Source of the DNA: Minisyncoccota bacterium
Lineage (GTDB): Bacteria; Patescibacteriota; Minisyncoccia; Phycocordibacterales; DATDWN01
Assembly: GCA_041674105.1 (NCBI GenBank)
Contig: JBAYWK010000001.1
Location: 1,136-65,135, forward strand
Direction: 5' to 3'
Length of the DNA: 64,000 nucleotides
Below are positions 1-64,000 of the stretch, one piece after another; position 1 is the stretch's first letter, and every line of letters begins with the position of its first letter. The position numbers and the translations under genes were made by a program. The notes below the pieces were generated by a model. The model ran no database searches. It was not told the DNA's origin and worked only from the letters and a program-made list of their open reading frames with translations.

Positions 1-105
1 TTTTCATTGTATCTTACCTTTCCTACCCTCTAGTATAGCATATATAAACAAAAAAATCAAGTAAATACTTGATTTTTTTGTTTTTGGATCTATCCTTAGA
101 CATAT

Positions 106-2056
<1,951 letters not shown>

Positions 2057-2228
2057 GATATTTACAGCTTTCTTAGAAACTTTATTTTTTCCTTGTATTT
2101 TTTTCATACCTTTAATTTGTTAGACTGATAATACTTATAAATGCCTAAACAGTATATGCACACAAAGTTTACTAGTCAACTAATAAAACATTTGCCTATT
2201 TTTGACATTTAGGTATACTATGTAAATC

Positions 2229-2459
2229 ATGAGTACGGCTCATATAATTTCGTATGTACAGATTATACTATCTCTCCTTCTTATTGGAGGTATTCTACTA
2301 CAACAGTCTGACGCAGGCTTAGGTGGTGCTTTTGGGGGTGGTGATGGTTTTTCTTCTGGAAAACATACAAAAAGAGGTCCTGAAAAATTTATATTTATTT
2401 CAACTATTGTAGTAGCTATACTACTATCAATAACCTCTTTCAGTTTACTTCTATTATAA
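2229..2459 (+). CDS. secG: Preprotein translocase subunit SecG-like small membrane protein
   Basis: 76 aa with two TM segments and the Gly-rich loop LLQQSDAGLGGAFGGGDGF, typical of SecG. Confidence 0.65.
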   Translation: MSTAHIISYVQIILSLLLIGGILLQQSDAGLGGAFGGGDGFSSGKHTKRGPEKFIFISTIVVAILLSITSFSLLLL

Positions 2460-2493
2460 GCATTAACTAGCGAAAGCTTTATAAATTAATTTT

Positions 2494-4236
2494 GTGAATA
2501 AAGAATCGTTTAAAGCGATTATAAAGAAAAGGTGGAAAATCCCATATTCAGAGACAATATCAAAGACTATTGGTTCGTTTTCTCTTACAGAAAAAGTTAT
2601 CTTCTATTTATTTATATCTATATTTATAATAAGTAGTGTTGTGATGTTATGGAGAGTAAATGAATCTTATCTAGTAAAAATACCGACTTATGGAGGGACT
2701 CTCACAGAAGGAATAGTTGGCTATCCGAGATTTGTTAACCCTCTTTTATCTGTTTCTGATATAGATAGAGACCTAACTTCTCTTTTATACTCTGGCTTAA
2801 TGAAAGTAGATTCAGAAGGAAACTTGGTCCCAGACTTAGCGGAAGACTACTCAATATCAGAAGACGGAAAGACATATACTTTCACACTAAAAGATGATCT
2901 GTATTTTCATGACAATCAACCGATTACTGTAGATGACATTATTTTCACTATTGAAAAATCAAAAGATCCTATAATAAAAAGCCCTAGAAGAGTAAACTGG
3001 GAAGGTGTTGAGGTTATTAAAGTTGATGAAAAGACAATTGAGTTTATACTTAGACAAGCATATTCACCATTTATACAAAACACTACAATAGGAATACTAC
3101 CAAAACATATATGGAGCGGTGTAAGTAGCGAAGAATTCCCTTTTAGCCAGTTCAATATAAACCCTGTCGGATCTGGACCATACAAGGTTGACTCTATTGT
3201 ATACAGTGACGGAGGACTCCCTAAGGAATACAAACTAACCTCATTTAAAAAATATGCTTCTGGAAGACCATACATAACACATATAAATATAAAAACATAT
3301 GCAAATGATAAGGACTTGACTGATGCTTACAAAAAAGGAGATGTAATATCTATATATGGAATAAGTCCACAACTTTTAAGCGAGTTGAAAATACCGGAAG
3401 GAGACTTGAAAACCGCTCCCCTTCCTAGGGTTTTCGGTGTATTTCTAAACCAAAACTCAGCTCCAGCATTACTAAGAAACGAGGTCAGAGAAGCTCTAGA
3501 TATTGCCACAAACAAAAAAGAAATTATAGATACTGTTTTAGGTGGATATGGACAACCTATAAGTGGCCCAATACCTCCAAAAACTTTAGACCAAACAGAA
3601 TATACTTTTGATGAAACAAACATTGAAAGAGCCAAAGAACTACTTGCTTCAAACGGTTGGAAGGAAGATGAAAATGGTATATTAGAAAAAACTTCCGGAA
3701 AAGAGAAAATTAAATTGACCTTTTCAGTATCCACATCAGCTTCACCTGAATTGAAAGCCACAGCTCAAATGCTTCAAGCCGAGTGGCAAAAGATAGGCGC
3801 TCTAGTAGACATAAAAATATTTGATGTTGGTGACCTAAATCAAAATATAATAAAACCAAGAAAATACGATTCTTTATTATTTGGTGAAATAATAGGAAGA
3901 GACTTAGACCTTTATCCTTTTTGGCATTCATCCCAAAGAAATGACCCTGGTCTAAATGTTTCTATGTATACGAGTGTAAAAGCAGATAAAATATTAGAAA
4001 ATATAAGAGGTACTGTGGATCCAGAAGCCTTAGAAAAATTGTACACAGATTTTACAAAAGAAGTATCAAATGATAAACCAGCAATATTTCTTTATTCACC
4101 TTATTTCATTTATATAATGCCAACTTCTATACATAATGTTAAACTCGGACAACTAACAACACCATCTGAAAGATTTGATGGTATAGAGAATTGGTATATA
4201 GAAACAAATAGCGTTTGGAAAATATTTACAAAATAA
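2494..4236 (+). CDS. ABC transporter substrate-binding protein, family 5 (OppA/DppA-like peptide/nickel binding), N-terminal membrane anchor
   Basis: 580 aa with an N-terminal TM helix followed by an SBP_bac_5-like sequence (GGTLTEGIVGYPRFVNPLL..., KDDLYFHDNQPITVDDI). Confidence 0.65.
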   Translation: MNKESFKAIIKKRWKIPYSETISKTIGSFSLTEKVIFYLFISIFIISSVVMLWRVNESYLVKIPTYGGTLTEGIVGYPRFVNPLLSVSDIDRDLTSLLYSGLMKVDSEGNLVPDLAEDYSISEDGKTYTFTLKDDLYFHDNQPITVDDIIFTIEKSKDPIIKSPRRVNWEGVEVIKVDEKTIEFILRQAYSPFIQNTTIGILPKHIWSGVSSEEFPFSQFNINPVGSGPYKVDSIVYSDGGLPKEYKLTSFKKYASGRPYITHINIKTYANDKDLTDAYKKGDVISIYGISPQLLSELKIPEGDLKTAPLPRVFGVFLNQNSAPALLRNEVREALDIATNKKEIIDTVLGGYGQPISGPIPPKTLDQTEYTFDETNIERAKELLASNGWKEDENGILEKTSGKEKIKLTFSVSTSASPELKATAQMLQAEWQKIGALVDIKIFDVGDLNQNIIKPRKYDSLLFGEIIGRDLDLYPFWHSSQRNDPGLNVSMYTSVKADKILENIRGTVDPEALEKLYTDFTKEVSNDKPAIFLYSPYFIYIMPTSIHNVKLGQLTTPSERFDGIENWYIETNSVWKIFTK

Positions 4237-4257
4237 ATTATAAATAATCTTATTAAA

Positions 4258-6072
4258 ATGGAAAACACAAATACGCAAGAAACGAGAAGAGACACTGGAC
4301 CATCCAGAAGTAGAGGGCCCTCTAAAAGATCTTACTCTAGAAGAGACATCCCTTTAAAAATGACTAGAAAGACCAACGATATAATTCCTAGTGCAGGAGA
4401 TAATATCCGTATTATTCCCTTAGGAGGAGTAGAAGAAATAGGAAAAAATATGACAATGATTGAGTATAAAGACGACATCATAGTTATAGATATGGGATTC
4501 CAATTTAAAGATGATGATACTCCCGGAGTGGACTATATTTTACCAAACACAAAATACCTAGAAGATAGGAAAGACAAAATAAGAGGGGTAATAATAACTC
4601 ACGGACACTTAGACCACATAGGAGGTATTCCTTATATAATAGATAGAATCGGAAACCCACCTATCTATACCAGAGCTTTAACTAGCGTAATGATACGCAA
4701 GAGACAAGAGGAATTTCCTCACCTTCCAAACCTTGATATAAAAGTCGTGGAAAAAGAAGATAAGATACTTTTGGGAAACTTAAAAGTTAGATTTTTCTCT
4801 GTGACTCACACTATTCCCGACTCTATGGGACTTATAATAGAAACGCCTTTCGGATCTTTAGTGACTCCTGGAGATATCAAACTAGACCATGTGGACGGAG
4901 TGCCCACAGAAGCCGAAGAAAAAGAATACAAGCAATTTGAAAAAGAAAATGTTTTGCTTTTGATGATGGACTCAACAAATGTTGATAACCCAGGATTTTC
5001 TACACCAGAAAGACTAGTCCATGAAAACCTAGACAACATAATAAAAAATATCCAAGGAAGATTAGTTATTGGAACTTTTGCATCACAGTTAGAACGTGTG
5101 ATGAAAATAATTCTAATTGCTGAGAAATATGGGAAAAAAGTAGTGGTTGAAGGACGAAGTATGAAAAACAATATTGAGATTATCCGTAATATGGGAATTC
5201 TCAATGTTAAAAAAGATACTATTATCACTACAGACGAGATGGAAAACTATCCACCGGACAGAATCGTAGCTTTGGCTACAGGAGCCCAAGGAGATGAGTT
5301 TGCAGCTCTAATGAGAATGTCAAACAAGACTCACAAATATTTCAAAATAACACCGAGAGACACAATCCTTTTGTCCTCTTCTATTATCCCTGGAAACGAA
5401 AAATCTGTCCAAAAGCTAAAAGATAACTTAGCAAGACAAGGTGCAAAAATAATTCACTACCGTTCATCTGATGTGTATATTCACTCTACTGGGCACGGAA
5501 ATAGAGGTGAGCTTGAATGGCTACATAGAAAAATAAAACCTAAATTCTTTATGCCGATGCACGGAAGTCATTATATGCTTAGGCAACACGAAGATTTAGC
5601 AAAAGGTGTTGGTATGCCAGCTGAAAACATAATTGTTCCAGACAATGGGAGTATTCTAGAAATCCAAGATAATGGAACAAAATTTGTTAGATTGAAAGAA
5701 CAAGCTCCTAGTGGAATGGTTATGGTTGATGGTTTTTCTATTGGAGATGTCCAAGAACTTGTTATGCGTGATAGAAAAATGCTTGCCCAAGATGGTATGT
5801 TTGTAATTATTGCAAGTATAAATACTAAGACAGGAAGATTAAAAAAATCACCAGACATTATATCTAGAGGATTTGTATACCTCAGGGAATCACAAGACTT
5901 ATTACAACAAGCTAGAATAATAATAAAAAAGAGCGTAGAAGAAACTACCAGAGGAATGAACCCTATAAACTTTGATTTTGTAAAATCTACAGTTTCAGAT
6001 AATGTCGGAAGGTTTCTATTCCAAAAGACAGCTAAAAAACCTATCGTCATACCAGTTATACTCGGAGTATAA
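4258..6072 (+). CDS. rnj: Ribonuclease J (metallo-beta-lactamase / beta-CASP RNase)
   Basis: It has the HGHLDHIGG motif. PLGGVEEIGKNMTMIEY..IVIDMG at the start and the 604 aa length are typical of RNase J1/J2, and it carries a basic N-terminal extension. Confidence 0.85.
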   Translation: MENTNTQETRRDTGPSRSRGPSKRSYSRRDIPLKMTRKTNDIIPSAGDNIRIIPLGGVEEIGKNMTMIEYKDDIIVIDMGFQFKDDDTPGVDYILPNTKYLEDRKDKIRGVIITHGHLDHIGGIPYIIDRIGNPPIYTRALTSVMIRKRQEEFPHLPNLDIKVVEKEDKILLGNLKVRFFSVTHTIPDSMGLIIETPFGSLVTPGDIKLDHVDGVPTEAEEKEYKQFEKENVLLLMMDSTNVDNPGFSTPERLVHENLDNIIKNIQGRLVIGTFASQLERVMKIILIAEKYGKKVVVEGRSMKNNIEIIRNMGILNVKKDTIITTDEMENYPPDRIVALATGAQGDEFAALMRMSNKTHKYFKITPRDTILLSSSIIPGNEKSVQKLKDNLARQGAKIIHYRSSDVYIHSTGHGNRGELEWLHRKIKPKFFMPMHGSHYMLRQHEDLAKGVGMPAENIIVPDNGSILEIQDNGTKFVRLKEQAPSGMVMVDGFSIGDVQELVMRDRKMLAQDGMFVIIASINTKTGRLKKSPDIISRGFVYLRESQDLLQQARIIIKKSVEETTRGMNPINFDFVKSTVSDNVGRFLFQKTAKKPIVIPVILGV

Positions 6073-6120
6073 TAAATATTTCTTTTTTAATTATATCTTT
6101 TAAGATACAATATATATTGT

Positions 6121-7296
6121 ATGGGAAAAATCGTATCTATTTTAAGGCAAAGTAAATTACTAAATGTAATTTTTATTTGTCAGATATTTTTATCTTTTCA
6201 CTATTACCTAATAATATATATAAACTCTTCTTTTCTAGATCAGTTTTTTACAGAAACTCAAATCAGTAGTTTATATATCATAGGTTCAGTCTTAAGCATA
6301 TTCGTACTCCTTAACATATCAAAGCTCTTAAAAAAAATAGGAAATTATAAAACAACTTTATATGGAATAGCGTTAGAAATGATATCTATCTTAGGTCTAA
6401 CTCTGTCTTCAAACCCTTTCCTAATAGCTCTATATTTCACTATCACTCAAATAGTAAACCTAACAATCTTGTTTAACCTTGATATTTTTCTAGAAAGTCT
6501 CTCTACAAAAGAAGAAGACACCGGAAGTATAAGGAGTATCTATCTTACCGTATCAAATATAACTTTAGTCATAGCTCCTACTATAGCCTCTTTCCTCATA
6601 ATCCAAGATACTTATTGGAGAGTTTACGCAACCTCTTTTCTTTTTATAATTCCTCTATATATTTTTATAAAAAGATATTTCAAAGATTATAAAGACACAA
6701 CCGAAAAACATATAAAAATAAGAGAAACTATAAAGGAGTACCTCCGTGAAAAAAAACTTTACAATATATTTATAATATATTTTTTACTTCAATTTTTTTA
6801 TGCTTTTATGGTGGTTTATACTCCAATATATTTACGAAACATTGGTTTTGCTTGGTCAGAAATTGGAATTATGTTTACAATAATGCTTTTACCTTTTGTC
6901 ATCTTTCAAATACCTGTAGGAAACTTGGCGGACAACAAGTATGGAGAAAAAGAATTTATGACAATAGGACTCATTATTATAGGACTAGCTACAATGTCTA
7001 TGGGCTTTATAACCACACAGAGTTTTATTATTTGGACATCTCTTTTATTTATGTCCCGTGTAGGGGCAAGTATTTTAGAAATAACAGCTGATAGCTACTT
7101 CTTTAAACAAGTAAATCAAGAAAAAACAAATCTAATAGGTTTCTATAGAATAGCTAGACCTTTATCATTTGTCGTTGCTCCTATAGTCACAACTATTGCT
7201 TCTCAATTTATTCCACTTCAATATACTTTCTTGGTCATGGGAGCCTTTATGATAATAGGCGTAAAATATAGTCTTTCAATAATAGACTCAAGATAA
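6121..7296 (+). CDS. MFS-type membrane transporter (12 TM predicted)
   Basis: 391 aa, highly hydrophobic with repeated TM helices in the 6+6 organisation typical of MFS. Confidence 0.55.
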   Translation: MGKIVSILRQSKLLNVIFICQIFLSFHYYLIIYINSSFLDQFFTETQISSLYIIGSVLSIFVLLNISKLLKKIGNYKTTLYGIALEMISILGLTLSSNPFLIALYFTITQIVNLTILFNLDIFLESLSTKEEDTGSIRSIYLTVSNITLVIAPTIASFLIIQDTYWRVYATSFLFIIPLYIFIKRYFKDYKDTTEKHIKIRETIKEYLREKKLYNIFIIYFLLQFFYAFMVVYTPIYLRNIGFAWSEIGIMFTIMLLPFVIFQIPVGNLADNKYGEKEFMTIGLIIIGLATMSMGFITTQSFIIWTSLLFMSRVGASILEITADSYFFKQVNQEKTNLIGFYRIARPLSFVVAPIVTTIASQFIPLQYTFLVMGAFMIIGVKYSLSIIDSR

Positions 7297-7297
7297 A

Positions 7298-9199
7298 TTA
7301 AGATAATATTTTTAGAATTTCTTCTAATTTTATTTCAGCCACATCTATAACAGAATCAGCTCCTCCATAGTACATAAGAATCTTTCCGTCTCTCAAAACA
7401 GCGCCACAAGGAAAGACAACGTTGTTAACTTGTCCAGTTAAATCGTGCTCATCTAAAGGAGAGAAAATATAATCTGTCGTTCTAGATAAGACAATAGTAG
7501 GATCTTTGAGGTCTAGCAAGGCAGCTCCAACTCTATAAACGGAATTTTCTGAAACGCCGTGATACAAAAGAATCCAACCTTTTTTAGTTTTTATAGGAGG
7601 AGCAGATATTCCCACTTTTTTACTATCCCACATACCTCTTCTTGGAAGTAAAAGTGGTATATTTTTAAATGAATTTCTTTCGGTAAAAGCTGGAGTCTTC
7701 CCATAATCAACACATATATAATTATTTACTCTATGAAAGAGCATATACTTACCTTTAATCAACTCCGGGTGAAGACATCCATCTTTATCGTCTACCCCAT
7801 CTGCAGTAACCAAAACAGGTTTAGACCAATTCCATTTTCTATCTACAAAATCTTTCTTTGAGATATAGGACATAGCTACAGCTGGAGGAGTTATACCGTT
7901 GTACGCAGTATAATAGACATATATTGTATTGCCTATCTGAGTTAGTCTAGGGTCTTCACACCCAGAATTACCTCCAGGAATTCTCTTTTCTTCAAAATAC
8001 TCTCTAGGAACATAGACAGGATTATCTCCTTTATAAGTTATCTTTGTTCCATTCTTTGTCAAAGCAATTCCCATTACGGAAGTATTATCTTCAGACATCG
8101 CCCTATACAAAATACTTATTACACCATTTATATCTATACAAGCAGGATTAAAGATGGCTCTTGATTCCCAAAAAACATCTTTTCTTGGAACAATCAAAGG
8201 ACCCTTGGTTAGTCTTCTGAAACCACTTTCTTTATGAGGATATTTCATCGATTTTATAAGTGATTCCAAAGAAACTGTGGCCAAAGCTACGGTTGTGTCG
8301 GTTGACCCATAATATATATATAAATCTTTTCCTCTGATAATGGCTCCACTTGGAAATATTGTATTTCTGACCATTCCATATATTTCATACTGTTCTTCAG
8401 GCACCAAAATTGGACCTTTAGTTTTACCTATTATTTTTAAAGGATTCTTTAAATCTAGAAGTAGGCATTCTATACCAAAAATTTTATTTGAACTCAGATA
8501 ATTTTGTATACTTGAATAAACTAAAAGCCAGCCATCTTTTGTCTTTACAGGACAACCTCCTATTTCAACATGATCGCCTGGCGATTTTGGAATTGTTAAA
8601 ATGTGTTTATCTAAATCTTTATACCATTTATTCCAATAATCTTCTGACCAAATATCTTCTATTTTATCAAATTCAGCCAAGGCAATACTGGAAGGTGGTA
8701 AATCAGGGTGAACTGTAAGCAAGGCCACATACTTACCATTTATTTTTTCTGGAAACAAAGTCATGGCTTTGGCATTAAACGGTGTGACCAAATGCTTTTC
8801 ATAAACCTTTTTTAAATCATTGCTTATAGCTAAGCCAACTTTTATACCTTGAGCCGTAAATGGGTAAACAGATAAGGCTGTATAAAAAATATAATATTTA
8901 GAACCTATTTTTGTAACTCTCGGGTCCTCACATCCAAATCTTTCCCATTTCTCTTCTGGTAAAATAAACTGTTCCCTTTTAGTAAAATTTATACCATCAC
9001 GACTAACAGCTTTACTTATACTAGATAAAGAAAAAATATCATTACCCACCTTCTCTGGTAGTGATTGAGCTCTATATAATAGATTTATGCTAGAGCCAAC
9101 CATTATAGGATTACCATTGAAAGTTGCATAACCTTCAGAAGAATGTCCTTTCTCTGGACCTATTAGTGGGTTCTTTTTGTTTCTTTTAACGATAAACAT
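7298..9199 (-). CDS. Tandem GH130-family glycoside phosphorylase/hydrolase-like protein (two GH130-like beta-propeller domains)
   Basis: 633 aa with two repeats that each end in the GH130 C-terminal motif (LYIYYGSTDTTVALA and ILMYYGGADSVIDVA), plus conserved DPR/EDPR motifs. Confidence 0.65.
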   Translation of the reverse strand: MFIVKRNKKNPLIGPEKGHSSEGYATFNGNPIMVGSSINLLYRAQSLPEKVGNDIFSLSSISKAVSRDGINFTKREQFILPEEKWERFGCEDPRVTKIGSKYYIFYTALSVYPFTAQGIKVGLAISNDLKKVYEKHLVTPFNAKAMTLFPEKINGKYVALLTVHPDLPPSSIALAEFDKIEDIWSEDYWNKWYKDLDKHILTIPKSPGDHVEIGGCPVKTKDGWLLVYSSIQNYLSSNKIFGIECLLLDLKNPLKIIGKTKGPILVPEEQYEIYGMVRNTIFPSGAIIRGKDLYIYYGSTDTTVALATVSLESLIKSMKYPHKESGFRRLTKGPLIVPRKDVFWESRAIFNPACIDINGVISILYRAMSEDNTSVMGIALTKNGTKITYKGDNPVYVPREYFEEKRIPGGNSGCEDPRLTQIGNTIYVYYTAYNGITPPAVAMSYISKKDFVDRKWNWSKPVLVTADGVDDKDGCLHPELIKGKYMLFHRVNNYICVDYGKTPAFTERNSFKNIPLLLPRRGMWDSKKVGISAPPIKTKKGWILLYHGVSENSVYRVGAALLDLKDPTIVLSRTTDYIFSPLDEHDLTGQVNNVVFPCGAVLRDGKILMYYGGADSVIDVAEIKLEEILKILS

Positions 9200-9210
9200 T
9201 TATGGAATAA

Positions 9211-11094
9211 TTATAACATTTTCTCTGAAACTTTTTTCAGATTATATGTTTCTTTTGGAGAATTGACTAGGTGATCTAACAAATCTTCTAGTTTAGTGGT
9301 TGCTACACATATAACCTTGTCACCCCCACCATAATATATATATAAATCATCTCCTTTTATTATAGCCCCTGAATTATAGACCACTCCTGGTTTACCATCA
9401 TTTTCATAATGCATATCGGGTGAAAGAAGAGGGTTTGTTGATCTGTACAATATCTTAGTAGGATTTCCGGCGTCAAGAATCATTGCTCCAAGTTTATATT
9501 TATTTGGATCAAACTTATCCATTGCGTGATACAACAGAAGCCATCCCAATCTCGTTCTTATTGGAGGAGGGCCCGCTCCACGAACTTTATTGTCCCAGTA
9601 TAAATCTCTACCTCCTTTTGGCGGAGAACTTTTTATATATTTAGAATCATCAAAATCATCTAGATCATCTATGTAATCAACCAATATTTTAGGAGAAACT
9701 CCATGAAGTATTGCATACTTACCTTTTATCTTTTCTGGAAATAATACCCAGTTTTTATGTACTTCTCCTGGCGGAGAAATAAGTACAGGTTTTTTCCACT
9801 TCCAATGACCCCTTTTAAAATCCTCATTACTTATAGATGTAATAGCAATCCTAACAGAATGCCACCCTTCAAAAGCCACATAGATCATATAAATAGTATC
9901 GTCAATCTTAACAACTCTTGGATCCTCGGCTCCACACCAACCTCCACCAGAAGTATAATAGCCAGGAGTATATGCTACTGGACCCCTATACATTTTGGAA
10001 TCGGCCATTCCAAAACCCAAGGATGGTTCAAAAACTGGATAATTTAGCCTTTTTGCAAATGAAACACCGTCTAAGCTCTGGGCATAACCTACTCTAGATA
10101 TTCCATCTCCTCCCATAGCTCTATACAAAATATGAACAACACCTTCTTCATCAGTGAAAACTGCAGGATTAAATACCGCTTCAGATTCCCATTCATTATG
10201 TGGATGAGGTTTTATTATTGGGTTAGAAACACAACGCTTTAATATATCGGATGTTTTTATATGAGGAATTAAAACATCTCTAAAGAGAATAGGGACAGAA
10301 ATAACTATTATGGAACCTTGGCTCTCCAACCAATAAATATTCATTCTTTCATTTAACACTATTCCTCCTATGCACTTTATATGACTACCTTTCTTATGAG
10401 TCTCCAATATAGACTGAATAATAGGATCATCGGATCTCCACAAAACCCTGTTAGAATCATCTTTATCAAGTAAAACAGCACCAATTTGCAATAATATTTT
10501 ATTATTATGGTTCACAGAAGCATCATACAAAACCAGAACGCCTCTTGGAGTTTTAAATGAACCTATAATAACTATTGGGTCTTCATCAAAGCGTCCACCT
10601 CTAGATGTAAAAATCAAACTAGGTAGACTTTTCCAAGTTAATAAATTTTTTGAAGATTGCCTTCTGACAAATAAACCATCTCTAAAAATTTCAAATTCTG
10701 AAAGTTTTTCATTATAGAAGACTGTGGCCTTTTCTGAATCTCCTGAATCTAGCTCAGACTTTACATTCCACTCATAACCATCTTTTGATAAAGCTATGAT
10801 TATTTTTTTATCCTTTTTCTCTTCTCTTATGTAGGTTGCTACTAAACCCCTTGAAGTTCCTGAAATAGAAAAATTTGAACAATGTGATAAGTTTTCTTGT
10901 TTCTTATCTTTTTTATTTAAAGTAACTTTCTTTGAATCTGGATGAAAATTTATTCCGTCTGTACTCATTGATATATAGAGTACCTCTTTTGTGCCTTGTT
11001 GTTTTTTTGACAACATTGCTACGCAATCACCAACATTAAATATCGCCATTGGAATATCAGATATTTTTTTGGTTTTGGCGATATCTTTTTTCAT
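9211..11094 (-). CDS. Second tandem GH130-family glycoside phosphorylase-like protein
   Basis: 627 aa with NPAVF..EGVVHILYRAMG, EDPRVVKIDDTIYMIYVA and the C-terminal LYIYYGGGDKVICVA. It is a paralog of the adjacent gene. Confidence 0.6.
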   Translation of the reverse strand: MKKDIAKTKKISDIPMAIFNVGDCVAMLSKKQQGTKEVLYISMSTDGINFHPDSKKVTLNKKDKKQENLSHCSNFSISGTSRGLVATYIREEKKDKKIIIALSKDGYEWNVKSELDSGDSEKATVFYNEKLSEFEIFRDGLFVRRQSSKNLLTWKSLPSLIFTSRGGRFDEDPIVIIGSFKTPRGVLVLYDASVNHNNKILLQIGAVLLDKDDSNRVLWRSDDPIIQSILETHKKGSHIKCIGGIVLNERMNIYWLESQGSIIVISVPILFRDVLIPHIKTSDILKRCVSNPIIKPHPHNEWESEAVFNPAVFTDEEGVVHILYRAMGGDGISRVGYAQSLDGVSFAKRLNYPVFEPSLGFGMADSKMYRGPVAYTPGYYTSGGGWCGAEDPRVVKIDDTIYMIYVAFEGWHSVRIAITSISNEDFKRGHWKWKKPVLISPPGEVHKNWVLFPEKIKGKYAILHGVSPKILVDYIDDLDDFDDSKYIKSSPPKGGRDLYWDNKVRGAGPPPIRTRLGWLLLYHAMDKFDPNKYKLGAMILDAGNPTKILYRSTNPLLSPDMHYENDGKPGVVYNSGAIIKGDDLYIYYGGGDKVICVATTKLEDLLDHLVNSPKETYNLKKVSEKML

Positions 11095-11435
11095 TTTACC
11101 CTATTATATTTATCTTCTAACCTGACAATATCGTTCTCATCAAAATCTCCTTTGGATATTTCTAGTATAACGACTTCCCCACTGGGGGCGGCGATTCTAT
11201 GTTTAACCCCTTCCAAAATCACAAACTCATCACCAGGACTTGCGGTCTTTACCTCATCACCAATAGTCAAATCTGGGTTACCTGATATAACCCTCCAAAA
11301 TTCCTGCCTTTTTTCGTGGTATTGCAAACTTAATATCTCACCCTCTTTAACATAGATTAGTTTTACAGTTGAAGGTTCATTGTGTGTAAACATATCAAAC
11401 GAACCCCAAGGTCGGGTTACATTTACTGTACTCAT
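11091..11435 (-). CDS. Cupin-type mannose-6-phosphate isomerase domain protein (type II PMI C-terminal cupin)
   Basis: RPWGSF...KLIYVKEGEILSLQYHEKRQEFWRVISG matches the ManC C-terminal cupin signature. It overlaps the upstream GH130 gene by 4 nt, suggesting an operon. Confidence 0.65.
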   Translation of the reverse strand: MSTVNVTRPWGSFDMFTHNEPSTVKLIYVKEGEILSLQYHEKRQEFWRVISGNPDLTIGDEVKTASPGDEFVILEGVKHRIAAPSGEVVILEISKGDFDENDIVRLEDKYNRVK

Positions 11436-11492
11436 AAAAACATTGTATCACAACCAAAAAATAAGGGCTAAAATCCGTTCTGTGTATAACTT

Positions 11493-12248
11493 TTAGATAT
11501 AATTATCAAATATTTTTATAGTTTCCTCTGGACCAGAAACAGATATAGTCAAGACTCCTGTACTTTTTACACTCTCATCATTACCCCCAGGAAAAAGAGC
11601 ATCGCCAATAAAAATAATATCTTCTTTAGAGCAACTTAGGACTTCTAGTATTTTGCCTATAGCATAAGCCTTATCTATTCCTTTTGGAGTAATGTCTATA
11701 GAGGTAGAACCTCCTATCCTTATTTCAAATTCAGGTATTTCTTCTTTTAAGATTTTGACCATTTCCTGTCTTTTTGTTTTATCCTTATCCCACAACTCTT
11801 TTACAGAAAGTGGTGCCTCTTGTCCTCTACCTGAAAAAGTAACTTGTCCCCCTCTGTCTTCTATTATTTCCCCATAAGAACCTTTAAGATCCATATTAAG
11901 AGATTCTATAGCTTTATTTAGAGCCTTAAATACCCTCTCCTTTTCCTCTTCAGTCAAATTTTCTTCATACAGCTTACTCCAGTCACTTGTGAGATAATCA
12001 TATGTATAGCAAGAACTTCCGTTTGTTGGAAATATAAATAAATTTTTCTTTAATTCATTTGAAAAATCTAGTTGTGACAAAAATTGACTTTGAAATTGAG
12101 GAAATCCTGCCCCAGATATTACAGCAAAACGATTATTCTTTAAGACTTGGCAGATTTTATGAGACATCTCTTTCTCCAAATCTGACTTGCTTTTAGTCAA
12201 AGTTCCGTCCAAATCACAAACTATTACTTTACCTTTTGAATCAGACAT
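11493..12248 (-). CDS. Eukaryotic-type phosphomannomutase (HAD-IIB superfamily)
   Basis: VCDLDGTLT is the HAD motif I. The 251 aa length and the C-terminal IGDALFPGGNDESV fit the PMM family. Confidence 0.6.
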   Translation of the reverse strand: MSDSKGKVIVCDLDGTLTKSKSDLEKEMSHKICQVLKNNRFAVISGAGFPQFQSQFLSQLDFSNELKKNLFIFPTNGSSCYTYDYLTSDWSKLYEENLTEEEKERVFKALNKAIESLNMDLKGSYGEIIEDRGGQVTFSGRGQEAPLSVKELWDKDKTKRQEMVKILKEEIPEFEIRIGGSTSIDITPKGIDKAYAIGKILEVLSCSKEDIIFIGDALFPGGNDESVKSTGVLTISVSGPEETIKIFDNYI

Positions 12249-12266
12249 AATAATTACATTATAATA

Positions 12267-13388
12267 TTAAATTACATCCACACCTATAGCTTCACTTATT
12301 TTTTTAAATCTATCTCTTTTCAAGAAATATACTAATCCTTGATTTATCTGGCTTACAACCTGTGGACCTTCATATATGAGTCCAGTCACAATTTGCACCA
12401 GTGTAGCACCAGATCTAATCTTTTTATAAGCATCTTCTGCTGAAAAAACTCCCCCACAACCAATTAAAATAAATCTTTTTTTGTATTTTCTATATATATA
12501 AGCCAATAAATCATCTGCTGTATTTTGAAGAACTTTTCCACTTATGCCACCGAAAGGAGGCACCACCTCCTCTATAATATTTAGACTATCTCTTTTTTTT
12601 GTAAGATTTGTACATATTATTCCAGAGACTCGGTGTTTATCTGCAATATCTAGTATGGTATTTAATTTATCTAAAGATACATCTGGAGATAATTTAATAA
12701 AGATGGGTTTGTTTGTCTCTATCTTATCAAGAGAATAGAGTAATTTTTCCAAGTTTTCTGGTTCTGAAAAAGGTTGTCCTCCTAAGGTATTTGGACAACT
12801 TATATTTATAGTGAAATACTGACCTATATCTACAAAACAACCAAAGGCTTTCCTGTAATCTTCTATGGCATTTAAAATATTTAAATTCTCTTTACAATTG
12901 GTCATAGCTACACTTGTCCCGACCGGAATTTTAAAATTTTTATCACTTAGATACCTTGAAATAAATTCAGATCCTTTGTTTTTTAAACCATAATAGACGA
13001 CCAGAGCTTTTGATTTGGGAAGTCGCCAAAGTCTCGGTTTTGGATTACCTTCACAGTAATTTCCAGTAATTGAACCGACTTCTGCAAAACCAAAACCAAT
13101 AAAAGGTAAGATGTCAGTCAAAACAGCATCTTTATCAAAACCTGCAGCAAGACCTATTGGATTTTCAAAGTCTAGCCCTAAAACATTCTGTTTCAATAAA
13201 TCATTTCTATAATTAAAACTAATACCTGTTATAAGACGCGAGATTTTGTACTTACCCAATAAATTGCCCAGATATACCATTTTGTCATGAATTACTTCTG
13301 GGTCATTTAGAAAAAATATTGGTTTTAATAAATACTTGTACAAGAAAGAAATTGTCCTATTTCTTAGTCTAACTAAATAATCCTTCAT
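12267..13388 (-). CDS. pyrD: Dihydroorotate dehydrogenase (class 2, quinone-type)
   Basis: GLAAGFDKDA, NISCPNT, LSPD and GIICTNLT motifs match the DHODH family 2. Confidence 0.8.
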   Translation of the reverse strand: MKDYLVRLRNRTISFLYKYLLKPIFFLNDPEVIHDKMVYLGNLLGKYKISRLITGISFNYRNDLLKQNVLGLDFENPIGLAAGFDKDAVLTDILPFIGFGFAEVGSITGNYCEGNPKPRLWRLPKSKALVVYYGLKNKGSEFISRYLSDKNFKIPVGTSVAMTNCKENLNILNAIEDYRKAFGCFVDIGQYFTINISCPNTLGGQPFSEPENLEKLLYSLDKIETNKPIFIKLSPDVSLDKLNTILDIADKHRVSGIICTNLTKKRDSLNIIEEVVPPFGGISGKVLQNTADDLLAYIYRKYKKRFILIGCGGVFSAEDAYKKIRSGATLVQIVTGLIYEGPQVVSQINQGLVYFLKRDRFKKISEAIGVDVI

Positions 13389-13419
13389 ATACTATATATT
13401 ATATACTTTTTAGGATTAT

Positions 13420-14271
13420 TTATGCATTATGAATAACTCTTTGCGGAAAAGGTATTTCTATACCTTCTTTTTGAAAAGCCAACTTTATCCTCTTTCTTAA
13501 CTCACCTGTAACGTCCCACTGTTTTAAAGGTTTTACATCACCTAGTATTTTTATAAGGATAGACGAATCAGCGAACTCATCTACTCTTAAAAACTTTGGT
13601 GGAGTTATTATACTATCTTGCCAAACAGGATCTTTTGCTAACCCTTCCCCTACTGCATTTACCACACTTATAACTTTATCTAAATCAGAAAAATAAGAAA
13701 CTTTAATATTCAAATTTACCCTAGCGAAATTTTTAGACATATTGGAAACTTTTTTTATTTCCCCATGCGGAATATGGTGAACTGTTCCATCTAAATCCCT
13801 CAAAGTTGTCATTCTAAGAGAGACATTTTCAACTAGTCCGCAGGTCTTATCGAAACAAACTACATCACCAACTCTGTATTGATTTTCAATTATTATAAAT
13901 AACCCAGATATAATATCTCTTATAAGGTACTGTCCTCCAAAGCCAATGGCTAAGCCTGTTATCCCAGCAGCAGCCAAAAGAGGTCCAATGTCCACCCCTG
14001 CTTCCGATATGGTCATAAGCAGAGCCACTGTCCAAATAATCAAATATATAGATGTATTTGATATTTGGATTAAAGTATCTTCTCTCTTTTTTTCTGCTTC
14101 TTTAGAAGATGTGCCTTGGGGTACAATACTTCTAATAAATCTCTCAATAAATTTCTGAACTATCTTTTGGATCAAAAAAGCTACCAATAATATTGATAAT
14201 ATTATTATCCCTTTATCTCCTAACCAACCATAAAAATCTATTTGGCTAAATTTATTTAAAATATCAATCAT
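13420..14271 (-). CDS. Small-conductance mechanosensitive channel (MscS family)
   Basis: TM helices followed by the MscS beta-domain motif VGDVVCFDKTCGLVENVSLRMTTLRDLDGTVHHIPHGEI. Confidence 0.8.
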   Translation of the reverse strand: MIDILNKFSQIDFYGWLGDKGIIILSILLVAFLIQKIVQKFIERFIRSIVPQGTSSKEAEKKREDTLIQISNTSIYLIIWTVALLMTISEAGVDIGPLLAAAGITGLAIGFGGQYLIRDIISGLFIIIENQYRVGDVVCFDKTCGLVENVSLRMTTLRDLDGTVHHIPHGEIKKVSNMSKNFARVNLNIKVSYFSDLDKVISVVNAVGEGLAKDPVWQDSIITPPKFLRVDEFADSSILIKILGDVKPLKQWDVTGELRKRIKLAFQKEGIEIPFPQRVIHNA

Positions 14272-14359
14272 ATGTACATATACTACTTATGTATATGTAT
14301 ATTGCAACTCTAAACAACTAGATATTTAAATTATATCTTTTATCTATTATAATGTACCT

Positions 14360-14893
14360 ATGAATTCTCAATCAAAAAAAGGGTTCACTCTTATAGAGCT
14401 TTTAGTGGTTATATCTGTTATAGGTTTATTATCTTCTGTTATATTATCCTTCTTAAATTCATCTAGAATAAAAGCGAAAGACTCTCATAGACTAATAGAG
14501 GTTAGAGAAGTTGAAAAAGCTTTAGCTTTGTATTATGACAAATACGGATCTTATCCTGTCTCAACTGGACCAGGAAACAACTGGGCAAATGATTGTGATC
14601 CAGGAGTTATTTTTGTAATACCAGAACTCATAACAGAAAAACTTTTTACAGGAGTTAAGGATTTGAAACCATGTCCTTCTCACTGGGGTTTTAGTTATGG
14701 ATCCAATGGAAAAGATTATAAATTTCTTATGCATAGCGAAGAATTTGATCTTAATTTAAATCATCTCATAGATCCAGCCACAGATGGTGGATCAAATAAA
14801 TGTATTGTAGATGGAACAAATATAGAACATTATGGAGTCTGGACTGATGCAGCTAGATGTTGGGAAGAAGCAAAAAATATACCAGGAAATTAA
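14360..14893 (+). CDS. Type IV pilin-like / pseudopilin protein with an N-terminal prepilin cleavage-methylation motif
   Basis: KGFTLIELLVVISVIGLLSS is a class III signal peptide. Confidence 0.6.
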   Translation: MNSQSKKGFTLIELLVVISVIGLLSSVILSFLNSSRIKAKDSHRLIEVREVEKALALYYDKYGSYPVSTGPGNNWANDCDPGVIFVIPELITEKLFTGVKDLKPCPSHWGFSYGSNGKDYKFLMHSEEFDLNLNHLIDPATDGGSNKCIVDGTNIEHYGVWTDAARCWEEAKNIPGN

Positions 14894-15405
14894 ACCTCTA
14901 TAAACTCAATATCAGAAGGGAGAACAAAGACAGATGGATCAACTACCCAACCTTTGCATGTGTAATCTAAAGATTGACCATAATCAAAAGATTGAGATGT
15001 ATTTGCCTCAGTTGCACCCTTAGATACTGGAGCTTTATAACCTTGAGAAGTCATATCTGTCCAAGTGTACACGGAAGTCTCATCGCTTATCATATAACTT
15101 CTTACTGTCATATTGGCCATAGAGACCTCTGAGACAAAATTACCTCTTACTTTTTGACCTGAAATATAAACAGTTCCATTTGAAGTACCAACACCAGTCG
15201 TATGAGAAAATGTACACTCATAATTTCCTCCTTTATTGACCAAATCCAGAACTGAACCAGTAAAAGATTCTTCTGTAGTAGTATCTACATTCCGAGCTTT
15301 ATCTTCATTACTTTCTGACTTACTGCCGGATTTAGAATAAATGAAAAATCCAATAGAGCCAATAACCAATATAACCAAAAGCCACATAACAATTTGTTTA
15401 ATCAT
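14890..15405 (-). CDS. Hypothetical membrane-anchored protein
   Basis: 171 aa with an N-terminal TM helix; no recognisable family. Confidence 0.35.
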   Translation of the reverse strand: MIKQIVMWLLVILVIGSIGFFIYSKSGSKSESNEDKARNVDTTTEESFTGSVLDLVNKGGNYECTFSHTTGVGTSNGTVYISGQKVRGNFVSEVSMANMTVRSYMISDETSVYTWTDMTSQGYKAPVSKGATEANTSQSFDYGQSLDYTCKGWVVDPSVFVLPSDIEFIEV

Positions 15406-15444
15406 TTTTTAATTTTAATTTATAACAAAAACTATTATATCAAA

Positions 15445-15966
15445 TTATTGATTCTGAAAAAATATGGGCATTGAAACAGAATCTGCATTTTCAGGCAACC
15501 CAGAAGGATTATCTTTCTCAAAAACTAAATAACCAATATCTGAATCAGGATTACTAAATTCAATTTTTACTTCAAAAGGAACATAGTTTTCTACCATCCA
15601 ATTACTTTTAGCCTGTGCTATTCCTACAGCCAACTCATTACCATCTTCATCTAAGAGTCTTACAGGAAAACTAGCTTCAAAAAACCAATATCCCCTAGCT
15701 TCACCCTCTATAATAAGAGGAGAAGAAACTCTCGCTCCAGAAGCTGGAGAAGCGACTTTGAGTAAATCTTTATATTGAAAAACTTCAATTTCTTCTACAA
15801 AAAGTTTCTCTCCGTCTCTACACTGCCTAGGATAAGACTCCATAACAGGGTTACCGGCACTGACACACTCAGTAAAACTGGTGACTTGTTTCTTTGGAGT
15901 CTTGAAAACATACACTAATAAAAGTGCAATAATAATTAAAATCACGATGTATAAGATTTTTTTCAT
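15445..15966 (-). CDS. Hypothetical secreted protein, Gmad2-like Ig-fold domain
   Basis: N-terminal signal anchor with the C-terminal region SSPLIIEGEARGYWFFEASFPVRLLDEDGNELA, typical of Gmad2. Confidence 0.4.
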   Translation of the reverse strand: MKKILYIVILIIIALLLVYVFKTPKKQVTSFTECVSAGNPVMESYPRQCRDGEKLFVEEIEVFQYKDLLKVASPASGARVSSPLIIEGEARGYWFFEASFPVRLLDEDGNELAVGIAQAKSNWMVENYVPFEVKIEFSNPDSDIGYLVFEKDNPSGLPENADSVSMPIFFQNQ

Positions 15967-16057
15967 AACACAATTGTACCACTTATAGTCATAAATTGAA
16001 AATCTACAAATGAGAGGTATTTATATCATTTTTACTTACACTAAAGATTCTTTTCTA

Positions 16058-16801
16058 TTAAAGACTTTTTTTAAAGCCTTCTAAAGCCTTCAGGACCTCA
16101 ACAGGAAGCATAAATACAACAGTATTACTTTGGTCAGAAGACATATCATTTACAGATTGAAGTGTCCTTAGATGAAGTGCTCCGGGAGTATTAGATAGCA
16201 TCTGTGCGGCTTTTGCTAAATTCTGAGAAGCAGCTAGTTCACCTTCAGAGTTTATGATGACGGCTCTTTTTTCTCTTTCTGCTTCTGCTTGTTTACCAAT
16301 AGTTCTTTCCAAATCTGGTGGTAGACTAACATCTTTTAATTCAACATTTGAAACCTTTAGTCCCCAAGCATCTGTTTCTTTATCGACTATTTCTCTTATT
16401 CTATCTGCAATCTTATCTCTACTTGAAAGAAGTTCATCCAGAGTTACTTCTCCAACAATATTTCTCATTGTAGTTTGAGCATATTGTGATATTGCATATC
16501 TAAAATCTTCAACTTCAATAATAGCTTTTTCAGCTTCTGAAACTTTATAATAAATCACAGCATTTACCCTGACAGATACATTGTCCCTCGTGATAGCATT
16601 TTGATCTGGTACATCTACAGCTTTTACTCTAATATCTACCTTTTGATAAGACTGTGCAACAGGCCAGACTATTCTCCAACCAGGTTGCATAACAGAAGAA
16701 AACTTACCTAAAGTAAATTTTACTCCCCTTTCATACTGATTTATCTGACGAATACTTGAGATAACTAGGAAAAATATAACTAATATTATTGTGTACTCCA
16801 T
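16058..16801 (-). CDS. SPFH / band 7 family protein (stomatin/HflC-like)
   Basis: N-terminal TM followed by the band 7 core (DIRVKAVDVPDQNAITRDNVSVRVNAVIYYKV) and a coiled-coil tail. Confidence 0.8.
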   Translation of the reverse strand: MEYTIILVIFFLVISSIRQINQYERGVKFTLGKFSSVMQPGWRIVWPVAQSYQKVDIRVKAVDVPDQNAITRDNVSVRVNAVIYYKVSEAEKAIIEVEDFRYAISQYAQTTMRNIVGEVTLDELLSSRDKIADRIREIVDKETDAWGLKVSNVELKDVSLPPDLERTIGKQAEAEREKRAVIINSEGELAASQNLAKAAQMLSNTPGALHLRTLQSVNDMSSDQSNTVVFMLPVEVLKALEGFKKSL

Positions 16802-17124
16802 ATCATTTTATTTAGTGAACAAGCTAATAAATTATTTATAACCTCATTCTAACACAAAACCCGCTATAAAAGCGGATTTTGTGGACTAAACTAGTTTAGT
16901 TTGTACTATGCAGCAGATTCTTCTGAAGAAGCCTTAGGCATCCCTTCAGTGGAAACTTTCTCTTCTTGCCCTTCTTCTTTCTTCTTTTGTTCTTCTGTCA
17001 TAGGATCCATTGATGGATTTGTATTTGTTTCGTCCATAATTTTTATATAAGAGTTAAACTGACAAAGACGACCACATAAGAAACCATATCAAGATAATAC
17101 TTATTATGCAACCTTTTTTAGGGT

Positions 17125-18084
17125 TTATTTAAATATCATACTTCCATTTTTAGATTTTATATCTAAAATAAGTTCACCTTTAGAAGTAAAATTATAATAA
17201 GAAACATCACTTAGCATACCTACAAAATCACTTTCTTGTGAACCTTCACAATACATCAAAGTAGAAACCATCTGACTAAATGAAATATTTTGACCATTTA
17301 CTACATACTGTCCAGAAACAGAATTACAATCGGTCTTTGCAGAAAAATTACCATCCTTTGAAAAAGTGATTTTAAAAGAAGAGGGTTTTTCTGGTAAAAA
17401 CTCTTCACCATCATTGTAATTTGTCTTAGACCATGTCCACTCATGCATACCCAAAGTCATCCTCTGAGGATCAGCTTCTCCAGGAAAATCTTGCACCACT
17501 TCCCCAAACTGCATTGATGCAATATCTAATTTTAACCAAATACTTCTACCTAAAGAAGGAGAGGTTGTCATTGCCTCTCCAGGATTTCTGTCCATATAAT
17601 TAACCACAATAACATCTTTATGATTTGGGTTTTGACTTATTTCTGTAGTCTGAGGAGCTATACGGTCTCCCAATAACAAACCTTGTGACCCTACATAACC
17701 ATCTTCTTTATTCAAAGCGGCTACGACATAAAAAAATACACCGCTTCCACCTGTTTCTTGGGTCAAAAGAAAAGCTACATCTTCTCTACCGTCTTTATCA
17801 AAATCATACTTTACCTCGTTTCCAAAATAACGAGTTATTATTTTTGAAGCTGAACCTAGAGCTGCTTCAACTTCAGAATAACCATCTGAAAGTTTTACAG
17901 CTTGTCCGTCTATAATGTACTCTGCATCTTTATATGTTTTTCCTAAATTACCTTCTTTCTTACCGTACATAGTATTGTTTAGTAAAATAAAACCTAAAAC
18001 AACCAAAATAAAAACTACTACCAATATAACCAAATTTTTAGAACTCTTTTTTTGTGCATCCATATATTTTTTATTAAATTCCAC
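17125..18084 (-). CDS. Hypothetical secreted protein with a C-terminal META (HslJ-like/DUF306) domain
   Basis: N-terminal TM, with C-terminal KTDCNSVSGQYVVNGQNISFSQMVSTLMYCEGSQESDFVGMLSDVSYY typical of META domains. Confidence 0.4.
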   Translation of the reverse strand: MEFNKKYMDAQKKSSKNLVILVVVFILVVLGFILLNNTMYGKKEGNLGKTYKDAEYIIDGQAVKLSDGYSEVEAALGSASKIITRYFGNEVKYDFDKDGREDVAFLLTQETGGSGVFFYVVAALNKEDGYVGSQGLLLGDRIAPQTTEISQNPNHKDVIVVNYMDRNPGEAMTTSPSLGRSIWLKLDIASMQFGEVVQDFPGEADPQRMTLGMHEWTWSKTNYNDGEEFLPEKPSSFKITFSKDGNFSAKTDCNSVSGQYVVNGQNISFSQMVSTLMYCEGSQESDFVGMLSDVSYYNFTSKGELILDIKSKNGSMIFK

Positions 18085-18246
18085 TTTTAATCTCCTCCTT
18101 TATCTCTTCATCCTTCTTTTCTATAGTCTTGTTTACTATAGCCTTTTTCCTAGAAAAATCCAATAAAACGAAGACGACGAGACTAGAATTGTTGTCATGA
18201 TAAACTTATGATAACAAAAAAGACCTTTTTAAAAAGGTCTTTTTTG

Positions 18247-18678
18247 TTACCAATTTTTACAACACTCCACAATAGATTTGGCAATATTTTTAATCTTTTT
18301 ATTTGGAGAAATTAGGAAAATCAACCCGAAAAGTAACCATAGGAACAATAAGATAATAAATTCAAAGCCTAAACCATTTTTAGAAGACAAAACAAAATAG
18401 ATAAACCAAAAAAGTGTTACAAGAAATGGAAATTTGAATACATAATACTTTTCTAGAGCAATAGAAGATATATAGTAAAACAACCCAACAGCACTACCTC
18501 CCATCAGAATAGCTAAGGACAGGACATCTACATACTTACCAAGAAAAAACGGGATCAGGAATACAAGCCAAGTACTAGATACAGCAAAACAAATAGCACA
18601 TAATTTTTTATTTGTAACTTTTTTAATAACGATAAAAAAGATAAAAAATAAAAATAAAACACTAATTAAACCTGTCAT
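18247..18678 (-). CDS. Hypothetical polytopic membrane protein
   Basis: 143 aa with 4 predicted TM helices; it overlaps the upstream gene by 4 nt. Confidence 0.35.
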   Translation of the reverse strand: MTGLISVLFLFFIFFIVIKKVTNKKLCAICFAVSSTWLVFLIPFFLGKYVDVLSLAILMGGSAVGLFYYISSIALEKYYVFKFPFLVTLFWFIYFVLSSKNGLGFEFIILLFLWLLFGLIFLISPNKKIKNIAKSIVECCKNW

Positions 18679-19199
18679 AAAGAGAATAATTGAATTATCA
18701 TTGAGATAACAATTATAAAGCTAAAAGTTATTATTATTCCTTGATAAGGTATTACTTTTCCATCTCTGTATTTAGTTATAGATTTACTTATATAAGGAGA
18801 AATAAGTAGTATTATAACTCCCAAAGGCACCCCTGCAAGAAACAGATTGATTGTATAAGTATTATGGAACATAGTCCCATAATCCCCCCAAAAAGAGATA
18901 TACAGAGGTCCATAATGTTTTATTAGAGGCATTATTGGTAGAATAGCTGAGGCAAAAACAAGAGAGATAATCAAAAAACCTTGAAGATAAAAGTAATTCT
19001 TCTTCACAAGTTTATTTGTCCACATAGCCAAAGAGATGGCAAAAGCTCCTATTGTCAGACCAACAACCACAGAAGATACCCCCATAGAAGCAGCCAAGAC
19101 AGCCAAAGCTCCTGCTCCGGCCGTACACAAGGGACAATGAGCAAGACTCACTTTAGGAATAAAGGCAAAAAGAGCTGATAACAAAAATATTTTTTTCAT
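18675..19199 (-). CDS. Membrane protein with a CPLC motif in the first helix, possibly metal/thiol handling, in the copper cluster
   Basis: AHCPLCTAGAGALAVLAASMG at the N-terminus, then hydrophobic helices. It is adjacent to the DUF411 and copA genes. Confidence 0.4.
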   Translation of the reverse strand: MKKIFLLSALFAFIPKVSLAHCPLCTAGAGALAVLAASMGVSSVVVGLTIGAFAISLAMWTNKLVKKNYFYLQGFLIISLVFASAILPIMPLIKHYGPLYISFWGDYGTMFHNTYTINLFLAGVPLGVIILLISPYISKSITKYRDGKVIPYQGIIITFSFIIVISMIIQLFSL

Positions 19200-19203
19200 A
19201 TTT

Positions 19204-19695
19204 TTAATAAATCATAAATTCCCCTACCTCACCATCATTTCCTACAGAATATATTTTCCAATCAGAATTTTTAGGTCCTGGCATACCAGGAGAACCAGAT
19301 GGCATACCTGGGAGAGCAATTCCTTTTATGTAAGGTTTTTCTGCTAATAATTTTTCGACAATTTCTAGTGGTATGTGGCCTTCAATGAAATAACCACCCA
19401 CAACTGATGTGTGACAAGTTTGTAGGTCCATAGGAACTCCAAGTTTTTCTTTTATTTCCATTAAATCAGGAAGGTCTACAACCTTTACGTTGACACCCTC
19501 TCTCTTCATATATTTTGTATAAACATCACAACAACCGCATGTCTCTGTCTTATAAACGATCATTTCTTGACCAGAAAGGGCTGTGTAGGAGCTACTGCCT
19601 ATAGTATTTTTTTTAGATATGGCATTTGCTCCATACGCAAACCCAGCTAAAACCAGTACAATCAAAAATATTCTTATATATTTTTTATTTTCCAT
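19204..19695 (-). CDS. DUF411 family (CopG-type) metal-binding protein
   Basis: N-terminal signal anchor, then TCGCCDVYTKYMKREGVNV...LQTCHTSVVGGYFIEGHIP typical of DUF411 copper-resistance-associated proteins. Confidence 0.55.
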   Translation of the reverse strand: MENKKYIRIFLIVLVLAGFAYGANAISKKNTIGSSSYTALSGQEMIVYKTETCGCCDVYTKYMKREGVNVKVVDLPDLMEIKEKLGVPMDLQTCHTSVVGGYFIEGHIPLEIVEKLLAEKPYIKGIALPGMPSGSPGMPGPKNSDWKIYSVGNDGEVGEFMIY

Positions 19696-19734
19696 AATTA
19701 ATTTATTAAGTTTATAAACAAACCAATAAATTAA

Positions 19735-20118
19735 TTATGGAGATTTAGGATTTAAAATCCCTTTAGAAAATAGATATGAATAGTAATCTATTATTATTCT
19801 AAATCTGGAATAATTTTTAAATAATTTTTTTGGGGGATCTTTTATAATAAAAACTACAAACAACGGCAAGCCAACTAAAAGTGTCGCTAATAATTGAAAA
19901 ATCGGATTAAAAACAAAAGTTTTTTGCAATAGAAATATATGTTCAAGTGGATTCAATTGACATACAACATACTCTCCAACATTAAATGTACAATTCAAAT
20001 TATGGGATCCATGAGGCATCTGTAATAAAATTACAACACCGAAAATAAATATCCACAAAATAGATACTGAAATTAGAACAGAAAATGCAAACTTTGTTTT
20101 TATTAATTTATTAAACAT
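19735..20118 (-). CDS. Hypothetical membrane protein
   Basis: 127 aa with two TM helices and a His/Cys-containing loop; it sits between copA and DUF411. Confidence 0.3.
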   Translation of the reverse strand: MFNKLIKTKFAFSVLISVSILWIFIFGVVILLQMPHGSHNLNCTFNVGEYVVCQLNPLEHIFLLQKTFVFNPIFQLLATLLVGLPLFVVFIIKDPPKKLFKNYSRFRIIIDYYSYLFSKGILNPKSP

Positions 20119-20121
20119 TTT

Positions 20122-22248
20122 TTATAATTTTCGTCGGCGTAACAAAACAGCATTAAAGGCTACTATAACTGTACTAGCAGACATCAAAACTGCAGAAAAA
20201 GCAGGGTCTAAAAGTATTCCTTTCCATGCTAAAGCGCCAGCCGCAAGAGGTATAGCAAATATATTGTAACCTGCTGCCCACCAAAGATTCTGTATCATCT
20301 TTGAATATGTCATCTGAGATAGTCTAATTATTTTTACAATATCTCTAGGATCATTTCTCACCAAGATAATGCCCGCTGATTCAATAGCCACATTTGTTCC
20401 GGCTCCAATAGCAATACCAAGATCTGCTTGAGTTAGGGCTGGAGCATCATTTATACCATCACCAACCATTGCGACTTTTTGATTACGACTTTGCAATTCT
20501 TTAACTTTTTCGGATTTTTCATTAGGCAAAACTCTAGCAAAATATTCATCAATATCAAGCTCCGATGCCACCCATTTAGCTACATCTTCAGAGTCACCCG
20601 TTATCATGGCAGTACGAACACCGACTTCTTTCAATTTTGAAATTGCCTCCAGGGATTCTTCTCGAATAACATCAGCTAGAGCAATGGCACCTAAAAATGT
20701 TTTGTCTTTAATTGTAAATATTACTGTCTGACCTTTCTTGCCAGCCTCATTCACATTTTCCAAAATATCACTCGGTATAGTTATTCCAATACTTTCCAAA
20801 AGAGCAGGGCCTCCGATCATGACTTCCTTTTCATCTACTAGAGCTTTTACACCTTTACCTTGTATTGCTTCAAATTTTTTAGGTTCTTTTAGAGATAGCC
20901 CCTTTTTATTAGATTCATTTACTACTGCTTTAGCAATCGGATGTTCAGACAAAGCATTTAAAGAAGCTGCTAGTATTAGAGTCTCATCGACTGTATGACC
21001 AGAAGTTGCCCACATATCTATAACTCCAAATTCACCTTTAGTTAAAGTTCCAGTTTTATCAAACAGAACAATGTCAATTGTTCTTGCTGCCTCCAAAGCA
21101 ATTCGTTGTTTTACCAAAAAACCATTATGTGCCGCTTTGGTTGTAGAAATAGAAGCAACAAGAGGAACGGCAAGACCTAGTGCGTGAGGACAAGCAATAA
21201 CCAAAACGGCTACTAAACGAGCAACAGCAAATGAAACTTCAGCCCCAGCAATGAGCCATGCAATAAGAGTTATAACTCCTCCACCAACAGCCACAATAGT
21301 TAAATAAAATGCAGCCCTGTCAGATAAAATCTGAAGTCGTGATTTAGAAGCTTGCGCTTCGGAGACCATGCGCATAATCCCGGCAAGGAAAGTTTTATCT
21401 CCTATATTTGAAACTTTTATTTTAAGTGCTCCATCTCCATTTATCGCCCCGCCAATCACCAAATCTCCTTCTTTTTTAAAGACCGGTTTTGACTCACCTG
21501 TCATCATAGATTCATTTACATCGGACTCTCCATCCATAATAACACCGTCAGCAGGTATTTTAGTTCCTGGTCTAACCAAAACAACATCACCTTCTTTGAG
21601 TTCAGAAAGAGGGATATTTTCTGTTTTTCCATCACGAATAACTTCTGCGGTATCAGGAAGTAGTTTTGAAAGTTCCCTAAGTGCCCCTTGAGCCCCAGAC
21701 ACAGCGCGCATCTCAATCCAATGCCCTAAAAGCATAACAGTGATAAGAGTAGTCAATTCCCAAAATAGTGTTTCCACACCAGAAAATACAGCATACACAC
21801 TCCACAAATAAGCCGTCGAAATAGCAATAGCAATGAGAGTCATCATCCCTGGCAGACGACCTTCTATTTCCCTCTTTGCTCCAGCCAAGAAAATAGAACC
21901 TCCATAAAAAAATACAATGGAACCAAAAACTAAAGGCATAAATGAAAGTCCCGGAAATGTAGGTAATGTCCATTTAAAAATAGTTTTCAAAACATCAGCA
22001 TACAACAACACAGGAATAGTTAAAATTGCACTTATCCAGAATTTTTTTAGAAACATTGAAGTGCTATGTCCAGCGTGTTTATCGTGAGAGCCCTGCTCTG
22101 TCCCTACTTTTTCTTTTTTTGCAGGAACAAGTTGCATTCCACACTCTGGGCACATACCAGGATTTTCTTGTCTTATTTCCGGATGCATAGAACAGATGTA
22201 TATTACTCCCTCTTTTTCCTTTGTTAAATTATGTTGATGATTTTCCAT
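20122..22248 (-). CDS. copA: Copper-translocating P1B-type ATPase with an N-terminal CxxHPE(x)CPxCG metal-binding domain
   Basis: DKTGTLT, TGDS, GDGINDAP and a CPH transmembrane motif (VIACPHALGLAVP) are all present. The N-terminus reads YICSMHPEIRQENPGMCPECGM. Confidence 0.9.
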   Translation of the reverse strand: MENHQHNLTKEKEGVIYICSMHPEIRQENPGMCPECGMQLVPAKKEKVGTEQGSHDKHAGHSTSMFLKKFWISAILTIPVLLYADVLKTIFKWTLPTFPGLSFMPLVFGSIVFFYGGSIFLAGAKREIEGRLPGMMTLIAIAISTAYLWSVYAVFSGVETLFWELTTLITVMLLGHWIEMRAVSGAQGALRELSKLLPDTAEVIRDGKTENIPLSELKEGDVVLVRPGTKIPADGVIMDGESDVNESMMTGESKPVFKKEGDLVIGGAINGDGALKIKVSNIGDKTFLAGIMRMVSEAQASKSRLQILSDRAAFYLTIVAVGGGVITLIAWLIAGAEVSFAVARLVAVLVIACPHALGLAVPLVASISTTKAAHNGFLVKQRIALEAARTIDIVLFDKTGTLTKGEFGVIDMWATSGHTVDETLILAASLNALSEHPIAKAVVNESNKKGLSLKEPKKFEAIQGKGVKALVDEKEVMIGGPALLESIGITIPSDILENVNEAGKKGQTVIFTIKDKTFLGAIALADVIREESLEAISKLKEVGVRTAMITGDSEDVAKWVASELDIDEYFARVLPNEKSEKVKELQSRNQKVAMVGDGINDAPALTQADLGIAIGAGTNVAIESAGIILVRNDPRDIVKIIRLSQMTYSKMIQNLWWAAGYNIFAIPLAAGALAWKGILLDPAFSAVLMSASTVIVAFNAVLLRRRKL

Positions 22249-22249
22249 A

Positions 22250-22519
22250 TTATTTATTATTAGATAACTTATAGACTTTCAATATTTCTTTTATCGCCCT
22301 GTCCTCTTCTTTTTGCTTGATTTGGTCAATAACATGAGTAGACAAATGATTTTCAAGAACAATATTTTCTACACCGAGCAAAGCTTTTCTCACAGCATTT
22401 GATTGAGTAATTATATCTATACAATATTTATCATTTAAAACCATCTGTTCTAGACCCCTTACTTGTCCTTCTATTCTTTTCAATCTATTGACCAATTGTT
22501 TTTTTATTTCAGCTTTCAT
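22250..22519 (-). CDS. csoR: CsoR/RcnR-family metal-sensing transcriptional repressor. The start MKAEIKK is preferred; the ORF track extends to 22660.
   Basis: KKQLVNRLKRIEGQVRGLEQMVLNDKYCIDIITQSNAVRKAL is typical of the CsoR family (DUF156). It is immediately upstream of copA and 1 nt apart, and a CsoR-type operator overlaps its promoter. Confidence 0.7.
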   Translation of the reverse strand: MKAEIKKQLVNRLKRIEGQVRGLEQMVLNDKYCIDIITQSNAVRKALLGVENIVLENHLSTHVIDQIKQKEEDRAIKEILKVYKLSNNK

Positions 22520-22525
22520 CTTCCT

Positions 22526-22560
22526 ATTATACCCCCATAGGGTATAATAGGCAAATAAAA
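22526..22560 (-). promoter_or_regulatory. Probable csoR promoter (-35 TTGCCT, -10 TATAAT) with a CsoR-type operator palindrome ATACCC-N5-GGGTAT overlapping the -10
   Basis: The minus strand reads TTGCCTattATACCCTATGGGGGTATAATaggaagATG. The GC-rich inverted repeat resembles known CsoR operators. Confidence 0.55.
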
Positions 22561-23003
22561 ACCATTTGACTTTTCTAAGAAAAAGGTATAGAATAGTAGT
22601 GTAAGTTATTTGAAATTTAGAAACGGAACCTCTTTTCTTCCCTGTCGGCCAAAGGCCCATAGCAAAGAGAGGGGTAGCTGGTAATTAACTAGCTTATTGT
22701 ACTTGTCTGTACAATAACTTCGCTTCTCTCAAGATGTAAAGATATGAAAATATTTAATGTTTTGGGATGGGGCATGTTAATTATTATGCTAAAGTTCCTG
22801 TCCCCAGAGATTTACTCTGGTATCAAGGGCACCCTCGTAGTGTTCTTTGATACTATACAAACCGTCCTTTCTGTAGGAAAGGACTCGATGACAGCTGGAG
22901 TGATACTTCCACAAGTAACACTCCCAAATTAAAAAACGCCCCGAACATTTTTATGTTCGGTTTGTTTTTTAATAGAAAACTTTTACAAAAATATTTTACT
23001 TTA

Positions 23004-23351
23004 TTAGTCCCTCCCGCTTCCGCCAAAAGCCCCAAAAACTGCATTCACTACAGACAAGGTAAGGGCAAACAAAAGTGCCCACCAAAAACCATCAACAGTA
23101 AACCCTGGAACAATAGTTGAAGCCAGCATAACAAGGAGGCCGTTTATCACTAAAGTAAAAAGACCTAAAGTTAAAATATTAATCGGTAAAGTCAAAATAA
23201 CAAGCACCGGTTTTATGAAAGCATTTATTGCTCCTAAAACTACAGCCAAAACTAAGGCAACCAAAATACCACTAACATATACCCCTGGTAAAATGTAGGC
23301 TGAAATCATTATGGCGATAGCTCCTATAAACCAATTTAAAAATATTTTCAT
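23004..23351 (-). CDS. DUF360 family membrane protein (phage holin-like family)
   Basis: 115 aa with 4 TM helices and the MKIFLNWFIGAIAI...GFWWALLFALT pattern of PF04020. Confidence 0.55.
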   Translation of the reverse strand: MKIFLNWFIGAIAIMISAYILPGVYVSGILVALVLAVVLGAINAFIKPVLVILTLPINILTLGLFTLVINGLLVMLASTIVPGFTVDGFWWALLFALTLSVVNAVFGAFGGSGRD

Positions 23352-23376
23352 AACCTCATTATACCATAAAACCAGT

Positions 23377-24396
23377 TTAATCGAATAAGTTCACCAGATA
23401 TTTATCAATATCTCTCTGGTCCATATCATAGAAATCTATTTTGTTATTATACAAATATGTAGCTAGTTTTACTCCAACAAACCTCCAATGCCATGGTTCA
23501 TAAACATAATAATCATTGCCTTCTGGATAAGAGAGAATGAAACCAAATTTGTAAGCATTTTCCTGCATCCATTTATAAGCTTCAGTTTTATCAAAACCAT
23601 TTAGCTGGCCTTCTAATCCTGTTGTAATAAAATCTGCAGTAGTTCCCATTTGATGCTCAGAGTACCCTTGATCAGCTGAAAAAGAATTTGCAGAGCCGGC
23701 ACCAAATGTCACAGTGTAATAAGACTTAAGAGATTGTTGTTCAGAAAAAGATCTATAAGCAGATTTTACATAAAGTTTTATATTATTGCTTTTTGCACTA
23801 TCTAACATAAGTTTCAAATACGGCCAGGCTTCGGACATGAATTTTTCGGTCCTTGAAGAACTATAAGCATACTCTGTGGGGATTTCTGTAATATGAGCTG
23901 GAGCATAGTTTTCATTTAAAAAATATACTTTGGAATATTTTTTTAAAAGTTCAGGGTCAATTTTAGACAGTTTTTCCAACGTTCCAACTGTACCAGAAAT
24001 TGTTCCTACAGTCTGCTCTACTCCCCCAACCTGATTTTTAACAGCATCAACATTTTTTTGAGTACTGGAAAGAGTGTCAGAAAGTCCTGTGGCCTGTTGT
24101 TTTAAGTCTGTTATATTTTTAGAGACTTCGCCAAAATTTTGACTCAGAAAATTTGTTGTAGATGCCAATTCAGAATTTATAACTAACACCCTATTTGTCA
24201 GACTTGAAATTTTGAAAAATTGAAAAATAGACAACCCGCCAAGTAGTATAAACACAATAAGTGCCGGAATGATGTTTGGAAGATTATGTTGTATATATTT
24301 TTTATAATTCACTCTTATATTATAACACTTAAATCTATTAGCATCATAATAAAAAGGCGGCCCGCAATTGAGGGCCGCCTTTAAACTAAATAACAA
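23377..24396 (-). CDS. D-alanyl-D-alanine carboxypeptidase / VanY-like M15 peptidase, membrane anchored
   Basis: SEHQMGTTADF and PWHWRFVG motifs fit M15B/VanY, with an N-terminal TM helix. The true start may be the GTG near 24303, because a strong hairpin lies inside the annotated 5' end. Confidence 0.65.
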   Translation of the reverse strand: MLFSLKAALNCGPPFYYDANRFKCYNIRVNYKKYIQHNLPNIIPALIVFILLGGLSIFQFFKISSLTNRVLVINSELASTTNFLSQNFGEVSKNITDLKQQATGLSDTLSSTQKNVDAVKNQVGGVEQTVGTISGTVGTLEKLSKIDPELLKKYSKVYFLNENYAPAHITEIPTEYAYSSSRTEKFMSEAWPYLKLMLDSAKSNNIKLYVKSAYRSFSEQQSLKSYYTVTFGAGSANSFSADQGYSEHQMGTTADFITTGLEGQLNGFDKTEAYKWMQENAYKFGFILSYPEGNDYYVYEPWHWRFVGVKLATYLYNNKIDFYDMDQRDIDKYLVNLFD

Positions 24397-24596
24397 ACCT
24401 AATTTTTCTAGCTTCTATTTTTCTTTCCTTTTTCTTTATTTCCGAAAAACGTCTATAGCACCTCTTGAGCATAGATACAAGAGATCTCACTTCCATGAGT
24501 CTAACAGTTCTTTTCCTTCTGTACATTATGAAGCCTCCATTCCAAATAATAGCACAAAATAGATAAAGGGCCCGCCATAACAGCGAGCCCTTGTTT

Positions 24597-24929
24597 TTAG
24601 TCCTTTGGCCAACCGGCCATCACGGACTCGAGTCCCAAGAATATTTCACCCCTTCTGGGAGTACCCTTCTCAAGAACTCGCCGAAGTTCTCCCCTGAGAA
24701 TTCGAAAACAAGTGTGAGGTATCCTGGATATAATGTGACGAATGTCCCTCAAAACCTCCTCCCTATTCGGGAGATGGGAGGATTTAATAACCCTCACAAT
24801 ATCTTCAACTTCTCCGATGAACTTTTCCTTATCTTTTTGTCTACAATCCTCTTCTAGAGGTTTATTACGAGGTTTCCTTACTACCCCGCGCCCCCTAAAA
24901 TAGGACGATGACTGAACTCTGGTAGACAT
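24597..24929 (-). CDS. Hypothetical basic protein in a locally GC-rich segment
   Basis: 110 aa ORF with a good RBS (aggaaGGAGtctcagATG). It is flanked by GC-rich hairpins and has no recognisable family. Confidence 0.35.
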   Translation of the reverse strand: MSTRVQSSSYFRGRGVVRKPRNKPLEEDCRQKDKEKFIGEVEDIVRVIKSSHLPNREEVLRDIRHIISRIPHTCFRILRGELRRVLEKGTPRRGEIFLGLESVMAGWPKD

Positions 24930-24973
24930 CTGAGACTCCTTCCTATCTTATTAAATACCTTTTATAGAAAAAA

Positions 24974-25279
24974 TCAACCTAATACTCTAATACTGAAAAT
25001 CACGAAATCATCTAAAAATATCTTTTCTTTTTTCCTCACCTTAGCTTTCAGAGGAAGCAAATAGGTTTCAGACTTTTTATCTGGAAATATAGAAGTATTC
25101 CATTTACTTTTACCGAGAATAACTAAGACAGGTAATGATCCAAAACCTCTTTTTAAACTTCCAAATTTTACTTTTATCTCACTTGCTTCTTTTTTTGGTA
25201 TAGTCAAAAAATGCCAACCAGACATTCCTGGATAAAGCCAAACCTCCGACCTAATTTTAAAAATTTTTTTGACCATCAC
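24974..25279 (-). CDS. DUF1905-like small protein
   Basis: 101 aa; GWHFLTIPKKEASE...GSLPVLVILGKSKWNTSIFP resembles DUF1905. Confidence 0.4.
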   Translation of the reverse strand: MMVKKIFKIRSEVWLYPGMSGWHFLTIPKKEASEIKVKFGSLKRGFGSLPVLVILGKSKWNTSIFPDKKSETYLLPLKAKVRKKEKIFLDDFVIFSIRVLG

Positions 25280-25285
25280 GATCTA

Positions 25286-25522
25286 CTAAAACAAACTCAA
25301 TTTCTTTTCCCTTTTCCAGCGCTTTATCTCTGCTTCACGCTTTCTTGCTTCTCCCAAAGTTTCAAACTTTTCAGAATATTTTAGAGTTACTGGGCGACGG
25401 ATTTTGGTGTAATGTGCACCTACTTTTGAATTATTATGTTGCTCTAACCTTTTCTCAAGATTATTTGTAGAACCTACGTAAAGACTTTTATCAGAACATT
25501 CCAAAATATAAGTGAAGTACAT
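25286..25522 (-). CDS. GIY-YIG nuclease domain protein
   Basis: MYFTYILECSDKSLYVGSTNNLEKRLEQHN is the canonical GIY-YIG motif; 78 aa. Confidence 0.75.
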   Translation of the reverse strand: MYFTYILECSDKSLYVGSTNNLEKRLEQHNNSKVGAHYTKIRRPVTLKYSEKFETLGEARKREAEIKRWKREKKLSLF

Positions 25523-26002
25523 ACAATAATTATACCTCGTTACAATTCTTTTGTATTCTCAGTATTATTTTATGGAATCCCTACCTATATGTATTTGCTA
25601 CAGTAGTTGTGTCCCCCACAGTAAACATAAAGTTTGTGATTTCTGGATATGCTCCGCTGAACGAATATATTGCTACATTTTTAATAAGATAAAGATAACT
25701 ATTTCTCACGCTTTGCAGCTTGGTCTACAGCAATACCAATAGCCAATCCAAGAGCAATACCTAGACCCATATTATCAATAACAGAACCAAAGACGACTCC
25801 CAAAGCTATTCCTACTCCAATCCATAGTCCGTCTTTATATTTTTTTGTTGTTTCTTGTTTGAGTTGTTCATATTAATAGCATACCATACAAAAAAATCAC
25901 TAGAGAAGATTCAGTAATTTTTAAAAAACAGCAGCTGACCCTCTGGTACGAAATTGGAACAACAGCTTTAAATCAATATAAAAATGTGTGTGTCAAATGG
26001 TG

Positions 26003-26073
26003 CTGCCAGACTTGGACTCGAACCAAGATACTCGCCTCCAGAGGGCGAAGTCCTACCATTAGACGATCTGGCA
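26003..26073 (-). tRNA. tRNA-Gln (anticodon CUG)
   Basis: The reverse complement folds as a cloverleaf: acceptor TGCCAGA/TCTGGCA with a U1-A72 pair, D stem GTCT/GGAC, anticodon stem TCGCC/GGCGA with loop CTCTGGA, T arm CTTGG-TTCGAGT-CCAAG. Confidence 0.8.
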
Positions 26074-26383
26074 ATTATTAAAACAATTCTCAGAATACTC
26101 TAAAAACTCCTTTTTTACAATAAAAAAGACACTGGCTCGTCTCAACGAAACCAGTGTCATGATAGAGAAGCTCAGGAGGCGAATCTAGAGAAATCTCTCT
26201 ATCACTTTTTTATTATAACAAAAAAGGCGCCGTACTCCACACTAAAGATACGGCGCCGAGATGAAAGGAGGAGAAACTCGAAAAAACCTCCTTTTATCTC
26301 TTAACTCTATTACATCATATAATGAAAAAATAAGCAAATTTAGTTTTATGCCAAAATTACCTCTAGTTTGGCTAAACAAAAGC

Positions 26384-26410
26384 CCAGGCAAGACCTGGGC
26401 TTTTGTTTTA
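26384..26410. terminator. Bidirectional rho-independent terminator (AAGCCCAGG-caaga-CCTGGGCTT with T-runs on both strands)
   Basis: Perfect 9-bp GC-rich stem flanked by A/T runs. It lies directly 3' of the 43-aa minus-strand ORF. Confidence 0.6.
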
Positions 26411-26539
26411 TAAATCCTTAGATGCTTCATCTGCATCTCTTTCTCTCTCTTCTTCCAATCTTTTTTTCTCAGCATCTATTTCTTCCTCATGCCTTTCCTT
26501 CATTTCATCAACTCTTTCTTCTTCATTGTCTATATCCAT
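26408..26539 (-). CDS. Small acidic protein (43 aa, MDIDNEEERVDEMKERHEEEIDAEKKRLEEEREKDADEASKDL)
   Basis: ORF below the track threshold, found by manual translation. It is followed immediately by a strong terminator and resembles a second 43-aa acidic ORF at 16906..17037. Confidence 0.3.
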   Translation of the reverse strand: MDIDNEEERVDEMKERHEEEIDAEKKRLEEERERDADEASKDL

Positions 26540-26717
26540 ATATTTTTATAATTAAACTAATAAATAATCTGTCATTCTGATATTAAAATCATTCCAGTAT
26601 ATGTATTTTAACAAACCTGTAAAAAAAGTGCCATAGTAATGGAGAGTCCGTGGCACTGGCTGAGTATAGACCGGCAAGATCTAGATACAAAATAATATTA
26701 TTATACTTTTTTGTAAA

Positions 26718-28355
26718 CTACCCCAAGCAAGCAGAAATAAAAGCTGTAAATAAAGGATGAGGATTCATTGGGCGGGCTTTAAACTCTGGATGAAATTGCG
26801 TCCCAAGAAAAAATGGGTGGATATTCTTTGGAAGCTCGGCTATTTCCATAAGTCTGCCATCAGGAGATGTACCAGAAAATATTAAACCAGCTTTTTCTAT
26901 CTCTTCTACGTACTGGTTATTTACTTCATATCTGTGTCTATGCCTTTCAGATATTTCAGATACTCCATAAGAATTTCGAGCTATAGTCCCCTCTTTCAAA
27001 AAAGCTTTATACGCACCGAGCCTCATAGTCGCTCCATACTTCCCATCTTCCAAAATTTTCTTCTGATCTGGCATCACATCTATCACCACCTTAGATGAAT
27101 TAGGATTTATTTCTGCAGTATTGGCATCTTTCCAGCCAACTACATTTCTAGAAAACTCAATCACAGCCAACTGCATTCCATAACAAAGACCAAGATAAGG
27201 AATTTTATTAACCCTTGCATAATTTATAGCCATTATCACACCTTCTATACCTGATTCACCAAAACCTCCTGGAACAATAATCCCATCGTATTGTTTCAAT
27301 TCTAGAACTTTTTTAGGATCATTTTCATAATCTTTAGAATTTATCCATGTTAATTTTGCTCTAGCATCTTTCCAGAAAGATGAAAATTTGACCGCTTCTA
27401 TGACAGACACATAAGCATCTGCCAGAACAAAATCTCCTGTATCAAAATACTTTCCTATCACAGCTATCTTTAATTCTTTCTTGGCTCTAGTTCTTTTATT
27501 TACAAATTTCTTCCATTCTTTTAGATTTTCTTCTTTCGATTTTGCACGCAAATGCAAAGATTTTAAAATAGTTCCACCTATTTTATCTTTTTCAAAATTC
27601 AAAGGAACATCATAAATGCTCTCTATATCCGGTGCAGAAATAACATTATCTGCAGAAATAGCACAAGCCATAGCTATTTTCTCTTTCCTTTTACTATCCA
27701 GCGGAAGTTTACTTCTGGCTATTATTATATCCGGTTGAACACCATATGAGTTTAGTTGTCTTGCAGCATTTTGAGTCGGTCTTGTCTTCATTTCGCCCAA
27801 AGAGCCTGGTATTGGAAGATACGACACCATTATAAAAATAACATCTTGAGGTTGTTTTATTTTCAATGTCCTGGCCGCTTCTATGAAAAGAATATTCTGA
27901 TAGTCCCCTATTGTTCCACCTATTTCTATAAGAGAAATGTCTGACTCGTGGACATCAGCTGCTTTTTTAATTCTTCTTATTATTTCCTCTGTAATATGAG
28001 GAATAGCTTCTACACATTTCCCTTTGTATCCTAGGTTTCTTTCTTTTTCTATAACATGTTTATATATCGTGCCAGAAGTCATATAATCCGTAGGACCTAA
28101 ATCCATCTCTAAAAATCTTTCGTAGTTTCCCATATCCTGATCTGTCTCAAGTCCTGAATCAAGCACAAAAACTTCACCGTGTTCGGTGGGGTTCATGGTA
28201 CCAGCATCCACATTTAGATATGGATCTACTTTAATAGGGTTTACTTTATACCCTTTACTTTGAAGTATTTTTCCTATGGACGACGAAGCTATACCTTTAC
28301 CAACTCCTGACATTACACCTCCTACAACAAATATATATTTATGGTTTTTTTTCAT
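26718..28355 (-). CDS. pyrG: CTP synthase
   Basis: N-terminal synthetase domain (FVVGGVMSGVGKGI) and C-terminal glutamine amidotransferase (GLCYGMQ, FHPEF); 545 aa. Confidence 0.95.
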   Translation of the reverse strand: MKKNHKYIFVVGGVMSGVGKGIASSSIGKILQSKGYKVNPIKVDPYLNVDAGTMNPTEHGEVFVLDSGLETDQDMGNYERFLEMDLGPTDYMTSGTIYKHVIEKERNLGYKGKCVEAIPHITEEIIRRIKKAADVHESDISLIEIGGTIGDYQNILFIEAARTLKIKQPQDVIFIMVSYLPIPGSLGEMKTRPTQNAARQLNSYGVQPDIIIARSKLPLDSKRKEKIAMACAISADNVISAPDIESIYDVPLNFEKDKIGGTILKSLHLRAKSKEENLKEWKKFVNKRTRAKKELKIAVIGKYFDTGDFVLADAYVSVIEAVKFSSFWKDARAKLTWINSKDYENDPKKVLELKQYDGIIVPGGFGESGIEGVIMAINYARVNKIPYLGLCYGMQLAVIEFSRNVVGWKDANTAEINPNSSKVVIDVMPDQKKILEDGKYGATMRLGAYKAFLKEGTIARNSYGVSEISERHRHRYEVNNQYVEEIEKAGLIFSGTSPDGRLMEIAELPKNIHPFFLGTQFHPEFKARPMNPHPLFTAFISACLG

Positions 28356-28370
28356 CGTCTTTTCAAATTA

Positions 28371-29297
28371 TCAAATTTTTAAATATTTTCTGACAGCTAG
28401 GAAACTTGAGATAGCCCCTATGCCAACTCCAGAAAGTACCAAAATCAGAAAAATTTGACCAAAGTTTGATGTGTAGTATGTAAAAACATTTAGACCGACA
28501 AAAAAGTCTGCTGTAGTTTTACCAAGCCACAGAGTAATTGGGTAAAATAGTATGAGGGTAATAATAGCTGAAACAAAACCATACAAAGCTCCTGTCACAA
28601 AGAAAGGGCTGCGGATATACCCTGTACTAGCTCCAACAAGCCTCATCACTGATATTTCATCCTTTGACATATAAATAACCAGGCGGATTGTATTGAAAGT
28701 AATAAGTATAGAAATAAAGATTAAAATAATATTTAATATCAGACCAAGTCTGTTTGCTGAACTTATTATCTTTGTTAGACGGTCTATAGCATTTTTGTTT
28801 TGATAATAATTAACTTTATCCACTATCACGCTACCATCTTGACCTATTATGTTTGTTCCCTGCAAAAACTCAGCAATACTTGCATACTGAGATGGATCTT
28901 TAGCTCTTATATTTAGAGCAGCTCCCAATGGATTTTCACCCAACTCATCTAATGCCTGCAAAGTAAACTCATCATCTCCGTGGCGACTTCTAAAATTTTC
29001 TAGAGCTTGCTCTCTAGAGACATAAGTAACAGGAGGTAAAACCTCTGGTAGTTGCTCTAGCTTACTTTTCAATACTAGAATATCTGATTCTTTAGCTGAA
29101 TTTATAAAATAAACATTTACATCTACTTTTTCTTTTATTTGGTCTAATGTGGACTTAAGTATGGCCCCAGAAAAAATAGTTGAACCGATAACAAACAAAG
29201 TAACAACCATAACCAAGGTTGAAGAAAGGGAGACAAAACTATTTCTCCAAAAACCAAAGAAACCTGCACGAACCACTCTTTTTATAGTAACTAACAT
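28371..29297 (-). CDS. ftsX: Cell division ABC transporter permease FtsX
   Basis: 308 aa with 4 TM helices and an extracellular domain. It is immediately downstream of ftsE. Confidence 0.8.
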   Translation of the reverse strand: MLVTIKRVVRAGFFGFWRNSFVSLSSTLVMVVTLFVIGSTIFSGAILKSTLDQIKEKVDVNVYFINSAKESDILVLKSKLEQLPEVLPPVTYVSREQALENFRSRHGDDEFTLQALDELGENPLGAALNIRAKDPSQYASIAEFLQGTNIIGQDGSVIVDKVNYYQNKNAIDRLTKIISSANRLGLILNIILIFISILITFNTIRLVIYMSKDEISVMRLVGASTGYIRSPFFVTGALYGFVSAIITLILFYPITLWLGKTTADFFVGLNVFTYYTSNFGQIFLILVLSGVGIGAISSFLAVRKYLKI

Positions 29298-29304
29298 ATC
29301 ATTT

Positions 29305-29985
29305 TTATATTAAATATCTACCAGATTTATCGTCACGAATAATTCTACCATTCTCCATCGTAATAACCCTCTTGCCCAAAGAGTCTATAACCCCTTTGTT
29401 GTGAGTAGTTAGAATAACGGTTGTACCCAAGTCGTGTATCTTTTTAAGAATCTGCACAATATCATAAGTATTTAAAGGATCTAGATTTCCAGTCGGTTCA
29501 TCAGCAATAATAACATCTGGTTGATTTACAATAGCCCTAGCAATAGCTACCCTTTGTTTTTCTCCACCGGAAAGTTCACCAGGGAAATTCCATATTTTTT
29601 TACCTAAATCAACTAAATCTAAAACATGAGGCACATCTGACTCAATCTCTTCATCTGTTCTACCAGCTGCTTCCATAGCAAAAGCTATATTTTCATAAAC
29701 ATTTTTGTGAGGAAGAAGTCTGAAGTCTTGGAAAACTGCACCTATTTTTCTACGATAATCATTTATTTCTTGTTTTCTCAAATGATGGACATCTATTGAT
29801 TCGTAAAAAACTTTACCTTCACTTGGTTTTTCTTCAGCCAAAAGCATCTTAATTAGAGTAGTTTTGCCTGCACCAGAGTGGCCAACAATAGAGACAAACT
29901 CATTTGGTTCTATTGTAAAGGATATATCTTCTAAAGCGATAGAGTCATCTGGATATATTTTAGAAACTTTATCAAAGTAAATCAT
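29305..29985 (-). CDS. ftsE: Cell division ABC transporter ATP-binding protein FtsE
   Basis: Walker A GHSGAGKTT, the LSGGEKQRVAIARA signature and Walker B IIADEPTGNLD are all present. Confidence 0.9.
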   Translation of the reverse strand: MIYFDKVSKIYPDDSIALEDISFTIEPNEFVSIVGHSGAGKTTLIKMLLAEEKPSEGKVFYESIDVHHLRKQEINDYRRKIGAVFQDFRLLPHKNVYENIAFAMEAAGRTDEEIESDVPHVLDLVDLGKKIWNFPGELSGGEKQRVAIARAIVNQPDVIIADEPTGNLDPLNTYDIVQILKKIHDLGTTVILTTHNKGVIDSLGKRVITMENGRIIRDDKSGRYLI

Positions 29986-30035
29986 ACTTCTTAGTATAAC
30001 TCATCCAAACCGATGGTGCAAAAATTAAAAAAGCT

Positions 30036-30908
30036 TTATTTTAAGTCTTTTTCTGCCTCTATAAACTCATCAATGTCTCCCTCAAGTACTTTTTGAACAT
30101 TATAAATTTCTACACCAGTACGATGATCTTTGACCATTTTGTATGGATGCAAAACATAAGAGCGGATCTGATTTCCCCATTCTATTTGAGTAGTTTTTGA
30201 AACATACATTCCTTTTTCTTTTGAAATCCTTTCATCTTCCAAAGCTTTGAATATTTTTCCGTACAAAATTTTCAAAGCCACTTCTTTATTTTGAGCTTGA
30301 GATCTTTGGTTGTCACTTTGAGCAGAAATATTTGTTGGAATATGAACAACCCTAACAGCTGTTTCTCTTTTATTCACATTTTGACCCCCTGGCCCAGAAG
30401 AACGGGAAAGCTCTACTTTTATTTCATCATCTGGAATTTCAATCTCAGAAATCTTTTCAAATTTCGGAACAACTTCTACCATAGAAAAAGATGTGTGTCT
30501 GAGACTCTTTGCGTTGAAAGGAGAGATCCTAACTAGACGATGAACTCCTGATTCCCCTTTGAGTGTTCCGTAGGCCCTTTTACCAGATATTTCTATTGTC
30601 ACATTTCTAAAACCTCCATGATCATTTTGGTTCTCGTGAAGTAGTGTGACATTAAAATTTTTCCTATCACAATATTTCAAATACATATTTAAAAGTATTG
30701 CCGAAAAATCTTCAGCGTCATCTCCTCCTGCCCCAGAAAAAATAGTCATTAAAGCACTTCCTCCATCATATTTACCTTCACCGACAATTTCTGCTTTCAA
30801 TTCTGCTATACGACGAATAACCTGCTGAGCAAGATCTTTGTCATTCCAAAAATCCGGCTGAGCCATCTTTTCCTCCAAACTTTGTAATTCTTTCTTCAAT
30901 TCTTCCAT
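30036..30908 (-). CDS. prfB: Peptide chain release factor 2 (short form, single ORF)
   Basis: It carries the SPF tripeptide anticodon motif (RISPFNAKSLRHTSF) and the GGQ motif (SGPGGQNVNK). No upstream +1 frameshift site was found. Confidence 0.85.
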   Translation of the reverse strand: MEELKKELQSLEEKMAQPDFWNDKDLAQQVIRRIAELKAEIVGEGKYDGGSALMTIFSGAGGDDAEDFSAILLNMYLKYCDRKNFNVTLLHENQNDHGGFRNVTIEISGKRAYGTLKGESGVHRLVRISPFNAKSLRHTSFSMVEVVPKFEKISEIEIPDDEIKVELSRSSGPGGQNVNKRETAVRVVHIPTNISAQSDNQRSQAQNKEVALKILYGKIFKALEDERISKEKGMYVSKTTQIEWGNQIRSYVLHPYKMVKDHRTGVEIYNVQKVLEGDIDEFIEAEKDLK

Positions 30909-31040
30909 ATAAAAAATGAGTATAGCAAAAAAATGAACCCGGAACCAATATAAAATTGATACCGGGTGCGTTACTTCGGAAAATTATCCTGTTTTACGCT
31001 TTAATGATTTTGCCATTATTAAAATAAAAAGACAATAACT

Positions 31041-31114
31041 GAGCCGATGAAGAGACTTGCACTCTTGACCTCACCCTTACCATGGGTGTGCTCTACTGCC
31101 TGAGCTACATCGGC
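31041..31114 (-). tRNA. tRNA-Thr (anticodon GGU)
   Basis: Reverse complement GCCGATGTAGCTCAGGCAGTAGAGCACACCCATGGTAAGGGTGAGGTCAAGAGTGCAAGTCTCTTCATCGGCT, with anticodon loop ATGGTAA. Confidence 0.8.
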
Positions 31115-31154
31115 TTTAGTGAAATACTACCCATAAAATACTGCACAAAAACCC

Positions 31155-31844
31155 CTACTCTACCTTCTTTTGAGCCGATAGAAGATTTCCATATTTTTGT
31201 AGAAAATATATTCCTAAAGCCGCTGCCACAAAAGAAAAGACGATAAGTGGTGCTGTGCCGATACCCTTTATATTGAGTAGTATAGTTGTGGCATAAGAGG
31301 TAGCAAAAGCAAAAAACAAAGCAAAAGGAAAATGAACCAACATAAAAGTTCTAAACTTTACCTTACTTAGACCAGCTACATAATTTACAATGTCTGGAAA
31401 AGTAATAAGAACAACATGAATTATAAAAAGTCCTTTGACTGTAGACATTGAATCTAAAATTTTTGGTATAAGAGCCTCTTCTTTTTTTGAAAACAATTTT
31501 AAAACAATACCTCGACCAAAAGTACGGGCTATAGCAAAACTAGCAGCTGCTCCTATCATATCCCCTATAAATACATAAATGGCTCCCCACACAGGGCCAT
31601 ATATAGCCGCTCCTAAAATATAAAAAGGTGTCCCATTTATAGGAGCTACGACCAAAGTCAAAACTTTTGCAAAAATTAAAATAAGAGGTCCAAATATGCC
31701 AAGCCTGTCTATAAACTCAGAAATCATATCTACCTGTACAAACTTAAATGAAATGTATACAAGAAAAATACCAAAAACAATCCCAAAAAGTGTTTTTATT
31801 GTTAGTTCTTTTCCAAAACCCTTTATGTCTTCAGATATAACCAT
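31155..31844 (-). CDS. DedA / TVP38-TMEM64 family membrane protein
   Basis: 229 aa; FGPLILIFAKVLTLVVAPINGTPFYILGAAIYGPVWGAIYVFIGDMIGAAASFAIAR is typical of SNARE-associated/DedA proteins. Confidence 0.65.
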   Translation of the reverse strand: MVISEDIKGFGKELTIKTLFGIVFGIFLVYISFKFVQVDMISEFIDRLGIFGPLILIFAKVLTLVVAPINGTPFYILGAAIYGPVWGAIYVFIGDMIGAAASFAIARTFGRGIVLKLFSKKEEALIPKILDSMSTVKGLFIIHVVLITFPDIVNYVAGLSKVKFRTFMLVHFPFALFFAFATSYATTILLNIKGIGTAPLIVFSFVAAALGIYFLQKYGNLLSAQKKVE

Positions 31845-31908
31845 AATTTAACCAGTATAACAGGAAGATGAATTTAGACAAAGCAAAAGTCCGCAGAGAG
31901 TTTTCTCA

Positions 31909-32040
31909 TCTGCGGACTTCGTTTAGAAACTTCTCAAACCACATTGGCTTGAAAGTTTCTGGCGTTGGTTTTTGGCTTTGCCGACCTAAAGCTAGGCCGA
32001 CAAAAATTGAAGCAAGAAGAAGAAAAATTATATTTTCCAT
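31909..32040 (-). CDS. Small hydrophobic protein (43 aa) followed by a strong terminator hairpin
   Basis: Manual translation gives MENIIFLLLASIFVGLALGRQSQKPTPETFKPMWFEKFLNEVRR. The hairpin GTCCGCAGA...TCTGCGGAC plus a T-run overlaps the stop. The plus-strand ORF 31868..32104 in the track looks spurious. Confidence 0.3.
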
Positions 32041-32301
32041 CTTTACCCTCTATCCTCTATTATATCATAATTTAAACTTAAATGCAAGCAAAGTGAATTG
32101 CTAATGCCTACATCTATAGTAAAAAATCAACTACTTTAGGAACCCACATCTTTTGGGTGGCTAACAATATTAAGCCGATAATGATCAAAATAAGCAAGAA
32201 AATCCTTATAAATTTTATCCATTTCATACATAAATTATATCATAGCTTCATGTCTGTAAGATGTGAATTTTTATTGGATTAAAAGATGGGTAAAAACGAT
32301 G

Positions 32302-32376
32302 CGCGGTCGACCGGACTTGAACCGGCAGCCTCTCCCGTGACAGGGGAGTGCTCTAACCAAATTGAGCTACGACCGC
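32302..32376 (-). tRNA. tRNA-Asp (anticodon GUC)
   Basis: Reverse complement GCGGTCGTAGCTCAATTTGGTTAGAGCACTCCCCTGTCACGGGAGAGGCTGCCGGTTCAAGTCCGGTCGACCGCG, with anticodon loop CTGTCAC. Confidence 0.85.
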
Positions 32377-32504
32377 ATTTTTATATACTTATCAAATTGC
32401 CTTTTCTTTCTATGTAGGTAAATAGGACAACCACTAACATTATACATATAATTATAAATTTTCAAAATAAACTACAAAAATTAAAAAAATGATATAATTT
32501 ACAT

Positions 32505-43645: not shown

Positions 43646-44713
43646 TTATATCATTCTCTCTAATCCTCTTGGATTTTGAGAATACATATATGCATTTTCT
43701 ATTGTTATCTCTCCGCTCCTGACTAACTCGGAAAGATACCTGTTTAAATCTATCATACCAAATTCTGAACCTGTCTCTATTACAGAGTTTATTTCGTGAA
43801 TTCTGTTCTCTCTAATAAGATTTGCTACTGCGGTATTGTTTATAAGTAATTCACAAGCAGGAATAAGTCCACCTGATACTCTAGGTATAAGTCTTTGAGA
43901 AAAGATACCAAGCAAACTGGAAGACAGTTGAACTCTAATCTGGTTTTGTTGTTCACCTGGAAATGAATCTATTATACGACCTATAGTTTGAGCAGCATTG
44001 TTTGTGTGAAGAGTAGAAAACACCAAGTGGCCTGTCTCAGCAGCTGTCACTGCTGTAGCAATAGTTTCTTGATTACGCATCTCACCTATCATAACCACAT
44101 CCACATCTTGCCTAAACAAATCTTTCATTGCTTGCCCAAAATCCGGTGTGTCTTCCCTTACTTCCCTTTGATCTACCAAAGCTTTTTTTGATTCAAAAAT
44201 ATATTCAACGGGATCCTCTATTGTAATTATATGTTCCAACCTCGTTGCGTTTATCATATCTATCATCGCTGCCAAAGTAGTGCTTTTACCTTGACCTGTG
44301 GGTCCGACAACTAAAAAGAAACCTTGCTGTTTAGAAGTAAAAGATTCTAGTATTGTAGGTATCCTAAGCTCCGCAAAAGTTTTTACTGTATGAGGAATAA
44401 GACGCAAAGCTATACTTATCTTACCAAGCTGGAAGAATATATTTACCCTAAATCTTGCTTGTTCTTTGTATTGGAAAGAAAAATCAATTGCTTTATCTTT
44501 TAGAAATCTGGTTTTCTTTTCTTCATCTAGAAGTTCATCCATAATACCCTTTATGTCAAACTTAGAAAGTACAGGGTGTTTCAATATTGGTATTAAAGAT
44601 CCAGACACACGCATGATAGGCGTCCTCCCATCAGCCAAGTGAAGGTCTGAAGCCTCTTCCTGCAAGACCGTTGCTATCAACTCGTCTATCATTTTTTTAT
44701 AGTCAGATGTCAT
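43646..44713 (-). CDS. pilT: Twitching motility retraction ATPase PilT
   Basis: Walker A GPTGQGKSTT, Asp box, Walker B and His box are present; the 355 aa length is typical of PilT. Confidence 0.9.
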   Translation of the reverse strand: MTSDYKKMIDELIATVLQEEASDLHLADGRTPIMRVSGSLIPILKHPVLSKFDIKGIMDELLDEEKKTRFLKDKAIDFSFQYKEQARFRVNIFFQLGKISIALRLIPHTVKTFAELRIPTILESFTSKQQGFFLVVGPTGQGKSTTLAAMIDMINATRLEHIITIEDPVEYIFESKKALVDQREVREDTPDFGQAMKDLFRQDVDVVMIGEMRNQETIATAVTAAETGHLVFSTLHTNNAAQTIGRIIDSFPGEQQNQIRVQLSSSLLGIFSQRLIPRVSGGLIPACELLINNTAVANLIRENRIHEINSVIETGSEFGMIDLNRYLSELVRSGEITIENAYMYSQNPRGLERMI

Positions 44714-45114
44714 TTATTTTTATTATTTTGATAAATTTCTAATACCTGTTCTACAACTTCTGAAGGAATAGTTGTTGCTTTTACAATATAGCCCGAAACA
44801 CCTAACTCCTTAGCCCTATCAACCTCGTCGGGTTGATTTGTAAGCATTATTATCGTAGCTTCTGGGCAAAGTTTTTCTTTCCTTATATTCTCCAATAATT
44901 CCATACCGTCCATACCAGGCATAATTATGTCCAAAAGTATGACATCATATTTTTCACCTGCCCTAAGTTTATCCAAAGCATTTATACTGCTAGACACAGC
45001 TGAAACATCTACACCAGCCTTTTTAAACTTAAGCGAATACATATCCAAAAGAAAACTATCGTCGTCTACAAGTAATATTTTTATTCCCTTTTTTTCTTCG
45101 TTATTTTCTGTCAT
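44710..45114 (-). CDS. CheY-like response regulator receiver protein (PilH-like) embedded in the pilus operon
   Basis: KILLVDDDSFLLDMY...DVILLDIIMPGMDGMELLENIRK is a receiver domain with the conserved Asp; 134 aa with no output domain. Confidence 0.75.
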   Translation of the reverse strand: MTENNEEKKGIKILLVDDDSFLLDMYSLKFKKAGVDVSAVSSSINALDKLRAGEKYDVILLDIIMPGMDGMELLENIRKEKLCPEATIIMLTNQPDEVDRAKELGVSGYIVKATTIPSEVVEQVLEIYQNNKNK

Positions 45115-45123
45115 ATATTTCTA

Positions 45124-46887
45124 TTATAGCGTATTTACCTCTTCAAAAGGAATCTCCTTGTGCATTGCTTTAAGTATAGCGTCCTCTTTCATTGAAAGCA
45201 TACCTTTTTCTCTAGCCAATTTTGTTATTTCAATCTCAGTAGGATTTTTCAATATGACGCTTTCCAGCTCTTTATCCATTTCAAAGACTTCTAGGACCGC
45301 CAGTCTTCCTCTCGTACCCTTTGGACAGCCTGAAGTTGGAGTAGCTTCATACACAGAGTCTGTAAACTCTAATTTATTTAAATATTTTTCTGGAAGATCA
45401 ACAAACTGTTTATCTACCATCATCTTTATGGCACCTTCTACCGGAATAGCTTTACCTGAATCTGGACAAAGCCCTTTTACCAACCTCTGGGCAATAGCCA
45501 AAATCAAAGTAGGAGCGATGAGGTATGGATCAACTCCCATATCAACAAGTCTTGGTATAACACCCACAGCTGAGTTGGTGTGAATGGTAGAAAAAACCAA
45601 GTGACCAGTAAGGGCCGCTTGAATAGCAAGCTGAGCTGTCTCTTTATCTCTAATCTCACCAACCATAATAACATCTGGGTCCTGTCTCAAAGTAGTACGG
45701 AGTCCCGAAGCAAATGTATAACCTATTTCTGGACGGACTTGAGACTGCGATATACCTTCCATATTGTATTCAACAGGATCTTCCAAAGAAAGAACATTTT
45801 GATGTTCACGGTCTATTTGGTTTAACATTGAATACAAAGTAGTAGTTTTTCCAGAACCTGTCGGACCAGAAATAAGAATTAAACCATAAGGTCTTTCTAT
45901 AGCTTTCAATATTTTATCTAAATTACCTTTAGACAGACCAAGTTGATCCAAAGGCCTAACTCCTTTTTCTTGATCCAAAATTCTCATCACAATTTTCTCT
46001 CCAAAATAAGCAGGAAATGTAGAGACACGGAAGTCTATCTTTCTTCCTTCTATCCTAGCTGTAAAACGCCCGTCCTGTGGCTTACGCTTCTCATCAAGAC
46101 GCATATTACAAAGTATTTTTATACGGGCTACGACTGCTGAGTGCAGTTTAGAAGGAAGGACCAAACTGGTATTCATAACACCATCTACACGAAATCTGAC
46201 TTTTACATTTTCCCTCCATGGTTCTATGTGAATATCTGATGCATTTCCGTCTGTGGCATATCTCAAAATAGTAGCTACTATTTTTGTCACAGGAGCATCT
46301 TCAGTAATTTTACCATCTCTACTACCAGAATCTCCTGAATCAGCAGAATCGGTACTTTCTTCTGTATCCAAAGCCTCTTTATTATTATCTTTCTTTTTGT
46401 TTACTTCTTCTTCTATTTTAAGCTCTGTCTCCAACTCAGATAAAGCTTTGGAAACCTCACCCGTCAAACCTTTATAAGTAGAAAATATTTTATTAAAATC
46501 TTCTTCAGAAATCATAAAAACCTTAAAAGGCATTTCTATTTTTGCTGAAATAAAATTTAAAGCATCTCTTGCCCCTATGTTATCTGGATCAACCATTCCA
46601 ACCTCCAAAACACCATCTTGTATTCCTATTGGCACAAACTGGTAGTGAGAAGCGGACTCTTCTGGAATATATTCCAAAATTTTACCGGAAACCTCTTTAC
46701 CTTCCATACTTCTAGTTGGAACATCAAGAAATTCCCCTTGAGCAGCTAAAATATCACTTGGAGAAAAACCTTTTTGGACCAAAGTCTGTTCCAAAGTTAA
46801 ACCAAGTTTTATTGATTCTTTTCTAATAGATTTGGCTTCTACTTCAGAAATCTTTCCTCTTTGAGTTAATAGGTTCAATATATCCAT
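45124..46887 (-). CDS. pilB: Type IV pilus assembly ATPase PilB (GspE family)
   Basis: The N-terminal GspE_N domain is followed by GPTGSGKTTT. The tetracysteine motif (CPDSG...CPKGTRG) is typical of PilB. Confidence 0.9.
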   Translation of the reverse strand: MDILNLLTQRGKISEVEAKSIRKESIKLGLTLEQTLVQKGFSPSDILAAQGEFLDVPTRSMEGKEVSGKILEYIPEESASHYQFVPIGIQDGVLEVGMVDPDNIGARDALNFISAKIEMPFKVFMISEEDFNKIFSTYKGLTGEVSKALSELETELKIEEEVNKKKDNNKEALDTEESTDSADSGDSGSRDGKITEDAPVTKIVATILRYATDGNASDIHIEPWRENVKVRFRVDGVMNTSLVLPSKLHSAVVARIKILCNMRLDEKRKPQDGRFTARIEGRKIDFRVSTFPAYFGEKIVMRILDQEKGVRPLDQLGLSKGNLDKILKAIERPYGLILISGPTGSGKTTTLYSMLNQIDREHQNVLSLEDPVEYNMEGISQSQVRPEIGYTFASGLRTTLRQDPDVIMVGEIRDKETAQLAIQAALTGHLVFSTIHTNSAVGVIPRLVDMGVDPYLIAPTLILAIAQRLVKGLCPDSGKAIPVEGAIKMMVDKQFVDLPEKYLNKLEFTDSVYEATPTSGCPKGTRGRLAVLEVFEMDKELESVILKNPTEIEITKLAREKGMLSMKEDAILKAMHKEIPFEEVNTL

Positions 46888-46926
46888 AAGATTTTATAGC
46901 ACTAAAAAACTTTTTAATTCAGAAAA

Positions 46927-47226
46927 CTAATTACCTTTTCCTATTGAAGCAAATGGGTTATCCCTTCCTTGAATTTCTTGACTAACAGAGGAATCTGCAT
47001 TTTTTAAACTTCTAAAAAGTGGTGAAGAAAAAACAGAAGCATTTATAGTTATGTCTTGAAATTCTTCAGCCAAATCTATAATATCTTGACTATCTGAATC
47101 TTCTTCTGAAAAAGAGTTATCGGAGATAATAAGTGCAGATTTGAAAAATGAATTGTAAACGATAAAACCAGACAAACCAAACATTATTATCGCTATGATT
47201 GCCTTTTGTGTTTGTGATAATGACAT
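46927..47226 (-). CDS. Small hypothetical membrane-anchored protein in the pilus operon (possible PilP-like role)
   Basis: 99 aa with an N-terminal TM helix; identified by position between pilO and pilB. Confidence 0.3.
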   Translation of the reverse strand: MSLSQTQKAIIAIIMFGLSGFIVYNSFFKSALIISDNSFSEEDSDSQDIIDLAEEFQDITINASVFSSPLFRSLKNADSSVSQEIQGRDNPFASIGKGN

Positions 47227-47241
47227 AATGTTTATTTTAAA

Positions 47242-47799
47242 TTAACGAAGTGAATATGTGTTGGCTTCGACCGAAAATCCTAATATTGAACTATCTTCAT
47301 TCTGACTATTTGGAACTACCTTGATCGAGTAAACATCTATCAATTGAAGGTTCTTCTCAAGATCTTTTAGAAAACTAACAAATTGTGGATATGTCGCATC
47401 CATAGTGAAAGAGACTTTTATTTTCTGATAAGGAGTTGGCTTTTGTTCTTCTAGTGCAACCTCAGAGTTATTTTCCGAAGTTAAGGCATAATCAAAAGAA
47501 TCAATAGATGTATTGTATCTTGAAGCAAGAGAATTTATATCATTTGCAAGGCTTGGTCCGTCAAAATTCACAGGAACTACTTTTTTCATTTTTTCTATAT
47601 CATCTACAGGAATAGATTTATATTCCGAAAGAACCTCATCTCTTTTTGTTGAAATATTTTTTGCCTTTTCGAGCACATCAGCAAATTTATCTCTGTCTTC
47701 CATAACCATTTTCAGGTCAGCATAAGAAGGACTGAGATATAGATAATATGTAGCTATACAGATTATTATTATAATAATTGGGGTTAATCCTGATCTCAT
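47242..47799 (-). CDS. PilO-like pilus assembly protein
   Basis: N-terminal TM then a coiled-coil and periplasmic domain. It overlaps the PilN-like gene by 4 nt, in the pilMNO order. Confidence 0.5.
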   Translation of the reverse strand: MRSGLTPIIIIIICIATYYLYLSPSYADLKMVMEDRDKFADVLEKAKNISTKRDEVLSEYKSIPVDDIEKMKKVVPVNFDGPSLANDINSLASRYNTSIDSFDYALTSENNSEVALEEQKPTPYQKIKVSFTMDATYPQFVSFLKDLEKNLQLIDVYSIKVVPNSQNEDSSILGFSVEANTYSLR

Positions 47800-48452
47800 A
47801 TTTCTTCTTGGTTAGCTGGTATTGTTTCCTCTTGTGGAACTGGCACCACTTCTTCCTGAATAACCGGTATCAGAGTTTTCTCATATGAAAGTATTGCTGG
47901 ATCTATAACAGATTTGAAAGTAGCTGTTATTGTTCCACCTTCTGAAAGCTCAAAGCTAGAAAATTCGGGGTTCATTATAAATTCTTGGTTTGAAAAAATT
48001 CCAGACTGCTGAGCAAAAGCTGAATAACTTTTTCCTTCCATTTTTACATCAACAACTATTTGACCGGCTAATTCAGAATAAGAAAAATCTGTAAAACGAA
48101 TAGGTTTAATTGTCAGAGATTGTAAAACATTAAACAGAGAAGATATGGCTACGTGTTTTTGTAAAAGTTGGTTTGTAGACCTTATTGTTTTGTTGAAATC
48201 TATAAGCTCTTTTATTGTTTCTGGTTGAAAAGCATCTCTGGTATCAGATATGTCAGCTTTTATTGAAAGAATCTCTTTGTTTACTATTCTCTTATAAAAA
48301 AACAAAGCTCCTCCAGCAAGTAGGGTGGCAATGAAAAGTAAAGTGGCCACAGTAGAGAATATATCAAAAGAGCCTCCTTTTTTCATTGGATCTTCTCTCT
48401 GTGTACTTATCGGAGATTTTGGAATGAACGATGTTTGAAATTTGGGCTCCAT
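47796..48452 (-). CDS. PilN-like pilus assembly protein
   Basis: TM helix (IATLLAGGALFFY) followed by a periplasmic domain; it sits immediately downstream of pilM. Confidence 0.5.
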   Translation of the reverse strand: MEPKFQTSFIPKSPISTQREDPMKKGGSFDIFSTVATLLFIATLLAGGALFFYKRIVNKEILSIKADISDTRDAFQPETIKELIDFNKTIRSTNQLLQKHVAISSLFNVLQSLTIKPIRFTDFSYSELAGQIVVDVKMEGKSYSAFAQQSGIFSNQEFIMNPEFSSFELSEGGTITATFKSVIDPAILSYEKTLIPVIQEEVVPVPQEETIPANQEEI

Positions 48453-48497
48453 AATTTAAACTAATTATAATATACAGAAAAATAAAACGCTACAAAC

Positions 48498-49622
48498 TTA
48501 TTCCACTTCTTGAAGTTTTCTAAGTGCTAAACCAACAGCAACAGCAAACTGAGGTCCCGTTCTTTTTAATACATCTTCCAAAAATGCCGGTGTGATTACT
48601 TTTGAAAAAGGATCTCCGCTAACGACTTCTGTTTGAAAACTTTTTTTGGCAATTTCTGTCAAACCAATAAGGGCACTGCCTCCCCCAACCATAACGACCT
48701 TGCTTACATTTTTATTATACTTTTTTTCATAAGCGATAATCACCCGATTTGCTTCTGAAAAAATATAATCTATAGTCACAGTCATAATATCTTTTACCCC
48801 TATATTGTCAGTTATGTTTGTTAGACCTTTTTCTCTTTTCAAGACCTCCGCTTCGGTGAAAGATATTCCCAAAGATTTTGCCAAAGCCGATGTCACAGCA
48901 TAAGAACCTTTATTTATGGTATGAGAAGCCCTGAGTATACCCTTTTCAACTATATATATTTTTGTGGTCATTGCTCCCATATCCAAAAGCATCATTGGAG
49001 TAATCTCTTGATCCAAAACAGATCTCATTGTGCTAAATATTTCTATTTCAAAAAAGTCTGTTTGAAGACCACTTTGTGTGGCGATCTTTTTGTATTTTTC
49101 TATTGTTCCATTATGGAGAGCAACAACCAAAACTTCTAATCTAGGTGGAAGAGGTTTACCATCTGGACCGAACTTCTGGTTTGGATTTGATTCTGGATTT
49201 TTATCCTGAGGAATAAGTGACCAGTCTATAGTAACTTCTGACATAGGCACGGGCACATACTTCCTAGCTTCAAGAGGAACCATATTTGCCAATTCTTTTG
49301 CAGAAACCATAGGAAAATCTATAACAGAAACCAGACTAGAAGAAAAAGGTATAGCTATACCACATATCCTAGTAGTAATATTCACTTCCTTTTCAACCAA
49401 TAAATCATTTATAGCCTCAACAACCTTATTTAAAGGCAAATTAGTAGCTTCACCAATACTACCGTGAGCATAAGGACCCAAAGACAATTCTCCGTACGTC
49501 TCCAAAACAGCTCTCCCACTTTTACGAGAAAGTTGAACTAGTTTTATAGAAGAAGTTCCAATATCCAAACCAATAACACTTGGACTCTGTTTTTTAAATA
49601 AATTAGTAAAGAAATTCGCCAT
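48498..49622 (-). CDS. pilM: Type IV pilus assembly protein PilM (actin-like ATPase fold)
   Basis: VIGLDIGTSSIKLVQL at the N-terminus, ...LLDMGAMTTKIYIV..., and GGGSALIGL near the C-terminus. Confidence 0.85.
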   Translation of the reverse strand: MANFFTNLFKKQSPSVIGLDIGTSSIKLVQLSRKSGRAVLETYGELSLGPYAHGSIGEATNLPLNKVVEAINDLLVEKEVNITTRICGIAIPFSSSLVSVIDFPMVSAKELANMVPLEARKYVPVPMSEVTIDWSLIPQDKNPESNPNQKFGPDGKPLPPRLEVLVVALHNGTIEKYKKIATQSGLQTDFFEIEIFSTMRSVLDQEITPMMLLDMGAMTTKIYIVEKGILRASHTINKGSYAVTSALAKSLGISFTEAEVLKREKGLTNITDNIGVKDIMTVTIDYIFSEANRVIIAYEKKYNKNVSKVVMVGGGSALIGLTEIAKKSFQTEVVSGDPFSKVITPAFLEDVLKRTGPQFAVAVGLALRKLQEVE

Positions 49623-49652
49623 AACTACCTATTAGTATATCATAAGGTCAAG

Positions 49653-50324
49653 TTGTATAATATATATATGTTGAAAAGTATAATGGATTTTTTATCTAAA
49701 ATACTGGACTCAATATTTCCAAAAAGAAAGGACTACAAACGGGTAATAATTTTGACAAAAGAAGAGATAGAATCTTTACCAAAAAGCCCTGCTTTTGAAA
49801 AAATAGAATGGATTTACCCACTTTTTAAATACAAAGACCTTACAGTAAAAGCTATTGTATGGGAATTAAAATATAGAGAAAATACATTCCCACTGGAGCA
49901 TATAGGCCAAATATTTTATGACCTCATAATGGCCCAAATGTCAGATATTCTGATTTTTGACAATGATGCTAAATTTGCTTTGATCCCAATACCAATATCC
50001 CCAACCACAAGGTCAGAGAGAGGTTTCAACCAAAGCGAACTTATAGCAAAATCCATAATCCCCTACGATACAGAGCATAAACTTTTATATGCTCCACAAT
50101 GGCTGGAAAAAATAAAAGATACTCAAAAACAAAGTAAAAGTTCCACTAGAGAAGATAGACTCAAAAACCTTCTTGGTTGTTTTTGGGCAGACAAAAAAAT
50201 AAATGATTATTATGTTTTTTTAATAGATGACGTGGTAACCACAGGAAGCACATTGTCCGAAGCAAGGAAAACCCTACTTGAGGCAGGAGCAAAAGAAGTA
50301 TTTGCATTTACCATAGCTCATTAA
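49653..50324 (+). CDS. comFC: ComF family protein (phosphoribosyltransferase domain, competence protein ComFC-like)
   Basis: The C-terminal PRTase motif is YVFLIDDVVTTGSTL. The N-terminal region is Cys-poor. Confidence 0.65.
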   Translation: MYNIYMLKSIMDFLSKILDSIFPKRKDYKRVIILTKEEIESLPKSPAFEKIEWIYPLFKYKDLTVKAIVWELKYRENTFPLEHIGQIFYDLIMAQMSDILIFDNDAKFALIPIPISPTTRSERGFNQSELIAKSIIPYDTEHKLLYAPQWLEKIKDTQKQSKSSTREDRLKNLLGCFWADKKINDYYVFLIDDVVTTGSTLSEARKTLLEAGAKEVFAFTIAH

Positions 50325-50346
50325 TATGCTATCTTTTTATATGTTA

Positions 50347-50435
50347 GGAGCCGTGTCAGAGTGGTCTAACGTGCCTCTTTGCTAAAGAGGTGTACTTTTA
50401 AAAGAGTACCGATGGTTCGAATCCATCCGGCTCCG
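50347..50435 (+). tRNA. tRNA-Ser (anticodon GCU), type II with a long variable arm
   Basis: Acceptor GGAGCCG/CGGCTCC, anticodon stem CCTCT/AGAGG with loop TTGCTAA, long variable stem-loop, T arm GATGG-TTCGAAT-CCATC, discriminator G. Confidence 0.8.
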
Positions 50436-50451
50436 CTACGGTAATAAATAA

Positions 50452-50541
50452 GGAGAGATGGGTGAGTGGCTGAAACCAGCGGTTTACTAAACCGCCGTGC
50501 CCTAACCGGCACCGAGGGTTCGAATCCCTCTCTCTCCGCCA
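50452..50541 (+). tRNA. Type II (Ser-like) tRNA with CCA encoded. The apparent anticodon is ACU (loop TTACTAA), which is unusual.
   Basis: Acceptor GGAGAGA/TCTCTCC plus G plus CCA; D stem GGT/ACC; anticodon stem GCGGT/ACCGC; variable stem GTGCC/GGCAC; T arm GAGGG-TTCGAAT-CCCTC. Confidence 0.65.
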
Positions 50542-50618
50542 GGACAATTTTTTATCGTGCAGGCCCGAGTGATAGCGACGGGGCTGTGACCCGACTGCTT
50601 AAAAAATTGTAAATAAAA

Positions 50619-50651
50619 ACAACGACTTTTACGGTCGCTGTTTTTATTTTT
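50619..50651 (+). terminator. Rho-independent terminator of the tRNA pair (AACAACGAC-ttttacg-GTCGCTGTT plus TTTTTATTTTT)
   Basis: Stem with one mismatch followed by an 11-nt T-rich run. Confidence 0.6.
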
Positions 50652-50669
50652 GAGCTATAATACAAACGA

Positions 50670-50852
50670 ATGAGTTACCATGATATAAAAAATAAACTTT
50701 TATACTGGATCCCAAAAATTCTGGCAATATTGTTGGGTGTATTTTTTATCGTATTTGGTGAATTTGATGATAGCCCAGGATTACAAGGACTAGGTCTTAT
50801 CTTAATTATCACTACCATTGTTATCACAATCAGAAATAAGAAGAAAAAATAA
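50670..50852 (+). CDS. Small hypothetical membrane protein (60 aa)
   Basis: Two TM helices and a lysine tail. Confidence 0.3.
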   Translation: MSYHDIKNKLLYWIPKILAILLGVFFIVFGEFDDSPGLQGLGLILIITTIVITIRNKKKK

Positions 50853-50858
50853 TCAATT

Positions 50859-51674
50859 ATGATTTTTGAACATTCCTCAAAAAATAAAAAAGTTTTACTG
50901 CTTATATTTATCATTATTTTAGTGTTAGGTGTTTTTGTATTTTTCTACTCGTCAGTGATTTTTCAGGAAGGCAATCCCTGGCCTCAAATCAAAGGTATTA
51001 CTCAACTGACGTTTGGTAAGTCGGATATTGTTAAATTGTCTGGCTTAGACAATAAATATCTAACCAAGAGCCAAGGCGGACCCATGGCAGTTGAAACTTT
51101 TATGAAAGACCTGGAATATAAACATACGGATCAAATGGGATCGGGATATTTTTATAAATCATCTAACAAAACTATTGTTTTAACTAGACGACAATATAGT
51201 CGTTTTTATACAATTTGGACTATTGCCGAAAATAATGATTCTGAGTCTAGCAAACTATGGATTACAACTACCAATGACCAAAGTATTATATTTCAATATC
51301 CAAAAGAACTGTTGGCAAAATATGTGAGTGTCGTGGAATGGCCTCCAGTTATTAAAATAGAGGATGGGACATATTTCTGCGAAACTACACCACTTGAAGT
51401 GAGCAGTATGTCGGATATTACTTCACAAAGAATGGTTGATAATAGAACTTATTGTGTAAATATAAAAAACGAGGGTGCGGCTGGCAGTGTTTATTTGTCA
51501 TACACTTATACCACTGTTAAGAATGATAAGCTTGTAAATGTTGCTTTTACTTTACAATATCCTAATTGCAATAACTACGACGATGAACAAAACAAAGCTT
51601 GCACCAGCGAAAGAGAAACTTTTGATATAGATAGTATTATCGATCGCATCGTCCAGAGCATAAACTCCACCTAA
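50859..51674 (+). CDS. Hypothetical secreted/membrane-anchored protein
   Basis: 271 aa with an N-terminal TM helix and several Cys residues; no family recognised. Confidence 0.4.
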   Translation: MIFEHSSKNKKVLLLIFIIILVLGVFVFFYSSVIFQEGNPWPQIKGITQLTFGKSDIVKLSGLDNKYLTKSQGGPMAVETFMKDLEYKHTDQMGSGYFYKSSNKTIVLTRRQYSRFYTIWTIAENNDSESSKLWITTTNDQSIIFQYPKELLAKYVSVVEWPPVIKIEDGTYFCETTPLEVSSMSDITSQRMVDNRTYCVNIKNEGAAGSVYLSYTYTTVKNDKLVNVAFTLQYPNCNNYDDEQNKACTSERETFDIDSIIDRIVQSINST

Positions 51675-51991
51675 GAACAGGCGTCCATTGCAGACGAGTT
51701 AAAAGAATGTCTACCGAAAAGCGATACAGCTAGTTATGAAAGATGTAATGAGCTTCTAGTGGACAAAACTTTACGGATGAAACCAATGGTAATTGGGATA
51801 CGGTATTAAAAGCCCTTAATAATTGTGAAGTGGAAAGTGTTTTTTAAACCCATAGTAAATTGGTTACTCTCAAACTTAAAAATAGTAAAAAAGTTACCAA
51901 GGAAATTATTGTCGATGAGGGTGTAGAAAGATAGTCTGCAGTTTTTTAAATAAATTTGAAAAGCTACTATTTAGGTTTATAATAGATTTTA

Positions 51992-52627
51992 ATGAGAAAA
52001 ACCTTTATTACAAGTGGAATAATTATTTTATTATTAGGGATAGCCTCTTTCTTGTTAATTTTAAATAAACAAAATAAAAATATAAAGCCGGATATATCTT
52101 CAGGAATAATAAAGCCAACGGGCGAAGATCCCTCTTTGGAATCAGGATTACGATGTTATAAAAACGACCATTATCTAGCCGTAGTAAGCCAAGATGCTTC
52201 AGGTCGTGATAAAGAGGTATCGGTATTTGTTCGCTCTGAATTGATAGAACCAGTCCAGTGTGCTAAGTATATAAAAATAAATAAATTTACTTTAGATCTT
52301 GAACCAGCCACCTTTGTATTTGGACTAATTGGTAAATATTTGGTTCTTGATATTGGAACTGGACCGAGCAATCGGAAACTCCAAGTATATAACATAGAAA
52401 CAAAAGTAAAAGTTTATGAAGATATGTATGCCGAACTCAAATTAGTAGAGCCAGATACATTGGTTTATTGGAGTATAAGTAATACGCCAGCAACAAAAAC
52501 CAACTGTAGAGAATACACAGAAATCAAAGTACAAGATTTTACTCCACAACTACAAAAAATAACCCAGTACTCTCTAACAACCAAAAAGCTAACCTCCGGT
52601 GAAACTCGTTGCGTATCTACCCAATAA
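51992..52627 (+). CDS. Hypothetical secreted protein
   Basis: 211 aa with an N-terminal signal anchor. Confidence 0.4.
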   Translation: MRKTFITSGIIILLLGIASFLLILNKQNKNIKPDISSGIIKPTGEDPSLESGLRCYKNDHYLAVVSQDASGRDKEVSVFVRSELIEPVQCAKYIKINKFTLDLEPATFVFGLIGKYLVLDIGTGPSNRKLQVYNIETKVKVYEDMYAELKLVEPDTLVYWSISNTPATKTNCREYTEIKVQDFTPQLQKITQYSLTTKKLTSGETRCVSTQ

Positions 52628-52661
52628 ATCCGAACTACAGTAAGTATAAAAATTAAAAAAT

Positions 52662-53009
52662 ATGATTGTCTTAAAAAGAATTTATGAACCATACAGTAAA
52701 AAAGACGGCTTCCGTATTTTAGTTGATAGACTCTGGCCAAGGGGCGTAAGTAAAGAAAAAGCCAAACTTGATCTGTGGCTAAAAGAAGTGGCTCCAACAA
52801 CCAATCTACGCAAATGGTTTAATCACGACCCCAAAAAATGGACTGATTTTAAGAAAAAATATAAAGCCGAACTCAAGGATAAAAAAGAGTATCTAAATGA
52901 AATTAAAAACTCTGTTAAAAAACATAAAGTAGTGACAATCCTATATGGTGCCAAAGATGAGGATCACAACGAAGCGGTGGTTATTTTAGAAGTACTTGAA
53001 AAAATGTAA
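52662..53009 (+). CDS. DUF488 family protein (YeaO-like)
   Basis: RIYEPYSKKDGFRILVDRLWPRGVSKEKAKLDLWLKEVAPTTNLRKWFNHDPKKWTDFKKKY matches the DUF488 signature closely. Confidence 0.7.
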   Translation: MIVLKRIYEPYSKKDGFRILVDRLWPRGVSKEKAKLDLWLKEVAPTTNLRKWFNHDPKKWTDFKKKYKAELKDKKEYLNEIKNSVKKHKVVTILYGAKDEDHNEAVVILEVLEKM

Positions 53010-53010
53010 A

Positions 53011-54480
53011 CTATATAGCTGCCACCTCATCAAATAACTCTACTCCTTCTTTATAACCTCTTCTACCTTCTCCTACCCCAGAAAGATTTTCAACAATATC
53101 TATAGACCGTAAGTATTTAACCATCTTGAAACCGAGCTTAGATTCTGCTCGTAGCCTTAGTGGTGCGCCATATACAGACGGTAATGTCTCATAATTCATT
53201 TCATAAGCAAGTAAAGATTGTGGCATCATCATTTCTTTTAAAGTAAAGGTCTCGTAGTACGGACGACCTTTTTCATCTTCATCATATGCTGTAAACACAA
53301 TGTACTGTGCATTTGGTAGTGGTTCAACATACTCCAATATATCTTGCATAGAAACTCCTGCCCATTCAGCAACTGCAGACCAACCCTGAATACAATTGTG
53401 TTTTGTTATCTGTTCGTTTTTTGTGAAATTGTTCTTTAAATCCTCTAGTGAAAACTCTGCTTTATTTTTGACTAGTCCACCAATTTTCAATTTCCAATCT
53501 CTAAAATTGTGTTCTGCAAACAACTTCCACTCTTCATTTTCTGGCGGTAGTCCGTTTACTCTAAAATAAGACGAAATATCCTTTTTTGAATAGTGTTGTT
53601 TTGAGGGTATCCTATCTAACAATGAATTTGTGAAAAAATTGATAACTGGATCAAGTATATCTTGCACTCGTTTTTCATAGCGTAGCGTATACCATGTCAC
53701 GAAAAACTGTGAGAAAACAAAGATGGCAATGCCAATAGCAAATATGGTAATAGCAAGAGATAAATCACCATTGGAGTCTCCGAGAGTGATGTTTGAGATA
53801 TTTTTTGGACCATTTACCAGTGCGACCATCACAAGGTGAATAACAACAAAAAGACTAATTCCTACTAAACCGAGAAAATGTATACTCCGTGCAGCTTGTC
53901 TACCACCAAACAATTTTTGATACCAAGGGAAACGCGCAGTAATTGCTGGAGCTAAAGCAAGTCCTGTAACAATCATCAGTGGAGCAAAAATAAAAATGAC
54001 AGCGAAATAAGTGAGTTGTTGGAGTGGGTCATAAGGGGTAAACTCTGCTGGGTTAGGAAAATGAAAAGTAAGATATTGTGTAAATGTGTAAAATGCTTTT
54101 GGAAATATATCGAAGCTTGTAGGCACTAGTCGTCGCCATTCGCCTGTGACAAAAAGCATAGTGACATACACAAATCCGTTTGATAGCCAAAGAATGACCG
54201 AGAAAAAATGCCACCTACGCGCAGAACCCAACTTGTGAGTACCTCCAGTAATACCTAGGACAGGGTTTATGTACTCTACTTCATCATGAGATGTCCATAA
54301 CTTATCATTTGGTATTTCTTTCTTTCCAAATTTTATCCACTCAGTACCAGGGGTACAATCATCATTCCAATACAACTTAGGATGGTCAGCTAAAATCTGA
54401 AGACCACTTCGCACAAGAAGTGTCATAAAAATAATATTGAGAAAATGAGTTACTATAAGCCAGAGCGGAAATCCTAACAT
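53011..54480 (-). CDS. Membrane-bound molybdopterin-dependent oxidoreductase (sulfite oxidase/YedY-MsrP-like Moco domain) fused to an N-terminal cytochrome b-like polytopic membrane domain
   Basis: The N-terminal roughly 270 aa hold 5-6 TM helices with conserved His. The C-terminus carries IQGWSAVAEWAGVSMQDILEYV...GAPLRLRAESKLGFKMVKYLRSIDIV, typical of the Oxidored_molyb domain. Confidence 0.5.
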   Translation of the reverse strand: MLGFPLWLIVTHFLNIIFMTLLVRSGLQILADHPKLYWNDDCTPGTEWIKFGKKEIPNDKLWTSHDEVEYINPVLGITGGTHKLGSARRWHFFSVILWLSNGFVYVTMLFVTGEWRRLVPTSFDIFPKAFYTFTQYLTFHFPNPAEFTPYDPLQQLTYFAVIFIFAPLMIVTGLALAPAITARFPWYQKLFGGRQAARSIHFLGLVGISLFVVIHLVMVALVNGPKNISNITLGDSNGDLSLAITIFAIGIAIFVFSQFFVTWYTLRYEKRVQDILDPVINFFTNSLLDRIPSKQHYSKKDISSYFRVNGLPPENEEWKLFAEHNFRDWKLKIGGLVKNKAEFSLEDLKNNFTKNEQITKHNCIQGWSAVAEWAGVSMQDILEYVEPLPNAQYIVFTAYDEDEKGRPYYETFTLKEMMMPQSLLAYEMNYETLPSVYGAPLRLRAESKLGFKMVKYLRSIDIVENLSGVGEGRRGYKEGVELFDEVAAI

Positions 54481-54624
54481 AGTATATTTATTGTATATTA
54501 TTTTTAAAAAACCATAAAGTCACTAAAAGTGGTAAAAATACGGTGCGATAGATAATATATAAAATAACCTTATATACAAGTCTTATCAATAGACAAATAA
54601 TTTCATATCCCGTACAATTTATAT

Positions 54625-55239
54625 ATGAAAAATACAGTATTAATAATTTTAATCCTTGTAATTTTGGTAATTTTATCTACAGTTTTATTTTTTACCAAAA
54701 CAAAAGCAACCATCCTAAATAAACACGCTATGAACGATAGTACAGAACAAATCTCTCTGAATACTCCCTTTGAAATGCTTCCTGGAGAAAGTATAGAGGT
54801 AGAAGAACTGACTCTAAGTTATGATAATCTACAACTACCACCCACATCTTTTCAGGGAAATAAAGACGAATATACATACCCCCAGCTAACAGCTACTGAG
54901 AAAGAAGATGAATTCCATTTTGCAGTTAATTCACAGTCTGATTCACAGTACTATCATGACTACCTTATAAAACTATTGGAGAGAGATGGAGAAAAGATAA
55001 AAATCAGTATAGAAAAAACACCTTCTACAAATAAGGTGCCAGAATATGTTGCAGTACAAAAAGCACTAAAAGTAGCCGAGGAAGCAAACGCTCCTATGCC
55101 AGAAGCCAGAGTTAGAATCCTTGAAAAAAATATATGGAAAATAGAAGTCAGTCTAGGCCCAACGGATTCTTATATGATGGTTGAAATAAATGCAAATACA
55201 GGAGAAGTTGTAAATATAACGAGACAAAATAGAGCATAA
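54625..55239 (+). CDS. Hypothetical secreted protein with a C-terminal PepSY-like domain
   Basis: N-terminal TM, with C-terminal YVAVQKALKVAEEANAPMPEARVRILEKNIWKIEVSLGPTDSYMMVEINANTGEVVNI. Confidence 0.4.
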   Translation: MKNTVLIILILVILVILSTVLFFTKTKATILNKHAMNDSTEQISLNTPFEMLPGESIEVEELTLSYDNLQLPPTSFQGNKDEYTYPQLTATEKEDEFHFAVNSQSDSQYYHDYLIKLLERDGEKIKISIEKTPSTNKVPEYVAVQKALKVAEEANAPMPEARVRILEKNIWKIEVSLGPTDSYMMVEINANTGEVVNITRQNRA

Positions 55240-55244
55240 AATTA

Positions 55245-55272
55245 GAGCGACCACTCGGCCGCTCTTTTTTAA
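55245..55272 (+). terminator. Rho-independent terminator (GAGCG...CGCTC plus TTTTTT)
   Basis: agagcgaccactcggccgctctttttt lies just after the stop of the preceding plus-strand gene. Confidence 0.55.
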
Positions 55273-55436
55273 CCTTATTGGCTATTTTTTGAAGAATCTC
55301 CTTGTCCTTCTTTTTTGACCGGATCGCTTCCCTGTTCCTTCCTCCAAGGACAGCGAGGACGTTTTCTTACTTTATGTTTCAAGAAAATCACCTCTCCTAT
55401 AGAATACTACCATTTAAAATGAAAAGTACTCAAGGA

Positions 55437-55460
55437 AAAACTTTGCTATAATACTTCTGT
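55437..55460 (+). promoter_or_regulatory. Probable glyA promoter with an extended -10 (TGcTATAAT) only about 8 nt before the ATG, implying a very short or absent leader
   Basis: aaaactttGcTATAATacttctgtATG. Confidence 0.4.
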
Positions 55461-56660
55461 ATGAAAGAAACCTCAGCAACCCTAATAAAAAAAGAGGAAA
55501 GAAGACAAAATGAAACAATAAACCTAATTGCTTCTGAAAATTATCCCAGCCAAAAAGTCAGAAGCCATTTGTCTTCTATTTTATCTTCAAAATATGCAGA
55601 GGGTTATCCAGAAAAAAGATACTATGCTGGATGCGATGTTGTAGATGAAATAGAAAATCTAGCCATAGATTTAGCAAAAAAACTTTTTAAAACAAAATAC
55701 GCAAATGTTCAGCCTCATTCCGGAAGCAACGCAAACTTGGCCTCATATCATGCAATCCTGACACCTGGACAAAAAATTCTAGCTCCTAGACTTGATTGTG
55801 GAGGGCATTTAACACACGGCTCACCGGCAAGTATCACTTCTAAAATATGGCAGTTCCAACATTATGGAGTAGATGAAAACGGCTTATTTAATTATGAAGA
55901 AATAAGAAAACAAGCTAAAAAATTCAAACCGAACTTAATCATCGCTGGTACCAGCGCTTACCCTCTTTCCATAGATTGGAAAAAATTTAGACAAATAGCA
56001 GATGAAGTCGGAGCATATCTCTTGGCAGACATTGCTCACCTCTCCGGGCTAATAGTTGGAGGGGCACATAAAAACCCTTCTCCTTTTGCCCATATCATAA
56101 CCACAACAACCCAAAAAACTTTGAGAGGTCCCAGAGGAGGACTAATACTCTCAAACGACACAGAAATAGCAAAGAAAATCGATAAAGCTATATTTCCAAA
56201 ACTCCAAGGTGGTCCGCACATGCAAACAATAGCATCTAAAGCCGAATGCCTAAGTGAAGCCAGCACAAAAGAGTTCAGAAAATACATCTCTCAAGTAATT
56301 AAGAATTCAAAAACTCTACATAAAGAACTAGTAAAATTAGGCTGTACTATGTGGTCAAAAAATACAGAGACTCATTTAACAAATTTTAACACTGTAAAGA
56401 GTTTTGGCCTTACAGGAAAAAAGGCTGAAGAAATATTGGAGAAAAATGGAATAATTGTAAACCGTGAAGCAATGCCTTATGATGAGAAACCCCCAACTGA
56501 AACTTCTGGAATACGTCTAGGCACACCAGCCATGACAACTAGAGGAATGAAAGAAAAAGATATGAAAAAAATCGCTCAGATGATAGTTTTCATACTAAAA
56601 GACAACAAAAATCTAAAAAAAGAAATAAAATTTATGGCCAAGAAATTTTCTCTCAATTAA
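55461..56660 (+). CDS. glyA: Serine hydroxymethyltransferase
   Basis: The PLP-binding region TTTTQKTLRGPRGG and the overall sequence fit GlyA; 399 aa. Confidence 0.95.
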   Translation: MKETSATLIKKEERRQNETINLIASENYPSQKVRSHLSSILSSKYAEGYPEKRYYAGCDVVDEIENLAIDLAKKLFKTKYANVQPHSGSNANLASYHAILTPGQKILAPRLDCGGHLTHGSPASITSKIWQFQHYGVDENGLFNYEEIRKQAKKFKPNLIIAGTSAYPLSIDWKKFRQIADEVGAYLLADIAHLSGLIVGGAHKNPSPFAHIITTTTQKTLRGPRGGLILSNDTEIAKKIDKAIFPKLQGGPHMQTIASKAECLSEASTKEFRKYISQVIKNSKTLHKELVKLGCTMWSKNTETHLTNFNTVKSFGLTGKKAEEILEKNGIIVNREAMPYDEKPPTETSGIRLGTPAMTTRGMKEKDMKKIAQMIVFILKDNKNLKKEIKFMAKKFSLN

Positions 56661-56998
56661 AAACTCTTTTGCTATCCCATTAGAGTTTTACTTTATAACA
56701 GGAATTATATATATTAGATTATATAATTAGAGTAAAATCTTAATTACCAAATCAATAACTATAAACTCTAACGAAATGAAAAAAATAATAGCTTTAATCA
56801 TAATAGTAATAATAATTGTAGGAGGATACTTATACTATAGAAACAGAACTCCTGAAATTATAATTGATGATATACCAAGTAGAACAGATCCTATGGGGCT
56901 ATAATACTGGTAGAATATACACAAACAAATAAAGGATAAAAATGGGCTCAAAAAGCTCGTTTTTACTTATAAACCAAAACATATAGTATTATTAAACA

Positions 56999-59155
56999 AT
57001 GAGAATAGATTCAGCCCTATCAAAGGAATTTCGTCTTTTAGATATCCAAAAAAAAGCTCTAGGTAAACTTGGTATAAATACCGTAGAAGATCTTCTTTAT
57101 CACTTCCCTGTGAGATATGGGGATACTAGTAAAATGAAGACCATAGAATCTCTAACTAAAGGCGAAGATGCCACTATTTTTGGAACCATCTCAGGTCTGA
57201 AGACAAGCAAAGCTTTCATAAAAAAAATACCAATGTCCGAAGGGACAATAACTGACGATACTGGAAATATAAAAGTTGTTTGGTTTAACCAACCTTATAT
57301 AGCCAAGATGCATAAAGAAGGAGAACTGGTTAGAATAGAAGGTAAAGTGACCGAAAGAAAAGATGAGTTGTATATGAGTAATCCTAAAATAGAAGCTGTC
57401 AGAAAAATACCAACAGCTGTTGGAGACTCTCTTTTTGGTCCAGGTCATGAAGACCACTCTCTATACCCTGTCTACCCAGAGAGTAAAGGAATAACCTCTT
57501 ATTGGATATATCACACTATACAAAAAATATTTAGTAGTGGAGCTTTAGATGAAATAAAAGACCCTATTCCAGAAGAGACTCTAAAAAAATATAACTTACC
57601 AAACTTAAAGACTTCCATTATTTGGATACACACACCAAAAAAAGAAGATGATGCTCTATCTGCCCGCAAAAGATTTGCCTTCCAAGAAATATTTTTTATT
57701 CAAATCCAAAAACAAAAACAAAGAAAACTCTGGCAAGATAAGAAATCATTCAAAATAGAACCAGACAAAAAAACAATTGATGAATTTATTGGAAGATTTC
57801 CTTTTGAACCCACAAAAGCACAAGTAGAAGCTATTTTGACCATAACCTCTGATTTTAAAAAAGAATATCCTATGTCTAGATTGCTTGAAGGAGATGTGGG
57901 ATCTGGTAAAACAGCCGTAGCGGCCGCCACTATTTATGCCATAACAAAAACAAGACCGAAAGACAAAGACTATGGAAATTTGCAAACTGCGTATATGGTA
58001 CCAACAGAAATACTAGCCAAACAACATTATGAAAATTTTATACAGTACTTTAAACACCTACCTATAAAAATAGGACTTATAACAGGAAGCTCCTGTAAAA
58101 TATTCCCTTCCAAAGTAAAACCGACCGAGGCAACTAAAATATCTAAAACCCAACTCATAAAATGGGTAGCAAACGGAGAAGTTCCCATTCTTATCGGCAC
58201 ACACGCTTTAATCCAAAAGAGTGTTGGTTTCAAACACTTAGCCTATGTAATAATAGACGAGCAACATCGCTTTGGAACACTCCAGAGACAAAGATTAACT
58301 CAGAAAAGTGAAATTATTCCGCATCTCTTGTCTATGACCGCCACACCTATTCCCCGAACTCTTTCCCTTACAATTTATGGAGATTTAGACCTGACTTTGT
58401 TAGATCAAATGCCGAGAGGTAGAAAACCTATAATTACAAAAATAATAGTACCAACAGAAAGACAAAATACTTATGATGAGATAAAAAAAGAATTAAACCT
58501 AGGTAGACAGCTGTATGTTATTTGTCCCAGGATAGACGAACCAGATCCAACAAAAGAAATGGCTATTATTGCCAAGTCAGTCACATTAGAGGCGGAAAAT
58601 CTAAAAAAGAATGTTTTCCAAAAATGGAACATCGCAATATTACACAGTAAAATGACTCCAACTGAGAAAGAAAAAATTATGCAGGATTTTTCACTTAAAA
58701 AAATAGATATCCTAGTAGCGACATCCGTAGTTGAAGTTGGGGTAAATGTTCCAAATGCTACAATGATCATAATAGAAGGAGCTGAGAGGTTTGGATTGTC
58801 CCAACTTCACCAACTGAGAGGAAGAGTTATTCGTTCAAACCATCAAGCTTACTGCTATGTATTTACCGAAAGTAAAAGCACTAAGACGAAAGAAAGACTG
58901 AAAGCTCTAACTTTAGCCAAAAATGGTTTTGAACTGGCTGAGTTTGATCTTTCACAAAGAGGATCTGGAATGCTTTATAGTGGAAAACAATGGGGAGTTT
59001 CTGATATTGCTATGGAAGGATTGAAAAATATAAAAATGGTTGAGTTAGCCAAAAAAGAAGCTACTGAAATAGTAGAAAAAGATCCAAATCTCTCAAAATA
59101 TCCTACTATTTTAGAATATTTAAATTCTTTAGGAGAAAAAATACATTTTGAATAG
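56999..59155 (+). CDS. recG: ATP-dependent DNA helicase RecG
   Basis: N-terminal wedge/OB domain, then helicase motif I GDVGSGKT, DEQHRFG, and a C-terminal helicase domain; 718 aa. Confidence 0.9.
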   Translation: MRIDSALSKEFRLLDIQKKALGKLGINTVEDLLYHFPVRYGDTSKMKTIESLTKGEDATIFGTISGLKTSKAFIKKIPMSEGTITDDTGNIKVVWFNQPYIAKMHKEGELVRIEGKVTERKDELYMSNPKIEAVRKIPTAVGDSLFGPGHEDHSLYPVYPESKGITSYWIYHTIQKIFSSGALDEIKDPIPEETLKKYNLPNLKTSIIWIHTPKKEDDALSARKRFAFQEIFFIQIQKQKQRKLWQDKKSFKIEPDKKTIDEFIGRFPFEPTKAQVEAILTITSDFKKEYPMSRLLEGDVGSGKTAVAAATIYAITKTRPKDKDYGNLQTAYMVPTEILAKQHYENFIQYFKHLPIKIGLITGSSCKIFPSKVKPTEATKISKTQLIKWVANGEVPILIGTHALIQKSVGFKHLAYVIIDEQHRFGTLQRQRLTQKSEIIPHLLSMTATPIPRTLSLTIYGDLDLTLLDQMPRGRKPIITKIIVPTERQNTYDEIKKELNLGRQLYVICPRIDEPDPTKEMAIIAKSVTLEAENLKKNVFQKWNIAILHSKMTPTEKEKIMQDFSLKKIDILVATSVVEVGVNVPNATMIIIEGAERFGLSQLHQLRGRVIRSNHQAYCYVFTESKSTKTKERLKALTLAKNGFELAEFDLSQRGSGMLYSGKQWGVSDIAMEGLKNIKMVELAKKEATEIVEKDPNLSKYPTILEYLNSLGEKIHFE

Positions 59156-59201
59156 TACAATTCTGGCATTTAAATTTAAAGTGTGATATAAATCCCAATT
59201 C

Positions 59202-60044
59202 ATGTCTAAAAACATTTTAAAAAAAATAGGTTTTATTCTACTCGTCATTTTTGCCATCATAGGTGCTAGTTTTATTTTTATTTATTTTGCTGTTTTGTGG
59301 GGTTTTACAGACACAAAAGGAATCATAGATAGACAAAGAGAAGTTTTTTTGGAAAGCGGAAAGGAAGGGTTGGCAAACACAATAGACTCACAAAATACCG
59401 ACAATTATTGGCAAAAAACTGAGGAGTGGCAAGTTATTAAAACAGCTCTACTAAAAGACAAAGATGTTTTATACAGAGCTGCTCTATCTTCCGGAGTATC
59501 ACCTAGACTTATCGCCTCTCAACTTATTGTAGAACAACTAAGAATGTTTAATTCTGACAGAGAATCTTACAAAAAATTTTTTGAACCACTTAAAATACTA
59601 GGTAGCCAAACGAAATTTTCTTGGGGAGTAATGGGTATGAAGGAAGATACCGCTATAACAGTAGAGCAAAACTTAAAAAATCCAGAGTCTCCTTTTTATC
59701 TTGGAATACAATTTGAAAATATACTGAATTTTCAAACAGAAAATATAAAAGAAGAAAGATTTACAAGAATGACAGACCAGAGGAATCATTATTTTAGCTA
59801 TCTTTATGCTGGGATTTACCTAAAACAAATAATGTCTCAATGGGAAAAAGCTGGTTTCCCTATATCAAATAGACCAGAAATACTTTCAACTCTTTACAAT
59901 ATAGGTTTTGTTAATTCAAAACCAAACCCTGATCCAAAATCTGGTGGAGCTTTAATAGAAATCGGCAACAGGACATATAGTTTTGGTTCCTTGGCTAAAG
60001 AATTTTATTATTCAGATGAGTTGCTGTTAGAGTTTCCTAGATAG
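59202..60044 (+). CDS. Hypothetical membrane-anchored protein
   Basis: 280 aa with an N-terminal TM helix. Confidence 0.4.
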   Translation: MSKNILKKIGFILLVIFAIIGASFIFIYFAVLWGFTDTKGIIDRQREVFLESGKEGLANTIDSQNTDNYWQKTEEWQVIKTALLKDKDVLYRAALSSGVSPRLIASQLIVEQLRMFNSDRESYKKFFEPLKILGSQTKFSWGVMGMKEDTAITVEQNLKNPESPFYLGIQFENILNFQTENIKEERFTRMTDQRNHYFSYLYAGIYLKQIMSQWEKAGFPISNRPEILSTLYNIGFVNSKPNPDPKSGGALIEIGNRTYSFGSLAKEFYYSDELLLEFPR

Positions 60045-60314
60045 ATAAAAAAGCAAGGTTACTCCCCCCTTTTTTTTTGATTCTTGTTCCATATTTTTAG
60101 TAAGCACCAAGGAATCTCTCCCTCGAAATTTTTTCATCACAATTCATATCCGGACTCGACCCTTACAGGGTCAGTACCCCAATTGGATATTTTATTCCTC
60201 ATTCGACAAGCTCAGGATCATAAAATATCTCAATCGGGCTTCGAGTCCTGACGAAAGGTGCCCCACACCTTTCTGTGCGTACAAAAAATTTACTCCCGGG
60301 GAATTTATTGTGTG

Positions 60315-60480
60315 TCTATACAACCACGCTCGAACGTATCCTAGTAAGAATATCTGACAATTCTCCCACACGTGCTCCGCGCATAATGATATGAACCTGA
60401 ATCGTACGCTCTCGCCCCGCCACCCACCTCCTGCCGAGCCGTCCTCGCTTCGAGGTGAAAAATAATTATCTGATTTTCTT
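60315..60480 (+). repeat. Left copy of an imperfect inverted repeat (shared upstream module). It begins with a 25-nt exact match, tctatacaaccacgctcgaacgtat, and contains an internal insertion of about 75 nt relative to the right copy.
   Basis: The reverse complement of 63911..64000 aligns to 60315-60366 plus 60450-60480. It contains the ATCTGA / GATAAT-type internal half-sites. Confidence 0.85.
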
Positions 60481-60481
60481 C

Positions 60482-60510
60482 TTGACAAGGATTAAGGTAT
60501 AGCTTATATT
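60482..60510 (+). promoter_or_regulatory. Sigma70-like promoter (-35 TTGACA, 17-nt spacer, -10 TATATT) immediately downstream of the left repeat copy, driving the precursor peptide gene
   Basis: cTTGACAaggattaaggtatagctTATATTtattt. A strong SD AAAGGAG lies 6 nt before the ATG at 60577. Confidence 0.55.
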
Positions 60511-60576
60511 TATTTACAAATGGATGTGGAGACGTTCTTCACATTGTACATTCACAACTCTAGAAAGGAGACTGCC

Positions 60577-60705
60577 ATGAAGAACCCTAAAAAGTTCTCT
60601 TGGAAAGTCATCTCCAAGGACAAGCCTCTTCCCGGCACGATCGTGTGTCAGGAACAGTGCAGCTCCGGTGGTGGTGGCAACGGCAAGTGCGGCACCGGCA
60701 AGTAA
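60577..60705 (+). CDS. Candidate RiPP precursor peptide (42 aa): MKNPKKFSWKVISKDKPLPGTIVCQEQCSSGGGGNGKCGTGK
   Basis: It is GC-rich, with a strong RBS (AAAGGAG, 6-nt spacer). The C-terminal 19 residues are rich in Cys/Ser/Thr/Gly. It is followed by a 13-bp terminator hairpin and lies near the SagB-YcaO gene. Confidence 0.5.
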   Translation: MKNPKKFSWKVISKDKPLPGTIVCQEQCSSGGGGNGKCGTGK

Positions 60706-60723
60706 CCCGGGTGTCCCACCCGC

Positions 60724-60763
60724 TCCCTCAAGTGGTGCAACAACTCTCGAGATTGTTGCACCA
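60724..60763 (+). terminator. Strong terminator hairpin AGTGGTGCAACAA-ctctcgagat-TTGTTGCACCACT plus TTTTT after the precursor gene
   Basis: 13-bp perfect stem followed by a T-run on the plus strand. It sits between the convergent gene ends. Confidence 0.7.
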
Positions 60764-60767
60764 CTTT

Positions 60768-61577
60768 TTACTTTATAATTTCGATAAATCTTTTAGGATT
60801 GGTTTTCATTAACTCATCCCAAGATAAATTTTTGTTCTTGTTTATAAATTCTTTAACTAACCAATATCCAACGGAGTACCCTGTCCATCTCTGATACTTG
60901 TCATTTCCAAACAAAAATTCTTTTATCACTTTCTGATCTCTGGACTCAAGAATATCTTTTGATCCCTTTAATACTTCAAACGCCTCATCTTTATTTAAAG
61001 CTCCAGCCCACTTGCTTACTTCAGGATGAAAATACTGCTCTCTAAAATTTTCTGCCAAACCTTCTATTAAGATTTCATCTAAAAGCGTGTAGTTACTAAA
61101 ATCATCGTAATGATGGTAATAATAGATTGTATGATTCAGTTCGTGAGCGACAGTATTTTCGATGGACTTTTTTGAGTATTCATCCAAATTTACAAACAAA
61201 TGAAAAACGCAACTGTAAACTGCTACAGCCATGACACCGTCAAAAACTTTGTCATCTTCGGTGGTAAGATATGGATGAACAAAAATAAAATTCTTAGTTG
61301 GAACAGGTAACTTTTCATTACACTTTTCAATAGTTTCTGAAATAGTTTTTTCTATTTCCAGCTTCTGCTCTTCAGAAATTCCTTTGTACTGTTCAATGTT
61401 TCCATTTCCAATGTGATCCAATAACCCCTGTTTTAACAAATCGATATTTGTATATCCACAATAATCAATGCTTCCTTTATCTTTTATCAAAGAAACAATT
61501 GAGCCCGCTATCTCATCTTTGTCCTTAAATTCTCCACTTGGAAAATAAAATTCAATTTGTGATAAATCTTTACTCAT
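60768..61577 (-). CDS. HExxH zinc-metallopeptidase-like protein (DUF2268-like), a candidate leader peptidase or immunity protein of the RiPP cluster
   Basis: 269 aa with the HELNH motif (TVAHELNHTIYYYHH). It is AT-rich, unlike its neighbours, and immediately downstream of the SagB-YcaO gene on the same strand. Confidence 0.45.
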   Translation of the reverse strand: MSKDLSQIEFYFPSGEFKDKDEIAGSIVSLIKDKGSIDYCGYTNIDLLKQGLLDHIGNGNIEQYKGISEEQKLEIEKTISETIEKCNEKLPVPTKNFIFVHPYLTTEDDKVFDGVMAVAVYSCVFHLFVNLDEYSKKSIENTVAHELNHTIYYYHHYDDFSNYTLLDEILIEGLAENFREQYFHPEVSKWAGALNKDEAFEVLKGSKDILESRDQKVIKEFLFGNDKYQRWTGYSVGYWLVKEFINKNKNLSWDELMKTNPKRFIEIIK

Positions 61578-61636
61578 AGCTTCATTTTAGCAAAATATAA
61601 AAGAGGCGGAAAGTTTTTAGCTTTCCGCCTCTGGGG

Positions 61637-63817
61637 TCATTCGAAAGGATGCGGGAACTTGGTTAGCTGACCATAAGCCAACTTACCTTGTCTAAACCTC
61701 TCGGCAACTTCGTACAAACGCTTCATTCCAGCGGGTTCTTGGCGATTACCAAAGGTCATCTGTACAGTGCCAGGAACGATCACTCTGACAATATTCAGAT
61801 CGCCATTTCCACCATAGTCATCCGAGAGCTCGAGAGGAACAACTAAATGTTTCCACCCCTTATTCTCAAAACAACCAAGGAGGTCGCCCCAAGTTTTAGA
61901 AGTGTTACCCCCTATCTCTTGAAACGATACAGACCTCTGGCTTTCAACCAAGAAATCCGCACGATGGAAATATTGTCTTTGGCCGTAAAGACGGCCATGA
62001 TCATTAGGCCAGATGACCTCGTCTGGACGAATCTTGTCGGGCACACCATGTTGCAGACGATGAAGAACAGAGGCCTCCACTTCCATGAGCGCATGGCTAA
62101 CAGCATGCTCGATATCGAAACTGGAGCAAGACGCACAAGTGCTGAAAGTACACTCTGCACTTTGAGCCATGACAAATACCACAGGTGCCAGATCAAGCGA
62201 ATGATCAACAATCCACACCTCAAACCCAACATCCCTTAGCTCATAGATACGCTTTTGGATATGATCCGGTAGGGTATCTTCTGAAACTATTGGCATATCG
62301 AGTCTGCAAAAGTATGAATTGATGAATGCATCCCTCTCAATCAGTTCAAGAGTCCCGGTCTCAATCGCCGTTTGCTTATCAGGGTGCGCAGCGCATCCCG
62401 ACGAGTTTGAAAAACAATAGTAAGGCGTTTCTGGAAAATACGGAAAATAGACATGGTCGGCAAGAATATGAAATTCATTACCATCCAAGTCGAATCCTTT
62501 TGTCCAGTTGTACCTCATATCATCATCAAACTGTGCAAACGGAAACCCTTTGATCCTGTACTGGCTCTTGTGGAATCGGATAACTTCTCGAGGATCGATA
62601 ACATTATCCAACTCACGATAGGTAGCACAGGCCAGCTCCGGGATACATCCGCAAGAAGTCCATTCCTTGGTTTCAGAAATTGCTTTTTTCAAAGCCATTT
62701 CAGGAGAAGGGTCTCTACCGTGCGACCAGCTTCGTTTTTCTGATAAACGAGCTGAGGCTATAGCAAAACCAGGAGCATACCCATTGGCTATTGGAATAGC
62801 CCAGTCAACTTGCAAGGCCGAAGGCTTTTCCAACTCAACTTGCTCACCCTCTTTACCAAAAGCAACGAGAGTAAGAGGCTGGTAGTCATCAGGAAGTTCA
62901 ATAGACTGAGCAACGAGCTCGTCTACAAAACCTCCAATTTCCAGAGTTGCAACACCTTGACGAGTGGCTTCCAAAAGAATGTTCTGGGCGGAATGCCCAG
63001 CTTCCAGAGGAACGTACAACATGCTTCGGTTGCCATATTTTTGGTTCGATACAGTGAAAGAACCACTAATGACAATGACTCCATGAGTTCCTTTCTGAAT
63101 GCCAGCAGGACTCAAGAAAGATCTAGCGAACTTCAATACGTCAGTTGAGACAGACCTGAAGCCAACAGAACTTTCTTGATCGTAAAGCACTCGATATACC
63201 CCAGGATCCAAATCGCCTGTTTTTGCAAACAAACCAACATGAATCATTAGAGGGTAAAGTGCTCCAGCGGATGGCACAGAGCGATGAGACCGACCGTCAG
63301 CCGTCAGGCATTCTCCATATGCACTCCAGAGCAGATCAATGACAGTTTGAAAATCAACGGTCTCTCCAGAAAAAGTACGAACAGATTTGCGGCGGCCGAT
63401 AATCTCAAAGAGATCACTTTTTGAAGGTTGATAAGCTCTCTCTAAGTTCTCTTCACGGTGCCTTTCAGTGGCCTGAGATACCAGACGTGCCACATCTTCA
63501 TCGCTGACATTTGTCGGAAACCTCATTGGGTTCGTGACAGTTTGCCAGAACTCATCTTCAAGTGTTTTTCCATCAACAATCACTTGTTTTTGGAACAACT
63601 CCTCGATAAGTCCTTCGATTGATGCTCGGTCCCAATCCTGGGACAAGATATCAATTACTTCGTTAAACCCCCTGCTTCCATTGCAAACCTCCAAGAGGTG
63701 TGCAGTAACAGCTCGAGGAATCTCAACCACAACTTCTTTACCGAGAGTTATGAAGGTTGTTTTGTTACTTGTAATGAGGGCTGAAGCCCACACAACAGGG
63801 ATACTTTGCGAGTCCAT
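61637..63817 (-). CDS. Fused SagB-type (nitroreductase-like, McbC-family) dehydrogenase / YcaO-domain cyclodehydratase, 726 aa
   Basis: The N-terminal half (about 100-300) carries RRKSVRTFSGE...VPSAGALYPLMIHV...GVYRV, the SagB-type dehydrogenase signature. The C-terminal half carries the YcaO motifs ALKKAISETKEW (EAxERY-like) and TGTLELIERDAF (ExxER), plus a C-terminal Pro-containing tail. GC is about 50% against a window background near 33%. Confidence 0.75.
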   Translation of the reverse strand: MDSQSIPVVWASALITSNKTTFITLGKEVVVEIPRAVTAHLLEVCNGSRGFNEVIDILSQDWDRASIEGLIEELFQKQVIVDGKTLEDEFWQTVTNPMRFPTNVSDEDVARLVSQATERHREENLERAYQPSKSDLFEIIGRRKSVRTFSGETVDFQTVIDLLWSAYGECLTADGRSHRSVPSAGALYPLMIHVGLFAKTGDLDPGVYRVLYDQESSVGFRSVSTDVLKFARSFLSPAGIQKGTHGVIVISGSFTVSNQKYGNRSMLYVPLEAGHSAQNILLEATRQGVATLEIGGFVDELVAQSIELPDDYQPLTLVAFGKEGEQVELEKPSALQVDWAIPIANGYAPGFAIASARLSEKRSWSHGRDPSPEMALKKAISETKEWTSCGCIPELACATYRELDNVIDPREVIRFHKSQYRIKGFPFAQFDDDMRYNWTKGFDLDGNEFHILADHVYFPYFPETPYYCFSNSSGCAAHPDKQTAIETGTLELIERDAFINSYFCRLDMPIVSEDTLPDHIQKRIYELRDVGFEVWIVDHSLDLAPVVFVMAQSAECTFSTCASCSSFDIEHAVSHALMEVEASVLHRLQHGVPDKIRPDEVIWPNDHGRLYGQRQYFHRADFLVESQRSVSFQEIGGNTSKTWGDLLGCFENKGWKHLVVPLELSDDYGGNGDLNIVRVIVPGTVQMTFGNRQEPAGMKRLYEVAERFRQGKLAYGQLTKFPHPFE

Positions 63818-63862
63818 AGCCCCCTCCTTTCACTTGATTTTGTTAAAAAACTACCTGACGCG

Positions 63863-63890
63863 ACATTACAATATATCTATTCTTGAGTCA
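63863..63890 (-). promoter_or_regulatory. Sigma70-like promoter for the SagB-YcaO operon (-35 TTGACT, 16-nt spacer, -10 TAATGT), immediately downstream of the right repeat copy
   Basis: The minus strand reads acTTGACTcaagatagatatattgTAATGTcg. The RBS AAAGGAGGGG lies before the ATG at 63817. Confidence 0.45.
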
Positions 63891-63910
63891 AGTAAAACGG
63901 TAAAACGTAC

Positions 63911-64000
63911 GGAAGCAAATCAGATAATCATTTTCCTCACCGGAGCAAGGAAATTATCAGACATTCTTGGTAAAATACGTTCGAGCGTGGTTGTATAGAT
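63911..64000 (-). repeat. Right copy of the inverted repeat (shared upstream module), truncated by the window edge
   Basis: Reverse complement atctatacaaccacgctcgaacgtattttaccaagaatgtctgataatttccttgctccggtgaggaaaatgattatctgatttgcttcc, which aligns to the left copy. Confidence 0.85.

What the first reader, a model, noticed from the sequence alone, without database searches (positions are those of the whole stretch)
60315..64000. Compact GC-rich RiPP-like island: Cys/Ser/Thr-rich precursor peptide, fused SagB-YcaO enzyme and HExxH protease-like protein
There is a 42-aa ORF with a strong RBS whose C-terminus is CQEQCSSGGGGNGKCGTGK. This is the residue mix that YcaO cyclodehydratases convert to azolines/azoles. 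It sits convergent to a 726-aa protein that fuses a SagB-type FMN dehydrogenase signature (RRKSVRTF...PSAGALYP) to a YcaO domain (ELIERD ATP-binding motif). Those two activities are the core of thiazole/oxazole-modified microcin (LAP/TOMM) biosynthesis. No separate E1-like/Ocin-ThiF partner ('C protein') or transporter is seen in the window; the island is cut at 64000. A single-polypeptide B-D fusion with no C protein is not the textbook architecture, so substrate recognition may be built in (the first ~90 aa of the fusion could be an RRE-like element). The precursor and the fusion gene are about 50-60% GC in a window that is mostly near 33% GC, pointing to horizontal acquisition. The intervening HExxH protein is AT-rich and host-like. 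A natural-product cluster of this type in a reduced, likely symbiotic genome would be unusual.
Basis: partly seen in the sequence, partly recalled or inferred. Interest (0 to 1): 0.85.

Follow-up and report, generated by a model that had tools for sequence, protein, structure and literature searches.

The report
Three-gene thiazole-peptide cassette in a CPR bacterium
This is a complete, self-contained three-gene kit (a small Cys-rich peptide, one enzyme that combines peptide-binding, ring-forming and ring-oxidising domains, and a zinc protease). It most likely makes a short thiazole-containing peptide, and it belongs to a widespread but uncharacterised family in ultra-small (CPR) bacteria, so it is a new variant of a known system and not a one-off.

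Summary
Window 60305-64000 carries three genes:
- a 42-aa peptide gene (60577-60705, +);
- a DUF2268 HExxH protein (60768-61577, -);
- a 726-aa protein (61637-63817, -) with Pfam Nitroreductase and YcaO domains.

The cassette is not cut at 64000. It ends there, at the outer edge of a 58+40-nt inverted repeat.

At least 120 homologue clusters share this architecture, mostly in Patescibacteria. The peptide is conserved and under purifying selection (leader PKKFSWK; core QxQC...GxGxCG). DUF2268 accompanies the enzyme in nearly all CPR loci.

An 88%-identical copy of the cassette sits in an unrelated genomic context, so the cassette is mobile. Its uneven GC content is a property of the cassette itself.

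LAP clusters in CPR genomes were already reported from genome mining. This is therefore a new architectural variant (RRE-dehydrogenase-YcaO in one chain) of a known kind. The chemistry is predicted, and the biological role is unknown.

The parts
60305..60362 (.). Left arm, outer part, of the flanking inverted repeat (58 nt, 84% complementary to L001 9809-9866 = window 63952-64009)
   Evidence: The 25-mer TCTATACAACCACGCTCGAACGTAT occurs only twice in the window (0 expected).
60363..60441 (.). 79-nt GC-rich segment found only in the peptide-side copy of the repeat. The relative L003 has it on both sides, so the fusion-side copy here carries a deletion.
   Evidence: alignment A2
60442..60481 (.). 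Left arm, inner part, of the inverted repeat (40 nt, 80%). It abuts the -35 box of the peptide promoter and is conserved in L003 on both sides.
60482..60510 (+). Sigma-70-like promoter of the peptide gene: TTGACA-17 nt-TATATT (11 of 12)
   Evidence: L001 13336-13308 mapped to the window
60577..60705 (+). Precursor peptide gene, 42 aa. Leader motif PKKFSWKV; core CQEQCSSGGGGNGKCGTGK; RBS AAGGAG at 60565-60570.
   Evidence: Conserved in at least 25 loci or proteins. Many codons differ synonymously while keeping the amino acid.
60730..60766 (.). Perfect 14-bp hairpin between the convergent peptide and DUF2268 genes; a likely bidirectional terminator
   Evidence: I9
60768..61577 (-). DUF2268 zinc-metalloprotease-like protein, 269 aa. 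HELNH and the downstream EGLAE are invariant. Proposed leader peptidase.
61602..61632 (-). 12-bp GC-rich hairpin plus T-run between the fusion stop codon and the DUF2268 start codon; terminator- or attenuator-like
   Evidence: L001 12186-12216
61637..63817 (-). 726-aa three-domain enzyme (RRE, SagB-type dehydrogenase, YcaO)
63533..63817 (-). aa 1-95: RiPP recognition element (four beta-strands, then three helices)
62852..63397 (-). aa 141-322: FMN-dependent SagB-type azoline dehydrogenase domain. R143/S145/R147 and K260/Y261 are invariant.
   Evidence: K260-Y261 aligns with McbC K201-Y202.
61766..62719 (-). aa 367-684: YcaO ATP-dependent cyclodehydratase domain. E382, E385, E491, E494, R495, D496, E579 and E581 are invariant. 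The protein ends in FPHPFE.
63912..64000 (.). Right arm of the inverted repeat, upstream of the fusion gene. Its outer end coincides with the end of the window and with the point where homology to a cassette-less relative (L170) stops.

Best explanation
This is a complete, mobile, three-gene biosynthetic cassette for a linear azole-containing peptide.

Proposed mechanism:
1. The 42-aa precursor is transcribed from its own strong promoter.
2. Its leader, with the invariant Phe7 and near-invariant Trp9 in PKKFSWKV, is bound by the N-terminal RRE of the 726-aa enzyme.
3. The C-terminal YcaO domain uses ATP to cyclodehydrate the conserved core cysteines (Cys28 and Cys38, probably also Cys24 and perhaps Ser29/30) to thiazolines (or oxazolines).
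4. The central FMN-dependent SagB-type domain, probably working as a dimer, oxidises these to thiazoles (oxazoles).
5. The DUF2268 Zn-protease then removes the leader. This releases a Gly-rich, Lys-terminated peptide of about 19 residues carrying 2-3 azoles.

The fused RRE takes over the leader-binding job that a separate E1-like or Ocin-ThiF protein does in textbook systems.

What is shown: domain identities, the RRE fold, conservation of the catalytic residues, co-conservation of the three genes, purifying selection on the peptide, and mobility of the cassette.

What is inferred: every chemical step, the cleavage site, which residues are modified, and the biological role, which is unknown (antibiotic, signal or metal ligand).
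For: - Domains: Pfam YcaO 4.3e-41 and Nitroreductase 5.6e-14. The NCBIfam SagD and SagB models are the best-scoring families.
- Structure: the AF2 model has pLDDT 89 and pTM 0.81. The top Foldseek hits are LynD, TruD, MusD, McbD, McbC, BmdC and ThcOx.
- Catalytic residues: 65 homologues keep R143/S145/R147, K260/Y261, E382/E385, E491/E494/R495/D496 and E579/E581 invariant, and the C-terminal FPHPF in at least 90%. K260-Y261 aligns with the catalytic K201-Y202 of McbC (their role is described in PMC6395948).
- Peptide: homologues sit next to the enzyme in CPR loci, and directly downstream of it in proteobacterial relatives. F7, Q27, C28 and C38 are invariant. Pairs of peptide genes show 7-19 codons that differ synonymously.
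- Protease: DUF2268 is adjacent to the fusion gene in nearly all CPR loci, down to 23% fusion identity, and HExxH...E is invariant.
- Expression signals: promoter, RBS and terminators are in place.
- Completeness: the cassette has only three genes, and the flanks are housekeeping genes.
Against: - There is no experimental or expression data.
- Scores fall below the curated cut-offs of TIGR03604 (139 against 219) and TIGR03605 (65 against 78), so this is not a member of the curated SagD/SagB equivalog groups.
- There is no E1-like domain, which in many systems is needed to activate the YcaO.
- RREs fused to SagB-type dehydrogenases have been suggested to be vestigial in other pathways (PMC7470986).
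- There is no exporter or immunity gene.
- The core is unusually conserved for an antibiotic-type RiPP.
- One relative (L087) has a Ser-only core without Cys.
Confidence: 0.75

Rival explanations
1. Same cassette, different YcaO chemistry. The YcaO domain makes a backbone thioamide or amidine, or acts as an ATP-dependent peptidase like MusD, and the nitroreductase-fold domain does something other than azoline oxidation.
For: Archaeal thioamide-forming YcaOs and the peptidase-active MusD are among the close sequence and structure matches. No E1-like partner is present, as in non-canonical YcaO systems.
Against: - No TfuA or sulfur-donor gene lies nearby.
- The fused domain keeps the Lys-Tyr pair specific to azoline dehydrogenases.
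- The protein ends in the Pro-rich FPHPF, as azoline-forming YcaOs do (this last comparison is from my own knowledge).
- The core has invariant Cys residues preceded by small or polar residues.
Confidence: 0.08
2. The small ORF is not the substrate. The enzyme modifies a cellular protein, as E. coli YcaO and McrA-YcaO do, and the ORF is a regulatory leader or a chance ORF.
For: Some sources annotate homologues as 'ribosomal protein S12 methylthiotransferase accessory factor'. No export genes are present.
Against: - The ORF is conserved next to the enzyme from CPR to Proteobacteria despite gene rearrangement.
- It has a shared leader motif and invariant Cys residues, and shows synonymous-dominated divergence.
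- It has its own strong promoter and RBS.
- An RRE domain implies a leader-peptide substrate.
Confidence: 0.04
3. The flanking inverted repeats are only duplicated promoter/operator modules that co-regulate the two convergent transcription units. They are not ends of a mobile element. Under this rival, the cassette moves by ordinary recombination.
For: Each repeat copy ends exactly at the -35 region of its gene and has the same orientation relative to that gene. L003 keeps the inner module on both sides. The cassette contains no transposase or integrase, and no target-site duplication is visible.
Against: Homology to the cassette-less relative L170 stops at the outer end of the repeat. The 88%-identical cassette in L163 has unrelated 160-nt direct repeats instead, so flanking repeats of some kind accompany the cassette in two unrelated insertion contexts.
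Confidence: 0.5

Closest known systems
Microcin B17 synthetase McbBCD (E. coli)
   Same: It combines a YcaO cyclodehydratase with an FMN dehydrogenase that uses a catalytic Lys-Tyr pair and with an RRE-type leader-binding module. These act on a Gly/Ser/Cys-rich core, and a separate protease removes the leader.
   Different: McbBCD is three separate proteins in an octamer, with an E1-like, Zn-binding McbB scaffold. Here there is one polypeptide and no E1-like domain. McbEFG export and immunity genes are absent. The protease is DUF2268 and not TldD/E. Sequence identity is only 12-23%.
Cyanobactin heterocyclases LynD/TruD/PatD and the oxidase ThcOx; NRPS oxidase BmdC
   Same: LynD and TruD carry an N-terminal RRE and a C-terminal YcaO in one chain. 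ThcOx and BmdC carry an RRE-like domain in front of a SagB-type nitroreductase domain. Residues 64-323 of the window protein align with BmdC 63-324.
   Different: In LynD an E1-like domain lies between the RRE and the YcaO. Here the dehydrogenase occupies that position. The window enzyme looks like a ThcOx/BmdC-type oxidase fused to a stand-alone YcaO. I found no description of this three-domain order in the searchable literature.
LAP clusters of CPR bacteria reported by genome mining (Sharrar et al. 2020, PMC7298704)
   Same: [quoted passage not shown]
   Different: The example shown there has separate YcaO and nitroreductase genes and an 84-aa precursor. That paper does not describe the fused enzyme, the DUF2268 partner or the FSW-leader/QEQC-core precursor family.
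Partner-independent YcaOs (bottromycin, trifolitoxin pathways)
   Same: No E1-like or Ocin-ThiF partner (PMC4603692).
   Different: Those YcaOs are not fused to an RRE or a dehydrogenase, and their precursors are unrelated.
Proteobacterial relatives of the same fusion enzyme with an ATP-grasp partner
   Same: Same RRE-SagB-YcaO architecture (25-35% identity) and an FSW-leader peptide directly downstream.
   Different: A YheC/D-like ATP-grasp takes the place of DUF2268 and the cores differ. These loci may be the SagB-associated 'branch 6' ATP-grasp loci noted by Makarova et al. 2022 (PMC8939145). I did not verify that link.

Membership tests
LAP/TOMM (thiazole/oxazole-modified peptide) biosynthetic system | YcaO-domain cyclodehydratase with conserved ATP/Mg-binding acidic residues | tested here: met
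   Pfam PF02624 141.7 bits against cut-off 25.7. E382, E385, E491, E494, R495, D496, E579 and E581 are invariant in 65 sequences. Fold matches LynD, TruD and McbD.
LAP/TOMM (thiazole/oxazole-modified peptide) biosynthetic system | Membership of the curated SagD subfamily (TIGR03604) and the SagB domain family (TIGR03605) at NCBI's trusted cut-offs | tested here: not met
   139.2 bits against 219.25, and 65.3 bits against 78.4. This is a divergent lineage outside the curated models.
LAP/TOMM (thiazole/oxazole-modified peptide) biosynthetic system | E1-like (C) or Ocin-ThiF-like (F) partner protein or domain | tested here: not met
   No such domain in the 726-aa protein. No such gene within 10 kb on either side. 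None in related loci.
LAP/TOMM (thiazole/oxazole-modified peptide) biosynthetic system | RiPP recognition element that can bind the leader | tested here: met
LAP/TOMM (thiazole/oxazole-modified peptide) biosynthetic system | FMN-dependent azoline dehydrogenase with the catalytic Lys-Tyr motif | tested here: met
   Pfam PF00881 53.1 bits against 23.5. K260-Y261 is invariant and aligns with McbC K201-Y202.
LAP/TOMM (thiazole/oxazole-modified peptide) biosynthetic system | Adjacent precursor peptide with a conserved leader and a Cys/Ser/Thr-bearing core | tested here: met
   42-aa ORF. The family alignment shows F7, Q27, C28 and C38 invariant. Adjacency to the enzyme is conserved.
LAP/TOMM (thiazole/oxazole-modified peptide) biosynthetic system | Azol(in)e heterocycles in the mature product | not testable with these tools
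   Needs mass spectrometry or NMR of the product.
DUF2268 (PF10026) predicted Zn-dependent protease | Pfam gathering score and the HExxH...E zinc-binding motif | tested here: met
   107.7 bits against 23.6. HE..H and EG.A are invariant in 11 cassette-linked homologues. Leader-peptidase activity itself is not testable.
Transposon-like mobile insertion cassette | Terminal inverted repeats bounding the unit | tested here: met
   58+40-nt inverted repeat at both ends. The outer end coincides with the loss of homology to L170.
Transposon-like mobile insertion cassette | Transposase or recombinase, and a target-site duplication | tested here: not met
   The cassette holds only the three genes. The sequences just outside the repeats share no direct repeat. 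The L163 copy has 160-nt direct repeats instead.

The most novel reading that the evidence does not exclude
The product may not be a hypervariable antibiotic. It may be a conserved-function small molecule, for example a thiazole/thiol metal ligand or another cofactor- or signal-like peptide used by CPR bacteria. It would be made by the smallest known self-sufficient azole synthetase and spread as a repeat-bounded cassette with no recombinase of its own.

Hints:
- The core (QxQC-S-S/C-G-G-G-G-N-G-K-C-G) is as conserved as the leader across enzymes that are only about 45% identical.
- There is no exporter or immunity gene.
- The 90%-identical copy sits directly beside a copper-homeostasis block: a CsoR-type repressor, DUF305, DUF411 and a P-type ATPase.
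Probability: 0.15. Interest if true: 0.75.

Novelty: new variant of a known kind. Interest (0 to 1): 0.45.

Why it matters
If the prediction holds, this would be a minimal azole-forming RiPP system: one enzyme, one peptide and one protease in 3.7 kb. Substrate recognition, cyclodehydration and oxidation would all sit in a single polypeptide without the E1-like activator.

That would make it an attractive, easily portable tool for installing thiazoles in peptides. It would also test whether a YcaO needs an E1-like partner at all.

The cassette is common and mobile in CPR/Patescibacteria, which have very small genomes and few secondary-metabolite genes. Its product is therefore likely to matter for how these episymbionts interact with hosts or competitors, or how they handle metals.

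Tried and rejected
- Rfam at the gathering threshold (window) and at the E-value threshold (L001 9100-14000, L163 5500-9800) found nothing in the flanking repeats or the long upstream regions. Only the neighbouring tRNA-Ile and sub-threshold noise turned up.
- The NCBIfam and Pfam scans of the peptide gave no match.
- phmmer of the peptide against 1.84 billion representatives gave 13 true small homologues and one spurious 966-aa repeat protein, P0241, which I discarded.
- A scan of viral contigs for the enzyme found none, so there is no evidence for phage carriage.
- tRNA adjacency as an integration signature: tRNA-Ile and tRNA-Leu lie next to the cassette only in L001 and L003, and in none of 13 other loci scanned. 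I did not adopt this idea.
- GC content as proof of foreignness was rejected as stated. The fusion gene is GC-richer than its flanks in most of the loci compared, and DUF2268 is always AT-richer. The same 46%/31% split is present in the L163 copy. Only the raised GC3 (0.41 and 0.72 against about 0.24 for the host) hints at recent arrival.
- The ~255-aa neighbour seen in L004, L006 and L007 is unrelated to DUF2268 and absent from the window.
- Literature searches for a dehydrogenase-YcaO fusion or a DUF2268-YcaO link found nothing specific. The Burkhart 2017 review was not available.
- L169, a relative with 92%-identical RecG, ends 100 nt past the 280-aa gene, so it could not serve as an empty-site control.

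Full report
**1. What is in the sequence**

The region holds three ORFs.

- A 42-aa ORF at 60577-60705 (+): MKNPKKFSWKVISKDKPLPGTIVCQEQCSSGGGGNGKCGTGK. It is preceded by AAGGAG (60565-60570) and by a near-consensus promoter, TTGACA-17-TATATT, at 60482-60510. The longer 61-aa reading would start at about the transcription start site, so the 42-aa form is the credible one.
- A 269-aa protein at 60768-61577 (-), on the opposite strand. It matches Pfam DUF2268, 'predicted Zn-dependent protease' (7e-31).
- A 726-aa protein at 61637-63817 (-), with Pfam Nitroreductase (aa 141-322, 5.6e-14) and YcaO (aa 367-684, 4.3e-41).

The NCBIfam SagD and SagB models are the best-scoring families for the 726-aa protein, but both score below their curated cut-offs.

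A perfect 14-bp hairpin (60730-60766) separates the convergent genes. A 12-bp GC-rich hairpin with a T-run lies between the fusion gene and DUF2268.

GC content is 45.9% for the fusion gene, 54% for the peptide gene and 31.7% for DUF2268, against 34.3% for the rest of the window.

**2. The cassette is complete, not truncated**

The same sequence exists on a 48.6-kb contig (L001). Beyond window position 64000 come 180 nt, tRNA-Ile(UAU), an 87-aa membrane protein, a 70-aa ORF, FtsH, SmpB, IF3, L35 and L20. There are no further biosynthetic, transport or immunity genes there. On the other side lie a 280-aa membrane-anchored protein of unknown function, RecG and SHMT.

The host RecG is identical to an NCBI protein from a 'Candidatus Paceibacterota bacterium' MAG, and its best relatives are Patescibacteria.

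**3. The enzyme**

An AlphaFold2 model built from 65 homologues is confident (pLDDT 89, pTM 0.81). Foldseek ranks the cyanobactin heterocyclases LynD and TruD, MusD, archaeal YcaOs, McbD, and the oxidases BmdC, McbC and ThcOx at the top.

Across 65 sequences that go down to 47% identity, the following stay invariant:
- the FMN-phosphate motif R143-x-S145-x-R147;
- K260-Y261;
- the YcaO residues E382, E385, E491, E494, R495, D496, E579 and E581.

The C-terminal F721-P-H-P-F725 motif is kept in at least 90% of them.

K260-Y261 aligns exactly with McbC K201-Y202. That is the pair that abstracts the alpha-proton during azoline oxidation (PMC6395948).

There is no room for, and no match to, an E1-like domain. 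The order RRE - dehydrogenase - YcaO resembles a ThcOx/BmdC-type oxidase (profile positions 64-323 align with BmdC 63-324) fused to a stand-alone YcaO.

**4. The peptide is real and belongs to the enzyme**

Homologous small ORFs lie next to the enzyme in every sufficiently long CPR locus examined. They are usually convergent, just after DUF2268 (L003-L008, L011, L012, L085, L163). In proteobacterial and some other relatives they lie directly downstream on the same strand (L010, L014, L018, L087, L089, L090).

A search of 1.84 billion representative proteins found 13 more.

In the alignment of 21 CPR peptides, F7, Q27, C28 and C38 are invariant. W9, Q25, G33, G34 and G39 are nearly so. The consensus is xKxPKKFSWKVT...GTIxxQEQCSSGGGGNGxCG. 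Cys24 of the window peptide is not conserved.

Pairs of peptide genes differ at 7-19 codons synonymously while keeping the amino acid. That is the signature of a translated gene under purifying selection.

For a RiPP, the core is unusually conserved.

**5. DUF2268 is part of the system**

DUF2268 is adjacent to the fusion gene in nearly all CPR loci, down to 23% fusion identity. HExxH and a downstream EGxA motif are invariant. The proteobacterial relatives lack it and carry a YheC/D-like ATP-grasp instead.

I found no paper linking DUF2268 to YcaO.

**6. Mobility and flanks**

A cassette that is 87.7% identical at nucleotide level over 3,284 nt (enzyme 90% and DUF2268 86% amino-acid identity) sits in a completely different context. 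It lies between a copper-homeostasis block (CsoR-type repressor, DUF305, DUF411, P-type ATPase) and a Bsp6I-type restriction-modification system (L163-L168).

A relative of the host with 81%-identical RecG (L170) keeps the backbone order SHMT-RecG...tRNA-Ile-87aa-FtsH-SmpB. It has a Mur ligase gene where the window has the 280-aa gene plus the cassette. Its homology to L001 stops at L001 9817, which corresponds to window 64000 and is the outer end of the inverted repeat.

In the window the cassette is bounded by a 58-nt plus 40-nt inverted repeat. On the peptide side the two parts are interrupted by 79 nt, which L003 has on both sides. Each copy ends at the -35 box of its gene.

The L163 copy is instead flanked by unrelated direct repeats of about 160 nt.

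No transposase, integrase or target-site duplication was found, and no viral contig carries the enzyme.

The GC split within the cassette (46% / 31% / 54%) is the same in L163. It is a property of the cassette and not a sign that DUF2268 is 'host'. The raised GC3 (0.41 for the fusion gene and 0.72 for the peptide gene, against about 0.24 for host genes) is compatible with recent arrival.

I cannot decide whether the repeats are co-regulatory modules, mobility ends, or both.

**7. Mechanism proposed**

- The RRE binds the FSW leader.
- The YcaO domain cyclodehydrates the conserved cysteines, using ATP.
- The FMN domain oxidises thiazolines to thiazoles.
- DUF2268 removes the leader.

The product would be a Gly-rich, Lys-terminated peptide of about 19 residues with 2-3 azoles. 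All chemical steps are inferred from homology.

Rivals:
- other YcaO chemistry (thioamide, amidine, peptidase), about 0.08;
- a protein substrate instead of the peptide, about 0.04.

The biological role is open. The conserved core, the lack of export and immunity genes, and the copper-gene neighbourhood of one copy leave room for a metal-binding or cofactor-like function (probability about 0.15).

**8. Comparison with what is known, and novelty**

The system works like a LAP/TOMM synthetase such as McbBCD. It fails two membership tests for the textbook family: it has no E1-like or Ocin-ThiF partner, and it scores below the cut-offs of TIGR03604 and TIGR03605.

LAP clusters with YcaO, nitroreductase and peptidase genes in CPR genomes were already reported from genome mining: 110 clusters in 93 genomes (PMC7298704). 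A RiPP cluster in a reduced genome is therefore not in itself surprising.

At least 120 homologue clusters have the same architecture as the window enzyme. The family is widespread but, as far as I could find, undescribed as a three-domain single-chain azole synthetase with a DUF2268 partner and an FSW/QEQC precursor.

Verdict: new variant of a known kind, with moderate interest.

**9. Correction for follow-up work**

Cyclodehydration gives -18 Da and the subsequent oxidation gives -2 Da, so the total is -20 Da per azole.

Noticed in passing
window 50452-50541 (+), next to tRNA-Ser(GCT) at 50347-50436: A second tRNA-Ser with anticodon ACT (A at position 34). The anticodon loop reads TTACTAA. 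A34 tRNAs other than tRNA-Arg(ACG) are unusual in bacteria.
   Followed up: partly
window 60152-60249 (- strand); L170 2736-2820: A ~100-nt non-coding element between the 280-aa gene and the cassette is 77.5% identical to a sequence in the relative L170. There it lies just after tRNA-Ser(GCT) and ends with a copy of that tRNA's 3' end. It looks like an integration scar or att remnant. It has no Rfam match.
   Followed up: partly
L163 5659-5819 and 9354-9515: The 88%-identical cassette in another genome is flanked by ~160-nt direct repeats (89-94% identical) that are unrelated to the window's inverted repeats. It lies between copper-homeostasis genes and a Bsp6I-type restriction-modification system.
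   Followed up: partly
L004 4861-5670 (-), L006 7283-8050 (-), L007 9585-10355 (-): A ~255-aa protein with no Pfam family, 36-40% identical between loci, sits beside the cassette in three CPR loci but not in the window. It could be an accessory or immunity protein.
   Followed up: partly
L010, L014, L016, L017, L018 (Proteobacteria): Distant relatives of the fusion enzyme (25-35% identity) keep an FSW-leader peptide directly downstream but pair with a YheC/D-like ATP-grasp instead of DUF2268. L017 (Cupriavidus) has two paralogous fusion genes flanking the ATP-grasp.
   Followed up: partly
window 59202-60044 (+): A 280-aa protein with an N-terminal transmembrane helix and no Pfam or NCBIfam match lies between RecG and the cassette. 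It is present in the 92% relative L169 but replaced by a Mur ligase in L170, so this intergenic neighbourhood is a variable spot.
   Followed up: partly
L003 (JAGYLS010000112.1): A 4-kb contig carrying a 79%-identical cassette is binned to an Atribacterota MAG ('Ca. Oleincola secundus'). This is most likely a mis-binned CPR contig. If it is not, it shows cross-phylum transfer.
   Followed up: no

Follow-up and report, generated by a model that had tools for sequence, protein, structure and literature searches.

Inverted copies of a hairpin-rich repeat as putative boundary arms of a transposase-less RiPP module in a Patescibacteria genome

Islets and islands linked to tRNA genes, including the tycheposon-type arrays, are integrated by site-specific recombinases. 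Repeat families such as REP/BIME, ERIC and Correia are present in tens to hundreds of copies per genome and, to our knowledge, do not bracket cargo genes. Two other arrangements place accessory genes between conserved ends. In mobile insertion cassettes and in MITE- or TIME-bounded transposons, inverted terminal repeats enclose passenger genes but no transposase (PMC3913671, PMC4133298). In the pdif (Xer) modules of Acinetobacter plasmids, the accessory module is bounded by inverted short conserved sites of 28 bp (PMC6449649, PMC13141974).

The genomes of Patescibacteria (CPR) are tiny, and the routes by which these bacteria gain accessory functions are very poorly understood. The locus described here lies at the end of a 64,000-nt stretch of DNA from a Minisyncoccota bacterium (hereafter, the window), where a first-pass annotation had reported one upstream module duplicated in inverted orientation in front of two convergent RiPP transcription units. 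This duplication is supported by independent evidence. A repeat search of the 64-kb window recovered two inverted blocks, one of 48 nt at 88% identity (60315-60362 / 63952-63999) and one of 40 nt at 80% (60442-60481 / 63912-63951), and each strand of the window carries one exact copy of the 25-mer TCTATACAACCACGCTCGAACGTAT, with no other present (0/100 shuffles). Both arms are also found in an ENA contig (L001) and, independently, in a 4.1-kb Logan unitig (L002), which rules out an artefact of assembly. The existence of two inverted arms thus stands, with corrected limits: the left arm starts at a GTGT at 60310, not at 60315, and the right arm exceeds the window. When the contig is extended beyond position 64000, as had been suggested, the repeat begins with GTGT in L001 and runs a few nucleotides (~4-10) past that position; a tRNA-Ile(UAU) gene then follows at the equivalent position 64178-64251, 173 nt beyond the outer end of the right arm and pointing into the insert. 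The features of the locus are collected in Table 1, and the loci compared with it are designated by numbers with the prefix L.

Table 1. Features of the RiPP locus and its flanks, numbered from the first nucleotide of the window.
Feature	Position	Strand	Remark
Imperfect direct repeat of ~30 nt, distal copy (GAAAAAATTTCGAGGGAGAGATTCCTTGGTGC on the - strand)	60104..60135	-	Resembles the tRNA-Ile 3' end
Hairpin-rich outer spacer	60150..60309	+	Homologous to the outer flank of the L031 cassette (5380-5260)
Left arm	60310..60481	+	172-nt internally deleted copy of repeat E; nhmmer E=1e-16
Precursor promoter, TTGACA-17-TATATT	60482..60510	+	Immediately inside the left arm; 11/12 matches
5' UTR hairpin, 8 bp, ATGTGGAG-acgtt-CTTCACAT	60524..60544	+	At the predicted transcript start
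RiPP precursor gene, 42 aa (MKNPKKFSWKVISKDKPLPGTIVCQEQCSSGGGGNGKCGTGK)	60577..60705	+	
Perfect hairpin, 14-bp stem, between the convergent units	60730..60766	.	Inverted-repeat search
DUF2268 protein, predicted peptidase	60768..61577	-	Pfam PF10026
Fused SagB-type dehydrogenase and YcaO cyclodehydratase, 726 aa	61637..63817	-	PF00881 + PF02624
YcaO promoter, TTGACT-17-TAATGT	63863..63891	-	Read from the sequence
Right arm (full copy 93 nt, ends 4 nt beyond the window)	63912..64000	-	Copy of repeat E

On the evidence of alignment with related loci, both arms are eroded, internally deleted copies of a GC-rich, hairpin-rich repeat of ~350 bp, named E. Full-length copies measure 345-355 nt (L031, L034, and L011 once its IS110 element is removed). 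All of the copies share a head of ~50 nt, GTGT(A/G)TCTATACAACCACGCTCGAACGTATTTTAGCAA(G/A)AAT, which the head alignment reveals to be conserved as a 50-nt block and not as a short dyad. The body is variable and GC-rich, with nested hairpins, and exists in several types; sub-hairpins inside E appear in either orientation among different copies. The tail end is again conserved, as CCTCGCTTSGG..GCGAA followed by an A/T run. The left arm of the window retains the head (GTGTGTCTATACAACCACGCTCGAACGTAT...), part of the GC-rich tail and the tail end (CCTCGCTTCGAGG plus an AT-rich run), with the middle missing, while the right arm is reduced to the head and the final ~40 nt of the tail. Given the length of the full-length relatives, the difference between left and right reflects differential deletion, not insertion. 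The 75-nt insertion initially attributed to the left copy is therefore to be read in reverse, both window copies being internal-deletion derivatives.

The folding of E provides no case for a strand-specific RNA, since the full element folds as well on one strand as on the other (z about -4 each) and covariation is almost absent, with a weak signal in the head-proximal part. In six sequences searched against Rfam (the window, L001, L011, L016, L026 and L031), only tRNAs reach gathering scores, and none of the weak sub-threshold matches (E≤1) in the same six falls on an arm. Several other identities were considered and discarded. No model supports a riboswitch, a hammerhead or the start of a group II intron, which CUGAUGA-like and GUGYG-like strings had brought to mind. 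An ECF-type promoter in the head (GAAC-N15-TCTGA) loses both its motif and its spacing in the head-2 and type-2 variants. Mimicry of a tRNA by the head was rejected as well, as its register misfits the T-arm and the acceptor arm and ARAGORN finds nothing. A separate palindromic module of ~95 nt sits between a tRNA gene and a head in L016 (1796-1890) and L026 (7600-7690), in opposite orientations. Its termini are CACCA..GACTTTTCGG / CCGAAAAGTC..TGGTG, and its stem is closed by the CACCA of the tRNA 3' end pairing with the TGGTG of the head.

The search for further copies, also suggested by the first-pass annotation, was productive outside the window and not within it. A metagenome scan with a 19-mer core returned 9 true copies, and among 185,579 representative genomes the exact core is present in two assemblies, one of Doudnabacteria and one of Saccharibacteria. 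The head profile gave 28 matches at E≤10 among the loci compared, 25 of them at E≤4e-8. In the 64-kb window, neither the 25-mer search nor the head profile found any copy of E besides the two arms. E is low in copy number (2 per 64 kb in the window) and transposase-less, unlike the plain IS or MITE, present at many loci beside transposase genes, that the first-pass annotation had named as its refutation. Plasmid and phage collections hold no similarity to E, and the single viral-contig match to the E query is short and chance-like. The literature searched contains no description of such an element in Patescibacteria/CPR. Heads nearly always follow a tRNA gene or a terminator-like hairpin with a T-run, and they are often located at contig ends.

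The distribution of E crosses wide taxonomic distances. Head and tail are 94-96% identical between the Saccharibacteria assembly and this Paceibacterota genome, which belong to different classes, and the YcaO protein is 76-90% identical across at least 5 different genomic contexts. Judged by these identities, both E and the cassette have moved horizontally.

The closest relatives of the RiPP cassette are built alike: in L031 the cassette is enclosed by perfect inverted repeats of 354 nt whose inner ends reach the two -35 boxes, and in L032 and L034 by inverted repeats of 88-98% identity that abut both -35 boxes. Other E pairs surround unrelated genes. In L017, an inverted pair (287 nt at 100%) encloses ArsR, a MerA-like protein and 2 membrane proteins, resembling a mercury-resistance operon. 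An inverted pair brackets a diversity-generating retroelement in L021, an HTH regulator with radical-SAM, sulfotransferase-like and aldo-keto-reductase genes in L023, and two small genes in L022. Finally, L016 holds a near-empty inverted pair of ~170 nt downstream of tRNA-Ile(GAU). The heads are inverted and terminal in the window, L017, L021, L023, L031 and L016, whereas the order of head orientations along a locus differs: they alternate in L023 (875+, 5239-, ~7059+) and do not in L017 (125+, 3455-, 10084-). The same ends recur at several unrelated loci and genomes, with or without cargo. The retroelement of L021 (2169-6577) is complete between its arms, with a 693-aa target gene, template and variable repeats at 4323-4453 and 4775-4905 and a reverse transcriptase at 5218-6309.

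It is proposed, with about even confidence, that the window arms are the boundary arms of a transposase-less accessory module inside a tRNA-linked islet, and that E pairs delimit such modules. Of the two functions put forward in the first-pass annotation, terminal inverted repeats of a mobile cassette had been given as the alternative to an operator; this alternative now appears the better fit and is the best supported, with E pairs bracketing unrelated cargo. By comparison, a one-off inverted duplication of an upstream region, functionless and slowly decaying, is highly improbable and disfavoured. Identity between the window copies falls to 80-88% outside the core, and the internal part that is lost differs from one copy to the other, as decay would predict. 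Nevertheless, the 25-nt core is identical in both window copies and in copies from other Patescibacteria classes, positions of the head beyond the 19-mer used for searching are conserved as well, and the same architecture recurs around unrelated cargo.

A further reading makes E a long palindromic intergenic element behind terminators and tRNAs, in whose centre cargos were inserted, leaving the arms as a split target. The near-empty pair of L016 behind its tRNA, the usual position of heads after a terminator-like hairpin with a T-run or a tRNA, the existence of the RiPP core without E and the use of the E tail as a target by an IS110-family element are all compatible with this idea. So are the inner junctions: L021 and L022 share conserved sequence over the ~50 nt immediately inward of each arm (junctions alpha and beta) in spite of their different cargo, suggesting a cargo slot. 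However, near-identical E in different Patescibacteria classes implies that E itself was transferred horizontally, and no insertion signature was seen at the cargo junctions. Such a split target is distinctly unlikely, and the evidence fails to separate E as a landing pad from E as a vehicle.

The islet of the window contains only the precursor, DUF2268 and SagB-YcaO genes. The precursor gene is ~87-90% identical in DNA sequence to those of L003, L009 and L010, and the DUF2268 gene adjoins the YcaO gene in all of the cassettes compared. The SagB-YcaO protein has 367 homologues, of which the few with a source name belong to Patescibacteria-group bacteria, apart from one record labelled Pacearchaeota. 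The composition of the segment 60750-63900 is a mosaic, with 43-49% GC in the SagB-YcaO and precursor genes and ~32% in the DUF2268 gene, against ~33% for the genome. The hairpin between the convergent units is likely a bidirectional terminator. Another strong hairpin, of 12 bp and followed by a T-run, lies on the minus strand at 61602-61632, between the YcaO stop and DUF2268 start codons, and looks like an internal terminator or attenuator in the presumed operon. The hairpin at 60524-60544 recurs in the other cassettes, where compensatory changes preserve it (L003, for instance, has GTGTAAAG/CTTTACAC); it could be an mRNA-stabilising 5' element or an operator.

The promoter facing the precursor, already recognized in the first-pass annotation, is confirmed as the best sigma70-type match in the region, at a position conserved in 7 lineages. 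For the promoter facing the YcaO gene, the TTGACT and TAATGT boxes hold in the same 7 lineages, with a spacer of 17 nt rather than the 16 nt first given. In the alignment of these 7 cassette lineages, the -35 TTGAC and the -10 are positionally invariant at both promoters, while spacers and upstream sequences vary. Four lineages (L003, L009, L010 and L035) keep both promoters with no E upstream. The promoters, conserved with or without E, therefore belong to the cassette core and not to E. The cassettes without E have instead unrelated direct flanking repeats (163 nt in L003, 78 nt in L035, 32 nt in L009) or an adjacent insertion sequence, which indicates that the cassette core can move without E. 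The repeats of L003 (5659-5819 / 9354-9515) are 91% identical and those of L035 (4826-4903 / 8368-8445) 96%. A third partial copy in L035 (10102-10137) follows the next two-gene unit, as in a tandem cassette array. At 2883-4173, next to the RiPP cassette of L035, there is also an ECF-type sigma factor gene (Sigma70_r2/r4_2), a possible regulator at that locus, and the gene downstream of it is a candidate anti-sigma factor.

Each arm of the window ends at the -35 of one of these conserved promoters, and this arrangement is compatible with a cis-regulatory reading, in which E, or at least its head and the end next to the promoter, would be bound by a regulator or would serve as an insulator or UP element, so that precursor and enzyme are co-regulated. 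In four lineages (the window, L031, L032 and L034), the end of the arm coincides with the -35 at both promoters. Both eroded copies retain the head and the promoter-proximal ~40 nt, which are AT-rich at -40 to -60, while the middle is lost. Other copies of E likewise precede genes in the same orientation (ArsR and a 323-aa gene in L017, the target gene in L021). Nevertheless, the same promoters are conserved without E in the four lineages named above, and a hairpin-rich body of 350 bp is far larger than an operator. The ATCTGA half-sites that had suggested a dimeric-regulator operator are present in the window, but L031 and L034 lack the promoter-proximal one, and no regulator gene is linked to E in the window. 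Furthermore, arms face gene 3' ends or nothing at four loci. In L017, the right arm faces the 3' end of the mer-like operon; in L021, it lies downstream of the reverse transcriptase and also faces a gene 3' end; in L023, both outermost genes end (3') at the arms; and the near-empty pair of L016 has no gene to face. The arms are consequently not simply upstream modules. With promoters kept where E is missing and E occurring without a gene to regulate, co-regulation through duplicated cis elements is not sustained, and the cis-regulatory reading as a whole is unlikely. A regulatory role restricted to the promoter-proximal end of the arms may be possible, if doubtful, and is not needed to explain the data.

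The boundary-arm reading also takes in the position of the module beside a tRNA. The islet, of 4.1 kb, lies 3' of tRNA-Ile(UAU) between convergent neighbours. The imperfect direct repeat listed in Table 1 has its partner just outside the window, at the equivalent position 64036-64066, and the two copies bound a 3.9-kb insert. When the outer flanks are aligned locally in direct orientation they score 31, a value reached by 0/500 shuffles. L031 has a comparable duplicated 3' end of tRNA-Leu. In the outer spacer of the window, GGACTCGA (60152) pairs with TCGAGTCC (60243) around a 19-bp hairpin (60177-60238); the spacer also holds a tRNA T-arm-like TTCGAGTCCTG and, just before the arm, a terminator-like hairpin with a T-rich run. 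A Logan unitig breaks within this region, at 60150-60179, and a break also falls inside the tRNA; these breaks give a hint of alternative alleles.

In a syntenic relative, L038, the gene order is unchanged (RecG, a 287-aa gene, tRNA-Ile(UAU), an 84-aa gene, FtsH, SmpB), but only 76 nt separate the 287-aa gene from the tRNA where the window has 4.1 kb, and both the cassette and E are absent. The right flank of the window retains an ancestral spacer motif that is seen in L038. This comparison, together with the cargo survey, shows that E is a repeat family bracketing different cargos in inverted orientation and that the islet is absent from a syntenic relative. The empty site of L038 is bounded by tRNA-like direct repeats outside E, and no filled/empty comparison was seen with E itself as the boundary. 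E or the cassette follows six different tRNA genes, each reading in its direction: tRNA-Ile(UAU), Leu(GAG), Glu(CUC), Leu(UAG), Ile(GAU) and Val(GAC). Beside its tRNA-Ile(UAU), L038 (7060-7165) also contains an apparent 5' half of a second tRNA followed by GC-rich sequence, which may represent a disrupted or intron-containing tRNA gene. Elsewhere in the window, two tandem tRNA-Ser genes are found at 50347-50541, for one of which ARAGORN gives the anticodon ACT, unusual for its unmodified A at position 34.

Inverted repeats of such length, some of them perfect (354 nt in L031, 287 nt in L017), also raise the possibility that the 3.5-kb cassette inverts by homologous or site-specific recombination between the arms, as in phase variation. 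The occurrence of sub-hairpins within E in both orientations among copies, and the serine recombinase gene beside a head in L013 and L021, could be taken in the same sense. Yet the tRNA is on the YcaO side in every contig: the window contig and the unitig, the tRNA-Leu lineage (four contigs from different samples) and L010. The window encodes no invertase, and an inversion would carry both promoters along with the segment and so would leave expression unswitched. The inversion first envisaged for the segment is thus not borne out by its single orientation, and this reading is very unlikely.

A possible enzyme acting on the arms was sought within and around the modules. The window contains neither a transposase homologue nor an invertase, no recombinase was found in any E module, and the islet has no integrase. 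An autonomous element with a transposase between E-type ends was not found in the loci compared. Five pairs were checked for a target-site duplication, and none has a direct repeat of 2-10 nt next to its GTGT termini. Among candidate partners, the DDE transposase of L015 was rejected because it is not bounded by heads. The large serine recombinase that adjoins the head in L013 and L021, in two divergent copies, was also rejected as a general partner of E: 0/4 relatives from viral contigs show a head, three of these having ~1 kb or more of downstream sequence and the closest, L040, lying on a contig that ends ~100 nt past the gene. IS110-family elements target repeats, and the one in L011 (546-1910) was rejected as the mobilising enzyme, being a secondary insertion inside the E tail. 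It is placed precisely within the tail (...cattcctccccctgaccc / ccttccgccgcgtcctcgc...) and has a copy of CCCTGACCC in its non-coding left end, as expected for a target specified by its own RNA.

Combining these data, a model can be outlined in which, in Patescibacteria, inward-facing inverted E pairs would delimit accessory modules of ~2-4.5 kb without a recombinase. The module of the window would be the three-gene RiPP cassette, with its own two promoters immediately inside the arms. The islet would have entered by site-specific recombination at the tRNA 3' end, and the arms would act as module boundaries where DNA is exchanged. A recombinase supplied in trans could carry out this exchange or, once DNA has been taken up, RecA could recombine homologous arms. 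Inverted arms would leave the cargo in place, which direct arms would not. Any effect of the arms on expression would be secondary, through the AT-rich UP-like stretch at -40 to -60 or through insulation from read-through. More tentatively, and with less than even confidence, the E arms might be the sites of a trans-acting recombination system that shuffles modules of ~2-4.5 kb among Patescibacteria at tRNA-side slots. The modules shuffled in this way would carry RiPP, metal-resistance, retroelement or defence-like genes, and the system would be a chromosomal counterpart of the plasmid dif modules that uses a new site of ~50 nt. At ~38100-49600, the window contains a large type IV pilus/pseudopilin-like cluster with several GFTLIELLVV prepilin motifs and ATPase-like ORFs, which would be relevant if modules are exchanged via DNA uptake.

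If E arms mark exchangeable modules, they would offer a sequence handle on the flexible gene pool of these organisms (RiPPs, metal resistance, retroelements and defence genes) and would help in seeking the enzyme or pathway that moves the modules. For the RiPP cluster itself, the promoters to map are the two conserved sigma70-type ones inside the arms, with predicted starts downstream of 60510 on the + strand and of 63863 on the - strand, and co-regulation cannot be assumed from the repeat alone.

Set against the systems described at the outset, the E module shares features with each of them. Like tRNA-linked islands, the window insert lies 3' of a tRNA, with direct repeats similar to the tRNA 3' end on its flanks, additional scars of tRNA fragments, accessory cargo and an empty site in a relative; unlike them, it has no integrase and places inverted E arms inside the direct repeats. 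Like REP/BIME, ERIC and Correia repeats, E is GC-rich, mosaic, hairpin-forming and intergenic, is found after terminators, has sub-units in either orientation and is targeted by an IS110-family element, but it is low-copy and associated with modules.

The likeness to mobile insertion cassettes and MITE- or TIME-bounded transposons (PMC3913671, PMC4133298) comprises passenger genes without a transposase between inverted terminal repeats, a miniature near-empty version (L016) and the same ends around different cargo. In contrast with these cassettes, E has no target-site duplication and no known cognate insertion sequence, and its arms, of up to 354 nt with nested hairpins, are low-copy and tRNA-adjacent. 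With the pdif modules (PMC6449649, PMC13141974), E shares inverted conserved sites around accessory modules, varied contexts, the lack of a recombinase in the module and of a target duplication and, in L023, the alternation of heads (+, -, +). The differences are that E is chromosomal and tRNA-linked whereas pdif is plasmid-borne, that its unit consists of ~50 nt plus a tail of ~300 nt instead of 28 bp, and that the heads of L017 run (+, -, -). Inspection of the E head alignment by eye revealed no recognisable 11-6-11 site of the XerC/XerD type. Having no target duplication or cognate transposase, E modules fall outside the definition of mobile insertion cassettes and, with no Xer site recognisable by eye, they would probably fall outside that of dif modules; these two systems are nonetheless their nearest analogues.
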